A stretch of 64,000 bases of DNA from assembly GCF_018977255.1 (NCBI RefSeq), contig NW_024704742.1, forward strand, positions 79,176,001-79,240,000. The letters run 5' to 3'. The DNA is from Callorhinchus milii. Taxonomy: Eukaryota. The translations under genes and the position numbers were made by a program. Shown one piece after another: positions 1 through 64,000 of the stretch. The notes under the pieces are model-generated. The model was not told the DNA's origin. It did not search any database and saw nothing but the letters and a program-made list of their open reading frames with translations. The number at the start of each line of letters is the position of its first letter. The stretch's first letter is position 1.

Positions 1-217
1 TTAATTCTTGCTCTATGTGTTTGATTCAATATCCCTGTTCAGATTTGTTGCATGGATATATTGATAGGAAACTCTACAGTGTGTACTGACAACAAACATG
101 TTATCACTGATGTACCATTCAATGAATGAATACAGACAGTGGCATAGTATAGCTATTTACATTTATATTACAACAAAAAGTACCTTATACTTATGCTTAT
201 ACAAAAAGTACCTTATC

Positions 218-543
218 GGAGTCCTGCAGCTCAGTGGTTAGAGCACTCGCTTTGCAAGCGAGAGACCTGAGTTCAATCCCAGGCAGGGCGAAACCTTGGG
301 CAAGTTTCCTTACTCCACACGCCTAATAATAATCCCTCCAAAACCAAAAACAATAATAAAAATTGGTCATTTTCAATCTACGACTGTTTGTGGGACATTG
401 CTGTGCGCAATTGGCTGCCGCGTTCGCCCACAAATATACAGTCAATTCACTTTACAGTGTGTTCTGTGAAGCGCTTTGGGACGTCCTCCCGACGTGAAAA
501 GCGCTATATCAAATGCAAGGATTATTATTATTATTATTATTAT
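218..543 (+). mobile_element. Young tRNA-derived SINE, full length (L2-type tail)
   Basis: A-box-like CAGCTCAGTGG and B-box-like GAGTTCAATCCC, anticodon-like arm CTCGC-TTTGCAA-GCGAG, L2-like tail GGGACGTCCTCCCGACGTGAAAAGCGCT, ends in (TTA)n. Near-identical to the copies at 38048, 48753, 54353 and 56369. Confidence 0.95.
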
Positions 544-595
544 CTATGCATACGACAGTCCTCCCACATTTCCTTAAGACTTAACATAAATCTCC

Positions 596-730
596 AGTGA
601 TCTTATTCAAAAGATTAGTTTGGATGAAGAAGGCCCTTCATTCCATCCAGTCTCAGTCCTTCTACAACACCACCCTGCTGCATCAAGCAACTTTTTAAAT
701 GAGTCCTGGCCTCAAGCACCCGATCTCCTC
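596..730 (-). mobile_element. CR1-type LINE 3' end fragment
   Basis: GATTAGTTTGGATGAAGAAGGCCCTT motif shared with 24410 and 27781, and in the opposite orientation with 39270 and 60580. Confidence 0.65.
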
Positions 731-1329
731 CATGTGTTATTCTAAGTGATCATTTTGAACTTCAGGAATGGACTGTACCTTTACAGAAATCTCACTTCAG
801 TCCAGAAACCTGCTGATACAGGAAGTGATGCACATGTGAATTCTTGCTCTAGGTAGTTTTCATTTTATTTCGACACACCCTCTGTTAATCTCTTTAATGG
901 TACAATTTCCTATTCAGATGCTTAAATGCTTCATCCATGTTTTGAAGTGCTATGAATATTTTATAATTGTTGGCCTTTTTTGGGATGCTAGATGAATCTG
1001 GCAGGTAGTCAAAAGCTTTAAACCAATATTACAAAACAATAAAAACGTCTCTACAGATTAGAAATCCATTAAAGTATTTTATGTGTATTTTGTAATTGTA
1101 GTTGTAGTCAGTCAGCTGAGCAACCATTGTAGGCCATTTCAAGGTAGGTTTGTATTCATTGAATGACTTAACACAATTCATGTGAAGCAAATAATTTTTA
1201 CATCTTTCTCTTTTGACATCATGAACTTTTCATCAACCTTTATCCCATTTAGTAAAGTGATTTCATATGGTTGGTGATAGAGAGCACCTGACAGTCTAAC
1301 ATTTCCATATTATAATCGTAGATATACTC

Positions 1330-1460
1330 CAACAAAAACAACAACAAAATTCTATTTGTAAAGCGCCTTTCGCATTAGGAGGACGTCGGAAGGCGCTGGA
1401 CAGACAGAGTTACGGACCCAAACTGGGGGTAGGGGTGGGGGAGGGTGGAGGGCAGTGGAG
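1330..1460 (-). mobile_element. L2 LINE 3' terminal fragment
   Basis: (CAA)n followed by the reverse complement of the L2 tail (AAAGCGCCTTTCGC...GGAGGACGTC). Confidence 0.75.
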
Positions 1461-1645
1461 CAATCGCTCTGAGATGCTACGCTATATGGAGGGCACAATA
1501 TAAGTACAAGTTGTTGTAGATGTGCTTTAAATCCACACTTCAGTGTTAAGATTTACGTGAAGCATGCCGCTCCCTTGATAAATTTGTTGCACCCAATCCA
1601 AGGCTTGGATGAAGCACTGGGGTTTATGCATTTTCCTTTCAGTTA

Positions 1646-1830
1646 TTAATAATAATAATCTTTGCATTTGATATAGTGTCTCATCACGTCTTTGAGACGT
1701 TTTAAAGTGCTTCACAGAATACACGGTAAAGTGAATTGACTGCAAATTTGTGGCTGAAAAGTGGCAGCCGATTGCACACAGTAGTGTCCCACAAACAGTC
1801 ATGGATTGAGTTACCACATTTTTTTTTGAT
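1646..1830 (-). mobile_element. SINE 3' half, older subfamily
   Basis: (TAA)n-CTTTGCATTTGATATAG...GTCCCACAAACAG, homologous to 380-543. Confidence 0.85.
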
Positions 1831-1913
1831 TTGTTGTTTTATACACATTATGTAATGTGTTTCTTGAACAATGAAAACTGAGCTTTCACTCTCTGAATGC
1901 CCAGCTACTTTCT

Positions 1914-2664
1914 ACAACTGGCACCGCCTTCCATCACCTCCGGAACATCGCCAGACTACGGCATTACCTCACCCCTCACGCTGCTGAAACCCTGGTTCAC
2001 GCCTTTGTCACCTCAAGGCTGGACTATGGGAACTCTCGCCGGCCTTCCCGCCACCTCCCTCCACAAGCTGCAGGTCATTCAGAACTCTGCAGCTCGTGTA
2101 CTGTCCCGCACCAGGCTTCGGACCACATCACTCCCACCCTCGCTCGCCTCCACTGGCTCCCCATCCCCCAGAGGATTGATTTCAAGATCCTCATCCTCAC
2201 CTACAAGGCCATTCACGGCCTTGCTCCCTCCTACCTCTCCAACCTACTATCCCCCTACCTACCCGCCCGTACCCTCCGTTCCTCTGGCTCCGGTCTGCTC
2301 CACGTCCCCCGCCCCAACCGCCCTACCATCGGTGGTCGGGCCTTCAGCCTCTCAGCCCCAGGCTCTGGAACTCCATCCCCCAGTGCCTTCGCCGCCTCCT
2401 CCCTTTCCTCCTTCAAGGCCGGTCTCAAAACCTTTCTCTTTGACCGAGCCTTCAGCTCCCCTCTCGACTCTCTTCCCCCTCCTCGCTCCCTCCCTTCCCT
2501 CCCCTCACCCTGACCATTTCCCCCCTCCTCGTTCCCTCCCTTCCCTCCCCTCACCCTGACCATTTCCCCCTGCTCGGGTCATGACCCAACTGTGCAGCGC
2601 CTTGGGACGTCCTCCTGACGTGAAAGGCGCTTTATAAATGGAATCTTGTTGTTGTTGTTGTTGT
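1914..2664 (+). mobile_element. 5'-truncated young L2 LINE
   Basis: Collinear and highly similar to 12441-13141; carries the ORF2 C-terminal region (SRLDYGN, LQVIQNSAAR); ends AAATGGAATC(TTG)n. Confidence 0.95.
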
Positions 2665-2949
2665 ACACTTGTTACATTGTGCATATTTTCTGGTTGTGTT
2701 TATTTACAGGGAGGTTGCTATTTGATTATTTTTTGCTGGAATTGGACTAAAAACCAGAGTAGGCACAAAAAAATCTTGGATTACATTTTTCTTTCATGTA
2801 CTTGTGGGTCTGGAGAGATCTTAACTTAAAGTTTTCGATGAATGTCAATGAACAAAATAAACCTCTTAATTGAAGCCAATCCCCTGTCCAATTTTGCCAA
2901 TTGTCGATATTCAGACTTAATAATAAGTCCTGCATTTGATATGGCTCCT

Positions 2950-3200
2950 ATAATATCCTATAATATCAAATGTATCAAAGTGCTTCACAAAGTTTTCTGT
3001 AAATGTATATTTGTAACCGAATATGGTAGACAATTTGTGCACAACAATATCTCACAAATGGCCCTAAAAAGACCAAATTAATTGGAAGAGTGTTGGCCAG
3101 GACACCAGGAAAAAATTCCCATTTTGAGTATTGAATCTTTAGCATGCACCCGAATACGCAGACATTGGTTAATGTCTCATCCGAAGGATGATTTATCCAA
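2950..3200 (-). mobile_element. DeuSINE-type remnant
   Basis: GTTGGCCAGGACACCAGG and TTAATGTCTCATCCGAAGGA segments match the other DeuSINE copies in the window. Confidence 0.6.
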
Positions 3201-3409
3201 CAATATACAAGTCCTGGGTCGCTCAGTTGGTTGATTTATGATAGAAAAGTTCTGGGTTCATGTCCTGGTATATGCACTATGGTATTTCAAGGTCGATGAA
3301 TAAGTGTGTGAGTACCATGTTTCTGCAGTAAACATAATCTTCCTTGGGAAAAAAGTGTGTTGGGGGGTGGTTATTCTGGGAGATGGTAATCCTGAACTTT
3401 ATGAACAGT

Positions 3410-3622
3410 GCTGTGTGATTTTTAATGTCCACTTAAGCAGGCAGAAAGAACTTTGGTTTAATGTCTTAGCCAAAGGTTAGCACCTCCAACAATACAGAGC
3501 TCCTGCAATACTGCACTGAAGTGTCATCCTAGACTATCAGTTCATAGTCCTGATGTGGGACTTTAATCCACAACCTTCTGACTGAGAAGGTAGAGTTCTA
3601 CCAACTGAGCAAGGCTGACACT
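3410..3622 (-). mobile_element. DeuSINE-type 5' half (tRNA head + Deu domain)
   Basis: Reverse complement reads GTGTCAGCCTTGCTCAGTTGGTAG...AGTCAGAAGGTTGTGG, matching the head of 31808. Confidence 0.8.
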
Positions 3623-5529
3623 CAACAAGCCAAAGTTGCAATGGATAGGTTGGTCCCAACAGAACATGGATGTTAAAAATTGTTCATGTCACACGGCCTT
3701 TCACTCCATTGATTATTGCCTTCCTGCATGCACATTGAAAGGACCACTGGAGCAAAGATGGGAATGAGTAAATTCAGGAGTTATACAGGGAACAATACAT
3801 TGTTTTCCCAGTTCTCCCAGTGAGGCTCATGTTTGTCCTGAGGGCCAAGAAGAGCAGAGCCCAGTGTCATTCAGATTCACTAGGTTTATATCGTCAAGAT
3901 TATTTCTCCTTGAGGCTCCCTGATCCAGAACAGTATCAGGAGCTCCAGTGTGATTTTCACACCATGATTCATACTGCATATGAGGCAGCAAAACACAAAG
4001 AAATTCACTGCCAAACCTGCAGTATAAATTCGATATTGGAGACTGTATAATCAATATCTATTCGCTATCTGTTCTTTCCATTCCAGATCACCTTATCGTG
4101 ACCTTGGCTTTTCCTTATTTCTATGATCACAAGATTTTCTGGAGTCCTGCTTAACCATATCATTTCAATCAGTTAAACATGCATGTGCGACTTACATGTC
4201 ACCAGTCAATAGCACTGGCCTAGTTGTTAACTTTACAAATAAACAATTGCTTCATTTTAAGCCTTGCAAAAAGTAGCAAAAAATGCTTCAAGTCTACTGC
4301 AGCCTCTTAGTGATTGCTGTGAAGTTATAGAGATTTCACTAATACTCTCTTAAAGTGACCTGCTTAAACACCAAGCTCACCACAGTCCAGAACCAAAGTT
4401 GTCTCTCCCAGCCCTGCAGACTCCACATGGACTGTCTCCACTGTCTCTTTGTTTCAGTGCTTGATTAAAAAATGCAGTACCTCTCTCTTCACTACGTAAT
4501 ATAAGATCAGAGAGAAAATAAATAATCGGGTCACAAATTACGTCACACATTTATATCCTTACATTGGGCTATATTTACACAAATCTATTTGTCTTGCTGA
4601 TTCTAAAGTACATACGGTAATGTTTCAAAATAAAAGCCTCTGATAACCGCTCGCTATGTTGTGTTCAGCTCAATCCACATTTGCAAAACAATATCTTAAG
4701 AGCTAAAATTAACTCTGAAACAAAGCACAGGGGCAGTTTTGTTTATGAGGGCTGTGTAATTTGATAATGTTTGTTGGACGTTTCACCTTATTGGCTGCTT
4801 CCCAAATCCTTCACACACTCAAATATTATGAAGCACCCTCTGAGAATTATCACAAATTACTCCCTGAAAAAGCCAAATACTCCCTCAACACATGGTATAC
4901 ATTTTAAAAGTTGTTACTTTTCTAATGTGTCCTTCCCCTCCATTGAGTTTAAAACTATTAAAAATCATCCCTATTGACTTTACATGGATTCTCTGGTTAT
5001 ATTATAAACACAGTAATCATTCTGAAACTGCAGACTTAGAGATAACTTGCTCTGTTTTATTTTTGTAACAAAAGATGAGTCAACAGCAAATGCTCAATCC
5101 TTTCAGGCTAAGTACAAGATAGCTAAAAAGCTGTAGATAATGAATATAGTGTGGGAACATTTGCTATATTTATCTAAAAAGATTTGCCACAAAATATAGA
5201 GTCAATTCACTTTCCAGTACATTCTGTGATGCGCTTTATATAATGTCTTGAAGAAATGATAAGGCGCTATATCTAATACATGAATTATTAATATCAAAGT
5301 GAATATCTGGAATTCCCTCTTTCAATCCCTCTGTCTCACCCTCTCTTGCCTTATCTATCTTTAAATCCCACTTTACCATCAACCTCTTCAACCGTGACTA
5401 CGGTCACTTCTCCCTAGCTTGGTGTCCAATCCGGCCACTAAACAGCGCTCCAAGACATTGTCCTGTGTGAAGGCTGCTATATAAATGCAAGTTGCTATTG
5501 CTATTATTGTATTTGATGTAGCTCGCCAA

Positions 5530-5935
5530 CACTGGAATGTCTCAAAGCACTATGCAGGATAATAATAAATTAATAATAAATTAATTTATTATTACTTTGC
5601 AGGATATTGCTGTTAAGTCCAGTGGTTTTATGTGTGAGCAAAGATAGCAGCCAATTTACACACAGCCATATATGAATGATCATTTTCTCTGGAGGATTAG
5701 ATTGATGATCAGGAAAAACTTCACCTTTCAAATAAATACCAGTCTGAACAGGCAGATAGGATCTCGGGTTAATGTCTCAAACAATACGACATTAATGTCT
5801 CTGACAATTTAGCATTCTCACAGTAAGGGAGGAGTGCCAGTCTGGACTACAAGTTCAAAGTCCCATTGTAGGGATTAAACCCAGAACTGTCTGACCCATA
5901 GGCAAGGATTCTACCAAGCAAGCCAGGCTGACACG
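5530..5935 (-). mobile_element. DeuSINE-type element, decayed
   Basis: Collinear with 32820-33205 and 36950-37355; ends ...AGCCAGGCTGACAC on the + strand. Confidence 0.7.
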
Positions 5936-6242
5936 TTAATAATCAACACGGATTGTGGCTTTCTACTGCAGGAGTAAGCACAAGAGCTGCTTGCTCTGAT
6001 CTATTGTTAATATAAAATCTTCTATGCTGCTGTTGGTTGTGGTTATCTCCAAACTGGACGTCAAATTTGCAGTCTGGCTCCACAAGCATTGAGAATGATT
6101 TTAGGAGGGGAAAAAGGGCTGCCTCCCATAGGTTTCAAATCAACTCATTGCAAATTTATCAAAGTAAACTAACATGGATGAATTGTCTATTTAATCCCAT
6201 ATTTCCTTCAACCTTTTAAATTTCAATTGGAAAAAGGTGAGC

Positions 6243-6590
6243 TACAGCAACAACAACTTGCATTTATATCGCGTCCTTTACGTCGAGTTATGTTACAATG
6301 CACTTCACAGAGATGGTGGCAGATACTGAGCAGAGAGAAGTGAGAGAGGTTGGAGGTGACTAGGCTTGGTCCAAAGATAGGTCTTTGGGCAGCTTTTGAA
6401 GACAGATAGAGAGATCAAGATGAAGGTTGAGGATTGGAGTTTCAGAGAATGGGGTACGTTGTCTGAAATCTCTGCTGCTGACAGTGGGAAGGAAGGGATA
6501 GGGAACACACAATAGGCCCAAGTTTGATGAGTGGAAGTGAACAGGAGGAGGTCACAGAAGTATAGAGGAGCGAGGGGTGAAGGGATTTGA
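6243..6590 (-). mobile_element. Old L2 3' fragment
   Basis: CAACAACAACTTGCATTTATATCGC tail followed by a purine-rich antisense L2 body. Confidence 0.6.
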
Positions 6591-8049
6591 ATCTGTCAGA
6601 CTCAGTAACATACACATAATACTTCACTGTGGACACTGTTAAAGTATTTAATAATACTTCATATTATTTTAATAGTTCTTACATAATTAGAAAAGTAGTG
6701 AAGCAGGGCACAATGGTTGCATTTTGGTTACAAAGTGCAAAAAAAATCAAAGGTTCACTCGCAAAATCTAACCATAAATCAGCATTTTATTATAACCAGC
6801 AAAAAGAAGTGATGACTAGTATAAAAAGGGGTGACATTTATATAATTAGTGTTCCATTACCATGTGGAGGAAGCTTTGACTTCATTACTGCTGCCTACAT
6901 TTGTCTTATCAAAGAGTTTAGCATTCTCATTGCAGTGCAGAATGGAAGGACTGCATGAGAGTTTTTATCCGCAGCCAGACATCAACAGAAGTGAAATGTC
7001 CAGCCATATAACAATACAATCAGAGTTAAACTGTTGCATTGAATAATAATAATTCTTGCATTTGATTATAGCACCTTACCACATGATTGAGATGTCTCAA
7101 AGTGCTTCACAGTGAAGTGAATTGGCTATATTTTGTGGGAGAAAAGCAGCAGCCAATTGCGCAGAGCAGTGTGCTACAAACAGTAGGGGATTTTATATAA
7201 AAATATGAATTATATAAAAATATATTTACAAAATTATATAGAAATATATTTTAAAATATGTAAAAATATGATTGCCATATTTTTCAAAATACAGTTTCAA
7301 GAGAGGAAAACATTCACGGTAATCACATTCCAATTCATCTTAAAGTTTTTTCTCAAAAACTAACTCGTTGTACCTTCAGTCAACTCCATTCCACCCATCT
7401 CCTTCACATTTCCCACCCTGCTTGAACAGCCACTCGGACTCCCACTCAATTTCCAAAATTCCAGTTGGAGTTGCTTGAAATGCACAATCTAAGTGCAAGT
7501 TATTGTTAGAAAAAATATTTCCCTGATCACAACTTTCTGGAACCATGCAATGGTTACATTTGGTACAGAGTCTTTCACCTCAGCAAGATGTCCCAAAGCA
7601 CTTCACTATAAAGTGAGTGACTGTGTTTTGTGGGCAAACACCACCTTGTGCAACTATTTTATTAAATATTAATTGCATGCATTTATACAGCAATTCTTTT
7701 TATAGTAAATTACCAGAGCGAGAAGAAAATGGAAATTGCAGTACGAATCTTGATTGATTCAACATCAACAACAATCATTTGCAAAGGCACCTGAATTCCT
7801 CATGCCAGCTGGAGTTGGGGGGTTCCGCGCTGTTTATTCCCCCCCACCCTCCCCCAAACACAACAACCAAACATGCATAGCAGTACAGTTAACTCCCCAT
7901 TGCTCAGCAGAATTGGCACAGAATAATGATCAAAACTAGAGCACACCATATTCTGCACAATAACATTTTTCATTCGCTTCATATCTGTCTCTACGACATT
8001 GCTGTGAGAAAATTAGCTACCGCTTTCTCCTACAAAAACACAGTTACAG

Positions 8050-8232
8050 TCCCCAAGCCTTAGCCCTTACCAACTTGTGTCAATTACTCACCAGAATTAG
8101 GTAAGCAGGGTGCATTCCTCTATGGAGAGAGTGCGCATTCTATTCCCAGCCTGGGAATTTCCATATGTAGATGGCATACATAAGTGGAAGTCTCAGTCTG
8201 GTTTGGATACTCTTTAGCATGGTTATGAGCTG
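8050..8232 (+). mobile_element. 3' UTR fragment of the RTE-group-like LINE family
   Basis: GAATTAGGTAAGCAGGGTGCATTCC...CATTCTATTCC...GTGGAAGTCTCAGTCTGGTTTGGATACTC is shared with 17100, 18792, 26230 and 30420. Confidence 0.65.
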
Positions 8233-9432
8233 GGTCAATAGAAAAACGGGGCCGCAATTTTTCCACGGAATCCGCTGTGATTAGCGCCCTCCGTTAAAAA
8301 CCTGCCAAAAATGAAGTTTCCTCAGTCGGGGGCCTCTGGGCGCTGCTGCCAGCTGTTTATCCAATGCTACTGTGGGAGCAGCGGCTCCAGACACACATGT
8401 GTGATACAAGCAGTAGGCTCAAAAAGGGCTAATATCAATTACTTCTGCAACATTGCCAGAAATAAAAGCAATGTTCCCATGAAACCAGCATAAGATAAGA
8501 GTAAGCATTTGGCACGATTGCAGACTTTGAATCCAGTGACAAGGAATCTGACAGCAGCAGCGTGGTTGGGAATTATCACAGTGTATTTCATCAAGTCAAG
8601 TTGAATTAGGTGTCCTTCTTGCCGCCTTGTATCTAAATACAGGAGTTACATTTGGACCCAATCATTTGGGCTATATGTGCGCCTGGGGGCCACATACCAA
8701 CAGAGACATCAACAGGGGTAGGAATTACTGATGGTGCAATACCTATCATGTTGAATGTTGCAATTTTTACCCCCGGCATGTATTGGGTATGCAGGTTACT
8801 AAAACCCAAGGGTGAATTATAAACTAAGGTTGTGACTTTGTGTTCTCAGAAAGGTTTTGCTAACTTCACAGGACAATTTTGAATCAAGTTCGGTTTTACA
8901 ATCTGTTACAGACTCGTGTCATGAGTACATTTCTGCTGCTGTCAGTTTTGCTTACCTCTGTTACCTTTGTCAGTTTAGAAGCACCGGGGATGGCTTTCTC
9001 TCTCTCTCTCTCTCTCTGTTAACTGTTCCTCTGTCACCTCTGTGACACATCACTATGTTCTTGCATGCATTTGAAATGGATTTTCTTTCAATTGGTACTT
9101 ATACCAGGAAATTGATGGTTTAACACTTGAAAAGCTATTTGATGCCTCATATAACTATAGTGCAATTGCATTTCCCATACCTTTGATGCTTCTGCTGCCA
9201 GCAGACCTATTTTATGACAGTGTTGTAAAGAAAATGAGACAATTCAACTGTAGAGTGTGTATTTCACTCACTTGATCTCATCCTCCAGTCTGTGATCTTG
9301 GGAATACCCATGCTACCATCTTTAAATTATAGCCTCAAGATGTTTATTAAAAAGAGTCTAATGCCCTGGCCTCCACCATTGTTTCTGGTATCCCGTACCA
9401 AATGTTGGTTAACACCTACTTAAGAATATATG

Positions 9433-9582
9433 TTAATAATAATAATTATAATCCTTGCATTTGATATAGCATCTTATCACATCTTCGCGATGTCTCAAAG
9501 CACTTTTCAATGTATACTGTAAAGTGAGGTGATTGCATATATTGTGAGTGAAATGCGGCAGCCAACTGCGCACAACAATATC
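9433..9582 (-). mobile_element. SINE 3' fragment truncated at the L2 5' junction
   Basis: (TAA)n ATCCTTGCATTTGATATAGC...GCGGCAGCCAACTGCGCAC. Confidence 0.85.
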
Positions 9583-9904
9583 TGGACACAGGGAGCGGCG
9601 GCAGGACAGCGCGGGGAGGAGCCTGGGCCTATCTACACAGGTATTTAAGGTCGCGGCAGCAGGGAGTGCAGCCACACGGGGAGCGGCGGCAGGGAGTGCA
9701 CAGGGCTGTGGGGGCGGAGCGGGGGAACCGCTGACCTCATAGCTTAGTTTTCAGGAGTGTGTGCGCGCAAAAAAAAAACTCAGCCCCACCCCCAGAGCTC
9801 ACATCAGAGCCCACCATGGTCCTGTTGGGTTGGCTGCCCCAGCCCCAGCCTATGGGATAATGCCATCCACCTGACCGCTCGCTCCCGGTCCCCGCGTGTG
9901 CACT

Positions 9905-11008
9905 ATGGCTGCCACTTTGACCCTCACCCCCTCACCCCCTCCCTCCCTCCTCCCTCCTCTCTACCCCCAAACCCTCCCCCCTCTGCATCTCTCCCGCTCT
10001 GTCCTCCTCTCTCTCCGTCCCTCTTGCCTTCTATCCCCACTTGACCCTCCTACAACCTTCCTCTGCTCCAGCCTGGGAATTCTCCGCCGGGCTCACCGTG
10101 GCACTCGGCGTTGGCTGTCCAGCAGCAGCCACACCGACTGCCCCATTCCCCACCACACTCGCCAGCCACCCCGGACACAGACCCGGGGAGCCAACCTCTC
10201 CTCCCTTATCCCCATTTCCCCCACCCCTGCTTCACAACCTGGACCCCCCTCCCCTCCCACACACCCTTCTGTCAACCGCTCCCTCCACATCGGACTACAA
10301 AACGTCCGCTCCCTCTGTAACAAGGCCCTGGTCATCAACGATCTCATCCTTGATGAGAGCGTTGACATCATGGCCTTAACGGAAACCTGGCTCACCCCAG
10401 GCGACACCTTCCCCCTCACGGAGGCCACACCACCCGGCTACACCTCCCACCACATCCCTCGCCCCAACCGCCGTGGCGGTGGTGTTGCCCTTATCTCAAG
10501 GACACCACTTGCCCTATCCCCCTACTCCTCTGGCTCTTTCCCCTCTTTCGAGCACCTCACCCTCTCCCACCCCTCCTTCCTCTCACTCAAAATCCTCCTC
10601 CTCTACCGGCCCCCTAAAACCTCTCCCACCTTCATCTCCGAAATTTCGACACTTCTTACATCTCTCTGCCTCTGCTCCGATCGCCTCATCATCCTGGGCG
10701 ACTTTAACCTGCACTTCACCCCCTCCTGCTCCATCTCCTCAGACTTCTCTTCCCTGCTCTCCTCGCTCAACCTCTCCCTCCACATCAACTCCCCCACTCA
10801 CAGTCACGGCCACCCACTCGATTTGGTGATCACCCGGGGCCTCAGTGTCTCGGATGTCACTATCACCGACAAGGCCGTCTCCGACCACCACTTCATCTCC
10901 TTCACCACCTCCACCCCCTCCCCACCTCCACCAGACCCACCACCATCTTCTACCGCCCTGGAAGAAGTTACCCCCACAATCCCTAACCGCTGCCTTGGAG
11001 TCCTCTGA
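9905..11008 (+). pseudogene. L2 ORF N-terminus: apurinic-like endonuclease domain
   Basis: ATG in ACTATGG context; motifs LQNVRSL, ALTETWL, GGGVA, LYRPP, ILGDFN, PTH..GH.LDL, SDH. The frame is lost after about 10930. Confidence 0.92.
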
Positions 11009-11589
11009 ACTCCTCTCCCTCTGGCCTTCAACCCTCACTGACCCTCTTCTCCTCTCACCCTCCTCCACAACACCCTCTCCTCCACACTTGATACTCTTGC
11101 CCCCATCACCTCCCGTACTGTCTCCTACTCTCGCTCCTCCCCCTGGTTCACCACCCACCTCCGCTCACTGAAAGCCAGGTGCGGGCCGCTGAACGCACCT
11201 GTCAAATCTGGCCTAACGGTCCACCGACAAATCTGGCTGGACCTCCTCAAAATCTACCGCTCCACTCTAGCCTCGGCCAAGTCGTCCTTCTACTCCAGGA
11301 TAATCCTGGAGGCGAAGAACAACCCCAGGCTACTGTTTTCTACCACATCCCGACTCCTCCGTCCCCCCCGCCACCCCGCGCAGGTCATCTCCTCCAACCT
11401 TCACTGCGAGGAGATGCTGGATTTCCTTGAATCCAAATCAAGGAATTCGCTCCGCGGTCACTTCCCCTCCAACATCCACCCACTCCCCACCTCCTCCCTC
11501 CCACACTCCGACTCCTACCCATCCTTCCCTTCACACTTTCGTACCCGTTTCCCCACCCTCTGTCACCAAACTCATCCTATCCCTGAAAC

Positions 11590-13000
11590 CCACCACCTGC
11601 TCCCTTGACCCCATCCCCACTCCACTCCTTATCTCCCAGCTCCACCTCCTTGCCCCACATATCACAGACATCGTCAACCTGTCCCTCTCCTCTGGCTCTG
11701 TTCCCGTTCCCTTAAAACTGCCACCATCAATCCCAACTTGAAAAATCCCTCCCTTGATGCGTCGCAGCTATCAAGCTACCGGCCCATCTCCAACCTCCCC
11801 TTCCTCTCCAAGGTCTTGGAACGAGTTGTCGCCTCCCAACTGCACTCTTTCCTCTCCACCCATTCATTATTCAAACCCCTTCAGTCGGGTTTCCGTGCTG
11901 CCCATAGCACAGAAACTGCCCTGGTCAAGGTCACCAATGACATCCTGACCATCTGTGACCAGGGCTCCCTCTGCCTCCTCGACCTATCGGCAGCATTCGA
12001 TACGGTCGACCACGCTATTCTCCTCCACCACTTGTCCTCCCACCTCAACCTTCGAGGCCCTGTCCTTGAGTGGTTTTGGTCGTACCTCTCCCACTGTCTT
12101 CACTTTGTTTCCACGATGGTGACATCATCCAGACATGGGGTTAACTTCCACATGTATGCGATGACACCCAACTCTACCTTTCTTCCTCTACCCTCAACTC
12201 CACGACCACCGATGTCCTGACAGCTGCCTGTCCGACATCGAGTCCTGGACGAGAGACAACTTTCTTCAGCTCAACGTGCGCAAAACTGAGGCCCTCCTGA
12301 TTGGCTCACGTCAGCGCCTCCGCACCTCAGGCGCTGACACCATCAGCATCCAAGGCTGCACTCTCCACCTCTCAAAGCCAGTCAGGAACCTCGGGGTTCT
12401 GTTCGACCCTGAGCTGTCCTTTCTCCCTCATATCCGCACCACAACTGGCACCGCCTTCCATCACCTCCGGAATGTCGCCAGACTACGGCACTACCTCACC
12501 CCTCACGCTGCTGAAACCCTGGTCCACGCCTTTATCACCTCAAGGCTGGACTATGGGAACTCTCTCCTCGCCGGCCTTCCCGCCACCTCCCTCCACAAGC
12601 TGCAGGTCATTCAGAAATCTGTAGCTCGTGTACTGTCCCGCACCAGGCTTCGGGACCACATCACTCCCACCCTCGCTCGCCTCCACTGGCTCCCCATCCC
12701 CCAGAGGATCGAATTCAAGATCCTCATCCTCACTTACAAGGCCATTCACGGCCTTGCTCCCTCCTCCTCTCTGACCTACTATCCCGCTATTTACCTGCCC
12801 GTATCCTCCGTTCCTCTGGCTCCGGTCTGCTCCACATCCCCCGCCCCAACTGCCCTACCATCGGTGGCCGGGCCTTCAGCCTCTCAGCTCTGGAACTCTA
12901 TCCCCCAGTGCCTTCGCATTGCCTCATCCCTTTCCTTCTTCAAGGCCGGTCTCAAGACCTTTTTCTTTGACTATGCCTTCAGCTCCCTTCTCGACTCTCT
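11590..13000 (+). pseudogene. L2 reverse transcriptase and C-terminal region, frameshifted, with internal deletion
   Basis: YRPISNLPFLSKVLE, QSGFRAAHSTETAL, LDLSAAFDTVDH, broken YADD (TATGCGATGAC), SRLDYGN, LHWLP. Confidence 0.92.
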
Positions 13001-13147
13001 ACCCCCTCCTCGCTCCCTCCCTTTCCTCCTCTCACCCTGACCATTTCCCCCCTGCTCGGGTCCTGACCCAACTGTACAGCGCCTTGGGACGTCCTCCCAA
13101 CGTGAAAGGCGCTCTATAAATGGAATCTTGTTGTTGTTGTTTTCAAA

Positions 13148-13380
13148 GAGCCAGCACAGACACGATGGGCTGAATGGCCTCCTTCTGTGCTGTATAGTTC
13201 TATGATTCCATTCCATTTTTCCTCATTTATGCATCATTTTCTCTTAAATATATTAATGCTTTTTGCTTCAACCATGGCTTCAGGTAGAGAACACATTCTC
13301 ACCACTCTCTGCCTTAAGATGTTCCTAAACTTCCTCTAGATCTACTATTAGCTGTCTTATATTTATACCCTCATTGGTTA
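13148..13380. mobile_element. CR1-type fragments: + strand 3' tail, then a minus-strand piece
   Basis: GATGGGCTGAATGGCCTCCTTCTGTGCTG...TTCTATGATTC is a typical CR1 3' end; CACATTCTCACCACTCTCTG is antisense CR1 ORF2 end. Confidence 0.65.
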
Positions 13381-13474
13381 GGATCTCTTCTCTTTCCCCT
13401 ACCCCCTCCAACAAGATATATCCCATTCATCAAATATATGTGCTTCCTATTATCATCTCTTTATCGCATTATCT

Positions 13475-13790
13475 TGGCACCTCCCTATCTCTCTGACCTC
13501 CTCACTCCCCATTGCACTAACCGGAGCCTCCGCTCGACTGGCACCGGCCTCCTTCTTGTCCCTCACCCACTCCGCTCCACCTTAGAGGTTGCGCATTCAG
13601 CTCCCCGAAACTCTGGAACACTCTCCCTCAATTCCCTCCCCTTTTTCAAGTTCTGCCTGAAAACCTTCCTTTTCAACTGTGCTTACAGTCACCCCATCCA
13701 CCCCCGGCTCGAATTCAGGCTCCATCACTGTCAAGCGCTCTGAGACCCTACCCTGCCTGAAGGGCGTTATATAAGTGCAAGTTGTTGTAT
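13475..13790 (+). mobile_element. L2 3' fragment, second L2 family
   Basis: LAPPYLSDLL...SLRS reading frame; tail GAAGGGCGTTATATAAGTGCAAGTTGTTG. Confidence 0.85.
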
Positions 13791-15726
13791 CTGCTCAGCA
13801 TATATTCCTATTCACTGCCAAAGAATTGGGACTGCGGTGAATTGGTCAGTGAAGGCCATCAAACAGATCAAGAGTGAAGTCTGCTGACTGCCAGTGATGA
13901 TTGTCCTCGGTTAATCTTACATGACTGCAGACCCATTCTGTTGTAGTCTGCAGTAGTGAAAGCACATGCATAGGACACATAATATTTCTGCTTGTGTATC
14001 ACTTGTGTATGTGTTGCGATTTTGCAGATGTACTGAGAACCACACCCAATTGGACCGTCAATCCTTTAAGTAAAGGCTACATTGGTTAGACTGCTGCCCT
14101 TCTCAGCATCTCCACCCGGCCAGAATTTTTAGCTTATTCTTGGCCTCAAGTAGGTATAAAGTGCTGTGTCTCAAAGAGTTAAACCTTGTCCAACCTGTTT
14201 ACTGTCAAGGAAATAAATGTGTACCTTTATATTAGTACAATCCTCTGAGTGTAAACCTTGTAAGATAGAAATTTCACCTGAATCTAGGTTTACTCAAATG
14301 CTCTGGGATGCTACCCAGTGTGAAGGGCGCTATATAAATGCCAGTTGTTATTCTTGTTGTTGTCTATTTTTTAGCATTTCATATTACAGAACTTGGCATA
14401 TTCCTGAATTTAAGTTTAATTTTTAAATTAGGTTTTCTATGAGATCTTTTATGAAAACTACAGAAAAATGGCTTCAAATTTAAGATGGAATTTAATAATA
14501 TGATGAATTCCACACCCTCTAAATTGCTAAGAAAACAGAGTAAATCTAGACCTAGCTCGTGGACATTCTGCCTCCACATGAATAACATAGTATTGACAGT
14601 GTTGCTACTAGGGGACCCACACCTGCTCAGCATACATGCCAATTCACTTCTGAGACTGTGGTGAAATGGTCAGCGAAGGCCATGAATAAATAACCTCATA
14701 AGTTTTGCTGTTCCTGCTGGTTCTGTGTGAAAATTTGACAAGGGCCAACTCCACATCACCGGCAGCTTGAGGCCTGCAGGGACACTCTCATTTGAAGCAG
14801 CTCCGCAATACCCTGCAATATCAACAATTAAGCAATTAAACACACTGTCAAAAATTGTGTCTATTCAGCTTTGTTCACAAGATACGTGACACTGGATGCT
14901 GCTCACAGCTGCTTCTGCAATTGCTTTCGGCAGCCCACGAAATCTGACTGGAAAGCTAAAAAAGGTCGCTTTAAAACATATCACATGTATTGGTTTATTA
15001 GAGCAAATATAATAAGATTTAACATCAGCTGTAGAAGCGGTCATATCATTATGATATCATTATCAAAGGAAGAAAATTGATGTCAAATCTAACTTCTCCC
15101 CAACACACATTATATCTTCTAATCACTGCATCATAAAAGAAAGTCTTTGCTAGAATGAATACAGAGGTGATGGAATATATGTATCTATACAAGGCTTTAA
15201 TTTCATAGCGAATCAAAACCCAAGGGGTATTTCTTTCATGGTGCTTGAAATTAGCAGTCAGTGCCTAGTAGTCGTGGGTAGTAGCTCTCTATCTTCAAAA
15301 GGGAGACAAGTAAAGTATTAGTTCTGTGTCAGTGGGGATCAACATTAAATTGCAGATCTTTACATTTTTAAACACACTCAACTTAGGGAAGGCCTTGCTC
15401 AAGCACATTTTAAATGGTTTCAAAAGCACAGTTGAGTAAATGCAAGTATATGGAGCTTTGACTTGTGTCTTTTTTATTTTTCAATATAGATTTAGATTAT
15501 GGGACTCATCTGACCTATTTTTGGGGCACTGGTGCAAAACCTATTTCGGTATCCATTAAGCGAAAGCACTTTTCCCTCAGAAAATAGCAGTGGCATTTTG
15601 GAGGTAGAGTGTTTAGAATGAGATCATGCTTGAAGCTTGTTTTCTGTGTAGTGTTTCTGAACCTTGCTGAAAGGTATCTGGAGACAGGCTGTCTCTCTGG
15701 GCTGATGTTTATAGCTGATACACTGT

Positions 15727-16420
15727 GGAGTCCAGTAGCATAGTGGTTAGAGCACTCATCTCACAAGCGAGAAGACCTGGGTTTGATTCCCAGTGGGGCA
15801 AAATATTAGGCAAGTTTCCTTATTCCACGCGCCTCTGTTTACCTAGCAGTAAGTAGGAGCTTGGTTGTTAGCCAATTAGCGGATTGCTTTCTGGGCGTAA
15901 TAATCCCTTTTTTAAAAAAATTATTTGGTCATTCAATTCAACCTCTGCAACTTTCTAACCCCTTACAATCCTTCCCACTCCCTCCGCTCAGCAGGCTCCA
16001 GCCTGCTTCAAGTCCCCTGCCTTGCCTGCCCCACTATTGGCGGGCTGGCCTTCTGCCACTCTGCCCCCACCCTCTGGAAATCCATTCCGCAGTCCCTCTG
16101 CCTCGGCTCCTCCCTTGGCTCCTTCAAGACCGTGATTTCGATCACCCTGCTTCCCCACCTACCTTCTACCCTCCCCGATCCCGACTCCAACTCGGGTCTG
16201 TAACTCTGTCTGTCCAATGCCTTGGGGCGTCCTCCCAACATGAAAGGCGCTATACAAATGTAATTTTGTTGTTGTTGCTGTTGTTTGTGGGACACTGCTG
16301 TACGCAATTGGCTGCTTCATTTCGCTCAAATAATATATGGTCTTTGCAGTATAATCTGTGTAGTACTTTCAGGCTTCTCAATGACATAAGGCATAATATC
16401 AAATGCAAAGATTATTGTTA
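15727..16420 (+). mobile_element. Long-form tRNA SINE interrupted by an L2 3' fragment (about 15943-16284)
   Basis: SINE head 15727-15940, L2 tail ending (TTG)n, SINE resumes at TGTTTGTGGGACACTGCTG. Confidence 0.88.
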
Positions 16421-16922
16421 TAAGAAAATGTTAACAGATAAAAATTGCGATATTCCATTGGAAACATACTACAATATAAACCATGCCTTAAGAAGATAAA
16501 ATCCCTTCCTTCAGATCCATGTTATAACTAGTGGTCTAATCTACTAAGAAATAATATTCCTTGCATTTGCTATAAACCTTGCACTATATTGTCTCAAAGT
16601 ACTTTGCAGGATTCTCAGTAAAGTGCAGTGACTGTGTATTTTTTTAAAGATGAACCAAAGCAGCCAATTTGCAGACAACGATAAACCACAAACAGCCATG
16701 AAACAAATGACCTGGTTGCACTGGTGAATCCCGTGAGATGTCTTCCTGATGCAATATCAATTTTCACCCTGTTAGCAATTTATCAGCCTAGACCAGATCA
16801 TGGATCTGAAGGAAGGATTTTATCTTCTTAAGGAATTGTCTATATTGTAGTATGTTTCCAATGGAATATCATAATTTTCACCTGTTAATATTTTCTTATA
16901 ACAATAATCTTTGCATTTGATA
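16397..16922. repeat. Inverted duplication, arms 16397-16521 and 16799-16922
   Basis: The arms are reverse complements with few mismatches; both translate to IKCKDYCYKK.LT..N.DIPLETYYNI in the ORF track. Confidence 0.95.
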
Positions 16923-17019
16923 AAGGTACAGAACTTTTCAGCCCCAAAACACAGAATAGACCTGCCAACAGTGGTTTGAAATGCTTTGAAAACACCACCC
17001 ATAAAATAAGCTTCAAAGT

Positions 17020-17250
17020 GATGTTAGCTGGTTAAAGTAGCTGTATCCCAAAGCAAATTGGTCCCCAGGTCTTGGCTTTAACCTTCGCCTTTTACTCTTG
17101 GAAATTCGGTAAGCAGGGTGCATCCTTCCAGAGAGAGAGTACCCATTCCATTACATTCCAGACACAGGGACCTTTCTATGTGTAGGTGGCATATATATGT
17201 GGAACTCTGGTTTGGTTACTTTTAATCATAAGGATGGATTTCCGCATGTG
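17020..17250 (+). mobile_element. 3' UTR fragment of the RTE-group-like LINE family
   Basis: TTAGCTGGTTA...GGTAAGCAGGGTGC...CATTCCATT...GGATTTCCGCATGTG, collinear with the 30138-30640 copy. Confidence 0.65.
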
Positions 17251-17299
17251 AAATTGATCATTCACTTCATTGTGGAATTCCGCGTGTAAAATTGATCTT

Positions 17300-17610
17300 C
17301 CAGTTTATTTTTGTTCAACAAGTTGACCAAAAATAAACTGAATGATGAATTTTATCTGGGGGATCTATGGCCAAGACACGAGGAGAAACTCCCTTCCTTT
17401 TATGAAATAGGACCAGGGGATCTTTAATGTCCAATGGACAGACAGATGGGTTGCCGTTTAATGTCTCAGCTGAAGGACGGCATCTCCAACAATGCAGCAC
17501 ATCCCTAGCACTGCAATGGAGTATCAACTTTGACTTTCTGAGTTTGGAGTCCCAACATGGAGCTTGAATCCACAGCCTTATGACTCAGAGGCAAGAGTCA
17601 GACTGACACA
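17300..17610 (-). mobile_element. DeuSINE-type element
   Basis: GGGATCTTTAATGTCCA...TTTAATGTCTCAGCTGAAGGACGGCATCTCC...TGACTCAGAGGCAAGAG. Confidence 0.85.
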
Positions 17611-18309
17611 AACATCTTGTAAGAATTGGATTAAAAAAGTGCCTTATTGGGGGTGTGGGTGGTGGGGGATCGGAGGGGCAGAATATGGGGAAACTGCAGT
17701 ATTCTGTAAACGAGTAAACAGACTCAGTATTTTTACAATGTAGATCAAATGGATCAGTCAACTTCCTTAAACACTAGAGAGCTATTCAGCTAATGAACTG
17801 GAATAGCATTTTGCTCAAGCATGTCAAATATACCCTGTTAACTCAGTGCTTGACCTAGTTGTCTAAATTTGTCTAATTTGTTCACATTTATTGGGCAAGC
17901 AGGTGAAGCATTAAGGATTAAAGAAAAGAGCATCATGTAAAGTAAAGCATCTAAATTAGCATCAAGAGGTAAAGTGTCTAGAAACTCCCCAAAGCACCTG
18001 TCCCTCTTTTATATTATACAAAAAGATGGAATAATATATATATATATTCTATACACAGTGGAAGCCCTTTAAATTGGACAAAATGCCAGCCCTGATAATT
18101 TGTATTCTTACCTGTTTTGAATATGCCGGTTAATCTGGACAAAATGATATGATGGTCGCCCCTGCAGCTACGCACGCGCGGCTTGTGTGTCTCTAGCAGC
18201 TCCATTCAACCACGAGCGGCTCCGAGATGGAGATGCAAAGAGTCAAAATGTGATTAATTGACAGTGGACTCCAGCCATTCATAAACAGCTCCGGGCTGTC
18301 AATCAGCGG

Positions 18310-18570
18310 CCGGGTTTCAGCCTCTCTGCCCCCACTCTTTGGAACTCTGTCCCACAATCCCTTTGCCATGCTCCCTGTCTTGCCTTCTTCAAGGCACAAC
18401 CTAAGACCCTCCTTTTTGACCGTGCCTTCAGCCGCCCTCCTACCCCTTCTGCCCTCCCTCAACCCAACCCTGCCCCCACATGCTCGGGTCCTGATCCCTG
18501 ATTGTTCAGTGCCTTGGGATGTCCTCCCGATATGAAAAGCGCTTCACAAATGAAATTTTGTTGTGTTGTA
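18310..18570 (+). mobile_element. L2 3' fragment
   Basis: TTCAGCCTCTCTGCCCCCACTCTTTGGAACTC...GGGATGTCCTCCCGATATGAAAAGCGC; same subfamily as 49367. Confidence 0.88.
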
Positions 18571-18574
18571 AAGA

Positions 18575-18748
18575 GAATTGGCTTATATTTTGTGGGCAAA
18601 ATACTGCAATTGAGCACAGCAGTGTCCCACAAACAGTAATGGATTCAGTGACCAAATTACCCCCAGAAATGAGATTGACTGACAACAAGGTTCCTACTTA
18701 CTGCTAGGTAAACAGGCGTATGGAGTAAGGAAACTTGCCTAACATTTC
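18575..18748 (-). mobile_element. Long-form tRNA SINE, internal fragment
   Basis: CCTACTTACTGCTAGGTAAACAGGCG...GGAGTAAGGAAACTTGCC. Confidence 0.8.
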
Positions 18749-18791
18749 TCCCTGCCTGCAATATATATAGGTGTTGTAATGTGATACTGAA

Positions 18792-18945
18792 TTTTGGTCA
18801 GCTGTGTGTCTGACACATGCATCAACCCATTACCATGCGTAAGAATATACCAACCAGACAGAGAGTTCCACATATGTAATGACACCACACATGGACATTT
18901 CCCTGTTTCTGGAATGGAATGTCCACTCTCTCTCACACGGGAGAC
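18792..18945 (-). mobile_element. 3' terminus of the RTE-group-like LINE family
   Basis: Minus strand ends ATGGGTTGATGCATGTGTCAGACACACAGCTGACCAAAA. Confidence 0.7.
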
Positions 18946-19217
18946 AAAATGAAAGTCATTCTTGCTGGTTCATATCAATGCAACTTTGCTTTTGACATTC
19001 TTAACCTTCCTGACCCCACTCACTAAAACTGACTGAATTCGCAACCTTGGCATTGGGTTCAAACCTCAGCTCTTCACGTCTGATCCCTGATCCAAACCGT
19101 TTTGTGCATCTTTGCCACAACGTCTCTCTCCCCCCCCTAAAACGAAGAATAAATTAAACACCTTGTGGCAGTCAATAAGCTTTCAACAAAGAATACCAGA
19201 AAAATCAACCAACACAT

Positions 19218-20762
19218 CTACAACAGCAACAAAATTACATTTGTATAGTGCCTTTCACATCAGTAGGATGTCCGAAGGTGCTAGACAGAGTTTTGGAAGC
19301 GAGCTGGGAGTTGGGATCAAGGAGGGTGCCGGGCAGGGGGAAAAAGGGGTGAAATCGAAACCACGGTCGAAGAGGAGATCTTGAGATGGGTCTTCAAGGA
19401 GGCAAGGGAGCAGGCGATGTGAAGGGACTACGGGATAGAGTTCCAGAGGGTGGGGACAGAGTGGCAGAAGGCCCGCCTGCCAATAGTGGGGTAAGTGAGG
19501 CAAGGGACGTGAAGCAGGCCAGAGCCTGCTGAGCAGAGGGAATGAGCAGGAGGGTAGGGGGGGTTAGGAGGTCGCAGATGTAGTGGGGTGCAAGACCATG
19601 AAGAACTTTGAAGGTGAGGACCAGAATCTTGAACTGTATCCTCTGTGTGATGGGAAGCCAGTGGAGTCGGGCGAGGATGGGATTGATAGGGTCTTGGAGC
19701 CTCGTGCGGCAGAGGACACAGGCTGCAGAGTTCCAGATGATCTGCAGCCTATGGACTGAGGAGTTGGGAAGGACGACAAGCAATGAGGTTGCATTGTCAA
19801 GCCTCGATGTAATGAAAGCACATATGAGGGTTTTGGCAGCCTGCGGTGTGAGACAGAAGTAGAGTCGGGCAATGTTATGGAGGTGGGGGAAAGCAGAGCG
19901 GGTCATGCTGCAGGTGTGGTAAAAAAAGGAAAGTTGAGTGTCAAACAAGACCCTAAGGTTCCAGACTGGCTTAGCAAGGTGAAGTGTGCAATCATGGATG
20001 GTGATGCTGTCAGTGCCTGAGGTGTGGAGGCGCTGATGGGAGCCAATCTGGAGAACCTCGGTCTTATTGACGTTCAACTGAAGAAAATTAGCTCTCATCC
20101 AGGACTTGATGTCTGACAGACATTCTGTCAGCACTGCAGTGGTCCTGGAGTCAAGGGTGGAGGCACAGATGTATAATTGGGTGTCATCCGCATACATGTG
20201 GAAGTTGACCCCATGTCCGAGGATGATGTCACCAAGAGGGAGCATATAGATATTGAAGAGGAGGGGACCAAGGACAGAGTCCTGAAGAATGCTACACGAA
20301 ACAGTGCGGGAGCTAGAGGAGAAACCATTTGTTGAGATGAAGTGGAGGTGGTGTGAAAGGTACGATCTGACCCAGTCAAGGACAGAGTCGTGAAGGTTGA
20401 GGTGAGAGGAGAGGCGGTGGATGAGGATAGAGATGTCTACGGTGTCTAAGGCATCAGAGAGGTCAAGGAGAACGAGGAGACAAAGGGATCCCTGGTCGCA
20501 GATGGACAGAATATCATTTGTCACTTTGACCAGGGCTGTTTCTGTGCTGTAGGCGGCACAGAAACCCGATTGGGGGCATTTGTGAAGGGAGTGGCTGGAG
20601 AGGAAGGAGCGAAGCTGGGAAGCAACAACTTGTTCCAGGACAATTGGAGATGAAAGGGAGGTTGGAGATGGGGCAGTAGTTTGGGAGTGCAGATGGGTCC
20701 AGGGAGGGTTTTTTAAGAATAGGAGTGATGACAGCAGTTTTAACAGTACTAGTGGACAGGGA
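19218..20762 (-). mobile_element. 5'-truncated L2 LINE with 376-aa open RT/C-terminal frame (19394-20524)
   Basis: LLDLSDALDTVD, QDSVLGPLLF, MYADDTQLY, SRLDN, LHWLP; L2 tail at 19218-19285. Confidence 0.95.
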
Positions 20763-21359
20763 GCTGATTTCTGGATCTAATCAGAAGCAGCCAATAAAGA
20801 CTGAACAAATACTTAAAACTTTTGTTTAATATCCTCGATTCAGAGATCTTTTTTGAATATTTATGCATGTAGAAAAATTCCCCATTGTATCTAAGATTTG
20901 TAATTTACACTTAGAGGTCAGAAGAACATGCACCAGCTAGAGGGCTAAAGATGCTGTGGATTACTCCCAGCACCACTTTGAATCTCTCCTTTAACTCCAA
21001 ACACGTGCAGGTTCCTCAGAACTGAGAAAGATAAATCATAAACTACTTTGTGATGTGAAGTTGTGTCTGTTGGGAGCTGGACTGAAGTTGCCTGAATTCA
21101 TTTTCCTCGTGCCCTTTTAACACTTCTCAAAGTAGAGACAATCCCGGTCACTAATCCATTTAACCTAAATTTGAAACCATTGCCCCGAGAGTGTTGCTGC
21201 CAAAGACAAGTTTTTAACATCTACTTTTTGTACTAAACGTCAGAGAGCTACTTGCTTTTGCCTTTCTGGGACCAGCAACTCATCAAGTGAGAACTTGGAA
21301 ATAGCCCCTCAACAAAATCATTGACGCATGATTTATACTTTCCTGGGTATATTACACAA

Positions 21360-21665
21360 TCTGCCTCAATCCTTCCCTCTGTCCTCATTGTCTCACCTCA
21401 ATCTTCACGGCTCTGACCTTGACTAGTTCAGATCGTACCTCTCACACCACCTGCACTGCATCTCCACAAGCAGCTTCTCTAGCTTTTCAAAAGATTATCA
21501 AAAGCTTTCAAAGATTTCAATCTCCCTGCTTCCCCCTTGCTCTCCACCATCCCCGATCCCGACCCCCAGCTCAGGTTTGTAACGCTGTCCAGTGCCTTGG
21601 GATGTCCTCCCGACGTGAAAGGCGCTTCACAAATGTAATTTTGTTGTTGTTGTTGTTGTTGTTGT
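21360..21665 (+). mobile_element. Internally deleted L2 (RT scrap + 3' end)
   Basis: TCTCACCTCAATCTTCACGGCTCTG...TTCAGATCGTACCTCTC, then tail GGGATGTCCTCCCGACGTGAAAGGCGC...(TTG)n. Confidence 0.8.
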
Positions 21666-22057
21666 ACCCACTTTGCCCATCTTCAGATCTTCGACCTCGC
21701 CTACAGTTACTTGCCCTTCTCACCCTGGCTGAGCGTCAAGCTCCGCCATTATCAAGCACTGCAAAAATCTACCCTGTGTAAAGAAAATGATATTAATACA
21801 AGTTGTTTTTGTTGTTGTTGTTGCATTTATATAGCCCCTTGTACAAACTAGTGTTCTAGAGCACTTTGAGGAATCAGCAATGAGCAATATACGGCAACAT
21901 AATGGAGCAAAAACATTTATGTCGGTGACACCTGGAACAGGACTCAAATAAAATCGAAATGTTTTTACCGTTCCCAAACTCCATATGTTTTAACTATATA
22001 TCACACTCTGCCTTGTTTCCTTTATAAATGATGCTACATGGCAACATGTGCCAATCA

Positions 22058-22128
22058 TTTTACACTGTGCTCTGTGAAGCGCTTTGGGACATACTCCCGA
22101 CGTGAAAAGCGCTATATCAAATGCAAGG

Positions 22129-22181
<53 letters not shown>
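22058..22181 (+). mobile_element. Young SINE 3' end with long (TTA)n tail
   Basis: CTGTGAAGCGCTTTGGGACATACTCCCGACGTGAAAAGCGC followed by about 17 TAT units. Confidence 0.9.
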
Positions 22182-22183
<2 letters not shown>

Positions 22184-22299
22184 GCTGCATAATTGTGGCA
22201 CTCCATGCGGATACAGCATCTGGCTATCCAGAATATCATCATCAGTCTCCATAAAATCAGTTACAAGCCATCCATTTAGTGTATCAGCCTGGTTCAGTC

Positions 22300-22970
22300 G
22301 GTATTGCTCTTGCTGCTGAGTCAGGCTCAGGTTTGAACTTGGAACTCACGTAATTTAGGCTGACACTCCAATACATAGTTGAAGATGCCATTTTCGAACA
22401 TTAAAACAAAGCCCTGCCTGATCTGTCAGGTAAATGTTAAATATTCCATCGAAAAGAGAAAGGTGTTTCTCCCAGTGTCTTGGCCAACAATAACCAAATA
22501 ATAATGGGCATTTATTTAATGACTGTTTGCTGCAATCACCTACAAAATATAGTCACAACATTTTACAGTAGATCCTGTGAAGTGCTTTGAGACATCCGCC
22601 TCACATGAAAATAATAATAATAATAATCTTTCTATTTAGTATAGTGCTTTTTACGTCAGGAAAACATTCCAAAATGCTTCACAGGGTATTCTGTAAAGTG
22701 TAATGACTGTGTTTTGGGTGAATGTGGCATCCAATTTGCACATAGTAATGTCCCATAAACAGCCATGAAGTAAGTGACCAATTTTATTTGGAGGAATTGT
22801 TCTCTAGGACAGCAGAATGTGCGCAATTGACAGCCAAGTTTCGCCCACAAAATGTACAGTCAATTCACTTTACAGTTTATTCTGTCAAGCTCTTTGAGAC
22901 ATCTCGAAGATGTGATAAGTGCTATATCAAATGCAATGATTATTATTATTACTGTCCTAATGCTAACAAA
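22300..22970. mobile_element. Cluster of decayed DeuSINE/SINE pieces in both orientations
   Basis: AGGCTGACACTCC and CCCAGTGTCTTGGCCAACA (+), SINE tail (-) 22610-22790, SINE 3' half (+) 22815-22952. Confidence 0.7.
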
Positions 22971-25224
22971 CCCACAGATATGGGTGTCTGGTTGTCAGCC
23001 ACTTGTTTACCTTTTCAGCTTTTATTCAGTGGTGCTGAAGAAATATTAATATTACAGTAATAACTCTTCATCTCAATAATACATAACATTAACACTACAA
23101 TAAATAAAAAGCACTGTTTCAAATGAAAATAAATGGTTTGAAAACCTTCTGCTTGCTCTGCCAGCACTTTATCCATTCTCTTCTTGCCTGAAAGTTTCTA
23201 TTTTAAAAAAAGTTTTCCTCCTTAATCTGCCTCTCCTCTATCTGTTCTACTTGATATCCTTTTGTACTTTTGAAAATATTCTGTCTTACCCCCTGAACCT
23301 CTATTTAGGCTATCAAAAAACTATTAGCTTGCCACCTTAGCTTTCTCTGCTCCAGCAAAGACAGTCATAAAAGTAACAATAATAACTTTCCAATTCTAAC
23401 TTTTCAACCCTGGTAGACAATAGCAACTTGAATTGGACAGTGGACCTTGGCTTAAGATAGCTTCTCAGAGACCTTCACAGTGACAGGGAATGCCGAGTGG
23501 TGGGGGAGGGGGTGACCATACATCTGGTCAACAATTTTAAGATGGAATTTGAAGATAGCTGGATCGATAGATGGTTGGATAGGGGTAGGTGGGTGCATGG
23601 ATGGATATACTAGTAGAACTCCGCTACATGAATCAGTGCATGAAACTAGATGGAGCACCCCAACTGCAGTCTAACCAATGTCCTGGACAAATTTTGTGTG
23701 AAGTATAAACACCATCATGGACTAGTTGAGTGGAATGGATGGTTTCCATGCAAATCACTCTAAATCTGTTTTCTTCTATCTCCCAATTTTGCTTTTGAAA
23801 GGATGGGAGCAATGCTTCACTCCCCACTACCCCCCACCCCCCCCCCCCCCACCCCATATACATACACACATAATTTTCATTGACTCCATTTGTCCTTGAC
23901 AAAGTGATCAAAAGGTTGTATACTAATTTGGTTGCATTTTCACCCACAAAACATAGTCAATTCACTTCACAGTATATTCTGTGAAGCGCTTTGAAACGTC
24001 TAGAAGACATGATAAGGCGCTATACAAAAGCAAGGATTATTATATATTATGTGACATTCCGCAATCATTCTTTTCAAAGCTAAGTAATAGATAATTGTAC
24101 CAAACTCCATTACTGTTTCAAATATGTGGATTTCTAAAAGCTCTTGAGTGGAGCCAGGCATCCCTCTGATTATGATTAATAAACAGTAGAGAAGAAACAT
24201 ATTAAATTCTCTCCTGGATGTTACTTGCATTGTACACAACATGTTCACTGATCTATGTCAGGAGGTCTGAATTAATGTACGTTTGATCTCCAGTGTGTTC
24301 ACTAATTACAAGTTGTGTGTGTATTTAATGCCAAAAGTCAATGTATTAGGCTAGATGCATGTTATGCCTTTGTTGAGGCAATGGCTGTTATCTTCATCAA
24401 GAGATCATAAGAATGTTCAGATGAAGAAGGCCCTTCAGCCCATCTGATCCTATTCCTTCCAAACATCGACTCTACCATCCTCCCATCACAGCACCAAGCT
24501 GCTATTTAAATCTTTTTAAGCACTCTGGGAAGCTGCCCCCTATGAAGGCCGCTATATAAATGTAAGACGTTGTTGTAAATTAGTCCCGTGTACTGGCCTC
24601 AACCTATGCAACTGTTTGTTTTAATGAAGTGTATTGTAGCACAGTGTATAATCATTTTAAATATGAATATAAGAGGAGGTCTTCAGCATACTTTCTGAGG
24701 GCAACACCTGACCCACCTTTTTGTTAGCAAATTCTGATATTATTGATGTGCTATTGAGGTTTGTGCCTGCTTTATCACACTCAACTCTGCATACAACTGA
24801 GGAGGCAATTTGACTTTCACACTTCTATTTCACGTATAACAATGTCTGCGATTACTAAAGTGCCTCCTGCTTGTTTCAATGACTGCACATCACTGAATCT
24901 GAAATCAATACATATCTTCTGCCCTGAAACTATGCCTCAAGTCTCAGGCAATTACTTCTTCTAATGCCTGATTTAACACAGAGTGCCTGATGTCAACTTC
25001 CATTGTGGGTTGCTTCAGAACCACTTTGTACAGCTGTGAAGTGGCATGGAGTTGCTGGTGCGAGGATGCTACGCTGATTGCATTCAAGTTCCGGCATCAA
25101 TGTTGAAATCATTTGTGAACTCGCACGCTCACAGTTGCTTCCAACTCAGATGTCCCTTCATTATTTCTACACTCAGGTTTTCTTTGTTGTTCAATAACTG
25201 TCCTGACGACATAGTATTCATTCC

Positions 25225-26074
25225 TCCAGTTGAATGTGAACAAGACTGAGGCCCTCCTGATTCGCTCGCGCCAGCACCTCTGCACCTCTGCCAGCATCAA
25301 CCTCCATGGTTGTACACTTCAACTCACCAAGCCAGTTAGGAACTAGAGATGTCTTGTTCGACCCTCAACTGTCTTTTATTCCCCACATCCAAGCCATGAC
25401 TTGCTCTGCCCTCCCTCACCTCCATAACATCGCCCAAATCCGCCACTACCTCACCCTTCAGGCCTCTGAAACTCTTGTTCATGCCTTCCTCACCTCCAGG
25501 CTCGACTATGCAAACGCCTGCTTGTCGGCCTTCCCAACTCCTCCCTCCACAGGCTGCAGATAATCCAGAACTCTGCAGCCCATGTCCGCTCCTGCACCAC
25601 ATTCCGTGACCCCATCTCCCCCACCCTCGCCCGACTCCATTGGCTCCCTATCCTTCAGAGGATCCAGTTCAAAATCTTGGTCCTCACCTACAAAGCCCTG
25701 CATGACCTCACCCCACCCTACCTCTGTGACCTCCTAACCCCATACCAACCTGCCCGTTCCCTCCGCTCAGTCGGCTCTGGTCTGCTCCACGTCCCCTGAC
25801 CCACCAGCCCCACTATTGGCGGGAGAGCCTTCAGCCACTCTGCCCCCAACCTTTAGAATTCTATTCCCCAATCACTCCGCCTCACACCCTCCTTAGCTTC
25901 CTTCAAGTCCCGCCTCAAAACCCGCCTCTTTGACCATGCCATCGGCGACCCCCCTTCCCCTCCCCTCCCTTCTCCCGCCCTGACCCCAGCTCGGGTCTGA
26001 AATGCGGTACACTGTCCAGAGCCTTGGGACGTGAAAGGCTCTATACAATTGTAATCTTGTTGTTGTTGTTGTTT
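25225..26074 (+). mobile_element. 5'-truncated L2 LINE
   Basis: QLNVNKTEALL, TSRLDYAN and LHWLP frames; (TTG)n tail. Confidence 0.93.
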
Positions 26075-26229
26075 TGCCAAACGTATGTTGCTACCATGTA
26101 GGGAAAACTGACCATGCAAGCCATACTGGCAAGAAAGCAATGGCAATCAGCACTCATGGTGCATTCTCTACTTTCCTATCTCAGATATTGTTGCCTTTGG
26201 AGGGGTGTATAGACCTCACTTTGCATTTC

Positions 26230-26396
26230 ATTTTTGGTCAGCCGTGTGTCTGACATGTGCCAAAACCCATCCCCATGCTTAAGAGTATCCAATCCAAGCT
26301 CAGATTTCCACCTACACATGTAAATCCCAGAGGTAGATTGTTGGAATGGAATACGCATTCTCTCCCTAAGGGGACGTTTCCTGCTTACCTAATTCA
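26230..26396 (-). mobile_element. 3' terminus of the RTE-group-like LINE family
   Basis: Minus strand: GAATTAGGTAAGCAGG...ATGGGTTTTGGCACATGTCAGACACACGGCTGACCAAAAA. Confidence 0.7.
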
Positions 26397-27334
26397 ACTG
26401 TGTTTGTAGAACCTTTATATCACTGGAGACACTTCATTTGTACTTAAAAGAGATTCTGTCTTTATTTTCATAGGCAAACTAATATAGTAATCAAAAAATA
26501 CTCTTATTAAACATTTCAAACAAATAAACAAATGGATTCTATTCACCACAGCACACTTATCACATTTCCCTATAATAGCTTAAATATAAAACCCTGTTGC
26601 ATTTAACTAAATTTGCACTGGAGGGAGATTTGACTTCCACAACATGCCAGTTTGTTATCTACATATTATTTTCTTTGAAGCAGAAAAACACTTACAATAA
26701 GTTTCAAAATGAAATAAGGAAGGTGGGATCTTTATGAAAGCAATTTGTTCTTATTTAATCACAAAATCACAAAGAAGCAATGAGGGTGGGATTAATTTAT
26801 GAACTTTACATATTTTATGTATTCTGGGCCTATGGGATCTCTCAGACAAGGTTGCTCTCTGTTCAAAAGACTAGGTCAATAGGAAAGGTAAATATTACAT
26901 TAAATGGGGAATAGATTAGTTGGTGAGACATTTCAAAAGGAAGAAGTGTGATTGAATACAGTCCTTGGAGAAACGACTTAACCTTTAGATAGTCAGCAGC
27001 CCGGAGATTTATTATAAAATGAGCCGTTATAGACATATTATTGGCAAATAATAGATTTATACCCATGGTTGATGCTTTGAAACTATAGTAAGGTGGCTTT
27101 TCTATGAGTTTTTTCTTCTAATAAGAATGAAATACAGTATAGTCAGATACTGAAATACAATATATAAATCAAAACAATGTACAGCATTTTGCAACAACTA
27201 TCCACAATACATAGAGTATGCCATTTATAATATTTACATACAATGATTGATTACTCTTTGGAATTAGTTGATTTACAAGAAGAAAATTATTTTTGACTAG
27301 TTTTGGAATAGTTTTTTTTAAAAGACAATCTACT

Positions 27335-27636
27335 CACGCCTCCCTCCACTCAGATAACTCTGGTTTCCTGCACATCCCCTGCCCTTTCCACACCACCATC
27401 AGTGGCCAAGCCTTCAGTTCCTACATCACTAACCTCTGGAACAGCCTCTCTCTAGCACTCAATCTTGTCTTTTATCTACACGTCTTTAAGTCTTGTCTCA
27501 AATCTTACCTCTTCACACCTATGGCCACCACTCTCTCTGCCCCTCCCCTTGCTCGGTGTCCAATCCTGTATTTGTAAAATGTTTCAAGACATTAGCCTAT
27601 CTGAAAGGTGCTATATAAATGTAAGTCATTGTTGTT
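27335..27636 (+). mobile_element. Old L2 3' fragment
   Basis: ISGQAFS...LWNSL...FKSCLKSYLF frame; tail GAAAGGTGCTATATAAATGTAAG. Confidence 0.8.
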
Positions 27637-27769
27637 CATCAGAAAAGCGTTGTGCACAATTGATGCAAAATGCTGTACTGTTATATATATATTAGCAAAG
27701 CAATATATAGTAAGTAGCTTGTCGGTGGCTAGACTCCTCATTGGGAATATTGCAAGTCAATGGAATTCA

Positions 27770-28390
27770 CAAGATCACTAGATTAGTTTGGATGAAGAAG
27801 GCCCTTTGGCCCATTCAGTGTTACCCCTCCAGAATACCCACCCTCCCATCCCATGATCAAGCTGTTTCTTAAATTAGTCCAGTATCTTGGCCTCAAGCAC
27901 CTTCCCTGGCAACCTGTTGCAACTCCAAACCCAGGTCCTCTTGTCTCACAGCAGCCTAAGCATTGTTTTGGATTTACTTTTTCAATTTCATTCAAATGTT
28001 ATACACCTCTATAAAATCCCTCTTACACATCTAATCTCAAGACTAAAGGGCCATAGATTGTCTATTCATTATTGTAGCTCATTCCTCTAACAATAGGGAT
28101 CATCCTTATTGTTCTCCTCTTCTAAGGACATAGGCTGTACCCTAATATGACAGTGACCAGAACTGTATGGCCTAACCAGAACACTACATAGCTTCTGTGT
28201 GACATAAGGAGATTTAAACTAAACTAATTAGAAATATAGCCCAGCATCCTATTTGCCATGTTTATTTCTGCCTCACACTATTTGAAAGTGTAAGATTCAG
28301 TCAATGAGCATCCCAAGATCTCTTTTACATTCCCTCGTCTTGGCAATTTCGATCCATCCAAGGAATACTTGCCTTCCTATTCCTACTAGT
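27770..28390 (-). mobile_element. CR1 LINE 3' portion
   Basis: Same 3' end as 596 and 60580; antisense ORF2 pieces (GACCAGAACTG, CCCAGCATCC, CCCAAGATC). Confidence 0.7.
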
Positions 28391-28744
28391 TACAGCTTCT
28401 GCTGAAGATATAGTTGATAATTACTTTATAAACTGTGATTAATTGGCACAGAACATAATGTGGATCATATAACTGTGCTGTTTATCAAGTTGCATTCCTT
28501 TATGTGAAATTAATTCCACAACACTGTGTAATGAGAGATTCATTGCCTCAAATTCTCCCTGAAACACAGAAGCTCAAATACAATGTTAGCCATCATTTGA
28601 GGGAATAGGGGTGTTGAGCAGATGCATTTGGCTATGGGAAACCTATGACATTCCTGGATAGTCTCAGTAGCCAGAAGGTGCAGATTCATTGGGAATTTGT
28701 CAGATTAAGGTTGTGCCTGGTTGCACTGTGGTGATGGGTATGCC

Positions 28745-29445
28745 ACAACAACAACAACAAGTTGCATTTATATAGCGCCTTTCACACGGGTTGGCATCCC
28801 GGAGCTAGGGGGAGAGGGAGGTGTGGTGACCGTAAGTACAATCAAAAAGGAAAGTCTTTAGGCATGATTTGAAAGTGGGGAGGGATGGGGCAAGATGGAG
28901 GGATTGAGGGAGAGAGTTCCAGAGTATTGGGGCAAATGACTGAAAGTATGGCCACCGACGGTAGATTAGAGGGGACAAGGGATAAATAGGAGGCCATAGC
29001 CAGCCGAGCAGAGGCAGTGGGTGGTGGAGTAGGAGGTAAGCAGGTCAGATAGGTAGGGAGGTGCGAGGGAATGAAGAGTTTTGAAAACGAGTGAGAGGAT
29101 CTTGAAATCAATCAATTTGGTAATTGGGAACCATTGGCGCCTGGCAAGAACTGTTGTGATGGGGGTATGGAGTTTTGTGTGGGTGAGTATCCAGGCGGCA
29201 GAGTTTTGAATTAATTTAATTTTGTATATGGTGGAGCTGGGGAGACCAACGAGATGGGCATTGGAATAGTCCAGCTGGGAAGTAACAAAGGCATGGACGA
29301 GGGTTTTGGTTTCTTTGGTAGTGAAGTATGGATGGAAGTGGAAAAAAATGTTTCTGGTCAGGTAACAGATGTGGGCTAGAAAGGAAAGCTGGGAATCAAA
29401 CCTGATGCCTAAGCTGCACAAGGGTTCGGTGAGTCTGATGGAGAG
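28745..29445 (-). mobile_element. L2 LINE fragment, second family
   Basis: SLGIRFDSQLSF, TSQLDYSN, IQNSAA, LAPPYLSDLL; (CAA)n tail. Confidence 0.92.
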
Positions 29446-29669
29446 CCAAAATTACTTATTCACATAAATGCAAGAATTAGCCAATGCAGGATCAGAATTT
29501 GTTAGGGAATCCCACATTTTTTATCAAGAATTAACCTATTCTTAATAAGCGTACACCATGTACTTCAAAAAGATGCATGCTGATACATTTGTGTTTTAAT
29601 AAAATCACAGGATTCTTTTAGCCCAACTGATCACAGCTTTCCAGAATGCCAACCCTACCGTTTTCAAAT

Positions 29670-30020
29670 CACAACATCAACAACAACAACATATATCGCA
29701 CCCTCCATTCAGGGTAGCTTCTTAGAACACTTAACCGTGGTGGGGTCGAAGAGGAAAGTTTTTAGGCGGGACTTGAAAGAGGGGAGAGAAGAGGGCGAGG
29801 CGGAGGGAATGAGGGGGAGTGTTCCAGGGTTTGGGGGCATATTGGCTGTAAGCACGACCTCCGATGGTAGGGCGGAGGGTGTAAGGGACGAGCAGGAGGC
29901 CGGTGCCAGTCGAGGGGATTGGCAAGGAGGAAGTAGGAGAGGTAGGGGGGTGCCAGGTTGTGAATGGATTTGAACACGAGCGTGAGGATCTTGAAGTCGA
30001 TCCGTTCGGTGATGGGGCTG
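29670..30020 (-). mobile_element. L2 3' fragment, second family
   Basis: PITERIDFKILTLVFKSIHNLAPPYLS frame. Confidence 0.9.
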
Positions 30021-30137
30021 TTTTTATTAAAAAGGTGAGTCCAACTTCCTGGCTTCAATGATCCTTCCTGGCATCCTGTTGCAGTTGTCAAGTACCCACT
30101 GGGCAAAGAAAAAAAATCTTTGTATCTGTCCTATATT

Positions 30138-30990
30138 ATTTTGGTCTCTGGGTATCTGATACATGCAGAAAACCATCATCTTGGGCAAGTTTCCTTACTC
30201 CACACGGCTGATAATAATCCCTCAAGAGAAAAAACAATAATAAAATTGGTCACTTCAAACCACGACTGTTTGTGGGATGCTGCTGTGTGCAATTGGCTGC
30301 CGCGCTTGCTCGTAAATATACAGTCAATTCACTTTATAGTATATTCTGTGAAGCGCTTTGAGATGTCAGAAGATATGAAAAAGCATTATACTAAATGCAA
30401 GGATTATTTTATTAATATGTTGCTTAGTACTATCTGAACTAAACAGAATTCCAAGCATCCCATCTTTGCACGGATGTACCCAAAATATTTATTGGAATGG
30501 AATGTGCTATCTTCCTGGCGGGACCCATCTGCTTACCTAATTCCGGAGATTATTAGGCACAGATTGGTGAGAACCAAGGCTTGGGTTCCCCAGAGTGTGT
30601 GTTGGGGGTACTGCTGGAGTCTAACCAGCTAAAAACACATAGCATTATCTGGCACGCTGACTCTCTGCTTGTCCAGCTGGGTCGACCCTACCCAATAGAG
30701 CATTGACTTGCAGGGATACAGGAGCTGAGCGGGAAGAGTCCCTGCCCCAATGACTGGTCTGCCTATGAGCCAAGCTGGCTGTGCTATCATCAGCAATACC
30801 CTCGAGTACTGTTGACCCACATGACTCAGGAACTGGATGGCCAAGACCATCATAGGGTTGGGCATAATTCCGACATTCTGTTTTGAAAACATTTCACCTT
30901 GGAGCCAGTTCAGCTCCGAGGAGACCTGTTTACCTGGAGGAAGCTCTTCCGCTGCATCTCCAGAAGCTGATATTCATAAAGGATAACTGC
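30138..30990 (-). mobile_element. 3' region of the RTE-group-like LINE family (probable ORF end + 3' UTR), split by a SINE
   Basis: Terminus 30138-30180 and UTR 30420-30640 match the family. The upstream open frame (ORF 30629-30892) is tentatively the ORF2 C-terminus, and the upstream limit is uncertain. Confidence 0.55.
30181..30415 (+). mobile_element. 5'-truncated tRNA SINE nested in the element above
   Basis: Starts TTGGGCAAGTTTCCTTACTCCACAC, ends AAATGCAAGGATTATT. Confidence 0.9.
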
Positions 30991-31339
30991 CTATACATAA
31001 AGCTGTTAAGGAATTGAAACAGGCCCTGAAATGCACTTTGAGACTGTTCTTGTTCTCATTTTCCCCAAGCCATGGCTGAGAACATGTTCGGACTGCTGTG
31101 ATATGCAATTCTGGGTTTCATAATGACACATGCTAAACTGAATTATTTGATTCATCATTATTATTTTCTCAATTTGACAGTGTGGCGATGCTGTTAAGAG
31201 AAATTTCCCAAATTAATAGTTGCGCGACGTGACTGGTTTGGTTTTGATTTTGAAACCAGATTTTTTAATCTTTTTAACATTTTAATGGTGCAACACACGC
31301 TAACACATGCTTCCTTGATGTGAAGGTATCAGACAAGTT

Positions 31340-31570
31340 ATATGATGCAAGTTGAATTCTATGGTTCAGTAAGGAAATAACTGAGTATGTTGACAAAGGA
31401 AAAACAGTAGATGTTGTGTTTTTGAATTTTCAAAAGGTGTTTGATGAAATACCAGGTAGGAGGCTTGTTGAAAAATTAAAAGCCTTTATATTAAAGGGAA
31501 TTTGGCAGCGTAGATGGAAATTTAGACAAAGGATAAGAAAATAATAATTCTTTCATGGGGTGGTCCAGGG
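31340..31570 (+). mobile_element. CR1 RT fragment
   Basis: Translates VDKGKTVDVVFLNFQKVFDEIPGRRLVEKLKA, matching the CR1 motif VDVVYLDFxKAFDKVPH. Confidence 0.85.
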
Positions 31571-31807
31571 AACAATGATTGCAGCTGTGTGTGCATATGT
31601 GTGGGAGTGTGTGTATAAAGCAGTGAGTGTGCCAGCCTGACTCAGTTTGTAGCGCCCTTGCATTTGAGTTTGAATATAGTGGAGAGAAGCTGATTGAGGA
31701 CACGTCATAAATGTTCATTGCTCTCTCCACATGGCCCCAGTCAGATTTTGTGCATTTGTTTGTAATAAAGTTGGTGCCATCATCTTCGGGCAAAGTCTTC
31801 ACTTACA

Positions 31808-32200
31808 GTGTCAGCTTGGCTCAGTGGTAGCATTCTAGCCTCTGAGTCAGAAGGTTGTGTGTTCAAGCCCCATGTCAATACTTGGAATCACGTGGTCTCA
31901 GCTGACACGCCGATGCTACATTATTGGAGGTTCCATCCTTCGGATGAAATGTTGAACCGCAGGTCCCATCTGCTTGTTCGGGTCGACATTTAAGATGCCA
32001 TGGCACTATGAGCAAAGAGAAGGGAGTTTCTCCTGGCCAACAATCTCCCAAATAAAATTGCTCACTCACTTCATGGCGATTGCCTTGCGCAAATTGGCTG
32101 CCACAAAATCACAGTGAGTCCATTTTACAGCATATCCTGTGAAGCAAGATGTTTCGACGATAAGGTGCAAAATCAAATTCAAGGATTATTATTATTATTC
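31808..32200 (+). mobile_element. DeuSINE-type element, near full length
   Basis: tRNA-like head GTGTCAGCTTGGCTCAGTGGTAGC...GTTCAAGCCC, Deu-type core CTTCGGATGAAATGTTGAACCG...CCATGGCACTAT, (TTA)n tail. Confidence 0.88.
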
Positions 32201-32618
32201 ATTCTTGGTTCCAAACTTACTGCTGCTGCCCTGACAGATTGCCTGTCACATATCAAGTTCTGGATGAGCCTGAACACTCTCCAGCTGGATGTTAATAACC
32301 CAAATGCTTCTGGCTCCAACTGTATCAACCTCTCTGGCTGCTCATGCTATCTCACAGAACCAGTGCAGAATCTTGTTTTACTGTCTACGCAATGTTTCAC
32401 TCTTACCTCATTCTGACCTCTATGATCTTCAGCAGTCCTACCCCCCTGCCTCCTCCCTGTACTATGCTAATTCAGATCTGCTTCATACCCTCACCCTGCC
32501 AGTGATCAATGAACTTTCTGCCATTTTGCTCCCGCTTTCTGAAAGTGGGAGCAAAATGAGTTTTGATCAATTTTTTCCATTGAGCAAATAATCCATCTTT
32601 AAGTAGGGAACCACATCT

Positions 32619-33205
32619 AGTAATGGTAATCCTTGCATTTAATATAGGGACTTATTACGTTATAATAATAATAATAATAATAATAATAATCCTTGCATTT
32701 GATATAGCGCTTTTCACGTCGGGAGGACGTCCCAAAGCGCTTCACAGAACACACTGTAAAGTGAACTGACTGTATATTTGTGGGCGAACGCGGCAGCCAA
32801 TTGCGCACAGCAATATCCCGTTATTGCGACATCTTAAAACTCTTTACACGATATGTCTTAAAGTGATCTGACTGTATTTTGTGTGCAAACAGAGCAACTA
32901 CTTTGCATACAACAGTGTCCCACAAATAGCTGTGAAGTGAGAGGCCAGTTTTATGTGGGGTGTTGTTGGCCAGGACACTGGGAGAAACTCCCTTCACTTT
33001 TCAAATAGTGGCATGGGATATTTAACGTCCACCTGAAGAGACAGATGGGGTCTCAGTTTAACATTTCATCCAAAGGACGGCACCTTTGACAAAGCAGCCC
33101 TGCCCCAACACTGCTTTTGAGTGTTAACATAGACTACTGGGGTTCAAACCTCACAATCTTCTTACTCAGAGGCGACAGTGTTACCAAATGAACCAGGCTG
33201 ACCCT
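32619..33205 (-). mobile_element. DeuSINE-type element with a young SINE 3' half (32661-32817) inserted near its tail
   Basis: Old tail 32619-32655, young SINE, then old body 32820-33205. Confidence 0.85.
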
Positions 33206-34724
33206 CATCGTGAACGAGAGGAGATTTCCTATTTTATAGTCACTTTGGCACATCCATCTCTTCTTTAAGCACAAATATGCACAAAGAAAAATGAATGCAA
33301 GTCGTTTTTAGTACAGCTACTGATAACAATAAATTTCCTTACAACCAGTTTTTCTTGGATAGTTATGTTAATGGCTTATTGTCTGGGCGGAGACACTATT
33401 GATTTTTCTATACATGAGCTCTTCCTGCCCATTAGATTTCTAAACTTTTCTACATTCATCTGCAACTGACACAAAAGCTGCAGTAGATCATGCGGGCAGG
33501 TTGCTAAGCAACAGGCTAATAACAATACCAAATTCAGCAAGATGTGTTGTCTTCCTAAGGGGAGAGAGGTCAGGGTTTATACTACAACATTCAGCCAAGC
33601 TAAAAATGCAGTCTTGCAAGTGGTCTTTCTATTGATTCCAAGGATTTTTCATTCCCTAAATATTCCTTTTTGTCCTCGGTGTCATCAGTGCTAACCTTAA
33701 CATTGCCTCTGCAATTTGTAAACGCTTTGTTATTTTGTCCTCTTTAAGAACTCTCACGTTACAATTACATCAAGGGTAGGTTTTCTGATTCCCTTATGCA
33801 GTGGGCAGTCCTCAAAACCATTCTGCAAGGTATTAATCACACATTGGGAAGACAAATTGTGCAGAACTTTGATATGACGATTAATAATACTAATTTGAAT
33901 AGAAATAAAAAACCTTGGCTGGTGCCATAATGTAACCAAGCCAAATATTAAGAAGTACTCTGGTTTGATTCCACTCGTTGTTCATGTTAAAATGTAACAT
34001 GTAAAATGTAAAATGTACATTCTTGTAAAATGTAAGTCTAGAATATGTTTAATTTTTGGAATAATGCCACACACTCGGTGACTGTTTCAATTTCATCTAC
34101 AATGCTGAAGATGAAAAACTTATTTTTTTACATGAGGCTTGTGACAGTTTCCAACTGTGCAAGTAAAATGGGTTAAACGATCCCCTATACCAAACCCCTT
34201 GAATTCTCACTGTGACTGAATTCACAGACCGAAGTTTTAAAAGGATACTTTGAACCAATCATAGATGGCTATAATTTATGGGTAAATTATCTTTTCCCTC
34301 TCTTGGAGGACATTTTTCATCATTGCAGTAATTTGCATCTGTTTTATGATGTCTGGTCAGATGGACTTTAAAGATCTCATAACACTAATCGAAAAGTAAA
34401 TAAGAGTTTCTCCTGATGTTCTGGCCATCGGTCCTCCAGCTATAAACAGGCTATACTCTAGCCTGTTTATACGATGTTGTTGTGCACAAATTGATTATCA
34501 CATTCACCTAAAATACACAGTCACTATACTTTATAATCTTAGTTATACAATAATTCTTGTAAACACGTTTTTAAGACGTTTCAACATGATAGGAGTTATA
34601 TAAAATCCAAAAATTACTATCATGAAACACAAGAAGGGTAAAAAATCACGATCATGTTTGCATTTACAACTGTTGTTCAGCTCCTTGGGATGTCCACTCT
34701 ATGTGAAAGGTGTTACTTAGGTGT

Positions 34725-35039
34725 GGAGTCCTGTAGCTCAGTGGTTAGAGCACTTGCAAGTGAGAGACCTGAGTTCAATTCTAGGCAGGGCGAAACCTTA
34801 AGCAAGTTTCCTTACTTCACACGCCTAATAATAATCCCTCCAAAAAACAAAAACAATAATAAATTGATCATTTTCAATCTACGACTGTTTGTAGGACATT
34901 GCTGTGCGCAATTGGCTGCTGCGTTCGCCCACAAATATGCAGTCAATTCACTTTACAGTATATTCTGTGAAGCGCTTTGGGACGTCTAGAAGACGTGAAA
35001 AGTGCTATATCAAATGCAAGGATTATTATTATTATTATT
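34725..35039 (+). mobile_element. tRNA SINE, full length, inserted in an L2 tail
   Basis: Head GGAGTCCTGTAGCTCAGTGG; flanked by L2 tail halves at 34675-34719 and 35040-35062. Confidence 0.93.
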
Positions 35040-36944
35040 TAAACGTAATTTTGTTGTTGTTGTAAACTGCCACTGTGCTCCTCAGGAACTCTGCTCTTAA
35101 ACACTTCTACAAATCATTGTGTTACCTTGAGACATCTCCAGAGCTTCTGATGGTCTGTCACCTTACTTTTTATTGTTTGGGTTTCCAGTATGTTCACAGT
35201 TATCTAGTTTCCTCTCACATTACTTCTGTTTCTTTCTGCTGTCTATCTGTCCTCCATGTCTCTTTTCTTTCACGCATGCTTTTCCTTTTCCACATCAGTG
35301 ATACCCCCTCATTCATCATCCAACTCCAGAAGTTCTTGCTGATAATTCCTCCAGGACACTGAGAGAAACTCCCTTCTCTTTTGAATAGTGCCATGGGATC
35401 CACCTTTCATCCGAAGGAAGGCACCTCTGATAACTGAATAAATAAAATGACATTCAGCATGTCCAATTAAATGAACCTTTTAAAATTGCGATACTGTTTA
35501 CAATAACAACAGCAACTTGTCTTTATATAGCGCTCCTCAAGTAGGATTGCATCCCAGAGTGCTGGAATGTTTATTTATAAGTCCTGAACTTACTGATTGG
35601 TGCAAAATAGTACTTTGCCCATACCACTGAAGTTGTGGAGCTTAAAATGCAAATTAATTCAGTAACACTTTAAAGTTTGAAAGTGTCATTTTACTGTATC
35701 GATATTCAGTTGAATTAATGGGACTCTTCAAGGTGGGATCAAGTCCCACTCAGGCTTGTGAAGAGAAAATTGTTGTTCTCTTTATTACTGCTGAGGTCAG
35801 GAAATGAAGAGAAATTAATTGCTAGTCAATGTTGTAAGTTGTATTGCTTCTGTTGAGGAGGAGGAATGCTGCAGTACTTTGTGATGCATTTCAGAATGTA
35901 GCCTCTTGAATCTGCCACCAAGTTACCATTCCCTCCACTCCCCTCAGCTCTTTGGTCAGTGACCCCATGGAGTTAGGATGAATCCCGATAATGGAGTGAG
36001 GGAGGTTCCTCATCACTTTTTTTTCGATCTCTTTTCTGTGGTTCTTACATCGGTGAGGATAAATCCAATAATGACCCTTGACCCCACTAATAACTGTGTA
36101 CTTTTATAAGGTATTTTCCTTATCAAATTTGTCTCACTTCCTCACTTTAAGCAGGACAGGGTTCCAATGTTGCGGTCTACATTGAAATTCGTTATGGTTG
36201 ATAATTACTAATTTTACTTATGTTCATAAAAACCTTGCTACATTTACACTTACATTTCCATTGCATTCTGGTGGAGATGCATTTGCAATTCCATTTCTTG
36301 AAGCAATCAGAAAAAATGATGGCCTCAGTACCTACAGTCCCTCGTGTTTGTCTGAGATTGATCCCCAGAGTCTAGGGGAAAGGTAGCAGCTTGATCATAT
36401 CAGTCTTCAGTATGAGTTCATCTCTCAGATGTGGGGAAATCTACAGTGTCTGATGTCTGGTCACAAGTTAACCATCTGAATAGCCACTTGACCAGAACAT
36501 CTCTAATTAAAACAACAAAGAGCCTCCTATCACGTACAACTACCATCTGCTCAGTTACTGACATAATGGCATACCTGCTGAGTGGGATACAGACATTAGA
36601 TCTGCCCACACATACTATTCATTGTTAAAGGAAATGTTCCATTGAAATCTGAAGTGATTGGAGCCAAGTCAAGTTCGAACTCAAAAATTAATCCCTTGTA
36701 TGTGTGTACAAGGTGTGTAGCTCTGATAAATTTTCTGATGACATTTCTGATGAAGTGGGGAGAGATTAGATCAGTTGAGTCAGACTTTCAGTTAGTGATA
36801 ACTAGGCATGAGATTGCCCTAAAAAGCACTCTCTTTTTCCTTTAACCTCACAGTAAAGAAATTGACCATCAGCCTTTTTTGCTCTCTCTAGTCCAACTAT
36901 CATTGCACCGATGTATAGATAAATCATTCTTACAGTTGCTTCAG

Positions 36945-37355
36945 AGCCTTTCATGATGGGAAGATGTCCCAAAGTGCTTGACATGGTATCCTGTAAAGTG
37001 TATTGGTAAACTGTGTGTTTTGTTTTTGTGGATGAACACACCAGCCAATTGGCACACATGATTGTCCCACAAACAGCATGAAGTGGATGATGAATTGTTG
37101 GCTGGAACACTGCGAGAAACACACTTTTCTTTGGGAATTGTTCCATGATATTTTTAATATTAACCTAAACAGGCAGACGGAGCCTTGGTTTAACATTTCA
37201 TCTGAAGGACAGCTCATCCCAACAGCACAGCACATGCCATCATTACATTGGAGTGTCATCTTAGGCCACATGAATTCCAAGTCCTGACATGGGAATGAAT
37301 CCAAAAACCTTCTGGCTCAGAGGCAAGAATTCTGTCAATTGAGCAAGGCTGACAT
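36945..37355 (-). mobile_element. DeuSINE-type element
   Basis: Collinear with the reverse complement of 31808-32200. Confidence 0.85.
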
Positions 37356-37604
37356 CCAACCCTCAACTTCAAATTCATCCTGTAATCCTCTCCATGGTCA
37401 GGGGTACAATTCACAGCAAATAAATCGAAAAGACAGAGAAGTTGTTTTTGCTTTACACCATATTATGGCCTATGTATTCTGGGTTATTCATACAACAGGA
37501 ATTCACACCTCATGTTTTACTTAGAAAGAAAGCAGGAATTTATTATTTTATTAACGCTAATTGCTTTACTGTAAGCTAAGATATACTGTGTAAAACTACC
37601 AATA

Positions 37605-38030
37605 ACAGCAACTTGGATTTTTACAGTGCCCTTTACATGGGGTAGAGTCTCGGAACGCTTAGCAGCGGCAGAGCTTGATGCAAAGCTGAAGAGACTTGGG
37701 AGGCAACTGTAGGCAAGGTTAAAGAGCAAGTTTTCCAAGTGCGATCTAAAGATGGAGGAGGAGGAGGCAAGGCGAGGGATTGAGGAAGCGAGTTTCATAG
37801 CTTCAGGGTGCAGTGGCTGAAAACACAGCCATTGATGGTGGAGTGAAGGAGACGAGGGACGTTCAAGCTGCCGGAGTCAGCTGAGCAAAGGCAGTGGATA
37901 GTGGAGTGGTGTGTCAGCAGGTGGAGAGTTAGGGAGGTCCCAGGACATGAGGGATTAGTACACAAGTGTGAGAATCTTGAAATTAATCTATTCTATAATA
38001 GGGAGCTAGTGGAGCATGAAGCATGAGCAA
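37605..38030 (-). mobile_element. Old L2 3' fragment
   Basis: CAGCAACTTGGATTTTTACAGTGCCC tail followed by an antisense L2 body. Confidence 0.8.
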
Positions 38031-38047
38031 GGAGCCCTCCACTTTGT

Positions 38048-38368
38048 GGAGTCCTGTAGCTCAGTGGTTAGAGCACTCGCTTTGCAAGTGAGAGACCTGA
38101 GTTCAATTCCAGGCAGGGCGAAACCTTGGGCAAGTTTCCTTACTCCACACGCCTAATAATAATCCCTCCAAAACTAAAAACAATAATTAAATTGGTCATT
38201 TTCAATCTACGACTGTTTGTGGGACATTGCTGTGCGCAATTGGCTGCCGCGTTCGCCCACAAATATACAGTCAATTCACTTTACAGTGTGTTCTGTGAAG
38301 CGCTTTGGGACGTCCTCCCGACGTGAAAAGCGCTATATCAAATGCAAGGATTATTATTATTATTATTA
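38048..38368 (+). mobile_element. Young tRNA SINE, full length
   Basis: Near-identical to 218-543. Confidence 0.95.
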
Positions 38369-39906
38369 AGGAATAAGTGATAGGTAAGGAGTTTGGTGTG
38401 GGTGAGGATATGGGCGATAGAGTTTTGACAGAGCTTATCACTGCCACTGAGAAAGACAATACACAATTATCAGTGTCACTGAGAAACACTATAAAAATCT
38501 ACCCTTGGTGTGTTTAAATTTCTGAACACTGAATTTACGCTTAACGTCTGTGAAATAATAATCAAACAATATGTTATGCTTCAGCAAATTGTTTCAAAGA
38601 TGATTTGAAATAAGAAAATCTCCATTCATCATTTTGGGGAGGATGGTGGGGAAGGGGTCCTGGCTGCAGTGTTGATGGGTTTAATGGATAGAAAGCTGTT
38701 GCATTCTCTTATTAGAACTGTCGCCCCTCACCTTAAATGCATGCATACGTATGCACAATTCCAGCAAACGTGAAATTAACTTGCCAAGATGAGCTATTAG
38801 TCTAGAACTTTTAAGCACTGCCGATAAAAACAGTCAATTTGTAAGGCTCATACAAAGCCCATGTAAGCTTTTATTGAACTATCCAATCTAAACAGAAAGA
38901 GAAAACACTTAAGAGAGAACATACATATTACCCCAAAACTGATTCGATTTCTCATACATCGTACTTTCTCTGAGTGCAATTTGGCTGGATTAAGTGGTGT
39001 GAATGTTGAAAAACTAGAGAAATAGCTTTTCTTTAAACCAGCAATTTGTTTATCTAATGAGATCAGGAAGTCCTTACCATGGAACTGAATGGGAAGTGAT
39101 TTATTATACTGAATTTCTAAGTTAAGATCAAAATTTCAGAACTATCTTCGAACAGGAATGTCTAGGCACCTCTAAATCAATACAGATGAGAATTGGCTTG
39201 CGACTAAGTTAAAAAACAGCTTAATGCTGTGTTGGGAAGACGCTCAGGTGAGGATTCTGGCGCGAGGAGATCAGTTGGGCTGAAGGGCCTTCTTCGTTCA
39301 ACCCAATTTGTTATCTTTATGATTGAGTGAATCCTTTATAATGGACTTTTCAGTACCTATAACAAAATATGCAAATAACTGCTTAGCTTCTTGGAAGAAT
39401 AATGGGGCAGAGCATTTTGATGTTGTAGTGTTTGATAAAGACTTTCTGTATCACACACCACTCTGAGGTTGTTACCAAAATTGGCAAGAGGCGTCGGAGA
39501 GCAACCTATCCCACTTGTTGGTTTGTACTGCCTTACTGCGAAGAAGCACTGGCTCTCCTTGTTGGCTCAGCAGTGCTCAGTTGCTCACTGTTTCAGGAAG
39601 ATACAGGCAAAAAGCCTCATCATAGCACTCAATGGCACAGCGTTCAGATTTACCTTCACTGCACTCGTACCATTCTATCTTCTTTGATAATATTTGAAAA
39701 TTATTCTGAAAAAGGATTTTGGTATAATCATGTGTTCCATGCATTTTACTAAATATATACATATTTAATTTCTGATTCATGTCTTATTACATATTTTCTT
39801 CCATTCTCCTGCTGCACAGAAGTCTAATTGACTGTTTTTCCTTTTCTCTTGGGTACAGCCCTCCAGTGCCTCAACCCAAGTGTCCATTCTTTACTTATGA
39901 AATATG

Positions 39907-39975
39907 TGATTGAGTACTTACAGGGTGTATGATTGAGTACTTACAGGGTGTATGATTGAGTACTTACAGGGTGTG
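39907..39975. repeat. Minisatellite, 23 bp x 3 (TGATTGAGTACTTACAGGGTGTA)
   Basis: Three near-perfect tandem units read directly. Confidence 0.95.
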
Positions 39976-39984
39976 TGACCTAAT

Positions 39985-40140
39985 CGTAGGCACTGATAGG
40001 GTATTTCAAGCAACAATTGGACAAGCTAGGACTCTTCAGTCTTGAAAGATGAATCAGATGGGAGCTCATAGAGGTGTATAAAATGTTAAATGGGATTGAA
40101 AAAGTAAACCTAGAACAATACTTAGGATGCACCTGGATAG
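39985..40140 (+). mobile_element. CR1 ORF2 C-terminal fragment
   Basis: LDKLGLFSLER*IRWELIEVYKMLNG, matching CR1 LGLFSLExRRLRGDLIEVYK. Confidence 0.8.
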
Positions 40141-40689
40141 TAGACTTGACATTGAGTATTGACTTAAGAGAGACCAAAGCAGATTTGCCAATCCTTGATC
40201 TCAGGCATTGAGGCCAATTGCAGCATTCACTGCTGGTTGAATTTGATTGGGTCATTTAGAACCTACCAGTGATTGAGCTTCGCATCTGACCAGTTAATGT
40301 GACTCCGCTACTCAGTAATAAACTGATTGAAGCAGTAAGACAATCTAATGGATATATTTTCAACACTGTGTGTGCTTGGCCTCATGTCTCCAATGTGACA
40401 AGTTTGTACAACCCAGTCAAGATCACTCACAGAGCTCTCTTTAGTCAGGCACAGGAAGGGGCACACACAGTGGCATCCAGGCAGGAGATTGCTCTTTGCT
40501 TATTTCTCCCCAATATGGGGGGGAAGTAGTAATCTCTTCCTGGTGCCTCTCTGCTCAAAATACCTTACAGTGGGACTTGAGTGGAGAGTGAGAATTCAAA
40601 TCTCCATCCCACAACATTCAATAAATCACTCTATGTGTATATGCGGCAATTACAATTTTGGAGAGTTAGCTACAGCATTTACATGAATG

Positions 40690-41485
40690 TTCAGTATGTC
40701 CTTGTTCTCCTCAACTCCTCTGCCATCCTTGATCCCGCATGACAATCCATCCTTATCCACTGTCTCTCCTGATAAGCTTGTGTGGCCCCACACTTTCCTG
40801 GTCCTACCTGTCCTAGCATCTTTACTTTGTCTGTTCCAATGGCTTCTTCTTCTGTCTCTACTTGGTCACCTGAGGTGTTTCTCATGGCTCTATCTTTGGT
40901 TCCCTCCTTTTCCTCACTTACATGCTCCTGCTTCATGGCATCATCCACTGGAATGGGGTCCACTTCAACAAGAATGCAGAAAGCACCTAACTCTATCTTT
41001 CTGCCCCTGCCCTCGACTCCAGGCCACCACTATTCTGACAGACTTCCTGAGTTTCATTGTGAGTCATCAATCCCTGTATGAGCTGCAACTTATTCAACTC
41101 AACATTGACATATTTGAGGCTGTCCTTCCTCAGCCCATGTCAATGCCTCTTCACCTGAAGCATTGACCACATTGACCTCCTTTGAACTATGTGGAACCTC
41201 AGTGTTTCATATGACTCAGCTTTTCTTGAAAACTTTCATCCCGTCTCTGACCAAGTTTATTGCCAGAACATTGACTAGCTCCAACATTACCTCTTTCAAA
41301 ATCGTTCTTCATTGCCCCCTCCTTCTCATCTTTCAAAACCCATCTTTTTGACTGTGCTTTTAAGCTTCCCCCCCCTCCCCTCCTGTTTGCCTCCCAGCTT
41401 GAACTCTCACCCAATCTCTGTGAAGCACTTTTAGAAATTCTCCTTTCATGAATGGCAGTATGCAAGGGCAAATTGTCATTGTTGA
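40690..41485 (+). mobile_element. Highly decayed L2
   Basis: Pyrimidine-rich, with residual RT-region and 3' end similarity to the other L2 copies. Confidence 0.65.
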
Positions 41486-41503
41486 TGTTCTAGTTTTCAA
41501 CCA

Positions 41504-42845
41504 TAACAACAACAACAAATTACATTTATAGAGTGCCTTTCATGTTGGGATCACATCCCAAGGTGCTGGACAGTCAGGTGTCGGGACCCAAGCATGGGGG
41601 AGGGGTGGGATAGGGGTGAGGGAAGGTAGAGAGGTGGGAGGGCGACTGAAAGCACGATCGAAGAGAAGGATCTTGAGACTGGCCTTAAAGGAAGCAAGGG
41701 AGGAAGAGAGGCAAAGGGATGGAGTTCCAGAGTGTGGGGGCAGAGAATCTGAAAGCTTGGCCACTGATGGTAGGATGGGTCGGACGGGAGACATGGAGCA
41801 GGCCGTTGGGCGTGGGCAGGTTGGTAGGGAATCAGCAGGTCAGAGTGGTAGGAGGGGGCAAGTTCATGGATGGCCTTGAAAGTGAGGACGAGGATCTTGA
41901 ATTCGATCCTCTGAGGGATGGGGAGCCAGTGGAGTCGGTCGAGGGGGGTAGTGATGGGATCGTTGAGCCTGGTGCATGAGAGTACACGAGCTGCAGAGTT
42001 TTGCATGATCTGTAGCTTGTGAAGGGAAGAGTTGGGAAGACCAGTGAGGAGGGAGTTTCCGTAATCGAGCCTTAATGTGACAAATGCATGGGTGAGGGTC
42101 TCGGTCTCTTGAGGGGTGAGGCAGTTGCGGAGTTTGGCAATTTCGCGGAGATGGTGGAAGGCAGAGCCGGTCATGGCATGGATGTGGGGGAGAAAGAACA
42201 GTTCAGGGTCAAACAAGACACCCAGGTTCCTGATTGACTTTGTGAGGTTGAGTGTGCAGCCATGGAGGCTGATGCTGCCAATCCCCGAGGTGCGGAGGTA
42301 CTGGCGTTAACCAATAAGGAGGGCCTCGGTTTTGCTGACATTGAGTTGGAGAAAGTTACCTCTCATCCAGGACTTGATGTCGGACAGGCAGTCTGTCAGG
42401 ACGCCAGTAGTCCTGGAGTTGAGGGTGGAGACAGAGAGATAGAGTTGGGTGTCATCCGCATACATGTGGAAATTTATCCATGTCTGCGGATGATGTCACC
42501 AAGGGGAAGCATGTAGAGGGTGAAGAGAAGGGTGAGGACAGATCCCTGAGGAACACTGCACGAGATAGTGCGGGGACTGGAGGAGAAGCCGTTTGCTGTG
42601 ACGAAGTGGAGGCAGTGTGAAAGGTAGGACCTGAACCAGTCAAGGACAGAACCTTGAAGGTTGAGGTGGGAGAAGTGGCGGTGGAGGAGAATTGAATGGT
42701 CAACAGTGTCAAAGATGGCAGAGAGGTCAAGGAGGACGAGGAGGCAGAGGGAGCCCTGGTCACACATGGTCAGGATGTCGTCTGTGACCTTGATCAGAGC
42801 AGTTTCCATGCTGTGGGCAGCACGGAAACCCGATTGGAGGGGCTC
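41504..42845 (-). mobile_element. 5'-truncated L2 LINE (RT + C-terminus)
   Basis: QSGFRAAHSMETAL, LLDLSAIFDTVDH, VPQGSVL, LRLDYGN, LHWLP; (CAA)n tail. Confidence 0.95.
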
Positions 42846-44149
42846 TACTTTTCCATACCTCCTCATACTTTCCCAGTGAATTCCTGGTGGAGACAGCATG
42901 ATCCGAGCCAACCCTGATGGAGTCTGAACACTGCGCCATCTTCAGAAGATGGTTTCAGCAGCATATCAATTCTTGTCACCTCAATGTGAATACAGTGGTA
43001 CAAATCAATTCGGACTCTGCTCAAAGTCCCTGATTCACCCAAGAACATGTAGGGGATATTTTTAGACCATTATTAAAGAGTCCATTACGCAAGAACATTT
43101 CCATTTCATAGAACTGTCTTTCAGCCCCCAGCCAAAGTAATTAGAAATTGGAAATGGGAATTTGAGCTCACTGTTCTTAGTCACTTTACTGCCAGAGGGG
43201 ATGTTGCTTGAAGCTGCATAAAACTGGCCATAGAAATAGAAAAATGTGAGTTTTTTCAGCTAAAATATGATCCTAATTTAGAGCAATAATATCTGAGCCC
43301 TCAATGAATACACGGATATTCAAATGGTATTAACATCAAAATATGATCAAAACCTGTGTGCTGTTTCAAAATAACAAGTGGTCACTACTGAACACTGCGG
43401 TGCATCTACCTGAACAATATCTTGTGAGGAAAGCTGTGGGAGATTCTCTGCCTCATCCTGGGACTCTGACCTTGAGACTCCCTGAGTAGACACTGAACAA
43501 TGTATTAAGCTGATATTTCTGCAGTAAAATACGAACGACTAAGATTTTGTATTCTGAGATAAAAGGAGATTATTTGTGATGCAAAGGAAACACTTGTCTC
43601 CTCTGGCCATGATTACAATGTCAATGAAAGTCTCGTAAAGTATGGCAAATATCAAGACTAATGGCTCTTACGTAATATCTGTAGTCTGTAGCTATGATAT
43701 TAGGAAACAGATGAACTGGCTGTTATTTCTTGATACTCAGCAGTACCACCGCACTTGACATATCAGAAATAGTATATCCAAAAATACTTTCAATGTCACT
43801 GTTGTAGAAATTAAGGTTGACAGATGTTATATATGCACTAATGCTTTTACTATTAATCTTAAGTGGAAAACCAAAAAAGGATTTTCTTTATTGAAACATA
43901 ATGTCTTTGCATTTTGAAAATAAGGGGCTAAGAAATTTGCAAACTGGCTCCATTTAATGGCAACTGATTAATAATGATTGAGCCTGATGCCTGAACTACT
44001 CATTGTAATACTACATTTATAGTGGAGGGTATGCTGCTATTTCTGCACCACGTACCACCACAAGATGATGCTCATTATTCACCTTGTTGGGCTGCTCTGA
44101 CATGGACCTGGAATAGTTGGTTTTAGGAGCAGACGCTGATATATATATG

Positions 44150-44480
44150 TGCCAGCTTTGCTGGGTAGGTAGTACTTTCACCTTTTGAGCAAAAGCTTGT
44201 AAGTTCAAGCTCCATGTCAGGACTTTGAAATCCATAGTCTAGGCTGATACTCCAATGCAATGCTGGGGGTGTGCTACATTGTTGGAAGTGCCGGTCTTTG
44301 GATAAGATGTTAAAATGAGGCCCTGTCTACATTTTCAAGTGGACGTTAAAAGATCTCTTGGCACTATTCAAAAGGTGATGGGAATTTTTCCCGGTGTCTT
44401 GGCCAACATTGCCTCAAATAAAATTGGTCAATCACTTAATAGCTGCGTATGGGACATTGCTGTGTGCAAATAAGCACCAT
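44150..44480 (+). mobile_element. DeuSINE-type element
   Basis: AGGCTGATACTCCAATGCA...GATGTTAAAATGAGGCCCTGTCT...CCGGTGTCTTGGCCAACA. Confidence 0.8.
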
Positions 44481-44489
44481 GAATGCAAT

Positions 44490-44770
44490 CAAAAAGGAAG
44501 ACCTTTAGGCAGGATTTGAAAGTGGGGAGCGAGGGGGCAAGGCAAAGGGGTTGAGGGAGAGAGTTTCAGAGTTTCAGGGTGTAGTAACTGAAGGCACGGC
44601 CACTGATGGTGGAGTGGAGGGCACGAGGGACTAACAGGTGGCCGAAGCCGGCCGAGCAGAGGCAGTGGGTGGTGGATTGAGGTGTAAGCAATTTAAATAG
44701 GTAGTGAGGTGCGAGGGCATGAAGGGATTTGAAAATGAGTGAGAGGACATTGAAATCAGTTTGTTTGATA
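44490..44770 (-). mobile_element. L2 fragment, second family
   Basis: FKSLHALAPHYL...ISGRAFSY frame. Confidence 0.85.
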
Positions 44771-44844
44771 ATTGTCAAACCTTGTCGAACCTGGAAAGGA
44801 CTGGTGTGATTGGTTGCACGGATGAAGGTGGGTAGTGTGAATCA

Positions 44845-45095
44845 TTGACATTTTCAGTGCAGCAGGAGTCCATTCGGCCCATTGAGTCTGCCTCAGCTCT
44901 CAGAGCAAACTGTACTTTCCATCCCACTGCCCTCTCTTATCTGCATATCCATTCAAGCCTCTAACTTCCAAATGCATCTCTACTTCCCTCTTGAAACCCA
45001 CAATGGACTCTTCTGCTACCACCTTGCTTGGCAGGGCAGTCCACATCCCAACAACTTTCTACGTGAAAAAAAAGTAATTTCATTCTTCTTGTGAC
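44845..45095 (-). mobile_element. CR1 3' fragment
   Basis: GGAGTCCATTCGGCCCAT...ACCACCTTGCTTGGCAGGGCAGTCCACATCCCAAC. Confidence 0.7.
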
Positions 45096-46384
45096 TATCT
45101 GATATGAATAAAACACCATGGTTCCTGTTCTATATTTTACAATTGCTAGAAGCTACTTGCAGTTTAAATCCACGACCAAAAATAAGCTGCACATATATCC
45201 ATACACACATGTATTAGAAGCTAATAATGGTTTAATACATCTCCATTTTACTGGAATTAAGTTTAGTAGCACTCACTGTCAAGTCTCTACCATAAATAAG
45301 TGACTTGGCCAAAATCCTGGATGCTTTTAGAAACAGTGGTGGTGATATAATTGGAGAACAGTTGTCAGGGTCGAGGGGAGGGGAAATAATCTTTTCTGTA
45401 GTATTTTACTGTAATCCATTCTGTGGACAGATGTGTATTAAATGTTCTTACTTTACATTTCATCTAATTTGCTATGTTTACAAAAGGGGTGAGAAACATT
45501 AATATGACGTCTATTCTGCCGTCTAATTTGCAGAAATTCACAAATTGTCTAATTGAAATTTCTGAAAGCTGCCAAAGTGTGAAAAGAATGAATAAATCAA
45601 AACGTTTGAAGAAACATGGTCTTCCTGAGATTATACTCATTATTGGAGAGAAATTCCATCTGGGTCCAGATTACTTCTATTGTGACAGTATTGTGAAGCA
45701 TATAGAATTTGGTAATTTTTTGCATTCAGACTTAAACTTTGAAGTTATTCTGTACTTATTGAATGCATTTTGCAGAAAATCAGCTTCAAAATCAAGACTG
45801 TATTCTGCTAAAATTTGCAATAAAATACTAAGGAAATAGAATAAATCTGGATCTAGGTGCAATTTTGTCTCCACAATATTTTTCTAAATAATATGAGAAA
45901 TAATATGAGGAAAAATAAAATATGAGGATTGACTAGAGTCATTTAAGTAAGTTACATTAAGACATCAAATTTGGAAGTTGAATTTTTTTTATAGGAAAGA
46001 AAATTCTATCTTGTACCTTTCAATTCCCAATCCCACTTCTCATTTAACGGAAATGCAAAAAAGGCCTATAGAATTTGGCATGTATTTAAATGCATTTGTT
46101 GATAGGGAATTTCACAGAATTTCTTGCCTTTCATGCTTTAATTGGACTATGCGAGAGTGATATTCTGGAAGGATGAGATCAAGGCATCTGAAGGACGTTC
46201 TTTAACTGAATCTTTCTTGTTGCTGGAGATATTTTCATAACCAGAAGGTTAGCTGCAGTTCATTTAATAAATATATCTATAGGTGCAGAGGATAGTTTCT
46301 TCAATTGGAGTTCTTCATCTTCTTCTTTCTTTCCACATCATTGTTCCATTGATGGCAAGTGGTTCTGCCATTGAGAAATAATTT

Positions 46385-47023
46385 GTGTGTAGTGGGGGAA
46401 GGGGGCTTAGGTGTGCTGCATTGTTGGAAATGCTGTACTCCAGATGAGACATTAAATTGAGGGCCCATCTGCCTCTTCTGGTGGATGTTAAAGATCCCAC
46501 GGCACTGGTCAAAAGAAAAGGGAGTCTATTCTGGTATTTCTGGCAGCAATCCCCCAAATAAAATTGGTCATTAAATTTCTAACAGACACTGTTATGTGCA
46601 AATTAGCTGCTACATTCACCTACAAAATAAAAAGTAATTAGACATTACAGTAAATCCAGTGAAGTACTTTGAGACGTCCTCTAGATGTAAAAAGTACCAA
46701 ATCAAATGTAAAGCTTTTTAAAAAAAGTTTTCAGTACTTCTCAGAAAGAAAGAAACACACAATTAAGCATCATGCAAAATTACCCTTTTTGTTATGAGCA
46801 ATCCTTGTGTTTGATTAACGCCTTATCATTTTATTTTAAATAATAATAAAAGCGGTCACTTCAATCCATGACTGTTTCTGGGACACTGCTGTGCACAATT
46901 GGCTGCTGCGTTTCGCCCACAAATATATAGTCAATTCACTTTACAGTCTATTCTGTGAAACCCTTTGAAACGACTAGAAGATGTGAAAAACGCTATATCA
47001 AATGCAAGGATTATTATTATTAT
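46385..47023 (+). mobile_element. DeuSINE remnant (46385-46720) and SINE 3' half (46840-47023)
   Basis: CAGATGAGACATTAAATTGAGGGCCC core; second piece ends AAATGCAAGG(ATT)n. Confidence 0.8.
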
Positions 47024-47804
47024 CATGTCAAAAGATCTCACTGTGTTTGATTCGTAACCAAGAAATAGACTTTTTAAAAATGATTAATAATTGGATTTTA
47101 ACAGCTGTATAGTTAATGACTAACTAATTAAGCAGAATAGATTGACTAAATAAGCTATTTCAGTTAAAAAGTTAATTTTTATGGCATCATTACCACACTC
47201 TGATCTGATAGATCCTGTTCCATGGTGCTGTGATTGAAATTGATGAGATTTTATTTCAGCTGGATGATGAACAGATTTTACAGACTTTAATGATTTCTCG
47301 TGAGCAGCGCGGCAGTGCTCAGCACCTAGGACAAGGCTGAGCTGGAAAAAAGCCCTGTCATGTTGACAGCCGCACGAGCAGTTGTCAACCACTGGGGAAT
47401 TGGATAACTGGGCCTCACTCAAAACTACTCTGTTAGCTCATTTCTTATCTACTCGAGGACGCTCTTGACGTGAGGCTAACAGGGATCAAGACAACGTAGT
47501 TTAGTATTTGGCAAGCTCCTTTCACTTCACTGGAAGAGAAATTATGTGGAAATTTACAACTGTAAATGTATCTGCTATCTCCTCAGCGTTGAAAGACCAC
47601 AAACCCCCCCACCTCCCCATTACGGAATTGTTCGCTCACTTGATCTTCAAAACACTGAGATGTAAATGCTCACTGCACATTGATCACAATTGGATAAAAT
47701 ACAATTACAGTAAACTTATTTATGGAGCACCTTTCACATCAGAAGAACCAAATAGACTGGAATGGCCTTTGTCTGGTCATATACATTTCTTATGTTTCTA
47801 CATA

Positions 47805-48650
47805 CAACAACAACAACAAAATTACATTTATAGAGTACTATTCACATCGGGAGGACGTCCCAAAGCGCTGAACAATCAGGTGTCGGGGCCCGAGCATGGG
47901 GGAGAGGTGGGATAGGGGTGAAAGAAGGCACAGAGGTCAGAGGGCAATCCAAGACACGATCGAAGAGAAGAATCTTGAGACCGCCCTTGAAGGAGGCAAG
48001 GGAGGAAGTGAGGCAAAGGGACCATGGGAAGGAGTTCCAGAGTGTGGGGGCAGAGAAGATGAAAGCCCGGCCACCGATGGTAGGGCGGGTCGGGCGGGAG
48101 ACATGGAGCAGCCCGGAGGACACTGAACGGAGGGAGTGGGCAGGTTGGTAGGGAGTCAGCAGGTCAGAGAGTTAGGAGGGGGCAAGGCCATGGATGGCCT
48201 TAAAGGTGAGGACGAGGATCTTGAACCTGATCCTCTGAGGGATGGGGAGCCAGTGGAGTCGGGCGAGGGTGGGAGTGATGGGGTCGCGGAGCCTGGTGCG
48301 TGAGAGTACATGAGCTGCAGAGTTTTGGATGATCTGCAGCTTGTGAAGAGAAGAGTTGGGAAGGCCAATGAGGAGGGAGTTCCTGTAGTCAAGCCTTGAT
48401 GTGACGAATGCGTGGGTGAGGGTTTCGGAGGCCTGAGGTGTGAGGCAACAACAACAACAACTTGGATTTATATAGCGCCCACCACGCCGGACAGCGTCTC
48501 AGAGCGCTTTACAGTAACGGATCCTGGGACCGAGCCAGGGGAAGGGGGAGGAAGGTGACCAAAGGGGCATAGTGGCTGAAGGCACGGCCGCCGAGGGTGG
48601 TGCGGAGAACTCGGGGGGATGAGGAGGAGGCCAGACCCGGAAGAACGGAG
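47805..48650 (-). mobile_element. Two abutting L2 fragments of different families (47805-48445 and 48446-48650)
   Basis: Two separate (CAA)n tails; distinct termini AAATGTAATTTTG and AAATCCAAGTTG. Confidence 0.9.
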
Positions 48651-48752
48651 AAAGACACAATTGCCACGGTTGTACTAAACCCTGTTAAAGCCATGGAGTG
48701 AACCCCAGCAAAGGGAGCCTCAAGGAACAAAATTGAGTTATTGGAGGGGAAT

Positions 48753-49075
48753 ATAATAATATAATAATAATAATCCTTGCATTTGATATAGCGCTTTTCA
48801 CGTCGGGAGGACGTCCCAAAGCGCTTCACAGAACACACTGTAAAGTGAATTGACTGTATATTTGTGGGCGAACACGGCAGCCAATTGCACACAGCAATGT
48901 CCCACAAACAGTCGTAGATTGAAAATGACCAATTTATTATTGTTTTTTGTTTTGGAGGGATTATTATTAGGCGTGTGGAGTAAGGAAACTTGCCCAAGGT
49001 TTCGCTCTGCCTGGAATTGAACTCAGGTCTCTCGCTTGCAAAGCGAGTGCTCTAACCACTGAGCTACAGGACTCC
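48753..49075 (-). mobile_element. Young tRNA SINE, full length
   Basis: Reverse complement near-identical to 218-543. Confidence 0.95.
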
Positions 49076-49366
49076 ACAATATATTTTATTGTATTTGGAG
49101 TATATATTTTGGAGGCGGTCGAGATGATTTTTTTTCATTTTTAGTGAATTGATTGAAAGATAGCTGAGAAGCAAACCTAATTTGGGACTGAATATTAATT
49201 ATTTTCTGTCCCTTTTTTTATCTTCAGCAGATAGGCATTTCTTTGTAAATCCTCAATCTGATCGGACAGATCAGGTTTAGATGTATAGTTTTGATTGATG
49301 TTCTTTTACATGAGGAAACCAATACCGATGGCTGTAATTGATTGTCACCAGGGAAATGGGTCGCAA

Positions 49367-49665
49367 TAACAACAACAGCAAAATTGCATTTGTAAAGTAC
49401 GTCCCAAGGCACTGAATAGTCAGGGATCAGGACCCGAACATAGGGAACAGTGTTGGGAGGAGGGAGGGCGGGGGGGTTAGGACGGTGGCTGAAGGCACGG
49501 TCAAAAAGGAGGGTCTTGAGTCGTGTCTTGAAGGAGGCAAGATAGGGAGCATGGCAAAGGGATTGTGGGATAGAGTTCCAAAAAGTGGGGGCAGAGAGGT
49601 TGAAAGCCCAGCCGGCGAGGGTAGGGCAGGACGGACGGGAGACCTGAAGCAAGCTGGAGCCAGTG
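49367..49665 (-). mobile_element. L2 3' fragment
   Basis: AFNLSAPTFWNSIP...FKTRLKTLLFDRAF frame. Confidence 0.9.
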
Positions 49666-51337
49666 AATCCCTTGAAATAGTAGATGAATCCTTGGATGTC
49701 AAGTTCTTTAGAAATGGTTCATTTGAGCAGGAACTAACAGCATTAGAAAGAAACTGGTTGAAGTGGTTGAACTCTACATGAACAGATGTGGCTGGGTGGT
49801 GAGGGTGGTAGAAGGAATGGAGAAAATGTCTTGACTTTCTTTATCTCAATGTAAAATGTGCCGAGTTTTATTGTCAAACTAACATATGTGGAAACTCATC
49901 ATCATTCTTAAGATTTTCCGAATTCAATGGAGTGTTGCACATATGAATGTAAATTTCCCTTTGCTAAAATAAATTGTGCATTTCTTTCCCTGGAGATGGC
50001 AGGGTTGCTGAGCAACCGAGGTCCCGCCTGTGCAGGTGGACATGAAAGATCCTGTGGCACTATGCAAAAAGAGAAGAGAGTTTCTCGTGGTAGCTTGGTC
50101 AACATTTCTCCCCCCCACCTCAACCACCAAAAACAATGGTCAATTGTTTCATGGCTGTTTGTGGGATATTGGTGTATGCAACTGGGCTGCTGCGTTCGTT
50201 CACAAATAAACAGTCACTCCACTATATTGTGAAAATCTTTGAAGCGCTTTGAGGCATCCTTCCGACTTGAAAGGTATTATAGCAAATGCAAGGGAAAAAG
50301 GGAGGAATGGGGATGATCATGAATGTAGTCGAAGAGATAGGTTTAAGGTGGGATTCAGCATGCAGAATAAACATCCCAAAACTCCCAAACTCTCTAGGAA
50401 GACAACAGCAACATCCTGCATTAAAATAACACCCTTTGTACTGGGTGGCATCTTGGAAAGCTGGGCAATGAAAATCACTAAGAAGGGAGGGAAGGAAGGA
50501 CAACTGGAGGAATGTTAAGCAAAGGCATGGTCAAAGATAAAGGCTTTTTAATAAGTATGATACATATCAGAGAACCACTAGCATGTCTGGTCCTTTCTGC
50601 AACATTCCCATAGCTTAAGGTTGGTCAATGTTTGGGAAATCAGGATGTTCTAAAGAGGAAGATATAATTCAAATAAATCTGTTGATCTTAAGCAATACCA
50701 CAGAAAAATAGTAACCTAAGGCAAATCATATTGGCATGGGAAATGTGATCGTTTGCAAAGTAGGTAAAACACTAAGTATGAAACAGGAAACCAAAATAAA
50801 TCATTAGGTGGGTAGAGTATAATTGCACAATTGAAACACAATCTCAGTCTATCAAGAAACGCTCTATATCTACATCTGAGGGAATTAGGCTTCAGCACAT
50901 GAAAACATACTTGCATATTTTACGTATATTATTACACTATTTGTATTTGTAGTAGTTAAACTAACACAGTGAATTTAATTTCTTTCTCGTCACCTTATAG
51001 TTGAAGCCAATTGAGATTTTTTATTCTTTTAACATTTTTTTGAAAAGTAGTTTTGGGAAGTATTTTGCAAGTGAATCTTTTGAAACTTACAAAACAAACA
51101 GTTTGCTCTGCCTTATTTATAAACATTAGCTGATATTTAATACTGGTTCATGATTTCAAAATGTGCAGTGTTTTCAATTGTGTTCATCAACCACTCTTAT
51201 CTCCTGGAGAAAATGAGATACTTTGTGAACCATGAAAGTAACTGAGCAAAATCTAAAATATTCAGCCATCTCCAGATATCTATGCTCCCAGAAGCACAGA
51301 AATGACCATGGAATGTTTAATTTCAGTCTGAATCTAT

Positions 51338-51520
51338 TCTCTAATGCTATTCTCTAGCAGACAAACATATTCCTATAGGCTCTAATGCTATTCTCCAGAA
51401 GATTCCTATTTCTACGGCTGTAATGTTATAATCTGGCAGATGAACCTATTCCTGCATTCTCAGATGGTCCTATCAAGCAGATAGACCTATTCTGTATGCT
51501 ATAATGCTATTCACCAGTAG
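51338..51520. repeat. Degenerate minisatellite, about 40-bp period, 4-5 units
   Basis: Recurrent TAATGCTATTC...CAGA...CCTATTC motif. Confidence 0.7.
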
Positions 51521-52579
51521 AAATGCATCGCAGAAAGCTATTTTTTTGATGGAGTTCATCAGCATCATCAGCTGCTTTGCTTGGGGAGTCATTTGCACAG
51601 ATCCAATGGTCCGTGAGGTGAGAGAGATCTCCATGTCTGCAGTTCTGCTTTGTTTCAGCTTTGCTGGATGAAGCCTGTTCTCCAAAAGCTGCTGGATGAT
51701 GTTAATCCTATCAAAACTGGAATGCAAAGTCATGAAGCTGTTGAGCATTGGAGCTAGCTAGTCAATGATGCTATGCTGAAAAGTGATTGAATCCTCAGTC
51801 ACTTTGTGAGGCTCAATAATTTGCAGGTTCAATGAAATATCACGATTGGCAATGGGATTTGAGGTTTACCGACATTTAATTAATTTAAATTGTACAAGCA
51901 TGATTCTCAATATTACAGTGTAACATTGGATCATTTGTTTGTAACAAACCACGTGATTCATACATCTGGGTCCCAAGAAAATGGAATTTTGCATCTGTAA
52001 AATTGTTTTTAAAAATCTGATGTTAGTCAATAAACTCTTAGTTAATTAAGCTATTGAATGTGTAGGTGCTAGTCAGAATTCATGCCCTATTTAGTGAAAT
52101 GAAGCCTTCAATATGAAAAGTACAACACAATTTACAATTATATAATGCCTTTCACATCAGGGGGACAACTCGAAGTGCTTTACACTATGGGCCGGGCAAC
52201 CAAGGTGGGAGTGGGAGCTGGAAGGGGGTGGGGAATCATGAAGTTATTAAATTCAAGGCCAGACACATTTTACTGTTTTTGAATTTTTATAATGACCTTT
52301 ATTTACATAACATCAAATGCTTTCAGTCTATGTTTCAGAGAAGGCGTTAACTTTAGTACAACTCTCCCCTTAAATGTGAGTTTTTTTATTGTTTGCATAA
52401 GAATCAATTTAAATATTTTATTTTGTTACATTTGAGAAATTATTATTCCTTTGACAGTTCTGCTTGTGGTCTGCAATTGGGCTACGGAATGTATTTCACC
52501 ACCAGAGAGATAAGAAATGTGGAATCCACTTTCCCAGAAGACAGTAGAGGTAAAATCAACTGGGTGTTTAACAGGAAGA

Positions 52580-52968
52580 TAAATAATAATCCTTGCATTT
52601 TCTAATAATGCCTTTCATGTCAAGAGGACATGTCAAAGTGCTTCACAGAATTTGTATTTATTTTGTAGGCAAATGCGGCAGCTAATTTGTGCACAGCAAT
52701 GTCCCTTAAAACAGCCATGGAGTGAAAGATCAATTTTATCTGGAGACGTTTTGACCAGGACACCAAGATAAATTCCCTTCTCTGTTCAAATAATGCGACG
52801 GGATCTCCAGCATCCATCTGACTAGGCAGACAGTTAACAGTGAATCCAAAGGACAGCACCTCCAAACAATGCAGCACACACCCAGCTCTGTATTGGAATG
52901 TCAGTCTAGCCTGAGTTCAAAGAAGCAACATGAGAAGAGACTGCTACCAACTGAGGCAGGCTGATGCC
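52580..52968 (-). mobile_element. DeuSINE-type element
   Basis: AATAATCCTTGCATTT tail through ...CTACCAACTGAGGCAGGCTGA head. Confidence 0.8.
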
Positions 52969-54352
52969 TAGATAGACAGGTAAATACTAATGAATGAATA
53001 CTAATAGATAATACTTAACAGATAAGGGTAATGAGGAGTTTGGACGCAAGGGAGGAAAACGGGATTAAAAGATCTGTCTTCATCCAAAAATAATACATTT
53101 GGTAATTGTACCTTTTATGTCAGGAGGACACCTCAAAGCACTTCACAGGATATACTGTAAAATGCATTGATTGTAATGGATTGTGGCGGACAGGTGATTG
53201 GTCTCCTCCTGTCCTCATGTTCTCATATCATCCTTTGACAGTAATATTATTAATTGTCATTGAATGCCAGATTTTATATCATTTCCAGGATTGCTATATT
53301 GGAACTGAAGTTCTAAGCAATTAGAATATCCCAATTTACAGGTTGTGAAACAACACAGGAAGCTACAGTTTCCATTAATATTTAAATGCTTCATAAATGT
53401 GCAGAGAATATTGGGTTAATTTGAACAAAGAATGGGTAAGAAAAGACCTACAAATATTATCTATTAGATTCTGCTGCTAGAGAAAACAGTGGATAAATAT
53501 TCTGGCAATGGTTTCAGTCACAGTCCTCAGTTAAATGCAGTATTTACTGCTGTATCTACTCTGTTTTCAACTAAGGAGAAGTATTTCGTCTGGGGAATTG
53601 ACAAAGCTGGATAAGTTCATGCTTTAATTATTTCCACGAGGCAAACTAGTTATCCAAGCTTATAGTCAAATGCAAAGTGTGAGTATTTTATGTTATATTC
53701 TGATTGTAATTTCATATTTTCTGTGATGCAGGACAGTTTTTAGTACTTTGGTTGAAAGGCTAAAGAGAAACATTTTGGGGGAAAAGCGGGGCAAGCAGGA
53801 CAGAATGAAAGGGAGCTATTATCTCTAGTTCCACAATCATTGACCAATTTTATCTGAGGGTGTTGTTAGCCAGAAGATTTTTTCTCTGGAAGAAACACTT
53901 GTCTCTTTTTAAATAGTGTCATGGGATCTTTAAAGTCCACCTGGAAAGTTTAATATCTAATCAGGAGGACGGTACCTCCAAGAATGAAGCTGCAATGGAT
54001 ATTTCTTTGCAGATCTGCCTTTTTTTCTTGGCTCCAGTACATCCAACACTTCAGACTGTACTGAAAACCTACTTGGGAAATGAAAAACATAATATGGTTT
54101 AATTGCAAGGAAAATTTTAGAGAGGATAAGCTCCAGGAGACTAAGATCTCATAGAAAATCACAGTCAATCATCATTTTACTGACGATTCCACTTCCTCAG
54201 AATCAACTTTCTTAAGATCCCTCTCCCTCAGTGGACATGACCTTCACTCCTCCAACAATGCAGCAGCTGAGTCATTAAGCCTTGATCTTTTTTATGCTCT
54301 TTGATGAGTTAATGATATTCTTGTCTCAAGTAATTTTTCAAAGATATGGTGT

Positions 54353-54673
54353 GGAGTCCTGTAGCTCAGTGGTTAGAGCACTCGCTTTGCAAGCGAGAGA
54401 CCTGAGTTCAATTCCAGGCAGGGCGAAACCTTGGGCAAGTTTCCTTACTCCACACGCCTAATAATAATCCCTCCAAAAAAACAAAACAATAATAAATTGG
54501 TCATTTTCAATCTACGACTGTTTGTGGGACATTGCTGTGCGCAATTGGCTGCCGCGTTCGCCCACAAATATACAGTCAATTCACTTTACAGTGTGTCCTG
54601 TGAAGCGCTTTGGGACGTCCTCCCGACGTGAAAAGCGCTATATCAAATGCAAGGATTATTATTATTATTATTA
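54353..54673 (+). mobile_element. Young tRNA SINE, full length
   Basis: Near-identical to 218-543. Confidence 0.95.
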
Positions 54674-54734
54674 ATGTTTCACGCAAATCGTGTGAATAGG
54701 TACCACTCTTATCTTTGACGTTTTCATTTTTTAA

Positions 54735-56300
54735 ACCACATTCATCTAGCAGCAGCCTTGACCTCATTATCTCTTCTGATCAAATGGAATTATCACATCT
54801 CCATTCCTAAAGTTGCCATCAAGAAGCTTGGATTCCTCCTTTGTGTTAAACCTTTATTTTCCTTACAACTCTTCACTTTGGTCACCTTCATCTTGCTTTC
54901 TACAATGCCAACCTCTCTGCTCTCCAAAGCTCCACCATCCACCAAGTGCAATTGATTCAGAACTCCGCCGAACATATCCTCACATGGATCAAACTACATA
55001 CAACAACAAAAACAACTTGACTTACATAGAGTCCTCCACGCAGGGCAGTGTCTCAGAGGGCGTAAGAGTGGTGGAGTCTGACTATGAGCTGGGTGGAGGG
55101 GGGAGGTGGATGTAAGCACAGTTGAAGAGGAAAGATTTCAGGCAGGACCTGAAAGAAAGAGGGGAGAGAGGGGGCAAGGTGGAGGAATTGAGGGAGATTT
55201 ATTTCAGAGTTTTGGGGCGTAGTGGCTGAAAACACAACCTCCGACAGTGGGGCGGAGGGTGAGAGGGACGAGCAGGAGGCCGGTGCCAGTTGAGTGGAGG
55301 TGCCGGGTGGTGGATTGGGAAGTGAGGAGGTCAGAGAGGTAGGGAGGTGCCAGGGAATGAATGGATTTGAACACAAGTGTGAGTAGCTTGAAGTTGATCC
55401 TTTCAGTGATGGGGTGCCAGTGGAGCCTGGCCAGAACTGGTGAGATGGGGGTATGGAGTTTGGTCCAGGTCAGTATGTGAGTGGCAGAGGTCTGAATGAG
55501 CTGGATCTTGTGAATGGTGGCGTTGTGGAGACCGGTGAGGAGTGCGTTGGAGTAATCTAAGTGGGAAGTGATAAAAAGCATGCACAAGGGTTTCAGCTGC
55601 ATTTGGGGTAAGGTACAGTCGGAGGCGGGCAATGTGGCAGAGGTGGAAAAAGGTGGGGTGGGGAGGAGGTATGTTTGAGGGTCGAACTGGATGCCTGGGT
55701 TGCACACTGGTTCAGAGAACCCAGATAGATTGAATAGTTTAGATCCGCAGGAGCGAAGACGTTGACGGGAACCAAGGAATATGGCTTCCACCTTGTCCAT
55801 ATTCAGCTGCAGGATTTTTACACTCATCCAGGCCTTATGTCTGCTAGACAGGCTGATAGAACATCAGCGGGTATATATGTACCCCCACACCCCAATCCAT
55901 GCCAGCCACCACTGGTCCCTGTCATAAAATGGAACAAATTCAAGATCCGCACACTCACCTAAAAATTAAAGCATTCCCTAGCACCTACCTCTGTAACCTG
56001 ATCACCCTCTTTTCACCCGCTTTGCTCAGTCAGCTCCGGCATTCTGCACATCTCTCATTCCCTCCACTCCACCATTGGTGGTCATACTTTCAGCCACTAT
56101 GCCTCAAACCTGGAACTCTCTGCCTCATCCTCAGCCATGTCCGCTCTTTGTTCTTCAAATGACATCTGAAGACTTTCCTCTCCGAGGCTTGTGCGGTGAC
56201 CTCCCCTTTCTCTCCAACTCAATATCAAGCTCCATCGCAGTTAAGCACTCCAAGATGTTATCCCGTGTGAAGAGCGGTATATACAAATGCATGTTGTTGT
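54735..56300. mobile_element. Old + strand L2 (54735-54998 and 55880-56300) split by a minus-strand L2 (54999-55855)
   Basis: The outer pieces read continuously (QLIQNSAEHILTWIKLH, then the LHW/FKI region); the inner piece has ORF 55204-55827 with TSHLDYSN and LHWHP. Confidence 0.85.
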
Positions 56301-56368
56301 TTTAGATTCCACTCCTACGACAAATTTTTACCCCTAAATTCAACTGCATCGGCTACTCGCTCATATGG

Positions 56369-56690
56369 AATAATAATAATAATAATAATCCTTGCATTTG
56401 ATATAGCGCTTTTCACGTCGGGAGGACGTCCCAAAGCGCTTCACAGAACACACTGTAAAGTCAATTGACTGTATATTTGTGGGCGAACGCGGCAGCCAAT
56501 TGTGCACAGCAATGTCCCACAAACAGTCGTAGATTGAAAATGACCAATTTATTATTGTTTTTGGTTTTGGAGGGATTATTATTAGGCGTGTGGAGTAAGG
56601 AAACTTGCCCAAGGTTCTGCTCTGCCTGGAATTGAACTCAGGTCTCTCGCTTGCAAAGCGAGTGCTCTAACCACTGAGCTACAGGACTCC
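56369..56690 (-). mobile_element. Young tRNA SINE, full length
   Basis: Reverse complement near-identical to 54353-54673. Confidence 0.95.
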
Positions 56691-56883
56691 AATGTTGTTG
56701 ATGCAGATTAACTGCTACATGTTTCTATATAACATTCATTTCTGATCAATTGTATTTTGTAAAGTGCTGCAACAGGCTTATTTTGACTTAAAAGCTGCTA
56801 TATAAACATACGCGTGCTTTATTATTGCACGACTGCTTGTTAGAATTGCAATTCAAGATGAAGCAAGCTTCTTCCATTATTTA

Positions 56884-58490
56884 TTTTTTTGGTCAGACGT
56901 GTGTCTGACACATGCAGAAACCCATCATGTGATAACTGTGTAGTGATACACGTGTAGTGACTACCCAACCAACCACCTTAAGAGCCACTGAAATCAATGA
57001 GATCCATCTGTAGTTCTCGGTCTCACTTGGGGCACATTTATTGTGGACAGAAGCCACAACTGGTCTCTGGAGGTTGTGCCTCAGAGAGAGTCCTATTGAC
57101 CAGCGCTAAGCGGGCTGCTCAACGCTGAGTTGGAGTTTCTTGACTTGGATCTGTAAGATCGTCACTATTCACTGTCCCCCTCCTCAGAGCAGCTTTTAAG
57201 AACTCAGCATTAGTGCTGCCTGCACCTGCTACCTTGCCATTAACAAGCTGTCACAGTGCAGAGACCACCTCCTCTCATATATTCCATATATCCGGCTTTT
57301 AATCTATCTCACGTCTCCTGCCACCTGTCCCACCCTCAGCGCAGTTATATCTCAACTACAGCCTATTGTGCCAGACCCCATTTCTGCATTATACTCCCTT
57401 CAGATCCCAAGGATACCCTTTTGGCTCTGTTGTACAACACAGAATTTGTCCAACATTTGTACAAACCCAAAGGGGCCCTTCCAGTTATGGCCGATGACCA
57501 ACTTCAGCCAGTGAAAGAAAGATTTGGGATTGTTCTTGTGCATTGTTCTTGTGTAGTTCTGCCTTCTTATGGACTGATGCAATCAATTGATCCCATTTCA
57601 TTTCTCTAATAACCTTCCTGGCTTTGTGCCATGTCTGGTTGTACTTTGCCTTTGCTTCAATTTTAGCTTGCTCTGAGGAAGCTTCCAGAACCCCTTTAAT
57701 GGCCTTCTGCTTTTGCCTAATAGCTCTCCTTCCCTTTGTGGTTACCCTGACAGGGTCCCGCTTGAAGGATGAGTACCTTGCAGGCTATAGATTCAATTTC
57801 TTTACGACCTCAGTTGCAGAAGCAGGAAAATCTTTTGGCTGCATCATCAATCATCAAGTCCCCAATGTCAATTCTTGCACAGAATTGGTTACTGGCTTCA
57901 TGGTCAGCAATACTCTTTGGCACAATCACTCGTAGCATATTGAACCCTAACCTGACAGTCACAGGGTTAACTCTCTGCCCCAGAAGTTCAAAAGCTGCTT
58001 TCTTCACCCAAAAGTGACTGGCCATTGGTCAGAGATTTCCCAGAGATGCCGAACAACTCAATAGGAGATCACAAGATGTGCCAAACATTAACCACCATGG
58101 GATTGATTGTTGTTTCGTTTTGTTCTCTGACGATGCCATGTAATTGGTGAACCTTAGATTGGAAGCAGAGAGAACCCAGGAGGAGATTTTGCTCCACCTT
58201 TGAAGTTCTGGTTTTCACATGTTCCAATTTCCCATAAGAAGCAACAGATAGTCAGAAAACTGTTGTACAAGTCCATCTAATGAGGTACCAACGGCCTTAA
58301 GGATCTCCTCCAGTAGTATATCGAGGGTTAAGCTGGGCTACCAGCTTGAGCCCCAATATAGATCACATAGGAAAGTGACACAAGAGGAGCTACTTAAGAA
58401 CATAAGAGTTTGACATTTGACCCATAAGCTCCATCTGTCAGGCTTTTTAAATCCAACTTCCATTTATTAAAGCTATTAAGCAGTCCAACA
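56884..58490 (-). mobile_element. Decayed non-L2/non-CR1 LINE (RTE-group-like ORF2: APE + linker + RT start) fused to the family 3' terminus
   Basis: Manual minus-strand translation gives, in canonical order, LWVK...FLCDLY, LLMGNWNM, WEISDQWPV, KNNPKSFFHWLK, EEVVSAL*QLVNGKVAGAGSTNAEFLK and ENYRWISLISVALKVV. Terminus GTCAGACACACGTCTGACC-A7. Confidence 0.85.
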
Positions 58491-58708
58491 CAACCCATGT
58501 GAAGAATGCTGCATAAACACTGGTTGTCATTGTTGTTGACATAGCTCAACTCTCAAGCCAACTTCAACTTTGTGGTAAACTAAAATAAATGCTCAGAAAG
58601 AAAATGTTTACAAGAAATTGCACTGAAACGTGTAATGTTGCCCAGGCACTTACTTCATCATGTGTCCAGTTTCAAACACAAAACACCAACAGTGACTCCA
58701 CTTTTCGT

Positions 58709-59027
58709 GGAGTCCTGTAGTTCAACGGTTAGACCACTCGCCTCTCAAGCGAGAGACCTGGGTTTGATTGCCAGCAGGGCAAAACCGCGGGCAAGTTTCC
58801 TTACTCCACACACTTAATACTAATCCCTCAAGAAAAAAAAACAATAATAAATTGGTCACTTCAATCCACAACTGTTTGTGGGACACTGTTGTGCGCAATT
58901 TCGCTGCCGCATTTCGCCCTTAAATATACAGTCAATTCACTTTGCAGTATATTCTGTGAAGCACTTTGAGACGTCTAGAAAATGTGAAAAGCGCAATATC
59001 AAATGCAAGGATTATTATTACTATTAC
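58709..59027 (+). mobile_element. tRNA SINE, short form, older subfamily
   Basis: Head GGAGTCCTGTAGTTCAACGG, tail GAGACGTCTAGAAAATGTGAAAAGCGC. Confidence 0.92.
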
Positions 59028-59750
59028 TTTACAGTATATCCTTTTAAGTGCTGTGAGATGTCCTCCCCACATGAAAGATGCTGTACCAATGTAAGAATTA
59101 TTATTTTAGTTCTGCGTTCACCAAGTGTTCATATGAATCTTAATAAAAATAACGCAGTTTATAATGTTATCAACAACAACAAGATTACATTTGTATAACG
59201 CCCTTCACATCGGGAGGACATCAATAGATCTAATCCTCGATATGCAATAACAAATGGTCATTGAAGCACCTATTCCAGCCCCATTCCTTTATCAATAATA
59301 ATACATTGACCAGCTTCAAAAAATTGTACCTCTTCTAGTTTAAAGGGTAGAAGTCAAAATGTTACAGTTTTTTTATATTAAAGAACACGTTCCTGAATCA
59401 CTTTATTACCGTGGCTACAGATCTTACAATATCGTTTATTGTTCAAAATCTGTCTGGCATCGAACACGAATTGGACAACAATGGTAACATCTTATTTGCT
59501 AAAAATATTATAGTGGAGTTTGATAGTTGTGATAAGTACAGTGTTGTACAGCCTTTAGTACTGCAGCAGTACAAAAATCAAACACAATCTCTTGTTAGGA
59601 TATTTTAATTTATTGGAGTATCACTCAAGTTGACAGTCTTAACTATGTTATCATAAAGAGAAAGAAAGATTTCAGCATGACCAAATCAAGGTAAACCGGA
59701 TGATGGGCCACATTGCTAAATGAGTTCAGTTTGAATGCCCATACAACTGT

Positions 59751-60123
59751 GCACTCCTGTAGCTTAGTAGTTAGAGCAATTGCCTCTCAAGCGAGAGACC
59801 TGGGTTTGATTCCCAGCAGCGTGAAACGTTAGGCAAGTTTCATTACTCTACACGCCTCTGTTTACAATAGCAGCAAGTAGGAATCCTAAGTTAGTCGATT
59901 GGCGGATCGCTTTTCCAGGGGTAATAACTCCTTCAAAAAAAAAAATAATAATTTCGTCATTCAATCCACGACTGTTTGTGGGACACTGCTGTGTGGTCTT
60001 GGCTGCCACATTTTGCCCACAAAATATATAGTCAATTCACTTTACAGTATATTCTGTGAGCGCTTTGAGACATTTTGAAACCATGATAAGGCGCTATATC
60101 AAGTGCAAGAATTATTATTATTA
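59751..60123 (+). mobile_element. tRNA SINE, long form, full length
   Basis: Same head and tail plus an extra central segment CTCTGTTTACAATAGCAGCAAGTAGG... Confidence 0.92.
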
Positions 60124-60129
60124 TGCTGA

Positions 60130-60630
60130 GGGCAGCTTTACGGTGCTCTGGTCAGGCTGCTCCTAGAGTACTGCATGCAGTTCTGTTCACTGGAACGTGT
60201 AGGGGCTTCCAAGACCCTAGAGGCAATGCAGAGGGAAACAAGAAGAATAATCCCCAGTGTTAAAGAACTCAACTACCAACAGTGATTGGATAATCTAGGG
60301 CTCTTCAGTCTTAAGAGAAGACATTTCAGAGGGGATTTAGAGAAATATACAATTACTTTAGGATGCACAACAACAGTAAAACAAGAGGACATACAGTTAG
60401 AATTGTAAAGGGTAATTTCAGGACAGATACCAGGATGTTTATTTTTCCTCTGAGAGTAATTAACAACTGGAAACAGGTTTCCAGGAAGGATGGTCGAGAC
60501 CAGGACACTTGACTCAGTTAAAAGAAACAGCTTGATGCTGTGGTGGTAGACGCAACGTATGTGTTTTGAAAGGATGAAACAAATTGGACTGAAGGGATTC
60601 CTTCATCCAAATCAATCTTGTGATCTTGTG
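60130..60630 (+). mobile_element. CR1 LINE 3' portion
   Basis: LEYCMQF, LEAMQR, LGLFSLKRRHFRGDL and RVINNW frames, followed by the CR1 3' end. Confidence 0.85.
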
Positions 60631-62502
60631 ACTGTTTGACCCTTCTAGTCCCAACAAGGGCCTGCATATTATAGTTAGTTTGTGACAAGAATTCTTCATC
60701 AAGGCTATAGTAGTTGCTCAAATTTCCATCACAGCATTATTACTAGTAAACGCTTAAGGAAACATTGAAATTACTGTACTTTGGTACATGCACACCATCA
60801 GATTAAGGAGGATTTTTTTTGTTGTTCAAGAATTGTATACCTACATTCTCCTACTCTAGTTTTGCCAAAGTACTGTATGCACTGTGCAATTATTTCAAGA
60901 ACTTTGATCAGTTTTCTTTAACCTCCACTTTCCGATAAGCATAGATTTAATGCTGAACCTCTCTCCAAGGTCAAACATTCAAAAATGTAGACTAGATATT
61001 AATCCATTCCACTGCCTTCTTCTCACAAGTATAGTGACAAACTAAGCATTTTAACAAGGTCATATTCAGAAAGAGCACAGTAGCGGTGTCATGTTTAGGT
61101 TCACCTATGATCAGATTGTCCCCTGCAGATTCAAGAACGTGTATCAAAACGTGGTGAGCTTCCTTCAAAAGAGGGGCACAATGTCTTTTTTTTCCCTCTC
61201 TCCAAAACTGAGTGTGGGAATAGGAAATTTAATTCCTGAACTTTACAGGTCTAACAAAGCATCTGGAGGTGGGTAAGCATATAACCAGGTACACTACTCC
61301 TGGAAGAGATTGTGGTGTCAATTGTAGTGCTTGCAACAAAGGAATAGATGTGTATATACCCACTCCTGGCTAGGCTTTGGTTTCCAATTTAGTCTTGTTT
61401 CAATACCACGACAAAGCTAAATACTGCATCTGACTTCAGTGGCTGACAAATAAAATACAAATTGCTATTTTTTAAAATCAAAATCCCAATAAAATGAGCA
61501 GTTTGCAACCATCATCAATGAAATTAAGCCATCCCAGCTTATTTCTTTCTTTTTGATCCTTGTTAAAACCCACAGATTGCTTTCAATATATTCTGTTCAA
61601 AATCTATGTCCCTATACTTGGTTTGAATATTTAATTGACATATTTCAGTATAGGGTAATGTCTCTTCAAGTTTCAACCAGTACATTATTTCCTTTATTTA
61701 TAAATTATAACCCCAATGTCTTCTGGACAACATCTGTAGTTCCAGACACAAGTTCCTTTCTCCCCCGCCCGCCCCCACAAACATACATGACATCTTCAAT
61801 CACCTATCTTTTCCTCCCAATGGAGAACAATTTTCCTGTTTCAGCCTTTGTTCATCACGGATTTATTTAATATCCAGCAGCTCTCTTGCTCCCTTTCTGC
61901 CCCTTACATCTTTTGGCAAAAATATTACCCAAAACAGAAACCTGACTGAAGTACAGTTTCTTGAAGCAAGAGGAAGTCGAGGAAGAGTTGGGGTGCTTTG
62001 CCTAATTCAGGAGAACGAGGAGGGATGATGGAGTATTTTGCAATCTCTTTAATAGAGTACAATCCCTTTTCTATTTGCTGAGCTTCAAGTACATCAATAT
62101 ATCAAAGAATGTAGATAGCTGTTTTGTGCACATCTTGCACCGAGAGCAGAAGAAATCGATATGGTAATATTTACAGAAAGCTTAATTCAAAGTTAGTCTT
62201 TCCCTGCTCAGAATAATAATCGCACACTGAACCATTTATCTCCCTGTGCTCAAGAATTGAGATTTGGTACAGTAATATAGACAAATGAAGGAAGGTGCCT
62301 TTGGCAGTGATAAGTGCTTCTTAAACCTCTCCATCTGACAACAGCTACCAAATTATTTAAACGTCATTGTTTTTTTAAAAAGCATAACTAATTTATGAGT
62401 TAGGAAGGATGTTCTTTTTTCTTGAGGACTGGAATTAGGGGTTGCCATGGAAATGAATTATCGTTGGTTGAGTGCATCATTCTGCTTTAATAACACACTC
62501 AC

Positions 62503-62571
62503 CTTGTACTTTTGAGAGAGTTTCACATGGCTATCTTTGTGTCTCGGAAGTGCAGTACAACATTTTTGGCA
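62503..62571 (-). other. Candidate coding exon of an unidentified gene (CQKCCTALPRHKDSHVKLSQKYK)
   Basis: Pyrimidine tract + TAG acceptor, AAG|GTGAGT donor, 69 nt with one open frame. No homology recognised. Confidence 0.25.
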
Positions 62572-63271
62572 CTACGAGGTGGGTACAAATAAAAACAAAG
62601 TGAGCAAGGAATAGCATAAAGACTAACTGCACAGCAGCATAATAATTGCTAGCTGGCATGTCCAAACCATTTTTTGTATCCTGTAGGTGTATTAAAAACT
62701 CGAAAATCTTTTCATACTCTTCTGACCTCAAACTTTATTAAAATGATCTCCTTAGACAGGCCATTTATATTGGCAACTCTGCCACATCATTGTATGTGCA
62801 CAGACACACACAATACTTCTGATCTGACTCAATACCTATTGGCAAATGATTCACTTTGTCATTATATCCATTTTGACAATGCTGGTTTAAACTTGAGCTT
62901 CTCATAGATTGTACAAGAATCAATTGCTGGTGCGAGTGGACAGTTTAACTGGCCTGAACTCAGATCTGCATATACATATGCAGAGTCCAGTATCATGAAG
63001 TTATTAGAATGTTGCAGTCAATTCAAAGAAAAATCGGGAGCGTGATATTGACCTCACATTTTCACACCAAGCCCTTCAATACATCTGTGAACAATATAAG
63101 TGCACTGCATAAGCATTGCTCAGTGACTTAGAATAATCCTTATACTTGTTATAGCGCCTTTCACGTCGGGAAGTTGCCTCAAAGTGCTTCACAGGATACA
63201 GTGTAAAGTGCAGTCACTGCATTTTGTAGGCAACCTGTTCCTTTGTTTAGGTGATGAGGGTTCACTTCACA

Positions 63272-63700
63272 TGTCCCAGCTTGGCTCAGAGGTAGCATTC
63301 ATGCCTCTGAGTCAAAGGTTGTGGGTTCAAGCTGCACGTTGGGATTTGAAATCACATAGTCCAAGCTGATACTCAAATGTGATGCTGTGGATATGCTGCA
63401 TTGTTGGAACTGTTATCCTTCAGTTGAGATGTTAAATGAGTTCCCGTCTGCTTCTTCAGGTGGAAGTTAAACATCCCATGGCATCAGTCAAAAACAGTAG
63501 AGAGTTTCTCCCGGTGTCCTGGCCAACAAATTGGCTACTCACTCCATGGCTGTTTGTCGGACACTGCTGTGTGCAATTGGCCTTATTTCGTCCACTAAAT
63601 GCACAGTTAAACCTCTTTACAATATAATCTCTGAAGCACCTTGAGATGCTTCAATGATGTGATAAGGCACTATATCAAATGGCAGGTATATTATTATTAA
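63272..63700 (+). mobile_element. DeuSINE-type element, full length
   Basis: CAGCTTGGCTCAGAGGTAGC...GGGTTCAAG head, Deu-type core, TATATCAAATG tail. Confidence 0.88.
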
Positions 63701-63819
63701 TGCAATATGCCTAATCACATCATTAAGAGATCTCAAAGTTCTTCACTGGATTTTGCCATGATGTGCAGTTACTTTGTATTTGCAGACAATTATCTTATAG
63801 TGTAAGAAGGAAGTCAATG

Positions 63820-64000
63820 TAAAACATCTCCCTTCAGAATCCATCACTGGCAGCAAAGTTTATTCCATTCTGAGCCTATTAACGTACTGTTCCATGTCCT
63901 ACATCTTACTTAATTTCTTGTCACTTTTGCTCTGTTCCCTTTAAAGTAAACTTTTACATTCTCTCATGGATGTAACCCTTGACTGCCTTTCCACATCCCG
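63820..64000 (-). mobile_element. CR1 fragment
   Basis: CCATCACTGGCAGC...ATTCCA...ATGTAACCCTTG resembles the antisense CR1 ORF2 end. Confidence 0.5.

Follow-up and report, generated by a model that had tools for sequence, protein, structure and literature searches.

The minus-strand sequence at positions 58308-56877 of the window (the whole 64-kb stretch of Callorhinchus milii DNA analysed here) is a decayed, non-functional copy of an APE-type non-LTR (LINE) retrotransposon. It is very probably the inert relic of one insertion by an old and abundant LINE family that belongs to a deep clade of elements with long ORF2s. The family appears to be neither L2/CR1 nor RTE proper in lineage, and its clade is distinct from both the L2/CR1-like LINEs of the window and the ~1000-aa RTE-like elements. 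The window copy itself is an ordinary genomic fossil.

Extent and anatomy of the window copy

Pfam searches of eight open pieces of the window copy returned nothing relevant (three weak, unrelated linker matches only), and the test of the ORF2 reading therefore had to use relatives. A profile of 1279 positions was built from 45 distant full-length database relatives, none of them from the Callorhinchus milii genome, and was searched against 6244 six-frame pieces that included window positions 55000-60000. Five matches were found in that interval, all on the minus strand and collinear with the profile (Table 1), with no other match there; two of the five reach significance (E 1.9e-4 and 2.7e-9), and the remaining three, though weak, keep the order. 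Over the entire 64-kb window, the same profile matched the two other LINEs (9875-13037 and 19397-20776) and nothing else near the window copy. Additionally, P0162, a single-frame read-through of the better copy L021 (1010 residues, with 24 stops shown as X), aligned with window 58081-56944 by tblastn in four stretches and three frames at E-values of 1.5e-10 to 6e-38, the latter for the entire stretch in frame -3 from residue 32 onward. Further upstream, the piece at 58215-58337 matches an endonuclease piece of copy L025 (20/29 residues identical, 69%; BLASTP E 9e-12), beginning at piece residue 12, which corresponds to ~58304. Tblastn of the relatives P0003 and P0004 on the window copy gave no match at E<=1e-3; recognising the copy took the profile and the family read-through.

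The peptide strings quoted in the first-pass annotation of this DNA are all present on the minus strand where it had placed them (three minus frames, 56500-59000), and the ORF2 observation is largely borne out, its most 5' piece and its 3' limit excepted. The string LWVK...FLCDLY (58338-58463), which had been taken as part of ORF2, has no significant match (E 0.6, aligning elsewhere); since homology to seven of 19 other loci also begins only at 58304-58308 in the DNA comparison, 58338-58463 is flank rather than ORF2. The 3' limit of 56941 was set too early, as the element continues past a 9-base junction into a 3' terminus and A-rich tail at 56927-56877. A 72-aa frame at 57810-58028 that had been overlooked lies on the ORF2 path. 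The "acidic insertion" after AEFLK, which had been likened to fungal or other non-vertebrate LINEs, is the normal family spacer after the FLK motif and is present in other copies; in the relatives P0003 and P0004, similarly long stretches occupy the site of this spacer.

Table 1. Coordinates of the window copy and its parts, matches of the relatives' profile, and further fragments of the family in the 64-kb window.
Feature	Position	Strand	Basis
Whole element as traceable	56877..58308	-	DNA homology to other copies from 58308 to 56937 and from 56927 to 56879; tail read directly
Endonuclease (APE) piece, GDxN-type motif LLLLMGNWNM	58215..58308	-	BLASTP to L025; profile positions 230-260, E 0.069
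Endonuclease domain end, SDH-type motif WEISDQWPV	58016..58081	-	tblastn of P0162 from residue 9, frame -1
Post-endonuclease stretch, 72-aa open frame	57810..58013 (frame 57810-58028)	-	tblastn of P0162 from residue 32, frame -3
Basic helical linker, endonuclease to RT	57485..57784	-	profile 417-493, E 1.9e-4; tblastn of P0162
Pre-RT region (KNNPKSFFHWLK ... ILGI*REYNAEM)	57294..57582	-	tblastn of P0162, frames -2/-3; profile 483-507, E 4.5, weak
RT motif 0 region (NGKVAGAGSTNAEFLK) and family spacer	57068..57250	-	tblastn of P0162 293-351, 54% identity; profile 587-617, E 5.6, weak
RT motif 1 (ENYRWISLISVALKVV)	56944..57105	-	profile 641-687, E 2.7e-9; tblastn of P0162
Internal deletion junction, 9 bases	56928..56936	-	window 56937 = L021 sense 2665; window 56927 = L021 sense 4467
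Conserved 3' terminus of the family	56891..56927	-	88% identity to L021 3' end; 90-96% to many loci; alignment of five 3' ends
A-rich tail (AAAAAAATAAATAA)	56877..56890	-	read directly; A runs also terminate other copies
Profile match	58337-58218	-	positions 230-260, E 0.069
Profile match	57784-57488	-	positions 417-493, E 1.9e-4
Profile match	57582-57403	-	positions 483-507, E 4.5
Profile match	57250-57122	-	positions 587-617, E 5.6
Profile match	57105-56896	-	positions 641-687, E 2.7e-9
Further family fragments	8049-8227; 17024-17250; 18792-18928; 26231-26395; 30421-30927		3' part of element

The copy is truncated at its 5' end at ~58308, within the endonuclease domain, and it is also interrupted internally. 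Homology stops at 56937-56943 in seven of the 19 other loci, and the other family copies run ~1.85 kb further 3' than this break. Window 57120-56937 aligns with L021 sense 2472-2665 at 73% identity, and window 56927-56879 with 4467-4515 at 88%, so that ~1.8 kb is missing; the gap opens immediately behind RT motif 1 and closes ~50 nt short of the 3' end. The missing part comprises the rest of the RT, the thumb, and the CCHC region; only motifs 0-1 of the RT are retained (profile E 2.7e-9). Of 40 scored matches (from 507 candidates), the window copy alone crosses the deletion junction, and the deletion is private to it as far as sampled. An amplified non-autonomous subfamily carrying this deletion was considered and rejected, since the junction occurs in no other scored match. 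The tblastn stretches and the three minus frames together show a minimum of six frame changes, and stops are numerous. The best candidate for a target-site duplication, with 9 of 12 bases matching between 58317-58306 and 56881-56870, is no more than suggestive.

Following established LINE biology, the copy would have been made by target-primed reverse transcription that stopped early, hence the 5' truncation inside the endonuclease domain. The ~1.8 kb would have been lost later by internal deletion, and frame changes and stops would have accrued as the copy decayed, leaving a sequence that presumably can neither move nor encode protein.

The family in the genome and its ORF2

When the genome that contains the window (991.5 Mb in 1762 contigs) was searched at the DNA level, at least 55 matches to the window copy were obtained on many contigs (40 scored of 335 first-look candidates). 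These matches are 66-84% identical, which identifies 58308-56877 as a member of an old repeat family with dispersed copies. The copies are 66-85% identical among themselves in the body, and the part between mid-endonuclease and the 3' end measures 3 kb or more. Of 11,564 candidates, 150 were scored; none of these is intact, and their longest open frame is 252 aa. The five 3' ends that were aligned share a terminus followed by A runs, and over the last ~50 nt the identity between copies rises to 90-96%, against 70-80% in their bodies. L053 and L054, two loci picked by this conserved terminus out of at least 25 such matches, are 190-300-bp copies that retain the 3' end only and carry A tails. 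Within the 64-kb window there are six fragments of the family including the window copy, and the five others all derive from the 3' part of the element (Table 1); many other rows of the fragment listing were SINEs nested in the reference copies and were excluded. Dispersed, mostly 5'-truncated copies with a common 3' end, a pattern by which LINEs are recognised, are thus what the genome contains. The suggestion in the first-pass annotation of a rare clade does not agree with the abundance of the family (335 and 507 first-look candidates, six fragments in the window).

Two ideas concerning the 3' end were not supported. A SINE partner of the conserved terminus was sought, and both loci examined (of at least 25) proved to be plain 5'-truncated LINE ends; none of the window's tRNA-like SINE heads adjoins a tail fragment of the family. 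In the window copy by itself, GTCAGAC...GTCTGAC could pass for a conserved 3' hairpin, and the five 3' ends that were folded gave z values of -1.47 to +1.17 and differing structures.

The other copies reveal the organisation of the family's ORF2, in which a linker joins an apurinic-type endonuclease to an RT with FADD and a CCHC knuckle lies near the C-terminus. Motifs recognised in the family translations are GGDWNL, ETSDHWPV, NGKAAGADGISAEFLK, DNYRGISL, GVRQGCPLSPTLFDVFIN, LLFADDIVLL, KCGIMV, and a C-terminal CPSCGQEDG knuckle. The SDH-type motif reads ETSDHWPV in L021, DVSDHWPV in the relative P0004, and SDHWPV in the clade consensus. Taken together, the copies span profile positions 180-1214 of 1279; the N-terminal part and the first ~45 endonuclease residues were not recovered from the profile-covered copies. 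No full-length copy was seen among the copies examined, nor any ORF1 in them.

Individual domains were detected to differing degrees. Pfam RVT_1 exceeds its cut-off of 29.6 bits in three of 22 ORF pieces (36.0, 38.7, and 37.7 bits), with three more pieces under the cut-off, and it is likewise above the cut-off in the read-through P0162 (48.6 bits). The relatives' profile locates the endonuclease in L025 (positions 180-268 and 277-335; scores 50 and 43) and in L021 (299-403; score 45), while Exo_endo_phos_2 of Pfam matches one of the 22 ORF pieces weakly (E 0.18). An apurinic-type endonuclease upstream of the RT is thus recognised by the relatives' profile and by the motifs GDWN and SDHWPV. DUF6451 has no match at E<=0.1 in P0162 or in nine relatives. 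At the CCHC knuckle, zf-RVT matches three of the nine relatives (E 0.02-0.045) as well as P0298 (E 0.0017), in all cases under the cut-off.

Database relatives and phylogenetic placement

With a 221-aa RT frame as query, 14 proteins (576-1917 aa, 25-37% identical to it) were retrieved by a word-based search, and nine of them combine an endonuclease with an RT. An exhaustive phmmer search with P0162 as query against 1.84 billion representatives gave 10,327 matches at E<=1e-3 and 309 at E<=1e-30 (best 2.1e-63), with identities of at most 40% among the matches listed; the top matches are 1250-1450-aa ORFs on contigs of 4.3-6 kb. Five long ORF2s also came first in the word-based search with P0162 (E 5e-58 to 8e-26). 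PF20049 (DUF6451) is present in 23 of the 57 rows of that search, mostly in proteins of ~1000 aa (E ~1e-10 to 1e-17), and the ranking of these lower matches depends on shared words and database content.

The taxonomic information attached to these proteins is sparse. None of 19 clusters looked up gave an organism name for the nearest proteins, and the ESM Atlas returned generic endonuclease/RT clusters only, without taxa. Among the kin of P0003, four of the 120 rows listed carry organism labels (Pylaiella, Ectocarpus twice, and Batrachochytrium), such that the only labels in the relatives' clade point to brown algae and to one chytrid. No vertebrate-labelled row appeared in these protein searches, which used libraries whose coverage of vertebrate transposon proteins was not gauged. 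The likeness to non-vertebrate elements noted earlier thus stands insofar as the nearest database proteins are non-vertebrate or unlabelled; given the ungauged library coverage, such relatives are not evidence of a non-vertebrate origin, and nothing found points to horizontal transfer. The family's motif strings did not occur in the literature searched, and the matches listed in a literature search for Proto2/RTE-X in cartilaginous fishes included nothing relevant. The endonuclease of the relative P0122 has weak similarity to the L1 endonuclease and APE1 (E 1.8e-4 to 4e-3), and its matches at E<=10 include none named as an R1 or TRAS1 endonuclease.

The long ORF2s from metagenomes (1250-1450 aa; kin in Pylaiella, Ectocarpus, and Batrachochytrium) have the same domain order as the family and share with it the motifs GDWN, SDHWPV, NYRGISL, GVRQGCPLSP, FADD, KCG(I/V)MV, and CPxC...H....C. 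The family differs from them in forming a separate deep branch, all copies of which, as far as seen, are dead. The ~1000-aa proteins, which we take to be RTE-like from their size and layout, resemble the family in having an APE-type endonuclease and an RT in one ORF and N-Y-R-G-I in RT motif 1. They lie on 3.2-3.6-kb contigs, most of them carry DUF6451, and their endonuclease starts at residues 27-46; of three that were scanned, two (P0320 and P0337) have DUF6451 immediately behind the RT, whereas the family has no DUF6451 match and, unlike these proteins, a long C-terminal part with a CCHC knuckle. RTE proper is compact, its one ORF of ~1000 aa having the endonuclease at the start.

Trees were computed from 336 profile columns and are unrooted, with no labelled reference of any named LINE clade. 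They contain 29 database proteins, taken from 338 with RT coverage by means of a forced list and a greedy filter at <40% identity, together with 14 merged family-copy rows and two rows for the window's other LINEs. From 25 merged rows, seven family-copy rows filled to <45% and the opposite-strand rows of L022 and L026 were left out. The family rows are merged and gappy, being derived from decayed copies, and the row of the window copy, which fills 14% of the tree columns, was also left out, so that its family membership rests on DNA identity. With FastTree, the family is one branch (support 100) inside a clade with the long ORF2s (support 99). A quick IQ-TREE run with eight of the 14 family rows gave support of 100 for the family and 98 for its clade with the long ORF2s; the RTE-like rows fall outside this clade (in a tree without a labelled RTE reference), and the family takes part in a three-way split with other subclades, nested in none of them. 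The family stem measures 0.46 changes per column in the IQ-TREE run and 0.46-0.55 over the trees. A supported join of the long-ORF2 clade with the RTE-like rows is absent from both trees.

Identities in the RT core follow the same order. The L021 row is 40-42% identical to the long-ORF2 clade and 27-29% to the RTE-like proteins; for others the value is 24-26%, and it falls to 12-15% for the two remaining LINEs of the window. The latter (9875-13037, plus strand, and 19397-20776, minus strand) are APE-type elements of the same genome, like the family, and owe the designation L2/CR1 to the first-pass annotation; in both trees they occupy their own long branch (support 100), far from the family. 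The identification of a third LINE lineage in the window is borne out by this separate branch and the RT-core identity of 12-15%. Placement in RTE proper is not, as the family follows the profile of 1250-1450-aa ORF2s, it has a CCHC knuckle and no DUF6451 match, and the clade with support 98 contains no RTE-like rows. The N-Y-R-G-I motif behind that placement had some basis as an RTE lead, but it is common to the relatives' clade and the RTE-like proteins and does not discriminate between them.

Candidate lineages and significance

The family may belong to the wide RTE group in a long form of RTE-X or Proto2 type, an assignment that can be entertained only tentatively. N-Y-R-G-I is kept in the relatives' clade and in the RTE-like proteins, and the latter, at ~1000 aa, make up much of what follows the family's own clade in the word-limited search (23 of 57 rows with PF20049). 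The mean lengths given for Proto2 (5675 bp) and RTE-X (4937 bp), unlike that for RTE-BovB (3583 bp; PMC10294476), suit the relatives' 4.5-6-kb contigs in length, and RTE-X traces are recorded in vertebrates (PMC5753468, PMC9004415). However, no supported tree join links the clade with the RTE-like rows; DUF6451 was not found at E<=0.1 in P0162 or the nine relatives; and the next-best matches of P0162 hinge on shared words and database holdings. Membership in the L1 group (L1/Tx1-like) is unlikely. The endonuclease-RT-CCHC layout with its long C-terminal part is that of human LINE-1 ORF2p (8sxt, 8uw3, 8c8j), the family copies share the A-rich 3' tails of that element, and zf-RVT is weakly matched at the knuckle (three of nine relatives and P0298, all sub-cut-off). 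The relatives' clade profile matches human ORF2p over residues 6-823 (E 1.7e-81), and its endonuclease part reaches L1 endonuclease chains at ~1e-21, where the RTE-like profile finds none at E<=1e-5. Nevertheless, human L1 ORF2p is matched no better by the relatives' clade than by the RTE-like proteins, with profile scores of 277.8 versus 286.3 bits (201.8 versus 242.2 on the RT-only chain) and single-protein scores of 75-87 versus 95 bits, human L1 being the only anchor of this comparison.

We give little credence to the family being a LINE clade still without a name, or without a vertebrate record so far, and equally little to its being the vertebrate branch of a widespread unnamed clade of long endonuclease-RT-CCHC ORF2s. 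No protein among the 1.84 billion representatives exceeds ~42% RT-core identity, all 19 of the nearest clusters looked up are without names, the organism labels (4 of 120 listed rows) name nothing but brown algae and a chytrid, and the motif strings have no match in the literature searched. Set against this, the absence of vertebrate-labelled rows is a weak argument with libraries whose coverage of vertebrate transposon proteins was not gauged, and Repbase already holds 32 non-LTR clades, with traces of 10, including RTE-X, Vingi, and Tx1, in the human genome (PMC5753468). Were the unnamed-clade reading true, a further ancient LINE lineage, missing from clade lists, would have been active in an early jawed vertebrate. 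Least probable of all, and very doubtful indeed, is horizontal transfer of the family into this lineage from a non-vertebrate, which the first-pass annotation had raised as an ancient acquisition. The nearest labelled relatives of the family are non-vertebrate, and horizontal transfer is documented for the RTE clade, but the same source describes it as rare for vertebrate non-LTR elements outside RTE (PMC7140322). Its copies are dispersed and of old age, it forms a single deep branch with a long stem (0.46-0.55 changes per column) that is nested in no sampled non-vertebrate group, and the closest outside protein is ~40% identical (RT core at most ~42%).

Because the human genome has traces of 10 clades and vertebrates retain old relics of several rarer LINE clades, RTE-X traces among them (PMC9004415, PMC5753468), a further LINE lineage in this genome is to be expected and is not surprising. 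L2 and CR1 are described as dominant in one cartilaginous fish (PMC6817897). The window copy is inert, and the significance of the finding beyond repeat annotation is slight; what is added is that this genome contains an abundant LINE family of old age that is not of the L2/CR1 types and whose nearest relatives in very large protein libraries are unnamed. A clade name would sharpen the picture of the LINE lineages present in early jawed vertebrates. The conserved 3' terminus might, in addition, be a partner sequence for short non-autonomous elements.

Family members and other LINEs in the window

Together with five additional fragments, each from the 3' part of the element, the decayed LINE copy brings the family to six members within the 64 kb window. 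Over the final ~50 nt, copies of the family share 90-96% identity, whereas the bodies of the same copies are only 70-80% identical, and folding revealed no structure common to the family 3' ends. The RT core of this family is very distant from those of the other LINEs in the window (12-15% identity), which carry listed open frames of 377, 203 and 291 aa and of 460 aa, and which are probably the L2/CR1 elements named in the first-pass annotation. A further open frame of 219 aa may correspond to the C-terminus of an ORF2 of the L2/CR1 type.

Features of the window, with the basis of each call
Feature	Position	Strand	Basis
Family 3' terminus in the decayed copy	56891-56927	-	identity to copies at loci L053 (605-653) and L054 (597-642)
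Family fragment, 3' part	8049-8227	+	similarity to family copies
Family fragment, 3' part	17024-17250	+	same
Family fragment, 3' part	18792-18928	-	same
Family fragment, 3' part	26231-26395	-	same
Family fragment, 3' part	30421-30927	-	same
Other LINE, long open frames	9875-13037	+	matches endonuclease and RT parts of profile
Other LINE, long open frames	19397-20776	-	same
Weaker LINE traces	41554-42941	-	matches to profile
219-aa open frame	55204-55863	-	ORF listing
tRNA-like SINE head	221-290	+	ARAGORN
tRNA-like SINE head	38051-38120	+	ARAGORN
tRNA-like SINE head	54356-54425	+	ARAGORN
tRNA-like SINE head	49003-49072	-	ARAGORN
tRNA-like SINE head	56618-56687	-	ARAGORN
tRNA-like SINE head	58711-58782	+	ARAGORN

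SINEs and interrupted family copies

The tRNA-like sequences called in the window with ARAGORN (five tRNA-Ala-like and one tRNA-Glu-like) each form the head of a repeated SINE, ~310 bp long, whose copies share 84-96% identity, and two of the six flank the decayed LINE copy. Better family copies elsewhere in the genome are broken by younger repeat insertions (sense positions 1057-1472 of locus L021, ~2277-2583 of L025 and ~2580-2730 of L023); the inserted repeats are SINEs and one other repeat, both kinds being also present in the window.

A related protein with RNase H

Near the clade of the family lies P0014, a metagenome ORF2-like protein of 1917 aa, in which the endonuclease (344-547) is followed by RNase H (648-793) and then by the RT (1195-1466). 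The placement of RNase H between endonuclease and RT appears to be an unusual arrangement.
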